Assembly (NCBI GenBank): GCA_965208325.1
Contig: OZ242326.1
Location: 3,104,001 to 3,168,000 of the forward strand
From: Candidatus Poribacteria bacterium
Lineage (GTDB): Bacteria; Poribacteria; WGA-4E; PCPOR2b
Reading direction: 5' to 3'
DNA: 64,000 nucleotides
Numbering within the stretch: position 1 is the first letter of the stretch; each line of letters opens with the position of its first letter. This document shows, one piece after another, positions 1-64,000 of the stretch. The position numbers and the translations under genes were made by a program. The notes under the pieces were generated by a model. The model ran no database searches, was not told the DNA's origin, and saw nothing but the letters and a program-made list of their open reading frames with translations.

Positions 1-518
1 AAGTTCGTATGTTGGTAGAGGATCACCTCCGCGCCATTAGGTGGAAAATCTGGGCCCTTGAAGATGCGAACAGAAGAAACTGCGTCGTGAAGACCTTGTT
101 CCCAGTGGACAATATCACGCAACACTGTGATTTTCTGGCCCTGAAAATCTATATGCTCATAGCACTCGACAATCAGGGGAATCGTTCCCCATTCGGGACC
201 AACAGTCTGTAAAACCGACCCGAAACTAATCGAGGAGACGATATCTCCAAAGTCGTAAGCCATTTCATGCAAATTCGCATAAATCCCCGGCCCAAGCGGC
301 AGCTTTCGTCCTTTGAAATCGGCGTGTTCATGAAGGATGGCTTTATAATTTGGACTTGATGCAAAATTGGGCCCTTTATAGACTCTCAGAGAGGAGATGT
401 TATCTTGAAACCCAATTTCTGCTGTTGACCGGACCGGCTCGATTACAAACCCTTGTCTACCTTGGAAATCATGGTGTTGGAACACCTCAACGACTAGACG
501 TGGTATTACGACTGGCAT
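1..518 (-). CDS. beta/gamma-crystallin (Protein S-like) domain protein, 3' truncated by window edge
   Basis: Absent from the ORF track. Manual translation from ATG at 518 (GGGGG RBS upstream) stays open to the edge: MPVVIPRLVVEVFQHHDFQGRQ...QDNISSLRVYKGP...HEHADFKG...GDIVSS...YEHIDFQG...HDAVSSVRIFKGP...LYQHTN. Shows repeated Greek-key F/YxxxxFxG and DxxSS motifs. Confidence 0.85.
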   Translation of the reverse strand, partial: MPVVIPRLVVEVFQHHDFQGRQGFVIEPVRSTAEIGFQDNISSLRVYKGPNFASSPNYKAILHEHADFKGRKLPLGPGIYANLHEMAYDFGDIVSSISFGSVLQTVGPEWGTIPLIVECYEHIDFQGQKITVLRDIVHWEQGLHDAVSSVRIFKGPDFPPNGAEVILYQHTN

Positions 519-728
519 GTCTTCCCCCGCGAAATACGATTTTTCAGATTAGGTTATTCTAGTAGTTTTCACCCGACCGGTACAGAATCTAACTGTTTCT
601 CTCTTTTTCTCCGAGGCGAGGTATTCGTACCTCTCTGTTGTTTCAGGTTGAGTTGGTATCCTTTTTCCTGTTTTCCCGTAGGGAAGTTAGAATACTCCAT
701 ACAGTGATAAAGTAGTGTCATCTTTAAG

Positions 729-1553
729 CTATGATAGGTAACGTTCCATGCGCGACCTGCATTCTTGGGCGACATCCACCGGATCCCATTCCCAATGCTT
801 GGGGCTGACAAGCTCACAAGACCATATCCCATCAAACCCTGTCGATTTGACCGCACTGACCCACTCATCAATCGGAATTTCACCATCACCAGGCAGGTAT
901 CCCCTAAGCTCCGCCTCATTCCATGGAGTACCTGTTTTGTGCGCCACCCCATCGCAGAAATGAACCGAGTAAATCATTGCACTATCCAACTTTGCCACCT
1001 CGTCAGGCGTCGTACCGCCTCCAGCGTAGAGGTGCCAAAAGTCGATTACCATCGCCACGTTATCCCGTTCAGCCTCTTCAATAACCTGCAAACTCTGGGA
1101 CAGAGAGTAGATTGGCGCCCAAGCGATGGGTTCAAATTGAAACCTCACGCCGTGTTGCTTCCCAATATCTGCGATATCGGCGACGTTCCTAGCTGTCAGC
1201 TTCAATATCTCGCTCCACGGCCTCCTTTCAAGGCGGCAGAAAGCCACAATCTGAATGGTCGGGCATTGGATGGTTGCAGCGGCAATGCAGAGCCGCTCCA
1301 CTTCCGTGAGCAGTTGGCCGCGCTCTCGACCATCCACACGGTCAATGTCTCGCACTGAATTAATCATGACAGGCCGGACATCGTTGGCCTGAAAGATTGG
1401 GAGTAATTCCTCAGCTTTAAATCCTTGGTCCAAATAACGTAAAAGCTTGCCCACTTCAATTTCTAACGCCTTATGGTTAGTCTCGAAGGCAACCCGGATA
1501 TCAGTGATTAAATTGCAGTACATTATGGACACACCATGCAACGCAATGATCAT
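729..1553 (-). CDS. sugar phosphate isomerase/epimerase family (xylose isomerase-like TIM barrel)
   Basis: Motifs FQFEP, IDFWH, VHFCD, PGDGEIP and GIWSCE, typical metal ligands of the AP_endonuc_2/IolE-like family. Confidence 0.85.
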   Translation of the reverse strand: MIIALHGVSIMYCNLITDIRVAFETNHKALEIEVGKLLRYLDQGFKAEELLPIFQANDVRPVMINSVRDIDRVDGRERGQLLTEVERLCIAAATIQCPTIQIVAFCRLERRPWSEILKLTARNVADIADIGKQHGVRFQFEPIAWAPIYSLSQSLQVIEEAERDNVAMVIDFWHLYAGGGTTPDEVAKLDSAMIYSVHFCDGVAHKTGTPWNEAELRGYLPGDGEIPIDEWVSAVKSTGFDGIWSCELVSPKHWEWDPVDVAQECRSRMERYLS

Positions 1554-1931
1554 TTATTTTTCCAAGATAAATTCGCACCCCAGTCCATAAGTGATTGAAT
1601 CGTCCATAACCAACGCCGTATTGGGAAAACTGATAATGTGCCAGCCGTCGCGCATTGCTTCAATGACGGATTGATACGGTAGTTCAGTTCGATTAGATGG
1701 CAGCGGAATTCGCCTCCCATTGGCATAGAGCGACATACCCAAAACGGGAGATTCAAGCTCTGTACTTGCCGCCTGAATATAAAGAATATCCTGAACATGT
1801 CGCTCGACCTCGTCCAGCGCGTCAATGATTGTCTGCAGGTCATCACGCGTCAAACTACCTTGCGCCAGTTTATTGCGGCACTTCTCAAGTTGGTTTCGGA
1901 TGTGCGTGAGATGCGCTGTCGGTACCGGCAT
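1554..1931 (-). CDS. hypothetical protein, paralog of 2909..3268
   Basis: Shares PY.S...AMRDGW.II.FPN.AL.MD.S.TYGLGCEFILEK with 2909..3268; abuts the downstream gene. Confidence 0.8.
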   Translation of the reverse strand: MPVPTAHLTHIRNQLEKCRNKLAQGSLTRDDLQTIIDALDEVERHVQDILYIQAASTELESPVLGMSLYANGRRIPLPSNRTELPYQSVIEAMRDGWHIISFPNTALVMDDSITYGLGCEFILEK

Positions 1932-2013
1932 GAATTGCCTTGATTGGTGATAGGTTGGTCAATATCGTCAGAGGGCGACTCACATGACACGTAACCCGCG
2001 CAAATAGTACATG

Positions 2014-2853
2014 CTAAGTTAAGTCGGCGGGCAGGCCCGGACAAAACCCTCTCGCATGCGCCGCGGTTGCTGAAGCAGGCCAGGCAAGTCCGCCAATCCA
2101 TTCGTAGTTATTCAGTTCGCCGCGTAGCCATAGGTACATCCTTGCAGCATCGTGGCAGACGCGCGACCAGTCACGGCGGGGTTCTGGCGAACCCGTTGCA
2201 AAGTCTGCATTCTCCAACCTGAAATCCGGATCGATAACCCAGTCGCGCGCCGGCGCGGCGGTGCGCCAATAAGTATACTTAATCAGATTTCGAATTCCCG
2301 CTGCCGTAGCAGTAGTGGCACGGTGCCAAATAGAATAGACAGTAATAAAAATGGAACCAGCCGGCGCAGCAGTCTTGCGGGCGTCAACAATTGAATCAAG
2401 GTGTTTCATAAAATGGGAAGACATGGACAGATGGTGGGAACCTGGCAACACTTCGGTTGGCCCCATCTCAAGAGGCGTCGCTTGAGGGTAGTAAAACACC
2501 TGAAGGTAATCAACATTCGGCGCACGTTGCGAACCATCGTCACAATGCCAACCGCCGTTAATCTCTCTAGGGCAATGGACACGATGGTTGCTGATAGTGA
2601 GCGGCATTCCATAATCACGGCCGAGTAGGGACCTCACCGCACCTGCCGCCGGCGCGTTGCACAAGACTTGATCGACAAACCATGCCTCTTTCAGGAAATC
2701 GTTTGGGTTGCCTTCAGGATGCGCATCGCAAAAGGCCATGACTCGCTCATTAATCTCGTCGGGTACCACTTCCTCCAACATGAGGTAGCCATATTTACAA
2801 AACTCAATAATTTCATGGTCTGTGAGCGTGGGTTTGCAGTTATAGGTTTTCAT
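2014..2853 (-). CDS. phytanoyl-CoA dioxygenase (PhyH) family Fe(II)/2OG dioxygenase
   Basis: FCKYGYL N-terminus, WHCD (HxD), GPTEVLPGSH, PAGS, distal WHR. Confidence 0.9.
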   Translation of the reverse strand: MKTYNCKPTLTDHEIIEFCKYGYLMLEEVVPDEINERVMAFCDAHPEGNPNDFLKEAWFVDQVLCNAPAAGAVRSLLGRDYGMPLTISNHRVHCPREINGGWHCDDGSQRAPNVDYLQVFYYPQATPLEMGPTEVLPGSHHLSMSSHFMKHLDSIVDARKTAAPAGSIFITVYSIWHRATTATAAGIRNLIKYTYWRTAAPARDWVIDPDFRLENADFATGSPEPRRDWSRVCHDAARMYLWLRGELNNYEWIGGLAWPASATAAHARGFCPGLPADLT

Positions 2854-2908
2854 CTCATTCCCATAATGAAGAGTGTTTGCCCACAGACCCGATTACGGGC
2901 GTTTTAGC

Positions 2909-3268
2909 TTACTCCCATTTTTCTAGGATAAACTCGCAGCCAAGCCCGTATGTGCGTGATTCGTCCATCAACAACGCCAAGTTGGGGAATTCAATAATCC
3001 GCCATCCATCTCGCATTGCATCAAGCGGTGAGTTATATGGCCAATTGTCTTGATCCGGTGGTTCAGTAATCTGACCATCCACAACCATGGTGCAACCGTG
3101 GGCGCCTGACCCGACGGAAGTCCCTCCGGTTTGAAGGTAGAGCAAGTTTTGGCGTTTCGGTTTTGTCTCATCAAGCGCATCAAGAACTGCGGACAGGTCT
3201 GCTTCGGTAAGCGCATCCTGTCTCAGCGCTTCAATGCATTGTTCAATTTGTTGCTTTACCGTTGCCAT
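2909..3268 (-). CDS. hypothetical protein, paralog of 1554..1931
   Basis: GGAGGG RBS; conserved C-terminal motif shared with 1554..1931. Confidence 0.8.
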   Translation of the reverse strand: MATVKQQIEQCIEALRQDALTEADLSAVLDALDETKPKRQNLLYLQTGGTSVGSGAHGCTMVVDGQITEPPDQDNWPYNSPLDAMRDGWRIIEFPNLALLMDESRTYGLGCEFILEKWE

Positions 3269-3379
3269 AAAGTATTCCCTCCATATTAACTTTTACCGCA
3301 TCAGTACACTTGGTTCGACCATTGGTTAAAATTAAACTAAAATTCCAAGGTTTCAATTACTACAAAAGTTTAGACTAGG

Positions 3380-4198
3380 TTACCATTGCGGCGGACCAGA
3401 TGGAAACCCATATGATTTTTGAATTTGGTTAGCCTGCGAACCCGAATAGGGCCAAGCTTGACCGCCCATTGTGCGAAATCCGTCCCCATTGCCGCATAGC
3501 CAGAAGAACTTGTGCGCCACAAGTTTCGCTGTCCCATGTCCGCCATAGTTCGCCGTGTGGAAATCAAAGTCTGGTTCGACAACCCAATCCCGTTGGGGAG
3601 GCACTGTTCGCCAGTAACTCCACTTTAACATATTTCTTATCCCCTCGACGGTAGACTCGCCCTTGCGGTGCAGGATTGGATACATCGTAATGAAAACTGT
3701 GCCCGCGGGCGAGTCCATTAGGCGCCCTCCACGCCATGCTATATCTCGCCCTGTCGGCGCTAAATGCGAACCGGGCAAAATTTCAGTCGGTCCCATCTCT
3801 GGCGTGACATCCTTCGGATAATAGAACACCTGTAAATAATTGACTTCGGGACCGAACACCGAGTCGCCGTCGTGATGCCACCCCTGCGCAGGAGCAGGAC
3901 ATTTTGCACGGTGATTACTCATAAGTACCGGCAAACCGACATTCCGCCCGAGTATTGACCTCACAGCGCCTGCTACCTGGGGATGAAGCAGCACATTCTC
4001 AAGAAACCAATCCTCAAGAATGATTTTGCTTGGTTCTCCGGTCGGATGTTCGACTAGATATTCGTCTGTTCGCTGATTAATTGCGTCTGGAATGACACTT
4101 TCCAGTACGATTGCGCCGTGACTACAGAACTCCAATACCTGAGAGTCCGTCAGTGTAGGATCACAATCAAAAGTTCTCGTCTCTTTATCTAGCTTCAT
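3380..4198 (-). CDS. PhyH family Fe(II)/2OG dioxygenase
   Basis: WHHD, GPTEILPGSH, PAGT and LHR motifs; GGAGGT RBS. Confidence 0.9.
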   Translation of the reverse strand: MKLDKETRTFDCDPTLTDSQVLEFCSHGAIVLESVIPDAINQRTDEYLVEHPTGEPSKIILEDWFLENVLLHPQVAGAVRSILGRNVGLPVLMSNHRAKCPAPAQGWHHDGDSVFGPEVNYLQVFYYPKDVTPEMGPTEILPGSHLAPTGRDIAWRGGRLMDSPAGTVFITMYPILHRKGESTVEGIRNMLKWSYWRTVPPQRDWVVEPDFDFHTANYGGHGTAKLVAHKFFWLCGNGDGFRTMGGQAWPYSGSQANQIQKSYGFPSGPPQW

Positions 4199-4273
4199 TG
4201 TGGATCCACCTCCACTTCTTTTTTATAAACTCCTAACCGAGGTCCTCCGTATACCATTATCAATCCATCAGCC

Positions 4274-5164
4274 TCAAACCTTAATTTGGTCTTTTATTGG
4301 GCTTATCGGAAATCTGTAGAACCCTTGGGGCGGATATATCTGTGCCGAGGATCGAGGTGGCGGGTAGCCCATGGGCCAATCTTCACCGCCCACCAACTCC
4401 CGGAGTATACTCATATCCCCACACAACCAGCAAAACATCGCCGCGGCATCATACCAATCTCGGAATTGCTGCCGGGGGACGCCGCCGAAGCTAAATTGAG
4501 CCATAGCGAAATCAAAGTCCGGTTCGGCAATCCAATCCCGCTGGGGTGGCACCGTTCGCCAGTAGCAGTATTTCAACATATTACGGAGTCCTTGCGCAGT
4601 GGACTTAGAGCGGCGATGCCAGATGGGATAGGCTGTGATGAAAATAGTACCAGCCGGAGAAGCCATGCGAAGTCCCGATCGAATGTTGCCGTAGTGTTGC
4701 ATCCAACTTTGCAAGCAAAAGAGGAAATGGGAGCCGGGTACTATCTCCGTAGGACCAAGCTCTACAGGGGTATCTTGTGGGTAATAAAATACCTGCAAAT
4801 GATTTGTTTCCGGGCCAAATCGTGAGCCGCCATCCCGGTGCCAGCACTGCGCCGGTGCCGGACATTGCAGCCGATGATTTGCCACGCCAACCGGAAGGCC
4901 GAATTCCTCGCCTAGAAGCGACCGTACTGCACCTGCCGCCTGCGGATTGAGAAGCACGTTCTCAATGAACCAATCCTCCTGTCGAAGAGGTGCCTGTCCA
5001 TGCTTTTCAATGAATTCATAAACTCTCCGGTTGATTTCGTTCGGAACGACACCTTCGTACACCAAGTAACCCTGTCTGCAGAAATCGAGTACTTCCGTGT
5101 CGTTAAGTGTAGGCTCGCAGTTAGCTGTTTGTAATGCCTTCTTTCCAATTTTCACCGGCTGCAT
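4274..5164 (-). CDS. PhyH family Fe(II)/2OG dioxygenase
   Basis: WHRD, GPTEIVPGSH, PAGT and WHR motifs. Confidence 0.9.
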   Translation of the reverse strand: MQPVKIGKKALQTANCEPTLNDTEVLDFCRQGYLVYEGVVPNEINRRVYEFIEKHGQAPLRQEDWFIENVLLNPQAAGAVRSLLGEEFGLPVGVANHRLQCPAPAQCWHRDGGSRFGPETNHLQVFYYPQDTPVELGPTEIVPGSHFLFCLQSWMQHYGNIRSGLRMASPAGTIFITAYPIWHRRSKSTAQGLRNMLKYCYWRTVPPQRDWIAEPDFDFAMAQFSFGGVPRQQFRDWYDAAAMFCWLCGDMSILRELVGGEDWPMGYPPPRSSAQIYPPQGFYRFPISPIKDQIKV

Positions 5165-5218
5165 TGCTATCGGTCTCCGTCTTAAACGCGAAAATTACTC
5201 TCGTGGTTCAAAGGCGGT

Positions 5219-5247
5219 ATTATACTATATATTGAGTCATACTGCAA
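5219..5247 (-). promoter_or_regulatory. putative sigma70 promoter of the PhyH cluster
   Basis: Minus strand TTGCAG-N17-TATAAT, about 55 nt upstream of the first PhyH start. Confidence 0.5.
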
Positions 5248-5401
5248 CCAATAAAAGGATAACATCTGTGATTCATCCAATCTCAAGTAGCGTGTTAAAT
5301 TTTGCCGAAGGTGACCTTTTTACGCGTGACCGCTAAAGTACCCATGCTAAACTTGAGCAATTCCCACGAATACGAGAGGTACATTTACACGACGCCACGC
5401 A

Positions 5402-7216
5402 CTAATTCGGTTCAAGATTGCCCTCGCCCACCAGCGCATCCAAAAAGAACACTTTCCAGTGAACCTCTTCCAAGTTGACCGCCGGCGAAAGGTAGAGCGG
5501 AAACGAATAAAGCGCTCCAGACCGAACGGATTTCATTGGTACTCTCGCCGTAATCACGGATGTAACCACCGATTCACCCTCGGTTACGGAGATTAGCGGC
5601 GCCATCACACTTATCACGTCGTCTGGAACAGCGATGATATCCCAATACCTTGGATGTACGGGATTCGGCAATACAGCCAAACGAAACGCTACGTTCTCGC
5701 CTAGTCTAGTACTGTAGGCGTAAGATGTTGTCTTTTCGATTGATGAGAATGGTTCCGGTTGCACACTGGGTACAAGAATAACTTGTTCGACGGCCGTTCC
5801 AAAATTTGGAATGCTGAGTTGTGCCTTCCCATCCCCGATCAACGGCATGCGGCGAACGGCAATCGGCTGAGAAGATTGTAGTTCAATCACCCGTATTTGG
5901 TAAGCGTGCTCCCCATCAGTCTCAATAGCGATGTTCAATGATCCCGCCCCACCCACGGCTGACAGGCCTATATAGTCTGCCGCATAGGCAGCAAGCCTGT
6001 TTCCGGTAACGGCAACCGGATGAGACTGATGGTTACGGTGGAGCTGCAGATTCAGATGCTCGTTTCTATAACCATACTGGCCTTCTGCAAAATCGGAGTC
6101 GTCCAAGAAGTTCGCTATCTTCCAGTCGGAAAAGATGGTTGAAAACCTCTTCGTTACGCCGCGCGAATCTAACGCATTATTGATACCGGTAATTCCATTT
6201 CCACGCTGTTTTACAACGGCCGCGATGGTTTCTGCGCCGCCGTAATGTTCGTGGAGATACAGCATCCACATATACGCCGCGCCATAATGCGATAACTGGC
6301 TGCGAGATCCATGCGGCCAATTGACCAATGATACACTCGCATTTCGTTCAAATGGTATGACATGGTCTTCAACACTGTATCCACAGATAAACATGGCGTA
6401 ATCAGAACACCCTTCATTGACCCAAATCTCTTCGTCTTTGTCCTGCTGCCAGTGAATAAGGTGCTGAAATTCGTGCGCTAATACTCCCAACCCCTTTTCG
6501 CCTCCAGCATCTAGGGGATGGGTGTCAACATAAATCATGTCGCGCTCATTGCTATGCACCAGTGTGCCGAATTCCGGATGTCGAAGCACCCCCCGCTGTT
6601 GATCGACGGGGCTAAAAAATCCACCTATAAATCCGCCGCTGACTGTCGCGAGATCGCGAATGTCTAGTAGGAGAATATAGATTTTATCCTCACCGTCAAT
6701 GTTGGGGGGAGGTCCAAATAGTGCAGTCTCAATTTCGTAAATACCCCGCCCTAAATCGGCCGGTGTCGCGTCGTCAAACGCGTGCCGGACAGCCTCAACG
6801 GTCGCCGCATTCACAGTCTGTCCCCACTGTGAATCTTCGACGAAAATGTAGCAGAATGTTCCAACTTTTTGTAATGTCGATTGAACAACATATTGTTCGC
6901 GCTTTCTAAAATCAATTGAGAAGAAAGATTGGCGGCTTCCTACTGCCAGTTCGGGTACGCACGGTTGAGCAGGCACAGAAGTATCAACAGGCGGGTTCGG
7001 GAGAGTGATAGATTTATCGTCAGTATCTACATCTAAGACTATTTCGCTACTTACCCATACGTTCGATCGGTCATAAAAAAAGGGAGTACCATCAATCCAG
7101 CCATGAACCGTTGGCACTCCCAATACCGTGAAGATAATTGTAATATGCCGCAATGCGAAATGCGTAGAACGAGAAACGTAAAGTTGGATTGGATTTGCCG
7201 TCATTCTTCTCCTCAC
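5402..7216 (-). CDS. secreted zinc metallopeptidase (M30/M6-like)
   Basis: LAHEFQHLIH (HExxH), WVNEG third ligand, YGAAYMW; hydrophobic N-terminal segment. Confidence 0.8.
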   Translation of the reverse strand: MRRRMTANPIQLYVSRSTHFALRHITIIFTVLGVPTVHGWIDGTPFFYDRSNVWVSSEIVLDVDTDDKSITLPNPPVDTSVPAQPCVPELAVGSRQSFFSIDFRKREQYVVQSTLQKVGTFCYIFVEDSQWGQTVNAATVEAVRHAFDDATPADLGRGIYEIETALFGPPPNIDGEDKIYILLLDIRDLATVSGGFIGGFFSPVDQQRGVLRHPEFGTLVHSNERDMIYVDTHPLDAGGEKGLGVLAHEFQHLIHWQQDKDEEIWVNEGCSDYAMFICGYSVEDHVIPFERNASVSLVNWPHGSRSQLSHYGAAYMWMLYLHEHYGGAETIAAVVKQRGNGITGINNALDSRGVTKRFSTIFSDWKIANFLDDSDFAEGQYGYRNEHLNLQLHRNHQSHPVAVTGNRLAAYAADYIGLSAVGGAGSLNIAIETDGEHAYQIRVIELQSSQPIAVRRMPLIGDGKAQLSIPNFGTAVEQVILVPSVQPEPFSSIEKTTSYAYSTRLGENVAFRLAVLPNPVHPRYWDIIAVPDDVISVMAPLISVTEGESVVTSVITARVPMKSVRSGALYSFPLYLSPAVNLEEVHWKVFFLDALVGEGNLEPN

Positions 7217-7265
7217 CTTATTCCGCTCGTTCTCCCACCCTTAAACCTAGCGGTTATCTCTTCGT

Positions 7266-8774
7266 CTACCGTTCTTCACTCTCCCCATCTTCCAATCTTA
7301 TCAATTTTTCCTGTATTTTCACATTGTCTGGTTCAAGTTGAATCGCTTTACGCCAAGCTGCAATTGCTTTCTTTTTGTACCCGACCTTCAGATAGACTTC
7401 GCCAAGATGATCCTGGATTTCAACGCTGTTGGGTATGTAGCTGACAGCCTTTTCAAGATGCTCTAGCGCGGCGGTCAGTTTCCCTTGCTTGAAATATGCC
7501 CAACCCAAACTATCAAGGTAAGCTCCATTTTCCGGTGATTTCTCCAGTGCTTTCTTAATGAGTTCAACAGCCTCGTCTAGATTGGTGCTATATTCCGCAA
7601 AGAGATAACCCAGTGCATTATATCCCTCGTCACGATTGGGAGCTAGTGCAACGACTTTTCTGAGATAGAGTTCGGCTTTCTCGAAGTTCCCACGCGCCTG
7701 ATAAGAAAGTCCAATCCAATAGTTTGCATCTACGTTGTCCGAATCTTCATCTAAAACCCCTTGTAATACCTCTATTGCTTTTTCTTCATTCGACAAATAG
7801 GTATAGAGGCTTCCAAGACGAGTACGAAAAACCGTCAGCCCGTAATCGTACTTGTCTCGCTCTGCTGGATGAAGCCGGCGTAGTTCTATATAAGCATTGA
7901 TGCCTTTTAATAGATTTTCTTCCGCGATCTCCGCCGTGTTTGTTGTTCCTGACTGATTCCAAATTTGATTTTCTAGTTTTTCATATTCTGCAATATATAG
8001 TTTCCCCAGTTCTTGATACACCTGCGCCATATTTCGATCAATCCTGACCGCCCGCTCATAAGCGGATATCGCTTCTTCATTCTTCCCCAAACCCTTGTAA
8101 GCATCACCGAGTCCCTTATGGTATATCGGCTGATAAGATTCGATACGCGTCAGTTCCTTGAAAGCGTGAACCGCTGATTCATAATCCTCTCGGTTGTATG
8201 CAAGAGTACCAAGATATCGATGGGAGTCAACGAGGCATTTAACAATAATACCCCCAAAGTATACTGTAGCATGATTGGAATTGAGTTCAATCACTTTCTC
8301 GAATTCTGCTACGGCATCGTCCAAATTTCCAGTGCTATTTTTTTGCCGCAGTATTAAAATATAACCCAGCAGAAAATGGGGAGCTGGCATTTCTGGATTT
8401 ATCGCAATCGCCCTGCGGCATTCCTTTTCGGCCGCTCTGATGTTTTGCAAGTCTATCAAAAGACTCGCAAATTGAGTATGTACAAAGGCAGACTGCTCAA
8501 ATTCTCTCAAAACCTCCTCATATGCCCTTTTCACATCAGACTGTTGTTTATCGAACCTCAGGTAATTTGATCGTAGGTAAGTTGCCCAAGCTAGTTGCGA
8601 ATAAACACGGCTCGCCTTTTCATACACACGGTTTAACGCTGTGTGATTTACACCGGGCGGATCGCCGCCCATCATATCGGCCCGGGTCAAGGAAACTGCA
8701 AATACTACCAAAATAATGTAATGCGCTATACGTAAAACGTAAAACATGAGAACAGATGAGATCAATCTTACCAT
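7266..8774 (-). CDS. tetratricopeptide repeat protein (probably exported)
   Basis: Multiple TPR motifs (YNALGY, YLDSLGWAYFKQG, DHLGEVY); hydrophobic N-terminus. Confidence 0.9.
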   Translation of the reverse strand: MVRLISSVLMFYVLRIAHYIILVVFAVSLTRADMMGGDPPGVNHTALNRVYEKASRVYSQLAWATYLRSNYLRFDKQQSDVKRAYEEVLREFEQSAFVHTQFASLLIDLQNIRAAEKECRRAIAINPEMPAPHFLLGYILILRQKNSTGNLDDAVAEFEKVIELNSNHATVYFGGIIVKCLVDSHRYLGTLAYNREDYESAVHAFKELTRIESYQPIYHKGLGDAYKGLGKNEEAISAYERAVRIDRNMAQVYQELGKLYIAEYEKLENQIWNQSGTTNTAEIAEENLLKGINAYIELRRLHPAERDKYDYGLTVFRTRLGSLYTYLSNEEKAIEVLQGVLDEDSDNVDANYWIGLSYQARGNFEKAELYLRKVVALAPNRDEGYNALGYLFAEYSTNLDEAVELIKKALEKSPENGAYLDSLGWAYFKQGKLTAALEHLEKAVSYIPNSVEIQDHLGEVYLKVGYKKKAIAAWRKAIQLEPDNVKIQEKLIRLEDGESEER

Positions 8775-8793
8775 TTCAGTTTCCCTTTACACG

Positions 8794-11244
8794 CTATTCC
8801 TGCGCACCGCTTCCATTTCCAGAAATTTTACCAACATCAACGACAATTTCATCTGGACGCAGAGCCATCAGACGAACGCCTTGCGTATTTCTGCCAATTG
8901 CCCGTATGTCGCTTACAGGGATTCGAGTCACCATACCGTTCGAACTTATGAAAATCAACTCATCATCATTCGATACCATTTTAACGGCGACGACGGTACC
9001 GTTTCGCTCGCTTGTTTTAATAGCGATTACTCCCTTTCCGCCACGCGCTTGCAATCGATATGCCTTCAAGGAAGTTCGTTTCCCATAGCCGTTTTCCGTA
9101 ACAACTAGCAGCATTAGCCTCTCATCCGCGGCAGACACCATTCCAACAACAAAATCATCATCCGCTAAACGAATCCCCCGCACCCCTGCCGCTGTTCGCC
9201 CCATACTACGGACTTCATCCTCATTAAAGCGAATCGACAGTCCGGATTTCGTCACAAGGACGACCTGGTGGTCTCCTTCGGTTAACTGTACTTCAATCAA
9301 CTTATCTCCTACATCAAGATTAATGGCGATAATTCCAGCGGAGTACGGCCTACTGAAAACGTCGAGGCTGCATTTTTTTACAATCCCATTTTGAGTTGCC
9401 ATGAAAACAAACCGATTTTCGTCAAACTCCCGTACTGAAACAAACGCTGTAATTTTTTCGTCATTCTCGACCCGTAAAAGGTTGACAATGGCTCGACCAA
9501 TTGATGTCCGGCTGCCCTCGGGAATCTGAAAGACCTTAAGCCAATAACATTTTCCGCTATCCGTAAAGAATAGGATATACTGGTGCGCGGAAGCAACAAA
9601 TATGTGTTCGACGAAATCTCCTTCCTTTGTCCCCATCCCCATAACTCCGACGCCGCCTCGATGCTGGCGGCGGTAGACCGAGATTGGCATCCGCTTGATG
9701 TAGCCAGTGTGTGAGATAACCACAACCATCTCTTCATCGGCAATCAAATCTTCAATATTAAACTCTTTGACGGCATCAATGATTTCAGTTCGACGTTCAT
9801 CCCCGTATTTGGATTTTAATTCTAATAGCTCGGTCTTGATTATGTCGGTAATTAACATCTCACTTTCGAGAATGGCTTTCAGTTCTTCAATCTTTTCCAG
9901 AAGATCGGCGTATTCGTTATTGATTTTCTGTCGTTCCAAGCCGGTCAACTGGCGTAATGTCATTCCCAATATCTCATTGGCTTGTATTTCCGACAGCGAA
10001 AAAGTTCTGATCAATTCATCCCTCGCATCTTGCGGATTGTCCGCTGTCTGAACAATCTCGATTACCTCCTCGATTTGATTCAACGCTATACGATACCCTT
10101 CCAGAATGTGCGCTCGTCTCTCGCATTGATCCAAATCAAACTGAGTTCGACGACGAAGAACTTCTCTCCGGTGTTCAAGATATGCCTTAAGTATCTCTTT
10201 CAGAGGCAATACTTTCGGAATTCCGTCGACCAAGCACAACATAATCGAGTTGAAGTTGCTCTGCATCTGGGTGTGCTTGTACAATTGATTCAAGATGACT
10301 TGTGCAATCTCGCCCCGCTTCAGTTCAACAATAACACGTATTTCCCGATCCGATTCGTCACGTATGTCCGAAATCCCGGTGATTGTTTTACTTACGACCA
10401 GTTCATACATCTTCTCAAGCAACTGGTTTTTCTTGATTTGGTACGGTATTTCTGTAATGACAATCTGTTCCTTTCCCCCTGCCAACCGCTCAATCACAAC
10501 TCTTGCCCGGACCGTGATACTCCCCTTGCCAACTGTATACGTTTCGCGAATGCCGTTTTCGCCGACAATCAAACCTGCTGTCGGAAAATCGGGGCCGGGA
10601 ATGCATCTCATCAACTCTTCAACCGTGGCAGCCGGATTCTCAAGAATTAAAATTAAACCATTGACAATCTCGTTTAAATTATGGGGTGGGATTCGCGTGA
10701 GATATCCGACGCCGATTCCAGTGGTGCCGTTGACAATCAAATTAGGTAAACATGCCGGAAGCACTGTGGGCTCGGTCGCCGATTCCTTGTAGTTCGGCTG
10801 AAAATCTACAGTATTCTTGTGAATGTCCGCCAGCATCTCATCAGCAACTGGCATTAACCGGCATTCTGTGTAACGCATGGCTCCAGGGGGATCATCATCA
10901 ATCGAGCCAAAGTTCCCCTGTCCGTCAATTAACGGGTAGCGCATCGCAAACTCTTGCGCTAACCCGACCAATGTGTCGTAAATCGGACCATCTCCGTGCG
11001 GATGAAAATTTTTCATCACCTCGCCGACAACCGCCGCACACTTATCGTAAGGACGATTAGCCGTCAGATTGATCTCGCCCATAGCATAAATAATGCGCCG
11101 CGTGCTCGGTTTCATCCCGTCTCTTACATCAGGAATCGCCCGGTTCGTATTGACGCTCATCGCATAGGTCAGGTACGATTCCTTTAACTCTTCCTCAATG
11201 TATCTCGGAAGGATATTTTGGTTTTCTCTATCTGATGTGAGCAC
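8794..11244 (-). CDS. gyrA: DNA gyrase subunit A
   Basis: PDVRDG, FHPHGD, AMRYTE catalytic Tyr, GyrA-box QHRGGVG, beta-pinwheel repeats. Confidence 0.98.
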   Translation of the reverse strand: MLTSDRENQNILPRYIEEELKESYLTYAMSVNTNRAIPDVRDGMKPSTRRIIYAMGEINLTANRPYDKCAAVVGEVMKNFHPHGDGPIYDTLVGLAQEFAMRYPLIDGQGNFGSIDDDPPGAMRYTECRLMPVADEMLADIHKNTVDFQPNYKESATEPTVLPACLPNLIVNGTTGIGVGYLTRIPPHNLNEIVNGLILILENPAATVEELMRCIPGPDFPTAGLIVGENGIRETYTVGKGSITVRARVVIERLAGGKEQIVITEIPYQIKKNQLLEKMYELVVSKTITGISDIRDESDREIRVIVELKRGEIAQVILNQLYKHTQMQSNFNSIMLCLVDGIPKVLPLKEILKAYLEHRREVLRRRTQFDLDQCERRAHILEGYRIALNQIEEVIEIVQTADNPQDARDELIRTFSLSEIQANEILGMTLRQLTGLERQKINNEYADLLEKIEELKAILESEMLITDIIKTELLELKSKYGDERRTEIIDAVKEFNIEDLIADEEMVVVISHTGYIKRMPISVYRRQHRGGVGVMGMGTKEGDFVEHIFVASAHQYILFFTDSGKCYWLKVFQIPEGSRTSIGRAIVNLLRVENDEKITAFVSVREFDENRFVFMATQNGIVKKCSLDVFSRPYSAGIIAINLDVGDKLIEVQLTEGDHQVVLVTKSGLSIRFNEDEVRSMGRTAAGVRGIRLADDDFVVGMVSAADERLMLLVVTENGYGKRTSLKAYRLQARGGKGVIAIKTSERNGTVVAVKMVSNDDELIFISSNGMVTRIPVSDIRAIGRNTQGVRLMALRPDEIVVDVGKISGNGSGAQE

Positions 11245-11295
11245 GTTCTACCCTACTTCTGTTACAGTTGGTGAGTACAAATCCTTTTCTACCTA

Positions 11296-13764
<2,469 letters not shown>

Positions 13765-13857
13765 TCATTTGATATCTATTGATGAGCCGGGTAGGAGATT
13801 AATATTTCGAGAAGATTGTTACTTCTTTTTCGGACTCAAAGTTGGTAAAATCTGTCC

Positions 13858-14439
13858 CTATGAGGAACCGCGGCCGCGCTCAGGAGAATCAGTATCGTGA
13901 TTAGGTTGATTCTGGGAGGAGATGTAACCGGATTTCGACTGGACATCATCAATAACAGCGCGTTGGCTCTGTTTCATAAAAACACGTTTTAAGCACGCTT
14001 TCAACTCTGTATCCTCTACTTTGGCAACCTTACGATCGATTCGCTCCATAATATAAGGGGTAAGTACAACTTTTTCTAAACTATTTAGACGCTTGGAGGG
14101 CTGACGAGGTTGCATCTTTCGGGTACTAGGCTTGATAGGCTTTACAAAAAACTGCAAATCTGTCACTGCGGTTTTGCCAACAGTATGGTTGATTTTTTCA
14201 GTGACATGCTGCTTAAGTAACGAAAGCTCAGTAATCAAAACGGAATTCACCGCATAAACCGTTAACTTACCGTTAAACAGTGATATGGCTCGAGTATTGC
14301 GCGCCACAGGTTCTCCCACGGCACTATCCCAGGCAGCAAGCACTTTCGCCTCAAGTATTTTACGATCGTAACCATATTCGCGCAATAAGTATGAAAGGAT
14401 ATTTTCAATTTTATGCGTGTTGTCTGATAACTTGTCCAT
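13858..14439 (-). CDS. dciA: DUF721/DciA family helicase-loader protein
   Basis: WDSAVGEPVARNTRA...GKLTV...ELSLLK pattern; located between recF and gyrB. Confidence 0.8.
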   Translation of the reverse strand: MDKLSDNTHKIENILSYLLREYGYDRKILEAKVLAAWDSAVGEPVARNTRAISLFNGKLTVYAVNSVLITELSLLKQHVTEKINHTVGKTAVTDLQFFVKPIKPSTRKMQPRQPSKRLNSLEKVVLTPYIMERIDRKVAKVEDTELKACLKRVFMKQSQRAVIDDVQSKSGYISSQNQPNHDTDSPERGRGSS

Positions 14440-15733
14440 TTTTTATCGTTAAAATGCAGCTGTCTTCCAGAGATTCGGTCCAAACCTCCCGCCGCGTCGA
14501 AGTGATAAATGTCTGTGAATTTAATCGTTGCAGCATATCAAACAAATATGCCGAACGCATCTCATCTAGTTCCGAGATAACATCATCTAGCAATACAACT
14601 GGCGCTTTATCTGTTATTCCACGAATCAACTCTAACTCACCCAATTTTAAAGCTAAAGCAATCGTCCGTTGTTGTCCCTGTGAACAGAAGGATTTGGCAT
14701 CCTGGCGTTGCAAATATTCGCCTCTCCCTGTTTCTAGCGTCAGTTTCAAATCGTCCCGGTGGGGACCTACGGACGTCGTCCCACGGAGTATATCTTGCGA
14801 TCGAGAACAAGATAGAGCCTTTAAGTATTCATCCACGGCTTCGGATTGGCTAATGGAGTCAATACCTTCGAGAGCTTCCGGTGGTTGGTACTCCACGACA
14901 AGTGTTTCACTCCCACCGGTCAGTTCACTATGTTTTATTTGCGCATACGTACTCAACTGCCTTAGCATTTTACTTCGAGTTTGTATAATAGAAACACCAT
15001 CGTCAATGAGTAGTGAATCCCAAGCCTCTAAAAGATCGCTTCTGGCTTGATTTGCCCGAATTTGCTTCAGTAGCTCATTTCGTTGCTTGAGCGCAAACTG
15101 GTAATTTTGCAGATGGTTTAAGTACGCCGGACTGAGTTGAGATATTAGTATATCAATAAAACGTCGGCGTTCGGATGGCGCCCCTTTTACTAAAGTAAGC
15201 GATTCGGGTGAAAAGAAAACGACATTGAACTGTCCAATCCACTCGGAAAGCTTCCGTTGAAGATCTCCATTCAGCTTAAACCGCTTTTTGCCATTCGATT
15301 CGTTCGAGACTTCCAGAGTCATATTAAGCGAGTCTAGATCCTGGCTTTCGGGCTTAGACGAAGTTGAATAGCAATTACTAATGTCGGCAGATGCCTGGCA
15401 TCCTTCAATATAGCTAGATTGAACTGCCGAGTTTGAGAGCGGGGATTCGTGAATTAGATTAGAATGAGTGCCGGTGGGCTGAGTTCGTGTAGTCGCATCG
15501 CAATCAGGCGCAATCATACCTTTTAGATAAAACCAGTTCTCGTTATGCCGTATTAGCTCAACATCTGGGTAGGTGCGGTGGGATTTGGCTGTGCTAAGAA
15601 AGTAAATCGCCTCCAACAGGCTAGTTTTACCCTGTGCATTTCCGCCGACAATCAGGTTACCTTTATTCGGAAATTCAATCTCGCAATCTACATAAATCCG
15701 AAAGTTACGTAACAGAAGGTAGTTTAATCGCAT
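14411..15733 (-). CDS. recF: DNA replication/repair protein RecF
   Basis: GGNAQGKTSLLEAI, GAPSERRRFID, GPHRDDL, SQGQQR, LLDDVISELD. Confidence 0.97.
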   Translation of the reverse strand: MRLNYLLLRNFRIYVDCEIEFPNKGNLIVGGNAQGKTSLLEAIYFLSTAKSHRTYPDVELIRHNENWFYLKGMIAPDCDATTRTQPTGTHSNLIHESPLSNSAVQSSYIEGCQASADISNCYSTSSKPESQDLDSLNMTLEVSNESNGKKRFKLNGDLQRKLSEWIGQFNVVFFSPESLTLVKGAPSERRRFIDILISQLSPAYLNHLQNYQFALKQRNELLKQIRANQARSDLLEAWDSLLIDDGVSIIQTRSKMLRQLSTYAQIKHSELTGGSETLVVEYQPPEALEGIDSISQSEAVDEYLKALSCSRSQDILRGTTSVGPHRDDLKLTLETGRGEYLQRQDAKSFCSQGQQRTIALALKLGELELIRGITDKAPVVLLDDVISELDEMRSAYLFDMLQRLNSQTFITSTRREVWTESLEDSCILTIKNGQVIRQHA

Positions 15734-15765
15734 CGTTTTAACGAGTAATGTCGGAGACCTTCGGC

Positions 15766-16869
15766 CTAGCTTTCAAGCCTCATAGGCATAATCAAGCCGA
15801 GATGATTATCTTCGCCTACAGGTTTTAAAACCACGGCACTCAACGGATCCTTGAATTCCATCGCCACCTCTTCAGTTTGAATATGCCGTAACACATCCAT
15901 CAGAAAACGTGCATCAAATGCGATTTCGATACCGCCATTGCTGCTTTTGAAATCTATAGTTTCCTCAGCCTCTCCCAATTCCGGCGTTTTTGCAGAGATA
16001 TTGACTGCGTTTTCATCAACGTCCAATCGGATGGAGAAATTTTTTGGGTTTGAGAACAAAGCCACACGCCTCAAAGCACTGAAAAACAACTCCACATCAA
16101 GCACAACTTTCCCCTCGTTGTCTTTCGGGATAATTTGCTCGTATTTAGGGTATTCCCCTTCCACCAATCGAGAAGTAAGGGTTGCAACATCATCCGCGAA
16201 AATGATTTGATTTTCCCGCAAACAGACGCGTATCTCCTCCGATTCGGCAAAAGTCTTGACAATTTCACGGACTGCTTTGAGTGGCACAATTATCCCTATG
16301 GGTTCTTGCGGCGTTGGTGTCAATGGACCATTTGAAGCGATAGCCAAACGCCGCCCGTCTGTTGCAACCATCTGAGTAATTTCGGGCGTCAAATAAAAGT
16401 AAAGCCCGTTAAGAAAATACCGCGTTTCCTCAATGGAAGCTGCAAACTCCGTTTTGTAAATCATTGATCGTAGAACTTCGCCGTTTATTGTAAAAAAATC
16501 GTCCTTAATTGTAGGAAGATTCGGGAATTCGTCATCGGGCAAACCAATCATTTTGTACGTACCTTGGGCGCATGCAATTTCAACGCGATCGTTTGCTGTT
16601 GTAGTAAACCTAATTTCTGCCGGCGGAAGTTCGCGTGCAATTTCAGCAAGTTTTCTGGCGGAGAGAGTGATAGCCCCCCCGTCGGATATTGTCCCCGGAA
16701 CAATCATCCGAATACCGACCTCCAAATCTGTTGATGCAATCACAATTTGATCGCCGGTCGCATCAATTAAAACGTTTGATAATATGGGCAGCGTGTTTCT
16801 TCCAGCAGCTACACTCTGTACTACTTGTATTGCTTTTAGCAAATTTTCCTTTTCGAATATTAGCTCCAT
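15766..16869 (-). CDS. dnaN: DNA polymerase III beta clamp
   Basis: TLPILSNVL, TDLE, ATDGRRLA, EGEYPKY, LIMPMR. Confidence 0.98.
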   Translation of the reverse strand: MELIFEKENLLKAIQVVQSVAAGRNTLPILSNVLIDATGDQIVIASTDLEVGIRMIVPGTISDGGAITLSARKLAEIARELPPAEIRFTTTANDRVEIACAQGTYKMIGLPDDEFPNLPTIKDDFFTINGEVLRSMIYKTEFAASIEETRYFLNGLYFYLTPEITQMVATDGRRLAIASNGPLTPTPQEPIGIIVPLKAVREIVKTFAESEEIRVCLRENQIIFADDVATLTSRLVEGEYPKYEQIIPKDNEGKVVLDVELFFSALRRVALFSNPKNFSIRLDVDENAVNISAKTPELGEAEETIDFKSSNGGIEIAFDARFLMDVLRHIQTEEVAMEFKDPLSAVVLKPVGEDNHLGLIMPMRLES

Positions 16870-16959
16870 TTTTTCCCCCTTAAAGTATGTTATTAAAATT
16901 TCAAATTACTTTTAATCGCTAGGTTACGGTCAAGCAATCCCGTCTTCATTTGGGAGTAC

Positions 16960-17190
16960 TGTACTCTTGATATTATAAATTTATATAAAAATTAAAGTAA
17001 TAGTAGTAGGTGTGGAAATGTGGATAACTGCTGAAATGCTAAATAATTATTGGGTTGCGATGCTGGGTAAAAGTTGTGGATAATTAATCGAATATCCACA
17101 ATTTTTGTACATCTCTTTATTTATCCACATTTATCCACCAACTATACACAAAGTTATACACATGCTTATCCACAAGTTATACACATTATT
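16960..17190. other. oriC unwinding part (dnaA-dnaN intergenic): DUE, DnaA-trios and DnaA-box cluster
   Basis: AT-rich tract at about 16970-17000; TAATAGTAGTAG trios at 16998-17009. DnaA boxes: TGTGGATAA 17019 and 17075; TTATCCACA 17121 and 17166; TTATACACA 17154 and 17177; near-matches at 17011, 17092, 17131 and 17142. Confidence 0.93.
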
Positions 17191-17542
17191 TTTTGTTCGA
17201 AGTTTTGCTAAAATATAAACCCGACTGGTAAATATTGTGGTACGGTTCGCTATCGAGACTGATGGCGTAGTTATTATTGTTGCTATCGTCAAACCGCTGC
17301 CTGTTGATAGAAATTCTTATTAACGCAGCTATGGAGATAAAAATTACAATTGCAATGCAACCGAAATGGTATTTTGCGGATAATGCAGTAGGTGTTCAGT
17401 GCGGGAACATCCGACATGAGAAACTTCACGAGGCAAATGCCATTATTAGTTTTTGCAACACGACAGCGCGATGGTATGTAACTATTTGGTCTCAACCAAC
17501 AACAAAAGGGCTCAAATATTTGATGTATCGGCATTAGTTAAG

Positions 17543-18886
17543 TTATTGTATATCAGCAATCAATAATTTGATATCCTGCTCAAGTTTTGTATCGTGTGGT
17601 ATCCTTTCTTGGATTTTATCGCACGCATGGATAACGGTGGTATGATCCTGCTTATTGAAAGCAGCCGCAATTTCTTGCAATGACATACTTGTCAATTCTC
17701 TACAGAGATACATCGAAATTTGCCGCGGGTAGACGTAAGCCCGGTTTCGCTTGGAAGATTTCAGGTGCGATATCTTTAATTCAAAATAGTTGGCGACAGC
17801 TTCTTGTATATCATCGACGGTGATAGCTCTATGGTGAACGACAGGCGATTGTGTAGAGAGAGGGCCTAACACTCGCGCCGCAAACTCAACAGTTAATTCT
17901 TCCTCACGGACACTACTCTCCATAACGAGGCGATTGAGTTTGCCTTCAAGATCGCGGATGTTAGTTTGAACCACTTCAGCAATGTAACTTAAAACACTAT
18001 CAGTAATATTTTCATATCCATAGTCTTCGCACTTCTGGCGCAGGATAGCCAGTCGTGTCTCAAATTGCGGCGGATCGATATCTGCTACCATGCCGCACCC
18101 GAAGCGAGACGTAAGTCTTTCCTCAACAGTTTCAAGGTTTCTGGGTGGGCGGTCACTTGTCATCACGATCTGATTCGAGTTCAAATGTAACTCGTTGAAG
18201 GTGTGGAAGAATTCCTCCTGTGTGCCCTCTTTGCCCCGTAGAAACTGGATGTCATCAATCAAAAGCACGTTTGCTGTTCGGTATTTGTTACGAAAATCCT
18301 GCGCAGTTGTCCGGGCGGAAATAGAATCAATGTATTCGTTCATAAAGATTTCAGAAGTCACGTAAAGCACTTTGAGGTGTGAATGATGTGCCTGGATATA
18401 ATTGCCAACTGCATGTAGCAGGTGCGTTTTCCCCAACCCAACTCCGCCATGGATGAATAGCGGGTTGTGTTTATCTCCGGGTTCTTTAGCGCAGCCAAGT
18501 GCAGCAGCATGGCTCAAACGGTTACTGGCTCCAACGACAAATCGGTCGAACGTGCACTTGGGGTCTAGGCGGGTTTCTTTAGCGGGAAGTACGGAGGTTG
18601 CGGCAGCGGCGGACGAAAAACCGGGAGTCGAATTATTATCAGGCTGAACCACGGTGATGTTAAGCCTGCATCCCGTCCCCACGAACTCTTCTAAGTATTC
18701 GTTTATCGATGTTAGAAATCGATCGTGTATTTGCTCTTGTGTGAAGAGAGCTGGCACTGATACAGTGAACTGACTGTCGGTCAGGGTAATAGGTTTGGTC
18801 TGTTTTAGAAAAATATCCTCGCGCGCAATGTCACCAAGTTCAGATAAAATTTGCATCCAGATGTCATTCGGGCTCTGCTGCATCAT
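17543..18886 (-). CDS. dnaA: chromosomal replication initiator DnaA
   Basis: TFDRFVVGASN, NPLFIHGGVGLGKTHL, LLIDDIQF, QEEFFHTFN, NIRDLEG, DHTTVIHA. Confidence 0.98.
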   Translation of the reverse strand: MMQQSPNDIWMQILSELGDIAREDIFLKQTKPITLTDSQFTVSVPALFTQEQIHDRFLTSINEYLEEFVGTGCRLNITVVQPDNNSTPGFSSAAAATSVLPAKETRLDPKCTFDRFVVGASNRLSHAAALGCAKEPGDKHNPLFIHGGVGLGKTHLLHAVGNYIQAHHSHLKVLYVTSEIFMNEYIDSISARTTAQDFRNKYRTANVLLIDDIQFLRGKEGTQEEFFHTFNELHLNSNQIVMTSDRPPRNLETVEERLTSRFGCGMVADIDPPQFETRLAILRQKCEDYGYENITDSVLSYIAEVVQTNIRDLEGKLNRLVMESSVREEELTVEFAARVLGPLSTQSPVVHHRAITVDDIQEAVANYFELKISHLKSSKRNRAYVYPRQISMYLCRELTSMSLQEIAAAFNKQDHTTVIHACDKIQERIPHDTKLEQDIKLLIADIQ

Positions 18887-19057
18887 AGTATTCCTAGATT
18901 CATTTGTGCGGGGAGATTACGGCACCATATGAGAGTTTCATTAAAGCTGTGTTAAGCAAAGTAAAACACATCAAGGTACTAATACAGTTGGCTATGCAAA
19001 CATTTTTAATTAACTGTGCTGAGGTGTATTGGCGGGTAAATGATGAGAGAGGGATTT

Positions 19058-19134
19058 ATATCCACAAGTTATTCACAACTTATCCACAAAATTTATACGA
19101 CCTAGAAACGTGGTAGTAGTAGTACTTTGTATAG
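19058..19134. promoter_or_regulatory. upstream DnaA-box cluster (second oriC part / dnaA autoregulation)
   Basis: ATATCCACA 19058, TTATTCACA 19069 and TTATCCACA 19080, spaced 11 bp apart; TAGTAGTAG at 19114. Confidence 0.85.
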
Positions 19135-19307
19135 CAAAAGAAGAGTATAAATGTCGGAAAAAATGATGGTCGAAAATCCCACTAAATTTTAATTACGGTA
19201 CGATTATCGTCTTAAATACACCTTGCGCAAAATAACGTCTCAAGAATGTCTGACCTTATGTACATTGCCGCAACGCTGCCCACGAAATAAGATGCAACTA
19301 AAGTCCT

Positions 19308-19336
19308 AGTATATCATGAATCGGAACTTTGCGCAA
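19308..19336 (-). promoter_or_regulatory. putative dnaA promoter
   Basis: Minus strand TTGCGC-N17-TATACT with extended -10 TG. Confidence 0.55.
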
Positions 19337-19369
19337 GATGTAAATCGAACTTGTTGAAGGGGATTAAAC

Positions 19370-19399
19370 TTGACAAATTCTGATCGAATAGACTATTAT
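19370..19399 (+). promoter_or_regulatory. putative rpmH promoter
   Basis: TTGACA-N18-TATTAT. Confidence 0.55.
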
Positions 19400-19440
19400 T
19401 CCTCTGCTTTTCGCAGATTAATCTAGGAAGGAGCGAGCTA

Positions 19441-19575
19441 TTGAAACGTACATACCAACCTCACCGCCGCAAACGAAAAAACAAATTTGGCTTCCGTAAA
19501 CGGATGTCCTATCGGGATGGGAGAAAAATCCTGTCTCGAAGACGGGCGAAGGGACGAAAAGTGCTCAGTGCCTAA
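19441..19575 (+). CDS. rpmH: 50S ribosomal protein L34
   Basis: Below the ORF-track size cutoff. TTG start after [52 protein letters not shown]; divergent from dnaA. Confidence 0.97.
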
Positions 19576-19595
19576 ATTTCATATCTAGAGAATGC

Positions 19596-20603
19596 TTGAC
19601 GATGATACTGCCGCCCGGAAAGCTAAGTATAGATTTCTTGCAGGAAATTCTACCCAAACCGCAGAACGAAAACCGCCTTCTCGCGGGACCAACCATCGGC
19701 GAAGATGCTGCAGTTATTGACTTTGGGGAAACTTGTCTTGTTGCGACGACAGATCCAATTACGTTTGCAACTGAAGAGATTGGTTGGTACCTTGTCTGCG
19801 TAAATAGCAACGACATTGCGACGATGGGCGCAGTTCCAAAATGGTTGTTAGTGTCCATTCTCTTGCCCGAAAATCAAACAACCGAGGATTTGGTTCGTAA
19901 GATTATGCTGCAAATAACGTCGGCATGCAGACAATTTAACATTACGCTATGCGGCGGGCATACTGAAGTCACTTTCGGCTTGGATCGGCCGATCGTCATC
20001 GGACAAATGCTAGGCGAGGTCAAAAAGGAGAACTTGATTACTGCAACAGGAGCTCGCGCGGGGGACGATTTAATACTAACCAAAGGGATTGGCATCGAAG
20101 CGACAGCAATAATCGCGCGTGAGCGAGAGGAATATTTGTCTAACCGATTTTCGCCTGCATTCTTGAAACGGGCGAGAAGCTATTTGACAAATCCCGGCAT
20201 TTCAATCTTGAAAGAAGCCGCAATTGCTGCCGGCATCAAGGGCGTTCATGCGATGCATGATCCAACTGAAGGCGGTGTGGCGACGGCAATTCACGAGTTA
20301 GCGTATGCAACGAAGCTTGGTGCAATCCTTTGGGAGAAAAGACTGATTATCTCGGAAGAGACCGAACAACTGTGTGCAGAATTTCACCTCGATCCGTTGG
20401 GCGTTATCTCTTCGGGGGCATTACTCATTGCCGCGGCGCCAGCGTATACCAAAGAAATTTTGATTGCCCTATCTAACCAAAATATCTCTTGTGAGGTAGT
20501 TGGTCAATTATTAGCTCCGGATAGCGGTCTCTGGCTTGAGACCGACGGCCAACGCCGTCCGCTGCCTATTTTTGAAACCGACGAGATTACTAAGATTTTA
20601 TAA
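19596..20603 (+). CDS. AIR synthase-related (PurM/HypE-like) protein
   Basis: PGKL, GEDAAVI, TTDPIT, NDIATMG, GGHTE, HDPTEGG; start may be ATG at 19602. Confidence 0.88.
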   Translation: MTMILPPGKLSIDFLQEILPKPQNENRLLAGPTIGEDAAVIDFGETCLVATTDPITFATEEIGWYLVCVNSNDIATMGAVPKWLLVSILLPENQTTEDLVRKIMLQITSACRQFNITLCGGHTEVTFGLDRPIVIGQMLGEVKKENLITATGARAGDDLILTKGIGIEATAIIAREREEYLSNRFSPAFLKRARSYLTNPGISILKEAAIAAGIKGVHAMHDPTEGGVATAIHELAYATKLGAILWEKRLIISEETEQLCAEFHLDPLGVISSGALLIAAAPAYTKEILIALSNQNISCEVVGQLLAPDSGLWLETDGQRRPLPIFETDEITKIL

Positions 20604-20707
20604 ATTTTTGTATTAGTCAATGAGAAGGTTGACACTGCCGACTATTTCTCACTTGGTCAAAATTTCCAGATTCAGCCTGGATGTCGGACTTAGCGCGGGC
20701 GCAAATC

Positions 20708-20748
20708 ACCTGACCCCCTCTAGCTCCCGCTTAGCAAGGGGGAGGATT
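20708..20748. repeat. short palindromic REP-like element
   Basis: CCCCCTCTAGCTCCCGCTTAGCAAGGGGGAGG resembles segments at about 33205-33232 and 52732-52873. Confidence 0.4.
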
Positions 20749-20909
20749 TTCCGATGCAAGCATCAATGTGCGCAAACTATCCTCTTGACCATTACAGATT
20801 TTATAGATTGTCCAAGTTTAATTGCCGGATTTTCTATCCAAAGGACTAGATGTTGGTTAATGAACAACAGCGCATGGAGGCGTGATTTGGAATGTCCGGA
20901 GTGATGTAA

Positions 20910-22160
20910 ATGCCCAGAGAGTTTGATGTCCCACACTTCTACCGAAGTTCCATCATTTCCTTCGTCAAAAAGTCGCGCCGCATTACCGATCCGCGAAAGC
21001 GCGATCTCTCCCCTTCAGTGTTGGAATTTGGCCCGGTTCGTTTCAAAATTGCGAGACATTTCGGATTCTGTTACGGGGTTGAAAACGCTATTGAGATTGC
21101 CTACCGTGCGCTTGAAGAAAATCCGGATAAACGGGTGTTTCTACTGTCGGAAATGATCCACAATCCGCGCGTGAACGCAAATTTGCAACAGCGTGGCGTG
21201 CAATTCCTCTGCGACACCGCGGGCAACCAACTCATTCCATTTGACACATTGACGCCGCATGATATTGTCATTGTGCCAGCATTTGGAACCACGCTGGAAA
21301 TACAAGCTGAACTAGATCGGCGCGGCATCAATCCCTATGCGTACAATACTACCTGTCCTTTTGTCGAGAAGGTTTGGAAAAAAAGCAGAGAGATAGGTCT
21401 ACAAAATTACACCGTTGTTGTCCACGGTAAGCGGTACCACGAGGAAACGCGCGCAACGTTTTCTCATGCTATAGCGGAAGCGCCTGTAGTCGTGGTGCGC
21501 GATTTGGAAGAAACGAAAAACCTCGCAAAAGTTATACGCGGGGAAGCATCCGCTGCATTTTTCTTTGCGTGTTTCGAGGACCGTTTCTCTCAGGGCTTCG
21601 ACCCGAATCTCCATCTCCAGCGTATCGGCGTGGTTAATCAAACAACGATGCTCGCTACTGAGACACAGGCAATTGCCGACCTGCTTCGGCGAGCGATGGT
21701 TGATCGGTATGGCGAGGAAAATATTGACGAACACTTTGCCGACGCGAAGGACACGCTTTGCTACGCCACGAAAGAAAACCAGGATGCAACTATTGCCCTT
21801 ATCGAAGACGGCGGCGACTTGGCAGTAATTGTAGGGGGATACAATTCCTCCAATACTAGCCACCTGGTCGAACTGTGTGAACAAAAAATGCCGACCTATT
21901 TCATCTGCGACGCCGACGAAATGATCTCGCCAACACGCATTCGACACTTAGGGATCGACACAAAAACCGTGCGTGAAACAGAAAATTGGCTTCCAATGAA
22001 TCCTCCCGGTTGCGCCCCAATCGACATCGTCCTCACAGCAGGTGCTTCTTGTCCCGACGCCCTACTCGACGAAGTGTTGCGCAAAATTATCTCTTGGTTC
22101 CCAGAAGCCTCTTCAATTGATACTGTGCTCGGTCCTTACCACGATCAAATGTTAGATTAA
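20910..22160 (+). CDS. ispH: 4-hydroxy-3-methylbut-2-enyl diphosphate reductase
   Basis: FGFCYGVENAI, IHNPRV, TTCPFV, HEET, NQTT, DTLCYAT, GGYNSSNT, TAGASCP. Confidence 0.95.
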   Translation: MPREFDVPHFYRSSIISFVKKSRRITDPRKRDLSPSVLEFGPVRFKIARHFGFCYGVENAIEIAYRALEENPDKRVFLLSEMIHNPRVNANLQQRGVQFLCDTAGNQLIPFDTLTPHDIVIVPAFGTTLEIQAELDRRGINPYAYNTTCPFVEKVWKKSREIGLQNYTVVVHGKRYHEETRATFSHAIAEAPVVVVRDLEETKNLAKVIRGEASAAFFFACFEDRFSQGFDPNLHLQRIGVVNQTTMLATETQAIADLLRRAMVDRYGEENIDEHFADAKDTLCYATKENQDATIALIEDGGDLAVIVGGYNSSNTSHLVELCEQKMPTYFICDADEMISPTRIRHLGIDTKTVRETENWLPMNPPGCAPIDIVLTAGASCPDALLDEVLRKIISWFPEASSIDTVLGPYHDQMLD

Positions 22161-22258
22161 ATCATAATTCTGTCTGTTGCGAATGATACAGTCGGACATC
22201 AGGACAAGCATATCCCCACCGTCTAACGATAGCCGCTTCAGCAACAATTCATTCAACC

Positions 22259-25200
22259 TCACTTCAACATTGTACAATCGAATACCATACCGACGCTTCC
22301 CTGGAATTTCACTCGCACACGGTCTTTATCTCGCGTGAGCTCAATAGGAATGCCGTAAGTTACATCAAAAAATTCACCGGGGTGATTAATGTTGAGGGTT
22401 TGCCTAGCAATACGCGAATCCTCCACAAAAATGTCAAAAGTACGCCCATCCTCACTGCCCCAGTAGGTAACGCTTAGCGTCATCGGTACGTCTGCACGAA
22501 CAGCCAACTCGTAACTAAACCAGCCGCCTTCTGATGTGTTTCGCCAGTGCCGGCCCATGTGTTGTGAAGCTGAACTGTGTTCGCTCTCGAGCTTATGTAA
22601 ATATTCGGACTCAATATTCGAAATCACCTTGACTGTATCGACGGTTCGCCTCAATTTTTCCTTTCTTTGTTGGTCTTCGGCTAAATAGTCTGCATGGGCT
22701 TTGCTGCCTCGTTGGTATACACGCCAATAAAGCGCGTAGCGATCATCAAATAGTTGATAAAACGGGATGAGCGCCACGTCTTCATTTTGCCCCACGGTGC
22801 GAAAGGTCAGCCGTTTTCCTTCGACCGGCTGTATCCATTTATTAAGGTCATCCGAATCGGCAATGAGAACTGGCGCATCAACCGGCTCCATCATACTCGC
22901 CTCACCAGCTTTGACGCTGGGGACATCTTCCTTACCTAGCTCACCTGCCAACACCAACGGGCCATACATAATGGCGGTGAGTGTTTCATCGTCCGGCATG
23001 GGGTGTAAATGTAGACTCATCGGCAAACGCAGTTTCAACGTGTCGCCATCCTCCCATATACGTTTGATCGTCAAAAAATCTCCGTGACTGGAAAAACCTT
23101 CCAGTGAATTGCCGTTGAACAACATCTCGCCGCCATGTACTGCCCAGTAAGGTATGCGAAAATGTATGGAGAATTCGATAGGGGCCGCTAATGACAGTAC
23201 AATTTGAGTGTAATCCTCTTCAGGAAAGTTGGTTTCCTGGCGTAGGTGGAGTCCCTTTTCTCGCCACGACAACTCTGATGCTATAAACTGGTTAATGTAA
23301 AGTTCGTCGCCATGATGGAAGTAAATGCTGTCGCCAGATTTGGCGAATGACTCGATTCCTGTACCTACACAGCACATGAAGGCGTCTTTTCGTTCTGGGG
23401 TGTCGTCGCTTTCAGGCATGCTAAAGCATTTGAAGTAACCTGAAGCCATAGGTACATACCACATCAACATGCCGTCATCGGGATTTTGCGTGGGGAGAAT
23501 CCCGTTGAATAACGCTCGTTCATAGTAATCCGCATATCGCGCACCGGCAGTCCATCCAAAAAGATGGCGCGTCAGTTTCAACATGTTGTAGGTCGTACAG
23601 GATTCATGCGTTCGATTGCTTAGTTGGCACGACAATTCATTCGGCTGTTGCCAGTGTTCATGATCCGTTGATCCGCCGGTAACATACGAGCGGGTATTGA
23701 CAATTTGATTCCAAAAGAAATGAACAATGTCGTGATAACGCTTCTCGCCGAATAGTTCATAACGGTGGGCAGCGCCAAGAATTTTGGGTATAGTCGAGTT
23801 GCCGTGAAGCCAGATTAAGATGTCATCGTCGCCTTCAGCTAGCGGGTCAAAGACTCGGTTGTGCTCAAATCGCATAGCCAATCTCAGATGATCCCTGTCT
23901 TGGGTTACGGCATACAGTTTCAACATCAGCCCCTTCATCCCGCCGTGCTCTATGTTAAGTACCTCCTGCAAATGATCTTCATCCAATCGATTTATACGCC
24001 ATTTTGCCCATGCGGCCATCTTTTTGAGCACGTCCAACGCTTGTTGGTTCCCGATAAGATGGTACACGTTATAAAGCCCATCCATTATTTTATGGATGAC
24101 GTACCATGACACTCTTGAGATGCCGATACGTCCAGGCTCACCGGCTTCGATGTCGTCAAAGTAATCTTCCGGAAATGCGCTGAGATAACCGCCTTTAATG
24201 CCCTGTTGACATTTTGCCAATTCCGCTACTATATAATTGGCTTTGTCCTTGAGCACGCCATCGTCGGTGCTGACATACATTAAGGCGCAGGCTGTGAGGT
24301 AATGCCCTATGAAGGCGCCGCGGAGGATAAAATCCGGACTTTCCCATCCGCCGAGCGGCTCGGCGGACGACGGTATACCCGCCGTTACGCGAAACATGTG
24401 CAGCAGCCGGTCCGCATCTAGTGCATGAAGGTATTTGCCGTCTCGCAGCATAGCATCTTTAAACGGGCCATCGTTCAAACGCACGTGCTGCAAATCGAAT
24501 GGTTGGGCTTGTAATTGTATGGGATTGGCGCTTGGAACGTGGCCGCTGCGGACGGATGCTTTTTGGCCAGTTGGATAGAAAGGGTAGAAATCATTATTGG
24601 GAGTAATGTCAAACACTTCATCTCCCCGCCAACTGAGCGTATATTCCATTTTGTCAGTGATTTCAACTTCTTGATGTACCGGTAACTCGTATGATAAGTC
24701 AATATTGCCCGGTAAATTTTCTTTCGGGATAACGATAAAATCACCAATTTTGTCTGGCGCAAACTCTTCATCATTTACGGTCACGCGAACTGAGTCTTTG
24801 GGCGTCCACCGAGGTATCCTTATAAACGTATTTTCCTGGTTTTTGGGACTGATTTTAACCTTCGCCTGATGCGACCTCGTACTTGTGATTTTTAGGTTTT
24901 CATCTTCGTAATCGAGATGGAAGTGAATGGTTAATCCTTTATCGTCGCCTACGGCGATATGATGGTAGATATCAATGAGCGAGTGTAAAGCGGCGGCGGT
25001 GACATCGGTGACGGATTGTTTGCCCGCATGCGGCATGGCGTGCAGGCCGCCAATAGCGCCGATAATGCGGTCTCTCACATCGGCCTGTGCCCCATCCGAA
25101 TTGGACGGTTCCAGCGGAGGACTATCGGTAATCTGGGAAGGAATGAGGCGGGCTCTGACGTTATGTTCAACATCGTCGAGAAACTCGCTGTAGCCGTGGC

Positions 25201-26155
25201 GAACGGCGAGCCAGAGCGCAATCTGAGCGGCGTCGCCCGGAGAAGTGACTTCGCCTTTGTGGGCACTATCGTCTCCGAGATCATGGCATGTGTAGCCAGA
25301 TTTTTTGACAATCTTTGGAACGGTTTCTCGATAAGTGTTAGCGACCACATCAATATACTTGTGTTGGCCGGAGATTTCGCCAAAGCGCAACAGCCCGCGC
25401 AGCGTGTTTAGATAGGAGTGCGTATGTCCGCGCATGATGAAAGGGTCTTCGGTGGCGTCCCACCTTGCGTGGTAGCGTCCATCTGGCCTGGTGGTTTGAG
25501 CCAGGTGATATCGAGCGAATTTCTCCGCGAGTTTCAACGCTAAGGCGTCCTTTGATACTTCATAGTATTCGATCAGCGCTTCAATCAGGCGGCCGTGGGA
25601 TACAACTGCGGAAAGCGCCCAAGCAGATTGGATGTCGGGGCTGCCGGCTTCTCTATAACGATGGGTCGCTTCGACATTCCAGATGCCTCTGCCAGGGTCC
25701 GCCTCCCAACGTTCATAGGGATAGAGAATACGGTCGATGGACTCCAACATCAAATGCGCTTTTTCAATCGCCCATTGGTCGTTACGGTATTTGATAAGTC
25801 CGGTGAGGGCTAGGAGGCTTTCTCGCGGCGAATGGAAGTCGAGTATTTCACCGTCGACGCGGGGCGTGTCGAGCGGGCGGAGGCACAAATGATCCGAATT
25901 GTCGTAAAACCGCTTTAGGTTCTGCAGCATGGCTGCTTCTATATCCGGCGGAATTTTGAAGCCCGTAGCGTCTTCCAAACGGAGCAAAGCATCCCACCAT
26001 CGACCGATATTATGACCCGGACCGAAGAAACGGATTTCTGAACCGTAGTCGTTACCCACGAAAATCCAGAAGTTGGGCAAATAGTTTTCATCCGGCGAAA
26101 GCATATGAATTAAATTTTGCCCTGCTAAATTCATGGACTCCTTCAAATTCACCAT
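22259..26155 (-). CDS. GH127/GH146-like beta-L-arabinofuranosidase fused to an N-terminal divergent (alpha/alpha)6-like module
   Basis: C-terminal ~750 aa: PLGGWE, GHYLTA, GYLSAFP, EHGGM, HGNSTIP, ESCTTYNMLKL, DYYERAL, CCVGTG, YGPLVLAG. The N-terminal ~530 aa is a separate module. Confidence 0.85.
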   Translation of the reverse strand: MVNLKESMNLAGQNLIHMLSPDENYLPNFWIFVGNDYGSEIRFFGPGHNIGRWWDALLRLEDATGFKIPPDIEAAMLQNLKRFYDNSDHLCLRPLDTPRVDGEILDFHSPRESLLALTGLIKYRNDQWAIEKAHLMLESIDRILYPYERWEADPGRGIWNVEATHRYREAGSPDIQSAWALSAVVSHGRLIEALIEYYEVSKDALALKLAEKFARYHLAQTTRPDGRYHARWDATEDPFIMRGHTHSYLNTLRGLLRFGEISGQHKYIDVVANTYRETVPKIVKKSGYTCHDLGDDSAHKGEVTSPGDAAQIALWLAVRHGYSEFLDDVEHNVRARLIPSQITDSPPLEPSNSDGAQADVRDRIIGAIGGLHAMPHAGKQSVTDVTAAALHSLIDIYHHIAVGDDKGLTIHFHLDYEDENLKITSTRSHQAKVKISPKNQENTFIRIPRWTPKDSVRVTVNDEEFAPDKIGDFIVIPKENLPGNIDLSYELPVHQEVEITDKMEYTLSWRGDEVFDITPNNDFYPFYPTGQKASVRSGHVPSANPIQLQAQPFDLQHVRLNDGPFKDAMLRDGKYLHALDADRLLHMFRVTAGIPSSAEPLGGWESPDFILRGAFIGHYLTACALMYVSTDDGVLKDKANYIVAELAKCQQGIKGGYLSAFPEDYFDDIEAGEPGRIGISRVSWYVIHKIMDGLYNVYHLIGNQQALDVLKKMAAWAKWRINRLDEDHLQEVLNIEHGGMKGLMLKLYAVTQDRDHLRLAMRFEHNRVFDPLAEGDDDILIWLHGNSTIPKILGAAHRYELFGEKRYHDIVHFFWNQIVNTRSYVTGGSTDHEHWQQPNELSCQLSNRTHESCTTYNMLKLTRHLFGWTAGARYADYYERALFNGILPTQNPDDGMLMWYVPMASGYFKCFSMPESDDTPERKDAFMCCVGTGIESFAKSGDSIYFHHGDELYINQFIASELSWREKGLHLRQETNFPEEDYTQIVLSLAAPIEFSIHFRIPYWAVHGGEMLFNGNSLEGFSSHGDFLTIKRIWEDGDTLKLRLPMSLHLHPMPDDETLTAIMYGPLVLAGELGKEDVPSVKAGEASMMEPVDAPVLIADSDDLNKWIQPVEGKRLTFRTVGQNEDVALIPFYQLFDDRYALYWRVYQRGSKAHADYLAEDQQRKEKLRRTVDTVKVISNIESEYLHKLESEHSSASQHMGRHWRNTSEGGWFSYELAVRADVPMTLSVTYWGSEDGRTFDIFVEDSRIARQTLNINHPGEFFDVTYGIPIELTRDKDRVRVKFQGSVGMVFDCTMLK

Positions 26156-26182
26156 TGTGTAATCCTCCCCCTTTCAGTAAAA

Positions 26183-27157
26183 CTACCCAAAGGCGACGCC
26201 CAATTTGACGCTCCGTTCAGGGTGCTTGTCCATCTCTATGTAGGCTTCAACCGAATCTTCAAACGGCACCACCGGGTCAACAACGTCTTCGCAGTCAAAT
26301 CTGCCGTCTTCCAGCCACTTCCAGCAGGTTTCGAAGATACGTTTGAAATCCCAACGCGGATGATCGCGGTTCGGATCGCTGTTGGCGCGTGCGAAGATGA
26401 TGTTAGGAATGTTGACATGTGCGACAGCACCGAGGTCAAGTCCGCCTGTACACATTTTCGCGCGTCCAGCGTATACGATTGTCCCTTCAAACGCGACGCC
26501 GCGAAGCGCATCATCAAGGGCTTCGTACACTGCACTCGTTTCTACAGCCACATCAACGCCAAGTCCGCCAGTCGCTTCTTTGAGTACCGCGCCGGTATTT
26601 GAGTCAGTGGGATCAATGACAAGTTCCGCCCCAGTCTTTTCCGCGACCTTCCGCCGTCTTTCGAGCGGGTCGACGGCAGCGACAAAATCAGCCCCCGCAA
26701 TGCGTGCCATCTGCACCGTCATCAACCCTATTGCGCCAAGTCCAAAGACAGCCACCCTATCACCAACGCGGACCTTTCCATCACGAATCGCAGACATTGC
26801 GAAGTGCGCCGGATCATAGCAGACCGCCTCTTTCCACGTCATCCGGTCAGGCATCTTAACGACATTCCCAGCAGGCAACGTATGCGTCTCCCTAAGATGT
26901 CCGTGGTTGGAGACGCGTTCCCCAATCTCGCAACCTTCAACCTCTTCCCCGATTTCAATAATTTTTCCGACGTACATATTCCCAAGGCCCATCGGAAAAG
27001 TTTCGCCGTCGTGTGCGTAGTATGCTGTGAGTTCGGTGCCGCGTTTGGGTGAGCCGAACTCGACTTGAACCCGCACACTGTCCGCAGGAATGGGACCATC
27101 TTCATACTCTCTCAAGACCGGCTGACCGGGGGCAACCGCGACTAATTCTCTTGGCAT
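26183..27157 (-). CDS. MDR / zinc-binding alcohol dehydrogenase family protein
   Basis: GTE, VRVGDRVAVFGLGAIG Rossmann motif, GVDVAVE. Confidence 0.88.
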   Translation of the reverse strand: MPRELVAVAPGQPVLREYEDGPIPADSVRVQVEFGSPKRGTELTAYYAHDGETFPMGLGNMYVGKIIEIGEEVEGCEIGERVSNHGHLRETHTLPAGNVVKMPDRMTWKEAVCYDPAHFAMSAIRDGKVRVGDRVAVFGLGAIGLMTVQMARIAGADFVAAVDPLERRRKVAEKTGAELVIDPTDSNTGAVLKEATGGLGVDVAVETSAVYEALDDALRGVAFEGTIVYAGRAKMCTGGLDLGAVAHVNIPNIIFARANSDPNRDHPRWDFKRIFETCWKWLEDGRFDCEDVVDPVVPFEDSVEAYIEMDKHPERSVKLGVAFG

Positions 27158-27172
27158 CTCTTTCTCCTTAAA

Positions 27173-27197
27173 GTAGTAGGCACGCGCCGTGTGCCGT
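27173..27197 (+). repeat. GTAG-type REP hairpin
   Basis: GTAGTAGGCACGCGCCGTGTGCCGT; related copy at 53643-53670. Confidence 0.6.
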
Positions 27198-27286
27198 AAA
27201 CCTAAAACAGGCCATTAATTAATGCGGAATCTGCGAACAATGCATCCGACGGTGAATTGCTTTCCGCGCCTCTTGACACACGCCAT

Positions 27287-27398
27287 ATTATAGCACGATG
27301 CGTGGATTTAGTTAAGACGATTTGTGTACGTTTAACAGCCGCTTGTTCAACAACTTTCGAACCGGTTTCTTTTTCCCATTACGCAGGAATGATATAAT
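27287..27398. promoter_or_regulatory. divergent extended -10 promoters (MDR gene / NHL gene)
   Basis: TGCTATAAT on minus (27287-27295) and TGATATAAT on plus (27390-27398). Confidence 0.5.
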
Positions 27399-27577
27399 CG
27401 CCGGACTCAATGCGGCATCGAATCACATTGTTTAGGTGTGTACGCCCAAGAACTTGGTTAGCTTTTCAGTTTACCATTCACCGTAATCGTGCTAAAATGG
27501 AAAAAATTCCGGTGTATCAATTGAGGTCGGACAGCAATTGTAATGTGACAAACCGATAAAGGAGAAACGCACGTAAA

Positions 27578-28552
27578 ATGAGACGAGTTGGTTTTGGTGA
27601 CTTCGTTTATGAAGAAGTTCGGGAATGGGGACAATTTCCTGCGGACTGGCCCTTCGAAGATAGTCCTGGCGTTGCTGTTGATTCACAAGATAGAGTTTAC
27701 GCCTTTACCCGCGAGACAACCGGTATGGTCGTGTTTGACGCAGACGGCGCCGTCTTGCAGACGTGGGGGAGGGACAAATTTAAGCGGCCGCACGGCATAT
27801 TCATTGGTCCGGATGATGCGATTTACTGCGCTGACGATTGGGGTCATTCGATTAGGAAATTTACGACTGACGGCGAGCTGCTCATGGAAATCGAGACCAA
27901 AGACCATCCTGCGGATACCGGCTATGTGTGGGGGGACCAGGCATCAGCCGTACGGCGCGGAGGCCCGCCGTTTAACTTTCCGACGTGGGCAACCCTATCG
28001 CCGGAAGGCGATTTGTACGTAACCGACGGCTATGGCAACGCTCGGGTACATAAATTCACCGCCGACGGCGAGTTGCTCTTTTCGTGGGGTGAACCCGGCG
28101 ACGGCCCGGGCCAGTTTGTCACGCCGCACAGTGTCTGTGTAGATAAAAGCGGCTTAGTTTATGTTGCTGATCGGCAGAACCTTCGCATTCAAGTTTTTAA
28201 TTCGCAAGGTGAATTTATCAATCAATGGAGCGACATTTATTGGCCTTGCGATATGTGCCTTGATCCTAACGAGAATATGTATGTCGCGGAGGTCGGCGGG
28301 GTGTTCATGAGCTCGGGCAAAGTTCCCGATCACGACAATCCGTCGGCGCGAGTGACCGTGCGCAACTTGAATGGTGAAATTTTGTCTGAATGGGGGGCAG
28401 CCGATCCACTTGGGGAAGGCAGATACTTCGCACCGCATAGCATCGCCATTGACTCGCAGGGTAGCCTTTATATCGGTGAAGTTTCGACATCATACACCGG
28501 CGGCGCCGCACCCGCTGATTGGCACGCGTTTCGCAAATTCGCTAGAATCTGA
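27578..28552 (+). CDS. NHL-repeat beta-propeller, peptidyl-alpha-hydroxyglycine alpha-amidating lyase-like
   Basis: PGVAVDSQDRVY, RPHGI, LYVTDGYGNARVHKF, GQFVTPHSV, VYVADRQN. Confidence 0.88.
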   Translation: MRRVGFGDFVYEEVREWGQFPADWPFEDSPGVAVDSQDRVYAFTRETTGMVVFDADGAVLQTWGRDKFKRPHGIFIGPDDAIYCADDWGHSIRKFTTDGELLMEIETKDHPADTGYVWGDQASAVRRGGPPFNFPTWATLSPEGDLYVTDGYGNARVHKFTADGELLFSWGEPGDGPGQFVTPHSVCVDKSGLVYVADRQNLRIQVFNSQGEFINQWSDIYWPCDMCLDPNENMYVAEVGGVFMSSGKVPDHDNPSARVTVRNLNGEILSEWGAADPLGEGRYFAPHSIAIDSQGSLYIGEVSTSYTGGAAPADWHAFRKFARI

Positions 28553-28635
28553 CAAATCAGTTTCACTTTCATCAGCCCAACATTGAGCGCAAGTAGAAGC
28601 ATTCCTGACTGAGAAACGCGCGAAAGGAGGAATCT

Positions 28636-29868
28636 GTGTCTGAAAGCGACAGAACCACATTAGATCGACACCTGCTTTCGCCCGAATTCTATGCGAATCC
28701 GTATCCAATTTACCACCAGCTACGCGACGCCGATCCAGTACATTGGAGTGATGCCTGGAACAGTTGGGTGCTTACACGCTATGATGATGTCACTGCCACG
28801 CTGCGTGACTTTTCCCGCTTCTCAAATGTGGGCCGGATTGACCTGTTTCTCGAACAGTTGCCAGAGAACGGACGGGAAAAAATGGGGCCCCTCAAGGGGC
28901 ACTTTTCAAGGGCGATAACGCACTTGGATCCGCCGGATCATACGCGAATCCGGAAGTTGTTAAAAACAGTCCTTTCGACGCGCTTAGTTCAGAGCATGCG
29001 CCCGCGTATTGAAGCGCTTGTGGACGAGCTAATCAGTGAGGTCAAAGACGCCGGACGGATGGATGTCATTCGCGATTTTGCCTATCCACTGCCCGCCATT
29101 GTGCTCGGTGAAATGCTCGGCATACCGCCGGAAGACCGCGACCAATATAAGAGATGGTCAGACGATATCGGTGTAGGACTTGTTGGAACAGGCCGCGCCG
29201 CGCTGGACAACGTTGAGCGGGCACGGCAAAGCCTGTTCGAACTGACAAATTATCTCCGCCCGCTTGTCACAGAACGCCGCCAACAACCCCGGAACGACCT
29301 CATCAGCAACCTTATTGCCATTGAGGTGAGGGGCGATCGACTCACCGAAAGCGAGCTGTTTTCAACCTGTATTACACTTATCCTCGCCGGGCACGGGACG
29401 ACAACCAACTTGATTGGCAACGGCTTACTGGCGTTGCTGCGTCACCCTGACCAACTAGAAACTTTGAGAAACGACCCGGCTCTAATAGAAGTGGCTGTGG
29501 AGGAACTGCTGCGATACGATAGCCCGCTCCAGCGGATTTGGCGGATGGCTACGGAAGATGTCGAGATTGACGGTAATCAGATACGCAAGGGACAGATTGT
29601 CTTACCGACGATGGGCGCCGCGAATCGTGACCCGTCAGAATTTTCCGAACCCGACCGGTTGAATATCAGGCGGCCGGATAATCCACATGTTGCACTCGGC
29701 ACCGGTATCCATCTATGCGTGGGCGGGCCGCTAGCCCGCGTGCAGGGCGCAATTGCCATTAACGCGCTGCTCCAACGCCTGCCTTCGCTGCAGCTTGAGA
29801 CGGAAGCACTAGAGTGGGAACCAAATCTGTTTCACCGCGGCTTGAAATCGCTGCCCGTTGTGTTTTAA
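28636..29868 (+). CDS. cytochrome P450
   Basis: DPPDHTRIR, LAGHGTT I-helix, EELLR (ExxR), ANRDP, GTGIHLCVG heme Cys. Confidence 0.95.
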   Translation: MSESDRTTLDRHLLSPEFYANPYPIYHQLRDADPVHWSDAWNSWVLTRYDDVTATLRDFSRFSNVGRIDLFLEQLPENGREKMGPLKGHFSRAITHLDPPDHTRIRKLLKTVLSTRLVQSMRPRIEALVDELISEVKDAGRMDVIRDFAYPLPAIVLGEMLGIPPEDRDQYKRWSDDIGVGLVGTGRAALDNVERARQSLFELTNYLRPLVTERRQQPRNDLISNLIAIEVRGDRLTESELFSTCITLILAGHGTTTNLIGNGLLALLRHPDQLETLRNDPALIEVAVEELLRYDSPLQRIWRMATEDVEIDGNQIRKGQIVLPTMGAANRDPSEFSEPDRLNIRRPDNPHVALGTGIHLCVGGPLARVQGAIAINALLQRLPSLQLETEALEWEPNLFHRGLKSLPVVF

Positions 29869-29902
29869 GGGCGGTTGCGCATTGTCAGGCTTTATTAAGA
29901 TT

Positions 29903-30050
29903 GGAGTTACGCAGTTAAACGTCCAAAGGTTCGTAGTAGGGCAATTTATTGCCCGTTTCTACATAAAACAATATGTCAGGTCAAGGAAGTAAACAACCTG
30001 CCGGACGCGCAATAAATTGCGCTACTACAAACTGAACTGCGTAAGTCCTA
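29903..30050. mobile_element. MITE-like element enclosing an inverted GTAG-REP pair
   Basis: Termini GGAGTTACGCAGTT / AACTGCGTAAGTCC; TAAGATT direct repeat on both flanks (29896-29902, 30051-30057); internal hairpins at 29933-29954 and 30007-30028. Confidence 0.65.
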
Positions 30051-30094
30051 TAAGATTAGATTTTGATGATGTACGAGCAATTTCGTTCTAGGTG

Positions 30095-32467
30095 TCACCG
30101 ATCCGGCTTGAGCATCAAGGTGTGTACGGGCGGGCCCGGCAGGAAAGCGTGAGCTTCTCCTTTCACCCAGTGCTTATGTCCATCCCTGTAATTTCGCGAC
30201 AGTGGGTGCCCCGACTGACCGCCGGGCATGTGTAATATGCCGTCTTCGTGCCGTCCCGGTGAGACGACGAATCGTTCAGACGCACCAAAGTCCGGTTTCG
30301 TGACGCGGACGCAAAACGTCCCTCCCGGTTGTAAATCTTGCGCCATGTTCAAATATTTGCCCAATACCGGGATGCGCCGCCCCAATGGATGGGTAATATC
30401 TGACGCGTTGATTCGACCCCAAGTCAGTTCATCAAGCGCAATTATATGGTATTCACGATATAACTGTTGAAGCACCTCTTCCAACTTGACGCGTATCCAC
30501 ACCTCCCAATTTGGGTAGCTGGTATCCGGAATCAGCTCGGGCACCTGCTCTGTGAGCATCATCCGAAGCGGGGGTTCGATGGTACGCCATGTAAAGACGA
30601 AGTTTTCATCCACTTCTTTACAGCGAGCCAAGAATGGCGTAAACACATCAGTCGCTAAGCGTTGGTGGAAGTGAACGAGTACACCGTAGCTGACGCTGTC
30701 CGCCGCTGCTTTACCGTTCCACGCTTCGATATGGCGGCGCACGGCTATCAGCTCTGGCGCATTCGCAAGAGCCTCGTTCGTCAACACTGAAAGCGCAAGC
30801 TGTTGGTAGAAATCGTAGAAATGGCTGGTTGTATCCAACTGTAGTTGGAGCATATCGGCTTCCGTAATTTGATCCATCTCACTTAGGCGTTCGTTGATTC
30901 GGTAGGCGCGGTAGCTGTTTGAGTAATTGTGACCGATTATATGCGGGTAGTCTTTGCCGAGCGTCCGATTGTTCGCGGTTACCAAGAATCCCGCAGGCGG
31001 ATCTATCACGCTCGGCAGCTCTTCCGGTGGTATGTAGCCTTCCCAACCGGTTTTCCCATCCGCCCAAGACTTGCTCGTAGCGCCGTCAAAGCCATTTCGA
31101 ACGGGCGTCCTGCCGCAGTAAGTCCAAGCAATCCGTCCGGTGTTGTCAGCTATGGCGGCATTAAGCGGCGGTCCTCCGGAACGATTCATGACACGAATAG
31201 CATCTTCAAGCGTGTCGGCTTCATCAATGTGTAACAAGCCGATGTCCACGGCTTGCGGCTCAAGTGCGGTCCAGTGTATCGCAACAGGTTGCCGCATCAG
31301 CGCGGTTTCGCTGACGGGACCCCAAATTGTCAGCTTAACAGGATGTTCAACCGCCGCGCCGCCTTTAACCCGAATGGTTTCGTTCACAACCTCAAATCGT
31401 TTCCAGCCAGCGGGTGTCATATACTCTTCCGGGTTTTCGGGGTTTAATTCTAAGCCGACAAGATCAAGAAAATCGCCGCTGATGTTTGTGAATCCCCACG
31501 CCACATGCCCGTTAGAACCGGCGACCACGCCGGGGACGCCCGGCATAGCCACGCCCGACATTTCAACATCGCCGTAGCGAAGTGCGGCGCGGTACCAGAT
31601 GTTCGGAACGCTAAGCCCCAGATGCATATCATTGGCAACCATGGCGCGTCCGTCGCTGGTCTTCGACTTTGCGGCAGCCCAGTTGTTCGATCCGACACGC
31701 GGCTGTATCTGAACCAACCCTGCGCTTTTGCCGGTCGGCGCGGATGCGCCGCGGACTGAAGCCAGCGCTTCAATAGGAATCGATCGGATGGGGCGATGAG
31801 AATGTTTCCCGCCCAATAAAACGGTCGTATAGTCGTCTGTATCAGGGGTCAGAAATTCCACAACCTCCGGCGGAAGCGATGCCGCCATGACGCTCAGCAT
31901 CCTTTCATCTTCCTCGCTATGCCGGGTTAAATCCTGAAATATATTCAGCATCACCAAGATGCTGTCTTCGACTGTCCAGGGTTTGGGCCGATAACGCAGG
32001 ACAAGAAATTCAAAAGGCAGGACTTTTGCCGCATTGATATAGGCATTTATGCCCGAGGCGTAGCTGCGGAGTATCTCTTTTTGGTCTTCCGGGAGATTGG
32101 CGGCGATGGCTTTCGCCGCGCGGGCAAAACCGATGGTGCGTTGACTTCTATCGAAGCCCAACGCCCCTTTGCCGAGGATTTCGCTGAGCCTTCCGGCGGC
32201 GCGCCGGCGTAGGATATCAATTTGCCAGAGGCGGTCTCGGGCGGTTATATATCCCAATGCCAGCGTGGCATCCAGACGTGATTGAGCGGCAATTGTTGGT
32301 ATGCCGTATCGATCCGAAGTAATCTTGACCGGCGATTCCAATCCCGGCACGCGCGCCTCGCCATCAAGCTTTGGCAGAGACGCACGAATCAAAACTAGGA
32401 CAAAGATAGCACCGCCGACGGCGATAACGAGTAACAATAAAACAACCGTAAAAATGATTCGGAGCAT
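30095..32467 (-). CDS. penicillin acylase family (Ntn hydrolase, peptidase S45)
   Basis: DRYGIPTI, ARDRLWQ, GSNNW nucleophile Ser, ANDMHL, TANN, PGGQSG. Confidence 0.93.
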   Translation of the reverse strand: MLRIIFTVVLLLLVIAVGGAIFVLVLIRASLPKLDGEARVPGLESPVKITSDRYGIPTIAAQSRLDATLALGYITARDRLWQIDILRRRAAGRLSEILGKGALGFDRSQRTIGFARAAKAIAANLPEDQKEILRSYASGINAYINAAKVLPFEFLVLRYRPKPWTVEDSILVMLNIFQDLTRHSEEDERMLSVMAASLPPEVVEFLTPDTDDYTTVLLGGKHSHRPIRSIPIEALASVRGASAPTGKSAGLVQIQPRVGSNNWAAAKSKTSDGRAMVANDMHLGLSVPNIWYRAALRYGDVEMSGVAMPGVPGVVAGSNGHVAWGFTNISGDFLDLVGLELNPENPEEYMTPAGWKRFEVVNETIRVKGGAAVEHPVKLTIWGPVSETALMRQPVAIHWTALEPQAVDIGLLHIDEADTLEDAIRVMNRSGGPPLNAAIADNTGRIAWTYCGRTPVRNGFDGATSKSWADGKTGWEGYIPPEELPSVIDPPAGFLVTANNRTLGKDYPHIIGHNYSNSYRAYRINERLSEMDQITEADMLQLQLDTTSHFYDFYQQLALSVLTNEALANAPELIAVRRHIEAWNGKAAADSVSYGVLVHFHQRLATDVFTPFLARCKEVDENFVFTWRTIEPPLRMMLTEQVPELIPDTSYPNWEVWIRVKLEEVLQQLYREYHIIALDELTWGRINASDITHPLGRRIPVLGKYLNMAQDLQPGGTFCVRVTKPDFGASERFVVSPGRHEDGILHMPGGQSGHPLSRNYRDGHKHWVKGEAHAFLPGPPVHTLMLKPDR

Positions 32468-32801
32468 ATCAATTATGGTTCCACAACGCCAGTTTGAAAT
32501 TCAGAGTCCGTCCACAAGAGAGACTAATTTGAGATAGCCGATAAATATTATGGCACAATCGAGGGGGTTTTGGTAGTGAGAATTGGGTTGGCAACGCTGG
32601 CGACTACGGATTTCATAAATTTTATAACGGGGACGATATATTTGGGTTAGAAAATTACAGTTTTTACAGTCTATAAAAAAAGGGGGAAAAAGCCGCTCAG
32701 ATGTAGTGTTTTTGGGGTTCGGGAGGCTATAATTAACATATATTAATTTGATAGGAGTATAGTGTTGTTTTCCGAGTGACACGAATTTGGGATTGCGGCG
32801 G

Positions 32802-33234
32802 AATTTTTCAACGTCATTGCGACGGAATTTGGACGAAGTTTTTGTAGGTTGGGTTGAGCGGATTATCCCAAATCCGTTCCTATCCCAAAAAACGTTTCGA
32901 ACACGAGCCGACGACCTTGGCTCATCACATTAAGCGTAACCCAACGCTTTTCGGATAATTCAAACTATTTCTATAATCGAAACACAGCGAAATAACCAAA
33001 AAGCGTTGGGTTACGCTCTACATTTTTTTCAACGTCATCGTATGGGAATTGGACGATGTTCGGGCGAACTGACGTTTCTGGGACTGGTCGCTCAACCCAA
33101 CCTACAAGAACTTCATCACAAATGCGGGGCAAGCGGAAAACTATTAGGAAGACTATCGCCATCGCTATTCACTCAGTTGATCCCCGCCTACAGGGAGTGT
33201 AGGGTCTAGCTACAAGTGTCAAGGAGGAGGATTT
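32802..33234. repeat. composite nested REP/REPIN-like element (left island flank)
   Basis: Outer arms GACGAAGTTTTTGTAGGTTGGGTTGAGCG / CGCTCAACCCAACCTACAAGAACTTCATC; inner arms AGCGTAACCCAACGCTTTT / AAAAGCGTTGGGTTACGCT; then GCGGGGCAAG...CCCCGCCTACAGG..GTGTAGGGTCTAGC. Confidence 0.8.
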
Positions 33235-33330
33235 CACTCGCCAAGGCTGTTGCACGTGCTATTCACGCGCTTGATTGCTTAAACGAACTTACAGGAACTA
33301 GAGAATTCGGGAATTCAACATGAGAAAGAC

Positions 33331-33408
33331 TTGACAAAGCCACTATACTTAATGTAAAATAGGCTGTATATAGTGGATATGCGGGCTTAAGTACACAATA
33401 TATGCAAA
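33331..33408 (+). promoter_or_regulatory. sigma70 promoter with tandem NrdR-box-like operators upstream of the terminase pair
   Basis: TTGACA(33331)-N18-TAAAAT(33355); AGGCTGTATATAGTGG (33361) and ACACAATATATGCAAA (33393), 32 bp apart. Confidence 0.5.
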
Positions 33409-33502
33409 TAAGTTCAACATTGTGAACTGCAGCCGGTGAAAAAACGGTTTACCTGCGGCGATTCACGACAAAAAACAAATTTCAGATTCGGGAGACACTA
33501 AA

Positions 33503-34063
33503 ATGAAACTGACAAAGGAGCGGATAGACAGTTTGGCTAAGGCTCTTCGGGGCGGCGCGATAATCAGATGGGCGTGCGTTTCGTCGGGGATATGCGAAAA
33601 GACATATTTCAACTGGCAAAACGAGTTTTCGGACGGGAAGTTAGAGCCGTTTGATCCCGACGAAACGCTCGACGAGAACCCTAGCCGCGAGGACCTACTC
33701 AGGTACTTTGTGCGCGAGACCGCAATGGCGTTGAACGATTATTCTTCCGGCTTATTGGAAAAGATTCATCAGGCGGACTCATGGCAGGCGGCGGCATGGA
33801 TTTTGGAGCGGCGATTCCCGGAGGAATTCGGGCGCCGCGCCGCCACCCAGCAATCAGAATCAGCGGATGAAGTGCATACGGAATCCGAAACGACGGAACA
33901 AACCGAGGCGGAGACCGGGGAACCAGAGGATAACCCGAGTCATCCGAACTATAACGGCAGACCCCCGAACGGGACCTTTGAGACGTTAGCCCGTCGTTGG
34001 GACAAACTAAACTCCCCGCGAAAAGCGGGAGGAAGGAGTAATGACAAGATGCCAGAAGTTTAA
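33503..34063 (+). CDS. putative terminase small subunit-like HTH protein
   Basis: N-terminal HTH-like ACVSSGICEKTYFNW; WQAAAWILERRFPEEFGR motif recalled from phage TerS-like proteins; overlaps the TerL start. Confidence 0.6.
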   Translation: MKLTKERIDSLAKALRGGAIIRWACVSSGICEKTYFNWQNEFSDGKLEPFDPDETLDENPSREDLLRYFVRETAMALNDYSSGLLEKIHQADSWQAAAWILERRFPEEFGRRAATQQSESADEVHTESETTEQTEAETGEPEDNPSHPNYNGRPPNGTFETLARRWDKLNSPRKAGGRSNDKMPEV

Positions 34064-35861
34064 GTGGCTGCAGTCGTGGGTTGAATCGCTCGATTGCAAT
34101 GAACAAATCATAACAATAAACGACATGCGGGAGGAACTTGCGCCCGAAGAACGCGGCGAATTCGACGAGATTGCGGGATTCGCGTCGATCGCCTACTTTG
34201 CGAAACGACATTTTCCCACTTTTACGAAATTGCCTTTCGGCAAACATCACACGACGTTTTTTAACCCCATCCCCCGCGGCGAACGCGGCATGAAAGTGAA
34301 TATTCTCGCCCCCCGCGGCTCCTCGAAGTCGACCTGCCTGGCGGTAATTTATCCACTCCACTGCATTTTCTACAAGTATCTGTACAAAGAGTTCGGGAGG
34401 CCGCACGACGATTACATTCTCATCCTGAGCCGCACCTACGAGAACGCAATTGAGCGCATCCAGGATATCCGTACGGAAATCGAATACAACGAGGCGTTTC
34501 AGCATCTCAAGAGCGACAAGACGTGGGGAGAAAAGCACTCGGTTACATCCAACGGCGTGAAGTTGGTTGCGCAGTCTCGCGGCGGCAAGGTCCGAGGCAA
34601 ACTGTCCAGAGGAACCCGTCCGTCGCTTGTAATTATGGACGACCTCGACGACCTCGACAGCATCAGGAATCCAAAGACGCTTGAAAAGGATACAGATTGG
34701 TGGGAGTCGGACCTGATGCAGTGCGGGGACGAGAATACCAATTTTATCTGCGTTGATACGGTCAAAGCGGTTAAGGCGATAGCGAATCAGCTTCAAGTGA
34801 AGCCGGGTTGGATTTCGCACAATTTTAAAGCAATAGAGTTTCCGACGGAATTGAAGCACCCGAAGCACGAAGCGGAATGGGACGGATATCGGGCGCTTTA
34901 CTGCGACCGCGCATTCGACCCGTTCGAACGTCAGGAAAAGTGCGATGCATTCTACGAGGCAAATAAAGCCGCGATGAACGAAGGCGTCGTGGAACAGTGG
35001 CCGGAAAAGTGGTCGTACCGGAGGATTCGCGAGAAGGAATTCGAAAGCGGCAGAGCGCTCATTTTACGGGAATACCAAAACCTGCCGGTCGACCGCGCGA
35101 TGGCGTGGTTCCCAATGGATGAAGCGATTACGTTTGAGACGACGCTAGAAGGATTGCTGCGTTCGGATGGTCGGCTGGTGCGCTGGGGAGAGCTCAGCGG
35201 CGCGACGATATTCCTGGACTGGGCGGGTGCCCGTGAGAGTCGGGAAGAGAACTGCTACGCCGCAGTGGTCACGGTGGTTTGGGAGCCCGTGGAAGATGGG
35301 AAATACGACGATATAATGACGGTTCCGGCGTACGGGTATGTATATTCAGTGAAGTTGCTTCGGGGGTCGCGAACCGAACAACTCGACGCACATATTCAAG
35401 AATTTATGAAGGTCAAATCGTTTTTGTCCCCGCGAGCAAATCGCCCGGATTTCTATTTGAGGTGCGAGGCTTTTGTGGATACGACCGGTGACATGGAAAT
35501 GAATTTCGATCGGGAGTACGATGCACTCCGGGCTAAACACAGGATTTCGGAACGCGTCAAATATGTCCCCCGAATTAAGCGTAAAGAAGACAGAATCGCC
35601 GCGCTCCAGGTACCCATAGAGAATGGTTGGTTATGTTTTTCGACGGAGTTGGCGGAACTGTATATGGATCAGATGCGGCATTTTCCTCACGAGCAGTTTA
35701 ACGACGGTCCCGACGCCACGGAAGGGGCATTTTCGGAACCCGTTACCATTACGATGGCACAGATTCGTGAAAAGCGGAGAAGGCGGAGGGAAGCGGCGGG
35801 TGACGAGGAGCCGTGGCACGAGACGAGGCGATTACCCGACTTCACGGTGCCCTACAGCTGA
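34041..35861 (+). CDS. phage terminase large subunit-like protein
   Basis: Walker A ILAPRGSSKST; VRG..RPSLVIMDDLDD Walker B; REYQN; nuclease-domain IFLDWAG, K.DRI..L..PIENG, FP...NDGPDA; strong RBS. Confidence 0.85.
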   Translation: MTRCQKFKWLQSWVESLDCNEQIITINDMREELAPEERGEFDEIAGFASIAYFAKRHFPTFTKLPFGKHHTTFFNPIPRGERGMKVNILAPRGSSKSTCLAVIYPLHCIFYKYLYKEFGRPHDDYILILSRTYENAIERIQDIRTEIEYNEAFQHLKSDKTWGEKHSVTSNGVKLVAQSRGGKVRGKLSRGTRPSLVIMDDLDDLDSIRNPKTLEKDTDWWESDLMQCGDENTNFICVDTVKAVKAIANQLQVKPGWISHNFKAIEFPTELKHPKHEAEWDGYRALYCDRAFDPFERQEKCDAFYEANKAAMNEGVVEQWPEKWSYRRIREKEFESGRALILREYQNLPVDRAMAWFPMDEAITFETTLEGLLRSDGRLVRWGELSGATIFLDWAGARESREENCYAAVVTVVWEPVEDGKYDDIMTVPAYGYVYSVKLLRGSRTEQLDAHIQEFMKVKSFLSPRANRPDFYLRCEAFVDTTGDMEMNFDREYDALRAKHRISERVKYVPRIKRKEDRIAALQVPIENGWLCFSTELAELYMDQMRHFPHEQFNDGPDATEGAFSEPVTITMAQIREKRRRRREAAGDEEPWHETRRLPDFTVPYS

Positions 35862-36234
35862 TCTCGAAATTTTCATTTTGCATCTTATGATTGGAACGCA
35901 TTGCGAACTAAACAACGGAACGAACGGTGATGGCAATGACTGCTACTTCTGCACGTAGGTTGCGTAGAGCGGTATTGTGAGAATCATGCAATTAAGGCCG
36001 CGTCTCTTGTGTGAGTAGAGGTTGAATCAAAATCGGCATTACTTCGGGAAACCTAACGAGCAAGCGTCCGAGCGGGAAGCGCGATAACATCGGTGCCGGT
36101 GAAAATTTCCGCGTACGAACTCTAATTGTGCACGCGGGCCGATGGCTCAAACTTTTCGGGCGGTGAATCGTTACCCAATCGAAAGGAATTGACCGGCATA
36201 GGGGACGATAGGCGCGCGGTTAGGTAGTCACGCA

Positions 36235-36540
36235 TCAATCTTTCGTATCTTCTGCCCGTGGGGACCGTGCGGTAGCGCCGCGCGCTAAAAGGTCTTCACG
36301 GGCGGTATCCAGTTTTTCGAGCAATATCTCTCCGACGGCCTCTCCGAGAACTTCAGCGGCCCGATGCAGCACGATTGAACGTAGTTCAAGCATTTTATCC
36401 TTGTTTTCATGATACAAGACCGCTTGCTTCGACACGCCGTACGCTTCGGCAATTTTATCGAGCGGAATTCCTATCAACCGGCTGATGATTATGTCGAGCG
36501 TATCCAAATCCGTTATCTTACGTCCGTCTTGTCTTGCCAA
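36235..36540 (-). CDS. small helix-turn-helix DNA-binding protein
   Basis: GIPLDKIAEAYGVSKQAVLYH HTH; TTG start with GGAGGG RBS. Confidence 0.7.
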   Translation of the reverse strand: MARQDGRKITDLDTLDIIISRLIGIPLDKIAEAYGVSKQAVLYHENKDKMLELRSIVLHRAAEVLGEAVGEILLEKLDTAREDLLARGATARSPRAEDTKD

Positions 36541-36640
36541 TGAAATCCCTCCAAAATTCGCAATAAGAAACTATCACCCCCTATTCTATAGGATTAGCCG
36601 GCATTCGTCAGTTTGACTTACTTTGTATTAGTTTTTGTTA

Positions 36641-36668
36641 TTGACAAACGAAAATATTTTGCTATCAT
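36641..36668 (+). promoter_or_regulatory. putative sigma70 promoter
   Basis: TTGACA-N16-TATCAT with extended -10 TG. Confidence 0.5.
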
Positions 36669-36844
36669 CCTCTCATTCGGGGCTGAGGTGATTTCGTTAA
36701 GCGCAAGGATGGCAGAGCGCACGTTGGAAAATACTGATTTGCCAATTATTGCCACAGTCCCATTCATGGTGCAATTTAACGCATCCGTTAAACGGTTCAG
36801 TATGTCTATCGGAATAAATCCAGCGCTAAGAGAGGATATTTGTA

Positions 36845-37558
36845 GTGGAACAATTCATGCTAGTTAGTATCTACGCTTTGACTTTTTCTCTGTGCATTTC
36901 ACCGGCAACCGCTCAAGAAGCATACCTTGATATAGTCACGCTCAAAGACGGGACAGTTTTAGAAGGAAGAATATTAACAGATCTTCAACCACACCACCTC
37001 GAAAAACGAGTTTTAGTATTACAACGAACCAATCCTAACGGATTTCACGAGACCTTAGAAATCCCGTGGGATAAAATTCAGGATGTTAATCGGAAAACCT
37101 ATTATCGCCCAATACAGACAACAATGAGGAAGAAAGATAAGTATTTTGCAGGGTGTACCTCATTTGTATTGCCCGGCCTCGGACATTTCTACGCAGGAGA
37201 ACCGGAAAAAGGTATGATGTTTAGCGTCTCGGGTATATTGGGCTGGACGCTCCTAATCACGGGGGCAAATGATAACGTAGGTAAAATTGATTTTGACGGC
37301 GACGACGATTTAGTGCTTTTCGGTTTCTTTTTGTTACTCGGCGCTACGGTATTCTCGGTAATAGACTCCATAGATAGCGTTGAAGAATTTAACGCACAAG
37401 TAGCTAAGTCAGTGAGACAGGAAGAATTACCATTCGCGATACTGCCGGGCACGCCGAAGTCCTATCGCGAGGGAGAACCGGGCGACATAAATTACCAGCC
37501 GGAATCAGCGGGAAACGAAGAAGAAAAGGCAGGGGCGACACTCCGGATTCCTTTTTAA
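36845..37558 (+). CDS. exported/membrane hypothetical protein with TM2-like segment
   Basis: Signal peptide (..ATAQ), DIVTLKDG..LEGRI, SFVLPGLGHFYAG followed by TM helices. Confidence 0.65.
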   Translation: MEQFMLVSIYALTFSLCISPATAQEAYLDIVTLKDGTVLEGRILTDLQPHHLEKRVLVLQRTNPNGFHETLEIPWDKIQDVNRKTYYRPIQTTMRKKDKYFAGCTSFVLPGLGHFYAGEPEKGMMFSVSGILGWTLLITGANDNVGKIDFDGDDDLVLFGFFLLLGATVFSVIDSIDSVEEFNAQVAKSVRQEELPFAILPGTPKSYREGEPGDINYQPESAGNEEEKAGATLRIPF

Positions 37559-37955
37559 CCCAACGCGCCGAAAGCGATAAGAATTTTAACCAGAATTGAC
37601 CATATACAGGTCACTACTTGTTTCGATTTCAAGCAAAGGGGTTTCCAACGGAGCATAATGCTCCAGGGAGAAGGCGTAAAACGGATAGCAGCAGACGGAT
37701 GACAAGCCAGAGACAGAATTGTTAAATCCGATAAATCGAAACACAGTGATTCGACGGGGATAAACTCAACAAAGGCGGATATCACTTGTGGAAAGCAACA
37801 CTAATGTGAGTTTTTGGGCGGAGAAGCGCAATTTGACGTCTTGCAATGTAGAGCGGTTCCATCAGGCATTCAATTATCGCGCACCACATCAGGTGAATTT
37901 TCAATAATCGGAGCCGTTTAAAACCTGAATAGGTTGCAAAGGGTTTCAGCTACAC

Positions 37956-38753
37956 TTAATCCGAATCGCTCCGCATATGTTCATGTTGCGGTTCAAGCGC
38001 ATGGCAGGCGGTACACAGAACCTTTAGGTTTGCGTCCGAGTTGTCGTATCGTAATCCGTTGATGTGGTGGACGTGTAAAAGAGGCCGGCTTTCGGCGGCG
38101 CTAAAATCTCCTCCGCAGCTCTCACATGTCCAGTCATTTTCCTCGCGGAGGCGGAGTGAGGTTGCTGGCCAGTCGCTTGTATATTCGTTTAATGGGGCCG
38201 TAATCTCAGCGTGTATTGGAGTCGGCGTAATCTGCGAAGGGTATTGCAAAAAAAATTCTTGCAATTCAAATGCGTTCACGGTTTGGCGCTGTTCAGCACG
38301 TCTACAATCATTATAATCTTTATAGTTCAGTGCTTTCAGACAATTTATACAAACGGCTAACCTTTGCTCCGCTCCCTCCTCGATTAAGTTGCGCGCGTCG
38401 TCGTAAGAGTTTACGGTAAACATCCCATCGTTGCGCGTTGCAACGACATATCTGTCGTACCGGTTATCTGCTCTCATCCTAGATAATGTGTCGCAATTTG
38501 CAACGTGAAACTTATACGGTTGATACTCTACGCGTTGGTCGCGAATATACACAACAACTTTTCGGCCTCTGTATTCGAGCGTGCCGTCATCAGGATATTC
38601 GAGAGCATCCGGTGAGATATCAAGTCCCCTTGTGTCCAGCGCAAGGCTTATCGGGTCCCAGTCTCTTTCGGAATTCCATGAAACAAGTTCGGCACGCATT
38701 TGTTCACGCAACCGATTTAATCCTTCATTCTGTAAAAAATCAGGTAGGATCAT
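37956..38753 (-). CDS. HNH endonuclease, ZorE-like effector
   Basis: CESCG...LHVHHINGLRYDN...NLKVLCTACH; start overlaps the zorB-like stop by 4 nt. Confidence 0.85.
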   Translation of the reverse strand: MILPDFLQNEGLNRLREQMRAELVSWNSERDWDPISLALDTRGLDISPDALEYPDDGTLEYRGRKVVVYIRDQRVEYQPYKFHVANCDTLSRMRADNRYDRYVVATRNDGMFTVNSYDDARNLIEEGAEQRLAVCINCLKALNYKDYNDCRRAEQRQTVNAFELQEFFLQYPSQITPTPIHAEITAPLNEYTSDWPATSLRLREENDWTCESCGGDFSAAESRPLLHVHHINGLRYDNSDANLKVLCTACHALEPQHEHMRSDSD

Positions 38754-39556
38754 TCTTGCTCTCCTGACTTTTTCATATGCTCTTCTAGTTTTTCTACCAG
38801 TGCCGCTATTCGTTTTTCAGCGTTTGTGCGCACTCGGAACTCTACTCGTCGTGATTCTTGCCGATTTTGTGTGCCATCTGGATTAAAGATTAGTTTGCTT
38901 GATGATAATCCGTTTGCAGTAAGATGCTTCGTGATCCATAGTTTGTTGCGCTGAATCTGAGGGTGTTTGATGTCAAGCACGTATTCTAGTACGCTTCTTG
39001 TTCTATCCTGCGACAACTTCATGTTGTGAATGTAGGCTTTGTGTGGGCGGTCGTCCCTATACCATTCGCTTGACGTGTGTCCTTCAATCCTAATTTCGGC
39101 GATATCATTCCTGTATTTGTATTCGCCGTCCTTCGTCTTAGTTTCTGTTAGTATCTCAATGTATTCCGGGAAAAATTTATTCAAAATCTCCTTGAAAGGC
39201 GGCCGTACGATAGCCTTACCTTGCGCAAATAACACTTCAGGTTCTCTGAATCGAATAGATAGCGTTTTCCTATTCAAGACAGCATTCCATTCTTTGAGAT
39301 GCGGGGAAAACTTCCTCTCAAGGTCGTTAAACAGATCGCGCTTCAAGTTCTTGTGTGTGTCAACAATTTGCTCAATCTGCGCAATAAGTTCTATCAAAAT
39401 TTGATTATCACCGCTTACATGCAGCATGTAACTGATGGCGATGAAAAGGAATATTACCATCAGCCCTGCCATCATGTCCGAAATAGATATCCAGTGTTCC
39501 TCCGTGTCTTGCTCTTTGCGTCTTAAAATGTCACCGTTGTGCATGGGATTCCTCAA
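38750..39556 (-). CDS. zorB: OmpA/MotB-family protein, Zorya ZorB-like
   Basis: HWISISDMMAGLM TM with conserved Asp; IRIEGHTS, LSQDR, SRRVEF. Confidence 0.85.
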   Translation of the reverse strand: MRNPMHNGDILRRKEQDTEEHWISISDMMAGLMVIFLFIAISYMLHVSGDNQILIELIAQIEQIVDTHKNLKRDLFNDLERKFSPHLKEWNAVLNRKTLSIRFREPEVLFAQGKAIVRPPFKEILNKFFPEYIEILTETKTKDGEYKYRNDIAEIRIEGHTSSEWYRDDRPHKAYIHNMKLSQDRTRSVLEYVLDIKHPQIQRNKLWITKHLTANGLSSSKLIFNPDGTQNRQESRRVEFRVRTNAEKRIAALVEKLEEHMKKSGEQE

Positions 39557-39568
39557 CTTTAATTGGCG

Positions 39569-41344
39569 TTAGGTAGTCCTTCCTTGTATATTGCGCGCTA
39601 TGTCGAGCACATCATTTAAGCGGTTCGTTAATGGTGTGTAGTCTTGAACAAATTGATTTGACAAGCTGGTTAACTGGCTTCCTAGTGATTCCAATGACCT
39701 TGTGAGTTCTTCTTGAAGGGCTTCATCCAAGAATCGAATTTGCTGATTCATTCGTTCAGCACTCTCTCGAAAAACACGTTCCGATTCATTACTAATCGTA
39801 CTAAGCTGCTGTGATTGGGTCTGGAGCGTTTCTTCCAATTGACCGTTGGTGTTTTCCAATGTAGTGCGCAAGGTTTCGGAGGTGCTCTGGATGGCGGCTG
39901 CAAGCTGTGTCGTGAATCCCGTTAAAGTTTCTCTTTGCCTTTCCATGTGAATTTGTGAATTGGCGAGCGAGTCTTGTACAACGGTTGAAAATCCATCGGT
40001 TATGGTTTTAATCTGGGCGCTTGTGTTTTCTACCGTCGTCTCAAGCTGATTTGATTGTGTTTGGAGAGTATTTTCTAATCCCCGGTTAGTTTTAACGATT
40101 GTAGCCTCGAGCTGGTTAGCTTGGTTTTCTAATGCGCTTTTGAATCCTTGAAAAGTATCATTGATAATCTGTTCAACGTGCGCAGTGGTGCTCTTGAACA
40201 TGGCTTCGGTTTGCTGTTGGATACGAACCGCTGTATCATCCACCGTTTGTTCAAGTTGTTTAGACTGATTAGCCAGCGCAGCACGTTGTTTATCCATAGA
40301 AGCGTGCGAGTTGTCAATGGCCCCCTGCACCGCTTGAGAAAAGCCGTTCGTTAATTCATCCAGACGCTTTTCGACAATGGGGAATGCATCACGTGCATTT
40401 TCAGCCAGAGCGCTAAATGCCTCAAGATGCGCCTCCAGTTGCCCAATCTGCTGCTGCAGCGCTTTAAGTATGGGATCAAGTTTTTCTGAACTTGATACGA
40501 TTGCGTCGCTTCGGTCAGCAATTACGCCTAATGATTGACTTGATTTTTCTACGCATTCAGCGGCGATTCTAAACTCCTGTGCTAATTCGTCCATCTGTTG
40601 CCGATACTGTTCTTGCCAATCGTTGATTCGTCCTACCGCTTCGTTCAAATGCTTGAAGTTATCTCCAAATTGTTCAGTGATTTTCTGGTTGAAATCTTTT
40701 ATGACTTGCTCAAGCGCCTGGATCAAAGTTTTGACATTATCCGCCGCCATCTTTTCGGCAAATGTGTTAAACGTTTGAACCACTTCGTCTTGCTTATCTG
40801 AAAACGTGCGAATCAAATCGTCCTGTTTGTCAGAAAACGTGGTTCGCAGCTTTTGCATTTGGGTCAACACCGTGCTATCGCCCTCTCCCGTTAACGATTT
40901 TTCAATGGCTTGAAGCGCCTCTTTTGTTTCTAGTCCTTCCTCTTTCTCAACGGTGAGGATGTCGCGCAACAATTCCGCAAGGTCATCAACTGTTGCACCG
41001 GTGTAAGTGGTCGCTGAATCCCGCTGTTTACGCTGTTTGTTTAGGGTTGACCACTTGATGGCAATTGAACCAGCGATGCCCACAATGGACGTGATAAAGG
41101 CAAATCTCAATCCTTCGAGTAACCGCTCCACACTGTCTTTGATTCTATCGGGATCGAAGTGTAATAGGCCCCAAGCGATTCCAATAAATGTACCAAGTAC
41201 GCCGATGATGGTCACGATAGAAGCGATTCCGTTGACCTGGTGGTGCCGAATCTTTCGAAACCAAATTATTGCCAGCAATATGAAGGCCACGAAAACAGTG
41301 ATAAGAGCAATTGAAAAAAAATCTGGGGTGAATTTATCCGTCAT
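39569..41344 (-). CDS. zorA: MotA/TolQ/ExbB-like protein with long coiled-coil tail, Zorya ZorA-like
   Basis: Three TMs (GVLGTFIGI, GLRFAFITSIVG), FNQKITEQFGDNFK.LNEAV motif, more than 400 aa helical tail. Confidence 0.85.
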   Translation of the reverse strand: MTDKFTPDFFSIALITVFVAFILLAIIWFRKIRHHQVNGIASIVTIIGVLGTFIGIAWGLLHFDPDRIKDSVERLLEGLRFAFITSIVGIAGSIAIKWSTLNKQRKQRDSATTYTGATVDDLAELLRDILTVEKEEGLETKEALQAIEKSLTGEGDSTVLTQMQKLRTTFSDKQDDLIRTFSDKQDEVVQTFNTFAEKMAADNVKTLIQALEQVIKDFNQKITEQFGDNFKHLNEAVGRINDWQEQYRQQMDELAQEFRIAAECVEKSSQSLGVIADRSDAIVSSSEKLDPILKALQQQIGQLEAHLEAFSALAENARDAFPIVEKRLDELTNGFSQAVQGAIDNSHASMDKQRAALANQSKQLEQTVDDTAVRIQQQTEAMFKSTTAHVEQIINDTFQGFKSALENQANQLEATIVKTNRGLENTLQTQSNQLETTVENTSAQIKTITDGFSTVVQDSLANSQIHMERQRETLTGFTTQLAAAIQSTSETLRTTLENTNGQLEETLQTQSQQLSTISNESERVFRESAERMNQQIRFLDEALQEELTRSLESLGSQLTSLSNQFVQDYTPLTNRLNDVLDIARNIQGRTT

Positions 41345-41741
41345 TAATTTTCCTCCTTTAAGTCTGTTGGCGAAAATCTGTCAAGTATGACTGGCAACCG
41401 TGGGCTTGCCAGAATTTGGGAAAAAATGTCCCTAAAGTTTATGTATCATCATGGTAAGGTTTGCATGGCCAAACGGGAAATTCGCGAGTACGATTATACT
41501 GTGCAGATGAAGTGTGCCTACAAATTCGTTTCGCGGCGAGCGTTGTTTTAAAATACGCGGAGGCAGGGCAACCCGCAGCCAATCCAGGTTGCAACGTTGA
41601 ATAAAATCTGCCAATCAACGGTTGTGAAGCGAAGCAAGATTGATGCATCTTGTCGTTTTCCCTTGAGGTATTGAACAATTTGCAAAATTTTTGAATAGCG
41701 CCGCCCCTTTATCGCTTGGTCGCAGTTAATAGAAGGAGCAT

Positions 41742-42779
41742 TCACACATATCCTAGCGGGGTCATCAGCTTTCTAAGTTCTTTTGAGACAACTAAGTCGA
41801 ACGTGTTGTTCTTAGGCGTATGGAACTCTATAGACGCTACGAATCTGTACTCCTGCTGCGCTTTATATTCTATCTGCTTTACGAAGGGCAGAAAATCGCC
41901 TTCTCGGAACTGGGGTATACCGGCGATAAATGGCGGGATGTTTTTGGTCTCTAGGTAAAGTACAGGTCCGTGGTCAATAAATATAGAATAGCCGCCCGGC
42001 CGTTCTTTGTGTCGTGCGTGTGCGGCAGCGAGAACACTCTTTTCCGCCATAGATAACCCGTGCGTAGTAGAATAACATGCAAGTGTATTTTCGATGTATT
42101 CCTTTGTGGGAGGGGATACAATCGAGAAAAGTTCAGGCGCGCTGCATTGGAAGTCCTCTTCAATCCTTACTTGTTTTCCGAAGTCGTAACCGAGTTGCTT
42201 AGCGAAATTTGACGGATTATTGATGCGAGTCATAAAATCGTAGTTGGCGGAGAGATTGTCCCGTTGTTTCATTCTCTGGCGGCGAGTGTCAGGTGAAATT
42301 GAAGTACAATACATCCACTCATCGGGCCCCGACAGCGTGAGTGTTATATGCGCGTTGGCGTGCTCAAAATCGACGGGACTCTCTCGCAAGCTCTTTTTCA
42401 AGAATTCTGTTGGGGTGGTTCCTTTTCTTTTCCAATCGAGTTGCTCCACTAAGATGGAATCTAGCTTGTCAGCGATTAGCTCGGAGTGCTTGTCTGGATT
42501 AAGGCCGCGAAAGACGATTGGTGTTGCTAATCGAATGTGCGTCGAGGGTGTAGCCGACACCGGCGAGAATTGTGAAGCTGAATACTTTATCAAGGCGGGC
42601 ACATCGGAAGGCGGAAGCTGAATACCTCGAGCGAAGTCAGCACTGTCCCAATCAATTGAACGAATAACCAACGAATACGATGGGTTGTTTGGGTCGATAG
42701 CCACCTGCTCAATCTTTACTCCATTCAAAAATTCCGGGTGTGATTGAGCGATATCTTCAAGAGGATTGATTACAAACAT
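41742..42779 (-). CDS. hypothetical protein
   Basis: 345-aa open frame; PFVKQIEYKAQQEYRF C-terminal motif; no family recognised. Confidence 0.65.
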   Translation of the reverse strand: MFVINPLEDIAQSHPEFLNGVKIEQVAIDPNNPSYSLVIRSIDWDSADFARGIQLPPSDVPALIKYSASQFSPVSATPSTHIRLATPIVFRGLNPDKHSELIADKLDSILVEQLDWKRKGTTPTEFLKKSLRESPVDFEHANAHITLTLSGPDEWMYCTSISPDTRRQRMKQRDNLSANYDFMTRINNPSNFAKQLGYDFGKQVRIEEDFQCSAPELFSIVSPPTKEYIENTLACYSTTHGLSMAEKSVLAAAHARHKERPGGYSIFIDHGPVLYLETKNIPPFIAGIPQFREGDFLPFVKQIEYKAQQEYRFVASIEFHTPKNNTFDLVVSKELRKLMTPLGYV

Positions 42780-42951
42780 CAGGAAAAAATTTTTGCTTTA
42801 CGGACCTAGGTGAAAAATGCCGAGCCGGAAATCGCCGTAGCGCGGCGCACGATCGGTATTATTGTGGTAATGTGATTTAGGATTACCGAGCCAGAATTAT
42901 GTGCACTGTACCCGATTGTGTTTAAAATTCCATTCTGGTTTGCTAGTTCAC

Positions 42952-43059
42952 GAAGGTTGGGTTGAGCAGCGTTCGTTTAACGCGGGGATAAAGACGAAGG
43001 GGTTTCGGTCAATTGAAGGTGCTTGTGACTTGCATGGTGTTGCGAAACCCAACCTACAA
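42952..43059. repeat. REP element of the GTAGGTTGGGTTGAGC family
   Basis: GAAGGTTGGGTTGAGC ... GAAACCCAACCTACAA; same family as the 32.8 and 52.6 kb elements. Confidence 0.65.
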
Positions 43060-43106
43060 AAACTCTCTTGCCAAGCAATGCAGTATTTCACAAATTTTCC
43101 AATTTT

Positions 43107-43622
43107 CTATATATACGGACGTGGATTGGTTTTCTTTCTCAAATACAATGGATGCTTAGGAGTGCCGTCAGCGTTTACGCCTAACGTTTTAATGACTATA
43201 CCACTGGAACGCAGTATATCAAGGACGAAATTATCGCGCACTAACCCTTTTCTTTTCCTGCCCCAACCGGCAATAAACAAGTCGGCCTCTTCCACATTCT
43301 TTGAAATGTATTTGTCGTTGCTCTCACCTACAGGATCCGAACACCTCAACAAGTCTTTTGGATCAGGGGCACGATGGGCATACAGATTGACCACGACAAG
43401 ACGCGAGTAGCCCCACTCTTTAGCAAAGCCAACGCAACGCCTGATAGTGTGATCATCTTTCACCGCATCCGCTTTCGAGGGATTTAACAGACAGAAAACG
43501 ACTTTTCCCTCCTTAACAGTGTTTTGTGCAAGTTCCGACGGTGACCACTCCCTGATAAGCTCGTATCGGTACGTCCCGCAATCTGAAATTTTGGCGGAAC
43601 TATTCGTGTATTTAAAGTTCAT
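43107..43622 (-). CDS. DUF1643 domain protein
   Basis: YRYEL.REW, LLNPSKAD, DHTIRRC, VVNLYA.RA.DP, GWG, PKHPLY. Confidence 0.9.
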   Translation of the reverse strand: MNFKYTNSSAKISDCGTYRYELIREWSPSELAQNTVKEGKVVFCLLNPSKADAVKDDHTIRRCVGFAKEWGYSRLVVVNLYAHRAPDPKDLLRCSDPVGESNDKYISKNVEEADLFIAGWGRKRKGLVRDNFVLDILRSSGIVIKTLGVNADGTPKHPLYLRKKTNPRPYI

Positions 43623-44161
43623 AGGAAATTCTTTTCCTTTTCGGGTTGTAGGGGCGCAATGCGTGCACGTCGAACGATGATGCGCAATCGCAACTTTGAA
43701 ACAGATTCATTATCCAACACCGTAAGTTGACTTACCGCTAGGAGTTAACTGTAATCTGGGATGGCAGGATTTCAATGATGCGTGTTGATTCGACTCTGAC
43801 ATGGACAATACTTATTATTTTGGCGACGGTTATTTCGCCAGCGAATACCATGCGTTTGTACGCTGCGGGAATCCAACCGGTTTGTTAAGTCAACAGCAAA
43901 ATAATCGAAACGGCAAAACACTACAGGGTTGTTTGGAGGCCGGTACGCTACAATGCACGTAATGTTTATTGGAGGTCACTGTTATTGAAGAGTGGCGTAA
44001 CGGAGAAAAATAGTGTGGACCATCCCCGTTCCTAATCGTTTCGTTGCTCACTCCTTCTTGGGTCTGTTAATCTGTCGATCTTATCCCAACCCTCAAGAAC
44101 TATAAGAATGAGGGCGAACGAGCACGTGCTTTAAGGAAAAGGAAGGGCGCGGTATGTACCG

Positions 44162-44668
44162 TCAATGCTCGCGGAAATCGAGACTGAAGGATTCCTCGTA
44201 TAATTCATTCATGGAATCTTGGTAAGACACACTGATTTTAAGCGATGATTGCATGAAATTATTGAAATCATTATGTGATCCATGGCCTACGCTCTGCTCT
44301 CTATTTTCTCCCGGAGGCATATAGTTGATGCCCGTCGAAAGGAATCTCACCTCGCTTAGTGAGCGTCTACCACTAATCGGAAAGGATAATTCAGTATCAA
44401 ACTTTATATGATACGCGGGGCCCACACCAATATTTTTCACACAAAGAAACACAGTAGTATGGTTTGTCGTCTCAGACCGCAGATGGATTGCCATCCGGGG
44501 TTTTTGGGCATTTAAACGCATTTGCTTGTTTTCGTCTAGTATGTCCTTTGTTAATTTGACGTAGTCTCGCGTTAAGCGGACATAACGCCATGTGATGACC
44601 GCCAACACTACGGCGGCGCCCCCAGTAATAAAGCTAATGACTATCGAAAAGACATCCTTGAATTCCAT
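44162..44668 (-). CDS. membrane-anchored hypothetical protein
   Basis: N-terminal TM, LAVITWRYVRLT, KNIGVGPAY (Ig-like strand pattern). Confidence 0.7.
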   Translation of the reverse strand: MEFKDVFSIVISFITGGAAVVLAVITWRYVRLTRDYVKLTKDILDENKQMRLNAQKPRMAIHLRSETTNHTTVFLCVKNIGVGPAYHIKFDTELSFPISGRRSLSEVRFLSTGINYMPPGENREQSVGHGSHNDFNNFMQSSLKISVSYQDSMNELYEESFSLDFREH

Positions 44669-44848
44669 AAATTACTCATGATGATTCTGTTTCAATGTAA
44701 TTGTTCTACTGTAATGAGCGGTCGATTATCCATCAGCTAATCTGCAATCTGCACTACATTGTTTCAATAATTCGCGCTGATTTGACGCACGGATGGAAAA
44801 ATTGTAGCCCGCGGATTCAGATTACGAGAGTTCGCCGGGAGATGTGAC

Positions 44849-47632
44849 TCAGACTTTGTACACCTTCATTACTTCATCGCCATATTTGTTAATAATTTTT
44901 ACAGCAATTGAGCCGGTTTTTGGATAGGGGAATGGTCTGCTGACCGTGCGGTAGAGGGAGTTCCATGCCTCCTCGTTAATTTGCGTCTTTAATGTATTTT
45001 CGAGGACTTTATACGGGGGTCGTCCGTTAGAGCCTGAAAAGTATGCGTGACGGACGATAAAGATTTCGCCATTGTAATTTGTATCAATGAACCAGCAAAG
45101 GATTTTGTCTGTCGAATCAGAGCGCATTTGGTCTTTAGTCGGGACATACACATCCACGCCCTTTAGTTCCACGACGATTTGTGAGTCTAGTTCTTCCAAT
45201 TTTATGATGTCTACATCAGGTTCACCGAAAATCATGAAAAGATTCGCAGTGTCCGTCTTTTTCAGAAGATCGTCGTCGTTCATCATGAGGTCGCTGTGAA
45301 TGCGCACGGTTTCCACGTGCAATATTTTTCTGTATTGCGTAAGCTCAGTAGACACGGACGGCTCGTATGCGTAACCACAGACTATTAGTAAATCGTACCC
45401 CAAGCCTTTCCTTGCTTCTTTCACTGCTTCTTTAATTATTTCGGAAGTAACGCTGCCGAACTCAGGCCCTATGCAGATTGCGACTCGCCTTATTTCTTCA
45501 TCCACAGAGTATTCACCCTCGGCTGAAAGTGATAAGCCAGGGTATAAAGCAATCCAATCAAATTTTAGCCGCTCGCTTTTCACTCCGTTTTGGATGCCCG
45601 CCTTTTTAAGGTTCTCAATTACCATTGTCTCGAACTGCTCCGCGTTTGATTGCGGCTGTTGCTCGGTATCGGTCATCGTTGGTAAAACACGATAAGGAGA
45701 TAGGCTTTCAACGGTGAACGGGCCAGTAACGCGGCACCTTTTCTTGTCGATGTGCGGGTCGTCGTAACAAATGACAAATTCAGAATGCCGGTCAATAGCG
45801 GCGTCAATTTCGGCTTGACGTTTGCGTTTCAGCTCCCACCACGCGTCGATTTCACTTCTGAGCGTCGGCTGCGATTCCGTAATGGAAGCCGCGACCGGTA
45901 TTTCCCACTCTTCCCAAGTCGTATCGGCTAGACGATTGATTTCTGCTCGAATCGAATCTAGCTCATTCTGAAATTGCGCGTGAATGTCATCAATTCCAGG
46001 GGTGTTCGCAATTGATAAGAGTGTTTTGTGTTGAATGCACTTGTAGACGAATCCTTTCTTAATGTCCCCGCTAGTGTTCTTAAGGTAGTCAGGAGACGCT
46101 AGTTCCTCATCGCGTTTTTGCTTCGCTTCGGCTTTTAAGCCGTCAGGTGAATCTAGTAGGAGATAGTAGTCATATTTTGCTGACATTAGGCGGACGCGAG
46201 CTAATGCAAGCATGACACGAGAGGTGTCGATGGTTATCCAGCGTCTGCCCCATTGTTCAGCTACGTATGCCGTTGTGCCACTCCCACACGTTGGATCAAG
46301 CACAAGATCACCAGGGTCGGTAGTCATGAGGATGCAACGCTGGACAACTTTTGGTCTTGTCTGTACGACAGCCAACTTCTCATTAAAGTCTACTACATCG
46401 TTCCAGACTTCCGAAAGAGTTTTACGAGGTTTATCATCAATGAAGTCTTTATATCGCAAAGTCTCGCCCGCCTTTATTATCCGGCCGGTTTTTCTTAGAG
46501 CAGACATTCTTTCGGGGTAATTCAATCTCCAATGGCCACCTGCTGATGGTCTGAACACCTTGCCTTCAAATTCAAAAGGAGTATCTTCCGCGGCTTCGCC
46601 TTGGGAGGTCAAACTAATATCCTGGTATATTTTAGCTCCATTTGGTAGAAGCGACCGATCTGCTTTTTCCTCCCTAGTGAGTTTTCTTGTTGAACCGTCT
46701 GGCAACTCAACATTGGTGTAATAATCGTCAATTGTTTTTTCAGATTTATAGATTTTGTTGTACTTCAGATTCTCCTTATTCTGAGCGTACCAGATCAGAT
46801 AATCGCTTGTTCTTCCTAGATGCTTGGTACCCAATGGCGAGGCTATTTTGGCAAACGCTATTTGCCTGACAAAGTTGTCCCTACCAAAAACTTCATCCAT
46901 TAGACAGCGGACGAGGTGGACATTTTCATCGCCTATCTGAACGAATATGCTGCCCGTGTCGTTCAGCAATTGCCGCGCAACACTAAGGCGGTCTCTAAGG
47001 TAGGTTAGGTAAGAATGAATCTGTAGCTTCCATGTATCCCGATATGCCTTGATTACCTCTGGTTCGCGGGTGACATCTTCGGGGTTTTCATTGACGCCTT
47101 TCTTTTGCGTGGTAGGCTGCCAATTACTAGAGAAGGTGATTCCATAGGGCGGATCGATATAAATCATTTGAACCTTACCCTTGAGAGTTTCCTTGTGCGC
47201 CAGGGAGTTCATTACTAGTCGGGAGTCGCCGAGAATGATGCGGTTGCTCCAGTTATGCTCGTGCTGATAAAAGTCGATTAGCTTGGTAAACTCGATGTTT
47301 TCGTACACATCGTCGAACAAATTGCGGTATTGTTCGCTATCGCCGTTTTTTCTTAGGTCTGCTATGATTGCCTTGGAATCAATGTTTTCTTGAATGTAGA
47401 TGGGGAGAAGATCGACTTCGAGGTCGCTGGCATTTTGCTCGTCTTTGCCTTTCCAGACGAGCTGCGGGTCAAGCGATGCGTCGCGCGGGTATGAGATTTT
47501 CATCGGTGACTTCTCCTCGTCTTGCGCAAAACCGCTCAATTCTTCCGTGGGGTTATTCTTTCTTTTGTCTGGGTGTATAGTGTTTTCGATGGCTCGTGGT
47601 GATTGTGTCCCATTTCGTCGTTGTCGTGACAT
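44849..47632 (-). CDS. mod: Type III-like adenine DNA methyltransferase (Mod)
   Basis: IYIDPPYG motif IV; PGDLVLDPTCGSGTT motif I (beta-class order); lies downstream of res. Confidence 0.92.
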   Translation of the reverse strand: MSRQRRNGTQSPRAIENTIHPDKRKNNPTEELSGFAQDEEKSPMKISYPRDASLDPQLVWKGKDEQNASDLEVDLLPIYIQENIDSKAIIADLRKNGDSEQYRNLFDDVYENIEFTKLIDFYQHEHNWSNRIILGDSRLVMNSLAHKETLKGKVQMIYIDPPYGITFSSNWQPTTQKKGVNENPEDVTREPEVIKAYRDTWKLQIHSYLTYLRDRLSVARQLLNDTGSIFVQIGDENVHLVRCLMDEVFGRDNFVRQIAFAKIASPLGTKHLGRTSDYLIWYAQNKENLKYNKIYKSEKTIDDYYTNVELPDGSTRKLTREEKADRSLLPNGAKIYQDISLTSQGEAAEDTPFEFEGKVFRPSAGGHWRLNYPERMSALRKTGRIIKAGETLRYKDFIDDKPRKTLSEVWNDVVDFNEKLAVVQTRPKVVQRCILMTTDPGDLVLDPTCGSGTTAYVAEQWGRRWITIDTSRVMLALARVRLMSAKYDYYLLLDSPDGLKAEAKQKRDEELASPDYLKNTSGDIKKGFVYKCIQHKTLLSIANTPGIDDIHAQFQNELDSIRAEINRLADTTWEEWEIPVAASITESQPTLRSEIDAWWELKRKRQAEIDAAIDRHSEFVICYDDPHIDKKRCRVTGPFTVESLSPYRVLPTMTDTEQQPQSNAEQFETMVIENLKKAGIQNGVKSERLKFDWIALYPGLSLSAEGEYSVDEEIRRVAICIGPEFGSVTSEIIKEAVKEARKGLGYDLLIVCGYAYEPSVSTELTQYRKILHVETVRIHSDLMMNDDDLLKKTDTANLFMIFGEPDVDIIKLEELDSQIVVELKGVDVYVPTKDQMRSDSTDKILCWFIDTNYNGEIFIVRHAYFSGSNGRPPYKVLENTLKTQINEEAWNSLYRTVSRPFPYPKTGSIAVKIINKYGDEVMKVYKV

Positions 47633-47676
47633 TTATTCTCCTATGATAAATGGTGGGTTGGGTGAAAGAGGAATTT

Positions 47677-50600
47677 CTAAACAACGTTATCAATGAAACC
47701 GTTTATGGCGGTTCGCGCTGTGGATAGGTTTGATATTTCAAGCATTTGCCATTGTGCTGAATCAAAAGGATTGTTCGTTTTCTTGTCGGCTACGGACGTT
47801 ATGAAGTTGTTGACGGCGGGACACCACAATGAGTTCGCAGTAGCTACTTTCTCCTTTTTTTTTGCCTTTGCTTTTGGATCACTTGGGTTGCCGGATACTT
47901 CGAGTATTAAATTAAGCAGTTTGTTTTCCCGGTTTTCGATGTGGAGAATGAAATCGGGGATGTACTCACTTCGTTTGCTGTCGAAAACGTATGGGATGCT
48001 AAAATCAAGATTATAGTTTTTGACATACGACGACACGTTGTCCATCCCCTCAAAAATCCTTGCGATGTCTTCCTCCCAGCCCGAATGTAATGTAACGTGC
48101 GAGATATGGCATTTTGTTTCGGTCTCGTAAACAGGGAGGGCTGTATCGAATGCTACATACCGGGTTGAGCCACTTTGCCGATAGCGCTCGAAAATAGGCT
48201 GAATCTCGGAACGTTCACGCGCCGTGTTTTTTATTGCGTTATGGATTCTTTCTGCTGCTTCGCGTCTGTATTCATCAAGCAAAAGCAGTTGCGGATATGC
48301 GCCGTAATGGTAAACAACAAATTCCTCCCGCCAACGTCGCACGATTTCGCGCAACTGCGGAAAAAGCCAGATGTTGTCGCTGAAATATCTGGTCAAGATT
48401 TCGCGGGCTATCCCATAATCGACTTCCTGAACACGTTTCCTTTCGAGGTCGGTAAGGGCTATATGTTCGTCGCCTAAGATTGAGGCGGTAGTCGTGCGAT
48501 CGGCTATCGCCTCAACTTCGTAACGCGCCGCCTCGCCAAACGCGACTTTAAGCACATCTTCGTGGTAGGGATACGTATACCCGCTTAAACGAGGAAAAGT
48601 GATTTCCCATTTTATACGCTCTTGCAATGCACGAACATGCGTCGTCGGTTTTGGGTCTGGCCTCTTCATCGTACCCGCTGACGGAATAAAGGAAAAGGGA
48701 ATGCCATAGACCTCTGCAAACTGAGCCGGGTAGGTCAATTGTTCCGGATTGGCATGCAACGGTTCAGTTTCTTCGTAGTCTGTCCGCCTTAATCCGCGAC
48801 CAACAACCTGCTCACACAGTAGCTGAGTGCTGAACGCACGGACGCCGAGGATATGGGTAACTGTTTTTGCATCCCAGCCCTCCGTGAGCATTGACACCGA
48901 GATGACACACTTGATTTGTTCGCCCATTTTGCCGCGTTTTCCGACTGTGTTCATTACCTCACGCAGCAACTCACCGTCTTTTATCTTTTCAGGATCTTTA
49001 CCGGGATTTCTTGCTTGATAATCCTTTTTGAATTGCGCAATTTCTGTCGCGGCGGCTCTTTTGAAAGTGCCGCTCAACTGCTCTCCTGATTCCGTTTCAC
49101 CGCTGTGGATAAGGATTGTGTTAGGTCTAACCAACCAGTTTCCATCTTTTGCATTGCTAAAGAGCGGCAGTTTGCCGTCCTCTATACTTTCGCCTCCACC
49201 AGGAAGTTGCTTTTTATGACCCGACACCCAATCTCGGACTAACCTAGATACCCTAATGTTGTTGCAAACAATAATCATCACTGGGGGAGAAGTGTTTTTT
49301 GAGTCCGATTCCCATCGGTGATGATATGTCTCATAACTGCCGTAGAGACTTCGGAGCGCAGTTTCTAGTTCTTCAGGGAGACTAACATCGCTGGTTATTC
49401 TGCTGTTCGCTTTTGGCAGTTTATCTTTAATGTGAGGCCAGAGCACAAGATTGACTGGTTGAGATGCGGAGGGCAAACTGTCATCAACCGGGACGCGGGG
49501 AACTTTGACAATCCCGCTTTCTATGGCATCAATCAGGGAAAAGTCGCTGACAACCCATGGGAATAAAACACCTTCGGCTATTCTCTTTCCTCCGCGGACT
49601 TCTCTGCTGTATCCGGCCCCTTTTATAAAAAATGGGGTTGCGGATAGGTCGTATACCACCTTGACGCCCAATTTCTGGTTAACAGCTTCAATACCAGAAA
49701 TCCAGATTCTTGCTTCATCGTTCCTGTCGTCCATCTCCTTTTCTTCATCCTTATCAACGCCCGCGATTTCATCACCCGATTGCTTAGCACGGTAGCAGTG
49801 GTGCGCTTCATCGTTAAATACAATGATATTTTTTTTCGCTTTTAGCTGGCGCAAAACACGATTCACCATGCGACCTGGGGTTTCCTGCAGGACTTCGGGA
49901 TCTGCTTTAAGCACTTTTCCTACAACCTCGGATACGTCCTTGCGTGGCTTAAACTTGTGATAATTTTCGATGACGATATTTGCTTGCGCCAGTTCTTCTC
50001 TGTGACCATGCGGTACGATATCGCGCTCTTTATAGTAGTTTTCGCGCGCCTGTGGATAAAGGACCTTTAAGCGCTCTCGAATTGTTACACCAGGGGTTAA
50101 AATCAGGAAAGCATCGGAAAACTTTTTATCCCGCCGGTTGGCTACTTTGTTAAGTGTGTGCCACGCTATCAACATCGCCATGACGACAGTTTTACCGGCA
50201 CCCGTCGCCATCTTGAATGCGATTCGGAACAGCAGGGAATTAGCTTCGGCATTAGCATCGCGAATTTGGTTTTCAATCCAACCAGCACCTTCTTTTTTTG
50301 CCACTTCCGTGATGTAGATAGCAGTTTCGACAGCTTCAATTTGGCAGAAGAATAATTTTTTTTCTCGGTCGGGGTTGTTCCAATGCTCTAGCAGTTGCCG
50401 AGTGATAGGGGTTATGCCGCGATACCCTCCCCTGCGCCAAGTGATAACCTTCTCCCGGACTTCGTTTATGAATTTGTTTGGCTCAATGTCATTTTTAAGC
50501 CAATCGTCGCCAAAGTCAATAACGCCTTGATCGGGATTGGCTCGCAACCCTTTCGGGCGCGGGACGGGAATAAAATACTCGCTTTGCCGCCGAGACTCAA

Positions 50601-50712
50601 TAATCTCGTTCGTAATTCCGTTTTCATCAAATTTGAAATGGCGTTCCGGTTCTGCAAAAGGGGAATTGATGACAGGCTTTTCGATAACGACGGGTTTTGG
50701 GAGGGCACACAT
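47677..50712 (-). CDS. res: Type III-like restriction endonuclease/helicase (Res)
   Basis: KMATGAGKT, DEAHH, SATP, MLTEGWD, QVVGRGLR; C-terminal YIPDF...ILEVSG nuclease motif. Confidence 0.92.
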   Translation of the reverse strand: MCALPKPVVIEKPVINSPFAEPERHFKFDENGITNEIIESRRQSEYFIPVPRPKGLRANPDQGVIDFGDDWLKNDIEPNKFINEVREKVITWRRGGYRGITPITRQLLEHWNNPDREKKLFFCQIEAVETAIYITEVAKKEGAGWIENQIRDANAEANSLLFRIAFKMATGAGKTVVMAMLIAWHTLNKVANRRDKKFSDAFLILTPGVTIRERLKVLYPQARENYYKERDIVPHGHREELAQANIVIENYHKFKPRKDVSEVVGKVLKADPEVLQETPGRMVNRVLRQLKAKKNIIVFNDEAHHCYRAKQSGDEIAGVDKDEEKEMDDRNDEARIWISGIEAVNQKLGVKVVYDLSATPFFIKGAGYSREVRGGKRIAEGVLFPWVVSDFSLIDAIESGIVKVPRVPVDDSLPSASQPVNLVLWPHIKDKLPKANSRITSDVSLPEELETALRSLYGSYETYHHRWESDSKNTSPPVMIIVCNNIRVSRLVRDWVSGHKKQLPGGGESIEDGKLPLFSNAKDGNWLVRPNTILIHSGETESGEQLSGTFKRAAATEIAQFKKDYQARNPGKDPEKIKDGELLREVMNTVGKRGKMGEQIKCVISVSMLTEGWDAKTVTHILGVRAFSTQLLCEQVVGRGLRRTDYEETEPLHANPEQLTYPAQFAEVYGIPFSFIPSAGTMKRPDPKPTTHVRALQERIKWEITFPRLSGYTYPYHEDVLKVAFGEAARYEVEAIADRTTTASILGDEHIALTDLERKRVQEVDYGIAREILTRYFSDNIWLFPQLREIVRRWREEFVVYHYGAYPQLLLLDEYRREAAERIHNAIKNTARERSEIQPIFERYRQSGSTRYVAFDTALPVYETETKCHISHVTLHSGWEEDIARIFEGMDNVSSYVKNYNLDFSIPYVFDSKRSEYIPDFILHIENRENKLLNLILEVSGNPSDPKAKAKKKEKVATANSLWCPAVNNFITSVADKKTNNPFDSAQWQMLEISNLSTARTAINGFIDNVV

Positions 50713-50828
50713 ACCTCAATCTCCTTTATTCTTATTCACAATTTAGCGGCTAATGGCGTTAGAATACATAAATGGTATCTGGTCGATTTTGTTATAGTAG
50801 TTATGTCTAATGACCGCATGGTTGGGAT

Positions 50829-51038
50829 TCACGGTTTCCGTAGATAGACATTGTTAACCGGCTCATTGTAAACGGGAGCGACACGGAGATTCCTCTTTAT
50901 CAGGCGCTCAAACTCGTTGCCTACAAGGTATGAGTTAGATGCAGTGTCAATCAGAGAATTGATAGGTGCATTAAATCCGGTTTCAGTTTTACTGCTTTCT
51001 GCTTTGAAACCGCGGTAAAGCTGCGGTGTTTCTGCCAT
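50829..51038 (-). pseudogene. possible 5' remnant of a Type ISP/Mrr-like restriction-helicase gene
   Basis: GNEFERLIKRNLRVAPVY...NVYL resembles the G..FERL...L...P.Y...VWLW N-terminus of those enzymes; stops after 69 aa. Confidence 0.3.
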
Positions 51039-51117
51039 ATTTTCGCATCCTTGCTCGGCTTCAATTCTGTTGCGCTTGTCAGTGTCTGAAATTCGCTGCT
51101 AACTGTTTATTGCCGTA

Positions 51118-51474
51118 CTATACTCCATGCATAGTGCTAGCAAGTTCCTTCCTCAATCTAGATAGCTTCTTCTTACACTCTTCTAACTCTTTCTCCGCGG
51201 AATCGCATTCCGTGAGTAGCTGTCCAACTCTAGAATGTGGAAGCCAATTTGCCAGCACATCCGTCAGGCCATCTTTATTTCCACCAACAACATTACTAAC
51301 ATCACCAATTAGGATGTTTATTCTATGTTTGCAGTGGCTTCTGTTCTCTCCGGCAGGACACGTACAAAACGCCATTAAACCGGTAGCTCCCTTATAAAAA
51401 GTAACTTCATAAGGTTCTTCAGCAGAACCTTGCACTAGAACAGTTACTTTATCTATAGAATCTCTAGACTGCAA
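51118..51474 (-). CDS. SWIM zinc-finger protein
   Basis: GSAEEPYEV...CTCPAGENRSHCKH (CxC-x-CxH); AGGAGG RBS. Confidence 0.85.
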   Translation of the reverse strand: MQSRDSIDKVTVLVQGSAEEPYEVTFYKGATGLMAFCTCPAGENRSHCKHRINILIGDVSNVVGGNKDGLTDVLANWLPHSRVGQLLTECDSAEKELEECKKKLSRLRKELASTMHGV

Positions 51475-51860
51475 TCCCTTAAGCTCCTCCTATGAATTCT
51501 AAAATATGTTTAACCCCGGCTGCAGCGAATTAAGACGTTCCGGATGAATTGGCTATTGACAATTTACGCGGGGAATGTCTTTCATCTATGCATTCCACTA
51601 CTTACTTTGTTTCTGGACAATGGCGTTATACATGTTCAGTCTAGAGTTAAATTGCCATACGAATCGTCGCAGTCAGAAACTGTAAAGGTCGTCTACGTGG
51701 TTAGAAACTTGCCATCCAGGTGGCACGTGCGTAGTAACGCTTAGAATTGAATGAAGATTTGAGGTAGATGCTGTCGATACACTCTGCGCCTATCCTACCT
51801 GTTATTGGCTTGCAAGCGCTAGTGTACGTTATCCGGGTAAGTTCAATTAGTAGGAATGGT

Positions 51861-52220
51861 TTACCAGTGGGTAGTTTCCTGTTCTATTTGATAATTCCTA
51901 ATTCTCTTATAAAGGTCATTTTTCAAATTAGAAATTTCGGTCTTTTTGTCTCGAATGTATGCATCAACTGAATAATCCAATATCTCTTTCAACTCCTCCA
52001 AATTCCTAAGAGGCTGCCGAGTTTTTATAGAGAGCTCGGTAGATGTGTCGACAAGACGATTGGGTTCGCTACCCAATAAAACATTGAGTGCATGTTTATC
52101 GCATTGATCGCTTACAAACGTCTTTAACTCTGCTTCATCCATGTCCGTTAATGGCTTAACACCGAAAGTTTGACTGTATTCATTCTGAATATGTTTGAAT
52201 AATGTTTCTACCGCATTCAT
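51861..52220 (-). CDS. hypothetical protein
   Basis: 119-aa helical ORF with AGGAG RBS. Confidence 0.5.
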   Translation of the reverse strand: MNAVETLFKHIQNEYSQTFGVKPLTDMDEAELKTFVSDQCDKHALNVLLGSEPNRLVDTSTELSIKTRQPLRNLEELKEILDYSVDAYIRDKKTEISNLKNDLYKRIRNYQIEQETTHW

Positions 52221-52568
52221 CGAATCTCTCCTGCGTTATCGCTACGTTAATTTCCGTTTTTTCTGCGACGATACCGCCACAGAATCATGGTATGGGTCGT
52301 ATCTTTGCGAAAGCCTATGGGCGACAATTACCACGGCGCCGTCAAATTACTTCTAACAACCTACGCCAATTTTTGAATTACGCATTCTCGCATCGTGCAC
52401 CGTGTCAAAGCGGTTGAGGGCGTTTGCCGGGGTTGGCCACCGTGACACCCTTCAACTAATGCGATGCACCTAGTTTAACAAATCCCAATCCGTACTGTCA
52501 ACGGTTCAGTTCTCATCGGAATTCTTAATAAATAGGACGGGACGGATTTGGCATTTTAGTAAGGTTTT

Positions 52569-52874
52569 AAAAGAGTTGGGTTACGCTCTGCAAATTATTC
52601 CGAGGTCACGGTAATGGAATTGGGACGATGTTCGTTAGCAGTAGCGTTATGGCTATTACCCGCTCAACCCAACCTACAAAATCTTCATTACAAATGCGGG
52701 GCAAGATGCCCCGCCTACAGGTAGTGTAGGGTCTAGCTCCCCCTTGTCAAGCTTACTATTACCCACATCCTAATAACGGTGCTAGAATTAGCGCTCAACC
52801 CAACCGATAAGAATTATTAAAACTATCGCCTTCCCTAATCGGTCAGTTGATCCTCCTAAGTAAGGAGGGGGATT
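52569..52874. repeat. composite REP element (right island flank), degenerate direct copy of 33000-33234
   Basis: GTTGGGTTACGCTCT...GGACGATGTTCG...CGCTCAACCCAACCTACAA..CTTCAT.ACAAATGCGGGGCAAG...CCCCGCCTACAGG..GTGTAGGGTCTAGCT shared in order with the left copy. Confidence 0.8.
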
Positions 52875-52927
52875 GTTAGAGAAGACTAACGTGCTCCTTA
52901 TTCAGTCGGTTGAACGCGCCACGCAAC

Positions 52928-53479
52928 CTACAAAAATTTGCGCGAACGGAAGGTGGTTTCGCCGAACAGGGAGAGTTGGCCGCCGGTCAGACGATTGATG
53001 ATTTTAGCTTGGGACTGGGGTGTGTCGTTTTCGTCAATGTGGATCACCGGTATCTCGCCGTCAGTTAGGGTTGCGCCAATCAGCTTGCTGCGGTGGCATT
53101 TCTCCGGTTTTTTCTCGCTGCACATGACGGCAATGCGTTGTTGTTGAGAAAAAGCGGTTTTGAGGCGGTCGATTCCATCGGCGTAAAATTGCGTGGCTTT
53201 TACCATCTCGTAATCCACAACCCCGTTCACGTAACAGCTTTCATCGTCTGGATGTCCACCGAGCGTATCGCCCATGAACATATAGCGTATATTGTGTTGT
53301 TGCAATGCCTCCGCCAGCTCAGCTTTGGAAAACTCCGGTTTGTAGCGCGAATAAGGCGTCGAACGTACATCAACGAGGTATTCAATTTCATACCGCTGTA
53401 ATACCTCGACAAAGTGTTCAATGGAACGGCTTCCGTAACCGATGGTGTAAATCGGAATAGTCATGACTTTCAGGCGCAA
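52928..53479 (-). CDS. DUF488 domain protein
   Basis: IYTIGY, LVDVRSTPYS, LGG, MCSE..P.KCHRS. Confidence 0.9.
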   Translation of the reverse strand: MRLKVMTIPIYTIGYGSRSIEHFVEVLQRYEIEYLVDVRSTPYSRYKPEFSKAELAEALQQHNIRYMFMGDTLGGHPDDESCYVNGVVDYEMVKATQFYADGIDRLKTAFSQQQRIAVMCSEKKPEKCHRSKLIGATLTDGEIPVIHIDENDTPQSQAKIINRLTGGQLSLFGETTFRSRKFL

Positions 53480-53642
53480 TTAAATGGTTATACGATTAGT
53501 CTAATGCCGCATCGTTAGGGGATGTCGATAATATAGCCATTTTAGCAGAACGCCATAGTTGTATCAACCCATTTCCAGCTTTTCACCTGTATGGATGAAT
53601 TTACATGTTACTTAGCACATAGGCAGTTGAACGCTCAAGGCA

Positions 53643-53744
53643 TAGTAGCAGCCACACGCCGTGTGCCGTAATTTGCAGGGATTGCCCTGATAATAGATGG
53701 CGGCATGGTGAGGAGGGATACGGCTTACGGAGAATACCTACTAC
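53643..53744. repeat. degenerate inverted GTAG-REP pair
   Basis: TAGTAGCAGCCACACGCCGTGTGCCGT (compare 27173) and an inverted partner ending CCTACTAC at 53744. Confidence 0.5.
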
Positions 53745-53756
53745 CATTGAATCCCG

Positions 53757-53785
53757 TTGACTGCACTCTGTATACCTGATATAAT
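53757..53785 (+). promoter_or_regulatory. sigma70 promoter of the acyl-CoA ligase
   Basis: TTGACT-N17-TATAAT with extended TG; the ORF-track TTG start at 53757 coincides with this -35 box. Confidence 0.7.
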
Positions 53786-53834
53786 AATCGGGGTATGTGG
53801 GCGCAGTGTAAACACAACAACACGGAGGGGTTGG

Positions 53835-55640
53835 ATGATGGAAAATACCACAATCAATGAGCGGCTGCAAAATTCGATTAACCAACACGGATCAAAGGCG
53901 GCGCTGTCCAGCAAGGTGGATGGGGCGTATCAGGATATCTCCTACGATGAACTTGGGGATCGGGTGAAGCGTCTTTGTTTGGGTTTAATCGAGCTTGGGG
54001 TGCAAAAGGGCGATCGGGTTGCCCTGCTGTCGGAAAATCGTCCAGAGTGGGCAATCACCGATCTCGCCATTCTTGCCGCAGGCGGAGTCAACGTCCCAAT
54101 GTTCTCAACACTGACGCCTCCTCAAGTTGAGCACATCGTGAGGGATTCCGGGGCAAAGATAATCTGTGTTTCCAGTGAAAAACAGTTGCAAAAAGTGGAG
54201 GCTTTCAGAGCGGACATTGACGGCCTCCAACACGTCATCATCTTCGATGCAATAGACTCGGAAAATAGTGGCGGCGTGCTCACATTTAATCAGGTCTGCG
54301 ATTTAGGCGAGAAGGCGGAGGACGGCGATCTGGTTTACCAAAAAGCACGCGGCGCTGTCACGCCTGACGACCTCGCCACCATTATCTATACCTCCGGCAC
54401 AACGGGGCAGCCCAAAGGCGCAATGTTGACTCACAACAATTTCATGTTTAACGTACAGGCGTGTTTCGAGATTGTCGGTTTTGCCGATGAAGACGTATTC
54501 TTGTCTTTTCTTCCATTGGCGCACGTATTCGAGCGGATGGGCGGGCATTATCTGCCGCTGAGTTGCGGCGCGACTGTTGCGTATGCTGAAAGTCCGTTCA
54601 CGGTTGCGCAGAATATGAAGGAAGTTCGTCCCACCATTATGATGAGTGTGCCTCGCCTCTATGAAATGATGCATGAGAAAATTATCCGCTCGGTTCAAGA
54701 GGGGTCATCTTTAAAACAGAAGATTTTCTATTGGAGCGTGGGGGTCGGTGAAAAAGTAAGCCAAGCAATTCAGCAACAGAAAAATACTTCTCCGATTTTG
54801 GGATTAAAGTATGGTCTCGCAAACAAGCTGGTGTTCAATAAACTTCAGAGTGCAACGGGCGGGCGGTTGCGCTTCTTTGTCTCTGGCGGCGCCCCGCTGT
54901 CCAAAACCATTGCGGAATTCTTCCATGCCGCCGGCATCCTGATTCTTGAAGGCTACGGGCTGACGGAGACTTCGCCCGTGATTAGTGTAAACCGCCCGGA
55001 TCAGTGGCGATTCGGCACTGTGGGGACGCAGATTGAGGGAATTGAAGTCAAAATTGCGGAAGATGGAGAGATTCTGTCGCGCGGGCCGCACATCATGCAG
55101 GGTTATTTCAACAAGCCGGAAGAGACGGCTGAGTCTATCGACACCGATGGGTGGTTTCACACAGGCGACATCGGCGAAATGGATGCGGACGGGTTTCTGA
55201 GTATCACCGATCGGAAGAAAAATATCATCGTGCTTTCTAACGGGAAAAACGTCGCACCGCAGCCGATTGAGAATCAACTCATTCAAAGCCGATACATCAA
55301 TCAGGTGATGCTCCTAGGCGATCAACGGAAAAGCATCTCTGCACTTATCGTGCCGAATTTCGATGCGCTCAAAGCGTTTGCCGAGGAGATAGAACTGGAA
55401 GCCCAGGAAGCGGCGGAATTGATCGAGACAAAAGAAATCCGCCAACTCATCCGTAAGGAAATTGAGCAGCTCTCAACAGCGTTAGCCGACTTTGAACGCG
55501 TAAAGATGTTCACGTTGTTAGATAGAGAGTTTACCCAAGAGGCTGATGAGATGACGCCGACACTGAAACTCAAGCGCAAAGTCATACTTGAAAAATACGG
55601 AGATAAAATTGAGAAAATGTACGGCGGAGAGAGCGTTTGA
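53835..55640 (+). CDS. long-chain fatty acid-CoA ligase (AMP-dependent synthetase)
   Basis: YTSGTTGQPKG, FLPLAHVFER, EGYGLTET, TGDIG, DRKK; start moved to ATG 53835 after GGAGG. Confidence 0.93.
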   Translation: MMENTTINERLQNSINQHGSKAALSSKVDGAYQDISYDELGDRVKRLCLGLIELGVQKGDRVALLSENRPEWAITDLAILAAGGVNVPMFSTLTPPQVEHIVRDSGAKIICVSSEKQLQKVEAFRADIDGLQHVIIFDAIDSENSGGVLTFNQVCDLGEKAEDGDLVYQKARGAVTPDDLATIIYTSGTTGQPKGAMLTHNNFMFNVQACFEIVGFADEDVFLSFLPLAHVFERMGGHYLPLSCGATVAYAESPFTVAQNMKEVRPTIMMSVPRLYEMMHEKIIRSVQEGSSLKQKIFYWSVGVGEKVSQAIQQQKNTSPILGLKYGLANKLVFNKLQSATGGRLRFFVSGGAPLSKTIAEFFHAAGILILEGYGLTETSPVISVNRPDQWRFGTVGTQIEGIEVKIAEDGEILSRGPHIMQGYFNKPEETAESIDTDGWFHTGDIGEMDADGFLSITDRKKNIIVLSNGKNVAPQPIENQLIQSRYINQVMLLGDQRKSISALIVPNFDALKAFAEEIELEAQEAAELIETKEIRQLIRKEIEQLSTALADFERVKMFTLLDREFTQEADEMTPTLKLKRKVILEKYGDKIEKMYGGESV

Positions 55641-55941
55641 AAATTCGCCGAATAAGATTTTTGAAATGAATACACGTAAACATCAATTTTTTAGGGCAAC
55701 TATTTTCAAATGGACTCTCACATGTCGTGCGCTTCTTGCCAGCATCATTAAGCAGAGGCCAGAAAAGTTAATTGCGAGCCTGACTCGATTAATATTGTAC
55801 TGCTGCTCGCGCTGCGCTCTCAATTTCCAGACCGTTTGAATCTATTTCAGGCACTGTAGTAAACTCGTTGCGGCTTAGAAGAAGACCATTCATAATTTAT
55901 CGGCTATAACTAAAATCTCTTGAGTAAGGTTAATAGTTCGA

Positions 55942-56619
55942 ATGGCGGTGAACACGATGCAGTACGACAAAAACAAATTCAAAATATATGCGCTGCCGCA
56001 CCCCGCTGTCTTATTAATCTGGATACTGAACCCATTTGTGATGTTCAACGAACTGATTTTGGGCCTACGACTCCCCAAAGTCACATTGGTTGACAAAGAA
56101 AGCAATAAACCTTTGCCGGAACGTACTTACTATCCCTGCCCGCACTGTGCAGTTCTAAATGACACGCGTTGTTGGGCAAGGAGGAATGCCCTTGGTCATT
56201 GGTTTGGCTATATTTGTCCAAATTGCCATCAAATAATTCCCTGCCTATGGAGCGTTTTTAGCCTTGTCATCTTGGCGATTACTTTCCCACTGTGGTATTT
56301 CCCCGCACGATTGGTCCGCCAAAGATGGATTGAGAAAGAAAAAGAAAGATTGGCCGCTGTCCTTAAACGTCCCTTAGTTCAAGTAAAGACCATACATTGG
56401 CTTCTTATCGGAACGTTCATTTGGGGTGTATTCATGTGGATATTTGTGGAGTTTCTGCCGCAGATGAGGCAGGTTTTGAATGGAAAAGAATGGGATTTGA
56501 CAATAATGCTAGTAACGTTGCCAATTTGGTTGTCGGCTGGCTGCGCTTGGGGCTTGTTTATGGGTTTTTGGATGAATAGAAGGGGCAAAAAAGCAAAAGG
56601 AAATTCACCTGTAAAGTGA
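55942..56619 (+). CDS. membrane protein with CxxC/CxxC zinc ribbon
   Basis: CPHC...CPNC and several TM segments. Confidence 0.7.
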   Translation: MAVNTMQYDKNKFKIYALPHPAVLLIWILNPFVMFNELILGLRLPKVTLVDKESNKPLPERTYYPCPHCAVLNDTRCWARRNALGHWFGYICPNCHQIIPCLWSVFSLVILAITFPLWYFPARLVRQRWIEKEKERLAAVLKRPLVQVKTIHWLLIGTFIWGVFMWIFVEFLPQMRQVLNGKEWDLTIMLVTLPIWLSAGCAWGLFMGFWMNRRGKKAKGNSPVK

Positions 56620-56789
56620 ACCGTATGGCTTAGAGCATGTTTTCAATGTAGATAGGAAAAACCGGTTTTTTGTCATTATGACGGTCGAAATCATTGCATT
56701 TTCAAGACATTTACTTCAAGATAGTTTCTCTCGAAGGCAGATTCGGACTGTTCAAAAGTTCAAGAGATGTTTAAGTATGAGAGGAGACG

Positions 56790-57752
56790 ATGCCAACAGG
56801 CCGCATTAAATATTTCAACCGGGACAAAGGCTTCGGATTTATCGCCCAAGACAACGGCGAAGCTGATGTTTTTTTGCACGTCTCTGCCATTAACTGGGCG
56901 GACGACGAGCTAGGCGCAGGGCAACGGGTCAAATACGAAATTACCGAGGGCAAGCGGGGGCTAGTGGCGCGAAACGTTGAGGTCCTGCTTACACAACTTG
57001 AGCAAAAGTGGCTGCGTCAAGGCAAGGCGATTATTCCGCGAGACTACCCAAGATTCGCTTCACGCGAACAAAGCGAAGCCTCCGATGGAGACAATCCGGT
57101 ATCGTTTCAAGAACCGATTCGACCAGCGTCAGTTGCATCGTCTAGTGCGCAGAAATCTGAACAATCTGGTGAACTACCACCTTCGGGGCCGGACGATGAA
57201 GCAGATGCGCTGAATCAGAATTTAGTCGCATCCGATGCTCGGACCGATTCTAGGTCCGACAAACCTGAACGCGTCTCGTTTGGCACTTTATACATGCAAA
57301 AGCAAATCCGGCTCCAAACATCAATGGTTTTTGGGTTGTACAATCACGAGCAGTGCCCTTTGACAATTAGTGAATTCACGCAATCCACGTTTACGTTGCA
57401 AGGAGAAGAAGAAAGCCGGGAAATCCCGATGACGGACGTTAAATATTGTTATAAAGCTGAAGACGCGGATGCTATGTATGCGCTCATGCATTACGATGAG
57501 GAAATTAAATCGCAAAAGTTAAAGCCGATTGACGCTCAGGCGGAATGCTACCAAATCGACACACGGGAAATTCAGCTTGCGCGCAAGGAGGAATACCCCA
57601 TTGAAGTAATTATGCGCGAGGGAGAAATTTTTCGGGGTTTGGTGGATTGGGTCAGCCCATTCGAAATTAAGATAGTTTTGGAAAACGGATCTAAAGTTGT
57701 TGTTTTCAGGCATGCCGTCTGCAAGTTTCAGGCAATTCCGTCCGAAAAATGA
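56790..57752 (+). CDS. cold-shock domain protein fused to C-terminal Hfq/Sm-like domain(s)
   Basis: Residues 1-66: CSD with KGFGFI (RNP1) and VFLH (RNP2). Residues ~259-313 align to Hfq (ARKEEYPIEV.M..G..F.G.V....PF...VVFRHAV). Confidence 0.8.
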   Translation: MPTGRIKYFNRDKGFGFIAQDNGEADVFLHVSAINWADDELGAGQRVKYEITEGKRGLVARNVEVLLTQLEQKWLRQGKAIIPRDYPRFASREQSEASDGDNPVSFQEPIRPASVASSSAQKSEQSGELPPSGPDDEADALNQNLVASDARTDSRSDKPERVSFGTLYMQKQIRLQTSMVFGLYNHEQCPLTISEFTQSTFTLQGEEESREIPMTDVKYCYKAEDADAMYALMHYDEEIKSQKLKPIDAQAECYQIDTREIQLARKEEYPIEVIMREGEIFRGLVDWVSPFEIKIVLENGSKVVVFRHAVCKFQAIPSEK

Positions 57753-57761
57753 ACGAGGGAT

Positions 57762-57967
57762 TAGGGCGTGTTGACATTTGGCATCCCTTAGGTTGAATTG
57801 AACGGTTAATCGGCGGTCCCTATCTAGTACAAAGGAATCTATTGTAACACAATCTGTTAGATTGTGATCCGAGCCCGCAAACTAACAGTTTGCGCTACTT
57901 ATATCAGATTATCCAATGGTGACAACGTTTGCCGAATCAGTAGCCTCAAAATGTCAACAGAACGTAG
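57762..57967. mobile_element. MITE-like element enclosing an inverted GTAG-REP pair
   Basis: Inverted termini TGTTGACATTT (57769-57779) / AAATGTCAACA (57949-57959); internal hairpins at 57844-57866 and 57876-57898. Confidence 0.55.
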
Positions 57968-57991
57968 AGTTTCACTGAACATCTAGAGATT

Positions 57992-58633
57992 ATGCGACCG
58001 ATAGAGATTCAGAAGGATAACGAAGACGCCAGCTCAAACTTGGTAGTGAAACAGTATCGGCATCTAATGGAAGAGGTGCATCTTGAGACTCAGCGTTTGT
58101 ACGAAGCGCGAGGCAACTTCCCGTGTCCTTCCACCTGTTATGATTGCTGCCGCAACACGGCGACGATGTTAATCAGTGAAATAGAAGGGCAAGACCTCAA
58201 GGTAGGACTTAAAAAACACCCTCCAGAGATACAGGAGCATATCCGCAAAAAAGCCGAGCGCTCCGTTCGAAAGCTTGAGCAAATCGGATTTTCCCATGAA
58301 CGGATGACGAGGGACGCTGGCATGGAATCGGTCGAAGTGTTGAAAGGGAAACCGGAGGCGGAATGCCCGATGCTTATTGGGGGAGTCTGTTCGGTTTACG
58401 AACATCGTCCATTGATTTGCCGGGTGTGGGGATATCCAATCGACAATGGGCGTGAATTGGCGTGTTGCCGCAAGACATTTATCGGTCAACGCCGACTTTA
58501 TAAACCCATTGATTACGCGCGTTACTGGGACACGTGCCGAGATTTAAGCGAAAAGATTGGAGCGGAAGAGAAAACACCTAATGCTTATCTTGTGGTTCGG
58601 TTGCTCTCTGAAGAAGGGGTGACAGAAGGGTGA
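57992..58633 (+). CDS. YkgJ family cysteine-cluster (CxxxCxxCC) protein
   Basis: CPSTCYDCC, CPML..GVCSVYEHRPLICR.WG. Confidence 0.9.
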   Translation: MRPIEIQKDNEDASSNLVVKQYRHLMEEVHLETQRLYEARGNFPCPSTCYDCCRNTATMLISEIEGQDLKVGLKKHPPEIQEHIRKKAERSVRKLEQIGFSHERMTRDAGMESVEVLKGKPEAECPMLIGGVCSVYEHRPLICRVWGYPIDNGRELACCRKTFIGQRRLYKPIDYARYWDTCRDLSEKIGAEEKTPNAYLVVRLLSEEGVTEG

Positions 58634-58668
58634 GCAGGCGTGTAGCTTTAGGTACCTGCGGATTTGTA

Positions 58669-58989
58669 TTATGACGGTGGATTGGCGGGGGTTGTGTTAA
58701 GAGATCGCAGCAATTCAAAGGGATAAATGCCCGTTTTGTGTCCGTCGTTCCAAGTCAAGCGGATTGCATACCTGCCAACGGGTTGGATATTAACGACTTT
58801 AAGATTCTCAAATAAATCTTCGGAAGGCAACACCCGCAGCGGGTTTTCATTCTCTCGGACTGCTTTACAGCGGGCGCACGGGCACTTTTGCCGCAGCAAC
58901 TTATGGGAATGCTCGCTGAGATGGCCGTCGCTCCATTGTATGGTTATGCCGTCTAAAAAACGCTTTATTTGGGTTGGCTTATATATCAT
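58669..58989 (-). CDS. DUF971 / GBBH-like N-terminal domain protein
   Basis: WSDGH, LRQKCPCARC, VGRYAI...WNDGH.TGIY. Confidence 0.9.
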   Translation of the reverse strand: MIYKPTQIKRFLDGITIQWSDGHLSEHSHKLLRQKCPCARCKAVRENENPLRVLPSEDLFENLKVVNIQPVGRYAIRLTWNDGHKTGIYPFELLRSLNTTPANPPS

Positions 58990-59100
58990 GGTTTACACCA
59001 TTTTATGATATGCGGCACAATAACTTCAGAAACGGGTGTTATCCCAGTCCTGAAGTCATCAAAAGCTGAAATCCCAACCCGTCTGAAATTTTGTGAGCAA

Positions 59101-59364
59101 CTATTGCGATTGGAAATAATCCGCGTTGATTTGGGTGAAGTGTTCCCATTCTTCCGGAACATCTTCGTCCATGAAGATTGCTTCGACCGGACATTCTGGT
59201 TCACATACACCGCAATCAATACATTCTTCCGGATCGATAAAAAGCTGCTTGGCGTTTTCAAAGTCCTCTGACTGTGATGTAGGATGAATGCAGTCAACAG
59301 GGCATACGTCCACGCAGGCGGTGTCCTTGACATCAATGCACGGTTCGGTGATGACGTATGTCAT
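59101..59364 (-). CDS. fdxA: 7Fe ([3Fe-4S]+[4Fe-4S]) ferredoxin, copy 3
   Basis: [26 protein letters not shown]...CIDCGVCEPECP; AGGAGG RBS. Confidence 0.93.
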   Translation of the reverse strand: MTYVITEPCIDVKDTACVDVCPVDCIHPTSQSEDFENAKQLFIDPEECIDCGVCEPECPVEAIFMDEDVPEEWEHFTQINADYFQSQ

Positions 59365-59503
59365 AGATGATAAATCCTCCTTGTGAACTGGGTTAATTAT
59401 TTTTTTTCAGAACGTGAGCGTAATAGGGTAATCGTGCTTCTAACTCCACCTCTACTTTTGAGCGTAAATCTGTACCCGTCTGAAATTTTGTGAGCAGCTA
59501 TCG

Positions 59504-59761
59504 CTACTGGAAATAATCCGCGTTGATTTTGGTGAAGTGTTCCCATTCTTCCGGAACATCTTCGTCCATGAAGATAGCTTCGACTGGACATTCCGGCTCA
59601 CATACAGCGCAATCAATACACTCTTCGGGATCGATATAAAGCTGCTTAACGTTTTCGAAGTCCTCTTCCTGAGATGTAGGGTGAATGCAGTCAACAGGGC
59701 ATACGTCCACGCAGGCGGTGTCCTTGACATCAATGCACGGTTCGGTGATGACGTAAGTCAT
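59504..59761 (-). CDS. fdxA: 7Fe ferredoxin, copy 2
   Basis: Same pattern, CIDCAVC; AGGAGG RBS. Confidence 0.93.
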   Translation of the reverse strand: MTYVITEPCIDVKDTACVDVCPVDCIHPTSQEEDFENVKQLYIDPEECIDCAVCEPECPVEAIFMDEDVPEEWEHFTKINADYFQ

Positions 59762-59899
59762 AAATGATAATCCTCCTTGTTAACTGAATTGATGATTTTT
59801 CTTCAGACCGTGAGTGCGATAGGATAATTGTGCTTCTAACTCCACCTCTACTTTTGAGCGTAAATCTGTACCCATCTGAATTTTTGCGAGCAGCTATCA

Positions 59900-60163
59900 C
59901 TACTGGAAATAATCCGCGTTGATTTGGGTGAAGTGTGCCCATTTTTCCGGGACATCTTCGTCCATGAAGATTGCTTCGACGGGACATTCCGGTTCACACA
60001 CATTGCAATCAATACATTCTTCGGGATCGATATAAAGCTGCTTGACGTTTTCAAAGTCCTCTGCCTGAGATGTCGGGTGTGGGTAAATGCAGTCAACAGG
60101 GCATACGTCCACGCAAGCGGTGTCCTTGACATCAATGCACGGCTCAGTGATGACGTAAGTCAT
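59900..60163 (-). CDS. fdxA: 7Fe ferredoxin, copy 1
   Basis: Same pattern, CIDCNVC, 2-aa insertion (YPHP); AGGAGG RBS. Confidence 0.93.
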
Positions 60164-60306
60164 AAATGATTATCCTCCTTGTTAACTGAATTGATGATTT
60201 TTCTTCAGACCGTTTGGGCGAAGAGATTATCGTCCTTCTGTATCTCCTCTTCATCTTCATCGCAAATCAGTAAGTTTGTTTTCTATCGATCTCACCAAAC
60301 AAAATA

Positions 60307-60335
60307 AGCATATCACATCAAATTGGCTTTGTCAA
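60307..60335 (-). promoter_or_regulatory. promoter of the ferredoxin array
   Basis: Minus strand TTGACA-N17-TATGCT with extended TG. Confidence 0.65.
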
Positions 60336-60591
60336 ATGGATTCACGCTGTTTCGATTCTGCACAAAACTTACTAACATGTTGGTTACGTTGAACATAGTC
60401 GTTTATTAATGCCTTGCCTTACACTATTGGAATCAAGCGCTTTCACGACAGAGACATGTAGGGTTGGTGGCTGTAAATTCAGTTCATATACGTTATCGGG
60501 TAGTTCTGGGTTTTTTGTATTTGGTTTCCCTCGGGAAAAAGATGGCCCCGACCACTTCGGACAATAACCTTCTTAACATTAACACTTAACA

Positions 60592-61371
60592 ATGACCCGT
60601 GAAGAAGCACTTCGCATTTTAGGATTAAAGCCGAATGCCACACTTAAACAGGCGAAACGCGCATGGCGTCGGATGGTAAAAATCACACATCCCGATAAAA
60701 ATTCGTCTCCCGATGCCGCCGAACGGTTTCAGATGGTAGAGACGGCGTACAAAATAATTGTTGAGACCGAACATCGTTCCCAATGGGAACGCGAACAACA
60801 AGTACAGCAGGAAAGCGAGCGGCAGCGTGAGACACAACAACACCATAGCGAACAACGCGCCAATGAGGAACAGGTACGGCAGGAAGGTGTACACGAAGAC
60901 GAGACACAAGACGGGGAGGTAGATGGTTGGATAAACGTTTGGACTGTTTGCGTGTTCGTCGGAGCCATCGCATACATGGTTATGCTCTTCATCGTACAAC
61001 AATATGACTCCATGGAAGCCATCGGCGACTTTATGGGTGATTACATGTATTGGGTGATACTGATCGGCGCATTCATACTGGCCCCCCTCGGTCGTGTTCC
61101 GTGGTTATGGAAAACATCAAAATACAATAGCTCTGGCTTTATCTTGAGGGTAGTAGACACAGTGTTCGGATTTTTTCGATCAGCGCTACCGATAGGTCTT
61201 ACATTTTTAATCTTCTCGTATTTTTCGGGATGTAGTATCGGGATTATCCTCTTTGACGGCTCTTCCAACGCGACTAGTATTGCCGGTGTTCTTATGCGAG
61301 TATTTTTTTTAATCTTCGCGGGTATAGTGATAGCCGGCTTATTCGTGGGTGATGAGAAAAATAGTGGGTGA
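60592..61371 (+). CDS. DnaJ (J-domain) membrane protein
   Basis: EALRILGL...HPDKN...AERFQ.V..AY; C-terminal TM helices. Confidence 0.88.
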   Translation: MTREEALRILGLKPNATLKQAKRAWRRMVKITHPDKNSSPDAAERFQMVETAYKIIVETEHRSQWEREQQVQQESERQRETQQHHSEQRANEEQVRQEGVHEDETQDGEVDGWINVWTVCVFVGAIAYMVMLFIVQQYDSMEAIGDFMGDYMYWVILIGAFILAPLGRVPWLWKTSKYNSSGFILRVVDTVFGFFRSALPIGLTFLIFSYFSGCSIGIILFDGSSNATSIAGVLMRVFFLIFAGIVIAGLFVGDEKNSG

Positions 61372-61470
61372 TGAGAAAAGATTGAGGCGAAGACTAAATG
61401 AATGTCCGTTCATGTCCCGACGGGGGATATTGAAGATGGACATAGTTAACGTGTACGGGGGAATATCTAT

Positions 61471-61815
61471 ATGAGAGTGAATGACATGGTTCGACAGATA
61501 GTTCGGGTGCCCGTACTCATTTTTAAAAAGCGTGGTTATTTAGCGCTTTTTCTAATCAATGTCGTACTGGTTGTCGCTATAATAGAAAACCGAGATGCGG
61601 GGTCATTAGGTCAAGCAATCTTGAATGGGTTTCTGAATGTGCTTGAGTCCTTTCTTGCCATAATAGTATTTGTGTTGGTTGTCGCATTTCTTTTAGTCGT
61701 GGGAATTGTCGGTAGAGCTGATAAAGGTGGTGACAAACCACAATCCGGCACGCTCAAAAGCGCCAAAGGTAGTGCATTGAAAAAAAAGGTAGGGTCAAGT
61801 ATAACTAGAAAATGA
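61471..61815 (+). CDS. small membrane hypothetical protein
   Basis: Two hydrophobic segments; GGGGG RBS. Confidence 0.5.
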   Translation: MRVNDMVRQIVRVPVLIFKKRGYLALFLINVVLVVAIIENRDAGSLGQAILNGFLNVLESFLAIIVFVLVVAFLLVVGIVGRADKGGDKPQSGTLKSAKGSALKKKVGSSITRK

Positions 61816-62047
61816 GCATTGCCTCCTCGCTGCCGAACAGCGCAGCCAGCATAAAAATAAAATTAATACCGTTCACGCCCAAAGAGTACAGAATACCGGG
61901 AGGCGAGAAATATAGCCCGGAGTCATATAATCAGCCGTTGCCGCGGAACCGGACTCGCTCGCCATCGCTGCCGCATTTAACACATCCGATTGTTCGTGGT
62001 AAACTATCGTGCATTGTTACCGAAAATTGACTTTTGTGGGACAGTCG

Positions 62048-63349
62048 TCAATTTCTCGATTCTCCCATCAAGCGTTCAATTTCATCAATCGTTTTCGGGA
62101 CTTTAGCAGTCAGAACTTCACATCCGGACGGGGTGACGAGGATATCATCCTCGATACGTACACCGATTCCTAAGTATTTCGGATTGACATTTTCGGTGTC
62201 GGCAGCGATATAGAACCCCGGTTCAACAGTAAATACCATCCCCGGTTGAAACGTCTTATGTGTGCCCCCTTCCCGCGTTTTCGTTAAATCGTGAACATCA
62301 AGCCCCAACATATGCCCAACCCCGTGCCTGCAAAACTGCTTATGTTTCTCTTCCGCAATCAACTCTTCTTTCTCGCCGGCTAACAAGCCAATCTTCAACA
62401 TACCCTCGGTCATCAATGCTACCGACTTCTTATTGGGTTCATCAAGTGGTACACCCGGACGGATGGCCTCAATGGCGGCGAGTTGACATTCAAGTACGAG
62501 CTGGTAAATCTCGCGCTGCACTGCGGTAAATCTGCCGTTTGCCGGGTACGTCCGCGTAATATCGCCGCTATAATATTTGTACTCACACCCGGCATCTATC
62601 AAAACCAAGTCGCCGTCCTGAATTTGGCGGTTATTCGCCGTATAGTGCAGCGTCGCCGCATTTGCGGCGCTTGCCACGATTGTAGGAAACCCGGGCTGAC
62701 TTCCTTCGCTCCTACGGAAGATCGAATCTATCATCGCCTGAATTTCATATTCGTACTGACCGGGATGTAGGGTTTTCATCGCCATGATATGCGCATCCGC
62801 CGTGATTTCCGTAGCCCGCCGAATGCGTTTGAGTTCTTCTCCACTTTTGATGAGGCGCATTTCGCCGAGAATCTCACCCGGATCAATTAAGGTATTAGGT
62901 CCTGTTCCTTGGAGTGCGCGACGGCGTCCGTACTGCTTGCAGAATTCGACTATCTTTCGATTAAAGACTTCATCGGATCCGAAACGGTAGTAAATTTGAT
63001 TCGCATCTTTAAGGTATTCGTGGATTTTTTGGTCAAATTCTGTGATTGGATAGGCTTCATCGGCACCAATGACGGTTTTCCCGCCCTCAACTCCCACACG
63101 CTTTCCTGTCCATGCTTCCTGTTCCGGATCATGAGGATTCACGAACAAAACAAATTGGTGTTCGGGGTGACCTGGTGCAAGGACGCAGATTGAACCCGGT
63201 TCCTCAAAACCCGTTAAATAGTAAAAATTACTGTCTTGGCGGTATTCATATTCGACATCATGGGTACGCAAAGCCGGCAATGCGCTCGGGAAAATTGCAA
63301 CCCCTCCCTTCATTTTACGCATGAATTCCTTGCGTATATTTTCATGCAT
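62048..63349 (-). CDS. pepP: Xaa-Pro aminopeptidase
   Basis: RQDSNFYYLTG, TLHY, LIDAGCE, DITRT, HGVGHMLGLDVHD, TVEPG, GVRIEDD. Confidence 0.95.
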   Translation of the reverse strand: MHENIRKEFMRKMKGGVAIFPSALPALRTHDVEYEYRQDSNFYYLTGFEEPGSICVLAPGHPEHQFVLFVNPHDPEQEAWTGKRVGVEGGKTVIGADEAYPITEFDQKIHEYLKDANQIYYRFGSDEVFNRKIVEFCKQYGRRRALQGTGPNTLIDPGEILGEMRLIKSGEELKRIRRATEITADAHIMAMKTLHPGQYEYEIQAMIDSIFRRSEGSQPGFPTIVASAANAATLHYTANNRQIQDGDLVLIDAGCEYKYYSGDITRTYPANGRFTAVQREIYQLVLECQLAAIEAIRPGVPLDEPNKKSVALMTEGMLKIGLLAGEKEELIAEEKHKQFCRHGVGHMLGLDVHDLTKTREGGTHKTFQPGMVFTVEPGFYIAADTENVNPKYLGIGVRIEDDILVTPSGCEVLTAKVPKTIDEIERLMGESRN

Positions 63350-63364
63350 TCGTTGTTTCTCCTT

Positions 63365-64000
63365 TTATTCCTCCTGCACCGCGCTAATCTCATCTTGAGA
63401 AATCTTGTGGACACTCTTTGGGTTAAATGTCTGTTGTGTTCCAAATCTCAGCGCAACTTCGATTCTTCCGCCGGTCAGCACGAAGAACTGAATCAGAAAC
63501 CCTCCACCCTCCATGGATTCGACCTGATACTGATGCGGTTCTAATCCTTCAACCCACGCCGGCAGCGCGTGTGCAAAATCAGCATGATTGATTGCCGCTT
63601 GGGGTAAAGCGATGATCAGTGTTCCCGGTTCGTCTCCGATTGCTTCAGTGATGACCGCCCGCGTCTTAACCATGAAAGGCACCACTTGGCTTGAATATTC
63701 AAACTCGTCATTGCTCGTGCGCTCTGGAGGAACAATGCCCCAAGTCAGGTGGTGGATGAACGGATTCCCGTAGCCTTGGCTCAACATGTGCTCTAGACCG
63801 GATTCATCGACCGGATGCACAACCGCAACGTAGTCAAACCAACCTCTGGATCGCGCTGCGCTATCGTGGCGCAATCTTGCAGACACATTGATATAGTCAT
63901 AACCGTCCACTGGCGACGGATAGCAGCGGGCGTCCCATCCCGAAATGTAACCGAGCTGTTTCAGAGGACCGGCGACCAGATGCGGCGGGTCGGTGAAAAT
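63365..64000 (-). CDS. hypothetical protein, 5' truncated by window edge
   Basis: The ORF-track frame 63365..63910 stays open to 64000 (IFTDPPHLVAGPLKQLGYISGWDARCYPSPVDGY...). Confidence 0.7.
   Translation of the reverse strand: MFTDPPHLVAGPLKQLGYISGWDARCYPSPVDGYDYINVSARLRHDSAARSRGWFDYVAVVHPVDESGLEHMLSQGYGNPFIHHLTWGIVPPERTSNDEFEYSSQVVPFMVKTRAVITEAIGDEPGTLIIALPQAAINHADFAHALPAWVEGLEPHQYQVESMEGGGFLIQFFVLTGGRIEVALRFGTQQTFNPKSVHKISQDEISAVQEE

Follow-up and report, generated by a model that had tools for sequence, protein, structure and literature searches.

We analysed a window of 64,000 nucleotides of Candidatus Poribacteria DNA, in which positions 56790..57752 of the forward strand hold one gene for a cold-shock domain (CSD), a linker and a tandem Hfq-like module (320 aa plus stop, as given by the list of open reading frames and its translation). 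The frame begins with the ATG at 56790, and 3 nt before it we read a Shine-Dalgarno-like AGGAG (56782..56786, forward strand); the room for an alternative start upstream amounts to three codons only (the open frame is 323 aa), and in an alignment the N-terminus is in register with 59 homologs. The protein has 424 homologs at E<=1e-3, and the best 120 of these 424 are all full-length (294-377 aa); precomputed Pfam labels for both CSD and Hfq are already present on 19 of these 120. A scan for promoters and terminators returned sites no more often than in shuffles and placed none for this gene, and Rfam gave one weak match to a miRNA model (E 0.14). Three sponge metatranscriptome runs (5% of sampled words) covered the downstream repeat at 57,816-57,990 and not the gene, a result that has no bearing on expression either way.

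The cold-shock domain occupies aa 1-66 (56790..56987, forward strand). Pfam PF00313 matches aa 3-64 with 74 bits (E 8.7e-21; cut-off 27), and the segments KGFGFI (13-18) and VFLHV (27-31) correspond to RNP1 (K-G-F-G-F-I) and RNP2 (V-F-x-H-x). The domain is predicted with five strands at a pLDDT of about 90, and this five-stranded OB barrel superposes on solved Csp proteins: VIA-align places it on E. coli CspA (1mjc) with Z 13.7 and an rmsd of 1.2 Å over 66 residues, and on 8xyf_B with Z 14.0, the CspA/CspC structures together spanning Z 13.7-14.0. A CspA-type domain with intact RNP1 and RNP2 had been read here from the letters alone, and the Pfam score, both motifs and the superposition on CspA bear this out. 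Furthermore, residues G16, F17, F28 and H30 are invariant even in distant CSD fusions. These first 66 residues, with RNP1 and RNP2, are typical of the CspA family and 44-48% identical to solved Csp structures; whereas CspA-family proteins are stand-alone and about 70 aa long, here the CSD heads a chain of 320 aa. None of the NCBIfam equivalog cut-offs is reached by the CSD (the best is CspE, 69.2 bits versus 120). The protein contains a CSD, yet it is not a Csp protein. The fused CSD is not alone in the cell, for the genome also encodes an ordinary stand-alone Csp (a 76-aa frame).

Between the CSD and the Hfq unit lies a flexible segment of about 90 residues that starts with a conserved 20-residue motif (aa 67-86; 56988..57047, forward strand): a short helix at 69-76 is followed by Q-G-K-x-x-I-P-R, the pLDDT is 70-84, and L67, E71, Q77, G78, K79, I82, P83 and R84 are invariant across 60 homologs. 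In an alignment of the fusions, the motif is common only to the closer CSD fusions (P0029, P0124, P0134 and, in part, P0133) and is missing from those with short linkers. The remainder is a variable linker (aa 87-159; 57048..57266, forward strand); the pLDDT is below 50 at aa 86-159, and among 60 homologs the length ranges from 43 to 109 residues with poorly conserved sequence, in keeping with the disordered linker of ~90 aa that the sequence-only reading described. We considered that the linker might be acidic and autoregulatory in the manner of an Hfq-CTD: its net charge is -7 in this copy, but it ranges from -8 to +17 among the 60 homologs (negative in 36, positive in 20), and we rejected this candidate because the acidity is not conserved.

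The C-terminal module is a confidently folded region of ~160 aa in the predicted structure, and its two domains share both their secondary structure and the topology of Hfq (PF17209, and the cyanobacterial-type Hfq_1, PF21979), namely a helix at the N-terminus and a bent sheet of five strands. Domain 2 (aa 258-320; 57561..57749, forward strand) comprises a helix (258-266) and strands 271-275, 279-288, 292-297, 302-306 and 310-315, with a pLDDT of 93-96. This domain has in common with Hfq the Sm1 glycines (G278, G283), the aromatic residue at the F42 position (F291) and the Sm2 motif (F306-R307-H308-A309-V310); alignment mapping sets these signatures against the two glycines and the Y-K-H-A-I of solved Hfq. 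Over 108 family modules, the best-conserved positions are those of the Hfq signatures: G278 is retained in 106, G283 and H308 in 103 each, Y/F291 in 97 and R307 in 88. We take the aromatic at the F42 position, the arginine in place of K56, and H57 to represent the uridine-binding proximal pocket of Hfq, and R265 and K266 presumably are part of its arginine rim.

Database models recognise domain 2 at a lower level: Hfq_1 scores 21.1 bits and PF17209 17.1 bits (both under the Pfam cut-off of 27), and NCBIfam Hfq_rel_Cyano 21.2 bits (below its cut-off of 52). A profile of domain 2 searched against PDB sequences retrieves an M. jannaschii Hfq-like protein at 7.9e-6, a further entry at 8.8e-6, Caulobacter Hfq at 6.7e-5 and B. 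subtilis Hfq at 1e-3, and 39 of its 49 matches are Hfq; the PDB sequence matches of the second Sm-like region at E<=10 are likewise all Hfq (nine of nine). In a whole-chain Foldseek search, Hfq structures come after those of CSDs (3hfo: TM 0.82 on the target, rmsd 1.1 Å, 58 columns), and we infer from its higher identity that the 3hfo match falls on domain 2. An Hfq-like region at ~259-313 had been proposed by eye (the string quoted for it is aa 261-310), and it is upheld by the weak Pfam and NCBIfam matches, by PDB matches from this region that are all Hfq, and by the best profile E value.

Domain 1 (aa 160-222; 57267..57455, forward strand) is sequence-degenerate, with neither the R/K-H of the Sm2 motif nor the Sm1 glycines; the Sm2 pattern [Y/F]-[K/R]-H-A-[I/V] and the Sm1 glycines are thereby present in one of the two Hfq-like domains, domain 2. 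Structures of CSDs dominated the fold searches made with the whole model (all 50 VIA-align rows, Foldseek ranks 1-46), and we therefore folded domain 1 alone (pLDDT 87.9, as against about 90 in the full model). Hfq then accounts for 28 of the 29 rows listed by Foldseek, the best being 6gwk (TM 0.89 on the target, rmsd 0.8 Å, 61 columns). In VIA-align against 48,161 chains, the top seven rows are all Hfq entries (Z 10.8-11.8); the best bacterial Hfq superposes with Z 11.8 and an rmsd of 1.0 Å, and bacterial Hfq stands 2-3 Z units over archaeal and eukaryotic Sm proteins. What had been suspected as a degenerate Sm fold at ~163-222 is thus predicted as a helix (164-174) plus five strands (178-183, 188-196, 200-204, 209-213, 217-222), for which bacterial Hfq structures are the best match.

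The relationship of domain 1 to Hfq at the level of sequence is less direct. Its family profile finds no match among PDB sequences at E<=10. When profiles of the two domains are compared with hhalign, the broad family gives a probability of 96.7% (E 3.4e-10, 54 columns in register), whereas profiles of close homologs give 0.4%, that is, the signal appears only with the broad family. In one relative, P0197, the Pfam Hfq cut-off is exceeded at the position of domain 1. As far as sequence comparison reaches, domain 1 is tied to Hfq only through domain 2, by the hhalign result, and through P0197.

Small SH3-like barrels are common, and the Hfq likeness could in principle be of this generic kind, in which case the region would serve protein-protein interaction or as a scaffold, with no nucleic-acid role. 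De novo designed barrels do occur among the matches (7ur7 at Foldseek rank 36, 7uwy at Z 8.1), and middling VIA-align Z scores are frequent. However, the profile match of domain 2 to solved Hfq comes with the N-terminal helix, the Sm1 glycines and Sm2 in register, the curated Pfam Hfq cut-off (PF17209) is passed by 20 of 134 scanned module relatives, and it is bacterial Hfq that takes the first seven places for domain 1; a generic barrel, already disfavoured, is a very improbable account. Both Sm-like regions are conserved across hundreds of proteins, which argues that they are not a chance feature. For every part of the domain order first proposed (CSD, disordered linker, two Sm/Hfq-like domains), sequence profiles and the predicted structure agree. 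We are nearly certain of the combined statement that a CSD is connected by a flexible linker to a rigid unit of two Hfq-fold domains, and that this unit arose via internal duplication.

The tandem-Hfq module is found in 146 of the 151 genomes sampled from the phylum, including 130 of the 131 of high quality, and a paralog without a CSD is encoded in the same genome as the gene described here. Elsewhere, the module occurs without a CSD in 580 clusters retrieved by profile, mostly annotated 'hypothetical', and both Hfq-like domains occur together in 161 representative clusters. The stand-alone proteins are about 190-200 aa long and consist of the same two-domain module along their whole length, 20-35% identical to the module of this gene, with neither CSD nor long linker. 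Those with an organism label come from Thermodesulfobacteriota or Deltaproteobacteria MAGs, and their source names are 'hypothetical protein' or the JGI-automatic 'sRNA-binding regulator protein Hfq'. They make up the true family of the C-terminal half, and an uncharacterised one. The widespread double-Hfq module, the CSD-less paralog and the conserved motif behind the CSD did not figure in the sequence-only reading.

A CSD is the commonest fusion partner found among the scanned relatives of the module (14 of 134), and the other Pfam partners are S1, HTH_3, HU, ParB_N and GmrSD_N. We read the history of the CSD fusion on a quick IQ-TREE tree of the module: the fusions spread over several separate clades, with at least four label changes across well-supported branches. 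Our full-text searches of the literature returned no description of a CSD-Hfq fusion or of tandem Hfq, in agreement with the initial statement that no characterised bacterial CSD-Hfq fusion was known. That statement had been accompanied by the caveat that the architecture might prove already described and common; common it is within its lineage, by the genome counts and by the Pfam labels on its homologs, but we found it nowhere described in print. The protein has a real, uncharacterised architecture, the parts of which are known RNA-chaperone domains, and it may thereby represent a new kind of such chaperone.

We looked for a separate canonical hfq, as had been suggested earlier: no match in this genome rises above the Pfam cut-off, and the domain is carried by this gene and its paralog alone. 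Across the phylum, 55 of the 61 Hfq matches over the cut-off lie within frames of 155 aa or more. With no canonical small Hfq over the Pfam cut-off in this genome or in most of the class, the Hfq role there probably falls to the CSD fusion and its CSD-less paralog. Among the general RNA chaperones of bacteria, Hfq and the cold-shock proteins are the two best known, and to our knowledge work on either has dealt almost entirely with small proteins of a single domain; in the present gene, the two are joined on one chain, and this in almost every sampled genome of an uncultured class that is mostly without canonical Hfq.

We hypothesize that the double-Hfq unit is the probable oligomerising, RNA-binding core of the protein. 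Purely by analogy with Hfq, three copies could close into a ring of six domains, canonical-like next to degenerate all the way round; a trimeric pseudo-hexamer whose tethered CSD arms couple melting to annealing had been suggested from the letters alone. Domain 2 would supply the proximal-pocket residues and part of the arginine rim that it appears to have retained; at most half of the ring's pockets would be canonical, because domain 1 is without the Sm2 motif and without detectable similarity to solved Hfq sequences. The tethered CSDs could hold or melt single-stranded RNA close to the ring, and one polypeptide would therefore unite the melting activity of Csp proteins with the binding and annealing activity of Hfq. 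Whether a double-Hfq ring core with tethered CSDs combines both activities in this way, and so fills the Hfq role, strikes us as an evenly balanced question.

Hfq itself has one domain per chain, in contrast to the two found here, the first of them degenerate, together with a CSD and a long linker. At the position of Y25 of the Hfq distal face, this protein has I and 65 of 108 family modules have T; conservation is likewise lacking at the Q8 position. This copy also has S199 and M214 where the family has Y (97 of 108) and K (101 of 108). We counted these deviations against the composite chaperone, along with the scores under the Pfam and NCBIfam Hfq cut-offs and the fusion of relatives to HTH_3, HU, ParB_N and GmrSD_N.

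The connector between the two domains bears on a different possibility. It is structured (aa 223-257; 57456..57560, forward strand), with helices at 223-232 and 237-241 and a pLDDT of 83-94, and in the broad family D236 is conserved in 81, L244 in 74, P246 in 84 and R253 in 102 of 108 modules. Because this connector is both conserved and confidently modelled, the double-Hfq may form a closed two-domain unit. The protein would then be monomeric or dimeric and make no ring; it might be a module for binding mRNA, possibly sequence-specific, that represses translation or stabilises particular transcripts, with general single-strand affinity added by the CSD. The loss of Hfq pocket residues in domain 1 fits this scheme, as does a hint from the ESM Atlas, where the clusters closest by language-model features are of the FljA type ('repressor of phase-1 flagellin', scores 0.93 and 0.92), and one cluster is labelled with both PF03614 and Hfq. 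FljA is a post-transcriptional repressor of fliC mRNA, and its size, about 160-170 aa, is similar to that of the module. FljA is called a flagellar repressor in PMC2652032.

On the other hand, no sequence model supports kinship between FljA and the tandem-Hfq module. PF03614 has no match in this genome at E<=10, nor in the 134 scanned relatives (E<=0.01 or 0.001), nor in three further genomes; a search of 401 sampled Pseudomonadota genomes was silent even in its controls and so carries no weight. No FljA-named protein is among the best 120 of the 580 profile matches, and ESM Atlas scores of 0.9 or more are reached by 4-10 of 100 shuffled proteins. We regard the putative kinship with FljA as a lead only. 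Furthermore, ring-forming bacterial Hfq surpasses all other Sm proteins as a match for both domains. A non-ring mRNA-binding module is, in our estimation, rather unlikely.

The relatives that are fused to DNA-binding or DNA-processing domains, namely HTH_3 (P0126, P0130, P0131, P0133, P0237), HU (P0252), ParB_N (P0268, below the cut-off) and GmrSD_N (P0186), mean that the ligand could be DNA. CSDs bind single-stranded DNA besides RNA, and Hfq also binds DNA; a solved complex of Hfq with double-stranded DNA (5uk7) is among the fold matches of domain 1, and the NCBIfam models that score best on the CSD bear names of the antiterminator CspE type (each under its cut-off). The protein might then be DNA-binding, nucleoid-associated or linked to transcription, acting on single-stranded or bent DNA or in antitermination, and would not mainly be an sRNA chaperone. 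However, what domain 2 conserves is the set of residues of the Hfq RNA pocket, S1 and the CSD (RNA or single-strand binders) are partners as well, the CSD being the commonest, and nothing in the gene neighbourhood suggests DNA transactions. We judge a primary role on DNA to be quite unlikely.

Returning to the composite chaperone, its boldest form extends to the whole class: a covalently doubled Hfq would have taken the place of the ordinary hexamer and would assemble as a trimer into a ring whose canonical and degenerate faces alternate; one of the two paralogs would carry three long-tethered CSDs and both melt and anneal RNA, making a new composite class of chaperone; and unrelated bacteria would repeatedly have put together, or retained, the combination of CSD and double-Hfq. 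This full version is tentative, and we lean against it as a whole. If double-Hfq rings do form, they would offer a natural case of asymmetry in a bacterial Sm ring, its intact and degenerate RNA pockets alternating as in the eukaryotic hetero-heptamers, and a direct test of whether a melting domain tethered to an annealing platform alters chaperone activity. The stand-alone double-Hfq proteins are unexplored candidate RNA-binding proteins of sulfate-reducer-type and other environmental bacteria.

The gene at 56790..57752 (+ strand; listed among the open reading frames and translated as P0001) comprises 320 codons, and its product joins a cold-shock domain (CSD, residues 1–66) to two Hfq-like domains (domain 1, residues 160–222; domain 2, residues 258–320), which we refer to together as the module or double-Hfq unit (residues 160–320). 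The start codon is secure, because the open frame (323 residues) opens just three codons before the ATG and the N-terminus aligns with those of homologs; an AGGAG lies 3 nt 5′ of the ATG. The genome is a single contig of 4.71 Mb, 95.6% complete, of which the window covers 3,104,001–3,168,000, and the close homologs are labelled ‘Candidatus Poribacteria bacterium’ by their sources.

The CSD is matched by PF00313 over residues 3–64 (E 8.7e-21; 74 bits against a Pfam cut-off of 27) and retains intact RNP1 (KGFGFI, residues 13–18) and RNP2 (VFLHV, 27–31) motifs. In an AlphaFold2 model of the whole protein, built from a 60-sequence alignment, the CSD has a pLDDT of about 90 and superposes on E. coli CspA (1mjc; Z 13.7, rmsd 1.2 Å, 66 residues), and pLDDT is below 50 across linker residues 86–159; a sequence-only reading of this DNA had proposed both an intact CspA-type domain and a disordered linker between it and the Sm-like part, and both proposals hold. 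The linker (87–159) varies among the 60 homologs from 43 to 109 residues in length and from −8 to +17 in net charge. Directly C-terminal of the CSD lies a stretch of 20 residues (67–86) that is near-invariant among the same homologs (conserved residues L67, E71, Q77, G78, K79, I82, P83 and R84); it is predicted as a short helix (pLDDT 70–84) and is common only to the closer CSD fusions. No NCBIfam equivalog cut-off for a named Csp protein is reached (the best is CspE, 69 bits against 120), so we regard the CSD as part of a larger protein and not as a Csp ortholog; a separate, ordinary stand-alone CSD gene (76-residue frame) is present in the genome as well.

As a single sequence, domain 2 falls under the Pfam cut-off of 27 bits for both Hfq_1 (21.1) and Hfq (17.1), and the NCBIfam model Hfq_rel_Cyano is likewise sub-threshold (21.2 bits against 52). 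All nine matches (E ≤ 10) from a phmmer search of PDB sequences with residues 155–320 are Hfq or Hfq-like, and all fall on domain 2. A3, a profile of domain 2 from 33 genomic copies, reaches E 7.9e-6 and 8.8e-6 with the Hfq-like protein of M. jannaschii, 6.7e-5 with Caulobacter Hfq and 1e-3 with that of B. subtilis; Hfq makes up 39 of its 49 matches at E ≤ 10, the remainder being eight NusA entries at about E 0.05 and two further weak matches. In the printed alignments with solved Hfq, G278 and G283 align with the two Sm1 glycines, F291 with the F42 position, and F306-R307-H308-A309-V310 with the Y-K-H-A-I motif of Sm2. These are also the best-conserved positions among 108 family modules: G278 (106/108), G283 (103/108), H308 (103/108), R307 (88/108), and Y or F at 291 (97/108). 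The distal-face Y25 position is I in this protein and T in 65 of the 108, and the Q8 position shows no conservation among them. The resemblance to Hfq that had been noticed by eye at residues ~259–313, including the Sm1 glycine and FRHA, is thus recovered by the profile with the signature residues in register.

Domain 1 is the more divergent copy, and it has lost the Sm2 motif. Its profile, A2, has no match to PDB sequences at E ≤ 10, and profiles of the two domains from close homologs only do not match each other. Broad profiles, made from the 108 module segments of an exhaustive search, match with 96.7% probability (E 3.4e-10, 54 columns in register), or 86.1% in global mode (E 5.6e-7, 64 columns). 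Domain 1 is modelled with a helix and five strands in the order of domain 2 (pLDDT about 90). P0197 is a relative colinear with the module (E 3e-15), and its counterpart of domain 1 scores 33.5 bits, above the curated Pfam cut-off for Hfq. Folded alone from its own alignment (mean pLDDT 87.9), domain 1 finds Hfq in 28 of the 29 Foldseek rows listed, the best being 6gwk (TM 0.89 on the target, rmsd 0.8 Å, 61 columns, 13% identity). VIA-align against 48,161 representative chains places Hfq entries in ranks 1–7 (Z 10.8–11.8, rmsd 0.9–2.5 Å, 60–68 residues), with archaeal and eukaryotic Sm proteins next at Z 9.0 and below. The degenerate Sm fold suspected at ~163–222 is therefore best described as Hfq-type, and we conclude from the modelled strand order, the profile match, P0197 and the fold matches that an Hfq-type domain has been duplicated internally to give the C-terminal half. 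The 35-residue connector between the copies is structured in the model (pLDDT 83–94) and conserved (R253 in 102, P246 in 84 and D236 in 81 of the 108 modules), which suggests that the two domains are held in a fixed arrangement. At domain 1's two best-conserved positions this protein deviates: S199 (57384–57386) is Y in 97 of the 108 modules, and M214 (57429–57431) is K in 101. In a 95%-identical relative (L004), K is retained at 214 and S is again present at 199; constraint on domain 1 may be relaxed in this genus.

What the data show is the domain architecture, its conservation and its modularity. By analogy with the established behaviour of Hfq and Csp proteins, copies of the double-Hfq unit would pair through their Sm-type edges, a trimer with six domains being the simplest oligomer. 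RNA would be bound at pockets involving F291, R307 and H308 and along a partly retained basic rim (R265, K266), and the tethered CSDs would trap single strands nearby or melt them. We give this oligomeric RNA binder with tethered CSDs, taken as a whole, about an even chance. The main rival is a double-Hfq unit that forms no ring and possibly serves as a transcript-specific mRNA-binding unit. The idea came from a likeness, in the ESM Atlas, to repressors of the FljA type (PF03614, repressor of phase-1 flagellin) that no alignment-based test supports, and we consider this rival unlikely.

The module also occurs apart from the CSD. A 255-residue paralog in the same genome (G000:C1:~810,100-810,900, − strand; 1471..2238 of its locus, L001) has an unrelated N-terminal region of ~95 residues and then the whole module without a CSD; similar paralogs of about 200–260 residues are found in many related genomes, and rings mixing the two forms are conceivable. 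An exhaustive phmmer search of 1.84 billion representatives with residues 155–320 matched 161 clusters at E ≤ 1e-3 (44 at E ≤ 1e-10), of 48 to 1142 residues, the match usually covering both domains. Among the 134 scanned against Pfam (63 + 71), 20 score over the cut-off for PF17209 and 14 have a CSD at the N-terminus; further partners are HTH_3, HU, S1, HEAT, the DnaJ C-terminal domain, GmrSD_N and, below cut-off, ParB_N. The fusions to HTH, HU, ParB and GmrSD domains raise a DNA-directed role as another rival to the RNA-binding oligomer, one that we hold to be improbable, and more so than the ring-less unit. Four relatives (P0162, P0170, P0186 and P0265) carry three to four repeats of the Hfq-like unit per chain; in P0186 (1142 residues) the repeats come after a restriction-endonuclease domain of the GmrSD_N (DUF262) type, a hint that defence-type proteins, too, make use of Hfq-like arrays.

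CSD fusions occupy several distinct module clades, and their linkers range from absent to over 150 residues long. A quick maximum-likelihood tree of the 108 segments, 15 of them CSD-bearing, requires seven label changes, at least four across well-supported branches; losses are overcounted, since some CSD-less rows are N-terminally truncated fragments. The short-linker form is full-length in only 3 of the 78 loci kept from species-representative genomes, these three being in MAGs labelled as Pseudomonadota and Deltaproteobacteria; the remaining 75 match its CSD alone. A broad profile from 40 mostly stand-alone members, run against a named database, matches 580 clusters at E ≤ 1e-3; the best 120 are mostly proteins of about 192–200 residues, from Thermodesulfobacteriota or Deltaproteobacteria MAGs where a label is given, named ‘hypothetical protein’ or, by JGI, ‘sRNA-binding regulator protein Hfq’.

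Within the phylum, the module is present in 146 of 151 sampled genomes (this one included), 130 of 131 high-quality genomes and 19 of 22 genera sampled, many genomes having 2–4 copies; of the five lacking it, three belong to two families that lie outside the window's class and the remaining two are 79–81% complete. The sequence-only reading had raised the matter of a separate canonical hfq, and the Pfam Hfq model finds nothing over cut-off in this genome. Across the phylum it scores over cut-off in 47 of the 151 (61 rows), 55 rows lying in frames of 155–1,426 residues and six in frames of 80–128 residues (two in G002, one each in G004, G069, G074 and G009). G002 and G004 are two of the three sampled outside-class genomes and have Pfam Hfq matches in Hfq-sized frames (92–135 residues) and no module, and inside the class nearly all matches lie within frames of at least 155 residues; this pattern, with very few outside-class genomes behind it, fits module proteins having replaced small Hfq.

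The full-text literature, which leaves subscription journals and database documentation outside its coverage, yielded no description of the CSD plus double-Hfq architecture, in keeping with the earlier impression that no bacterial CSD–Hfq fusion had been characterised, and no account of it under tandem or duplicated Hfq, Poribacteria Hfq or Hfq-like FljA. The sole paper with both ‘Poribacteria’ and ‘Hfq’ (PMC11607428) deals with FlgV, a two-transmembrane protein that is unrelated. Pfam labels for both CSD and Hfq have already been precomputed for 19 of 120 homologs listed, so the combination is visible in databases: the domains are known ones, the lineage-wide architecture that joins them is uncharacterised, and so is its parent family.

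The gene is separated from its neighbours by 170 nt and 239 nt, and neither the window nor 11 relatives' loci give any sign of an operon partner; promoter, terminator and Rfam scans gave nothing useful for it. Upstream are an acyl-CoA-synthetase-type gene and a 225-residue membrane protein. Directly downstream, a CxxCxxCC-domain gene (57992–58633, +; PF03692, 22.7 bits against a cut-off of 23) is the only syntenic neighbour (5 of the 11 loci, one from another family), followed by a GBBH-like_N gene, three tandem ferredoxin paralogs and a DnaJ-domain membrane protein. The small ferredoxins (59101–60163, −; 85–87 residues, 2x[4Fe-4S]-type) have nearly identical N-termini, and the first matches Pfam Fer4.

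Just 3′ of the gene lies a short intergenic element (57,816–57,990), with an unremarkable RNA fold (z −1.18) and only a weak Rfam match to a miRNA model (E 0.14). In a DNA run its summed contig depth is 11,556–14,661, against 13.8 over the gene, and it is the only part covered by three sponge metatranscriptome runs. Many contigs diverge at both its flanks; since this genome contains no more than two complete copies (96% identical) plus a partial one, most copies come from other members of the sampled community.
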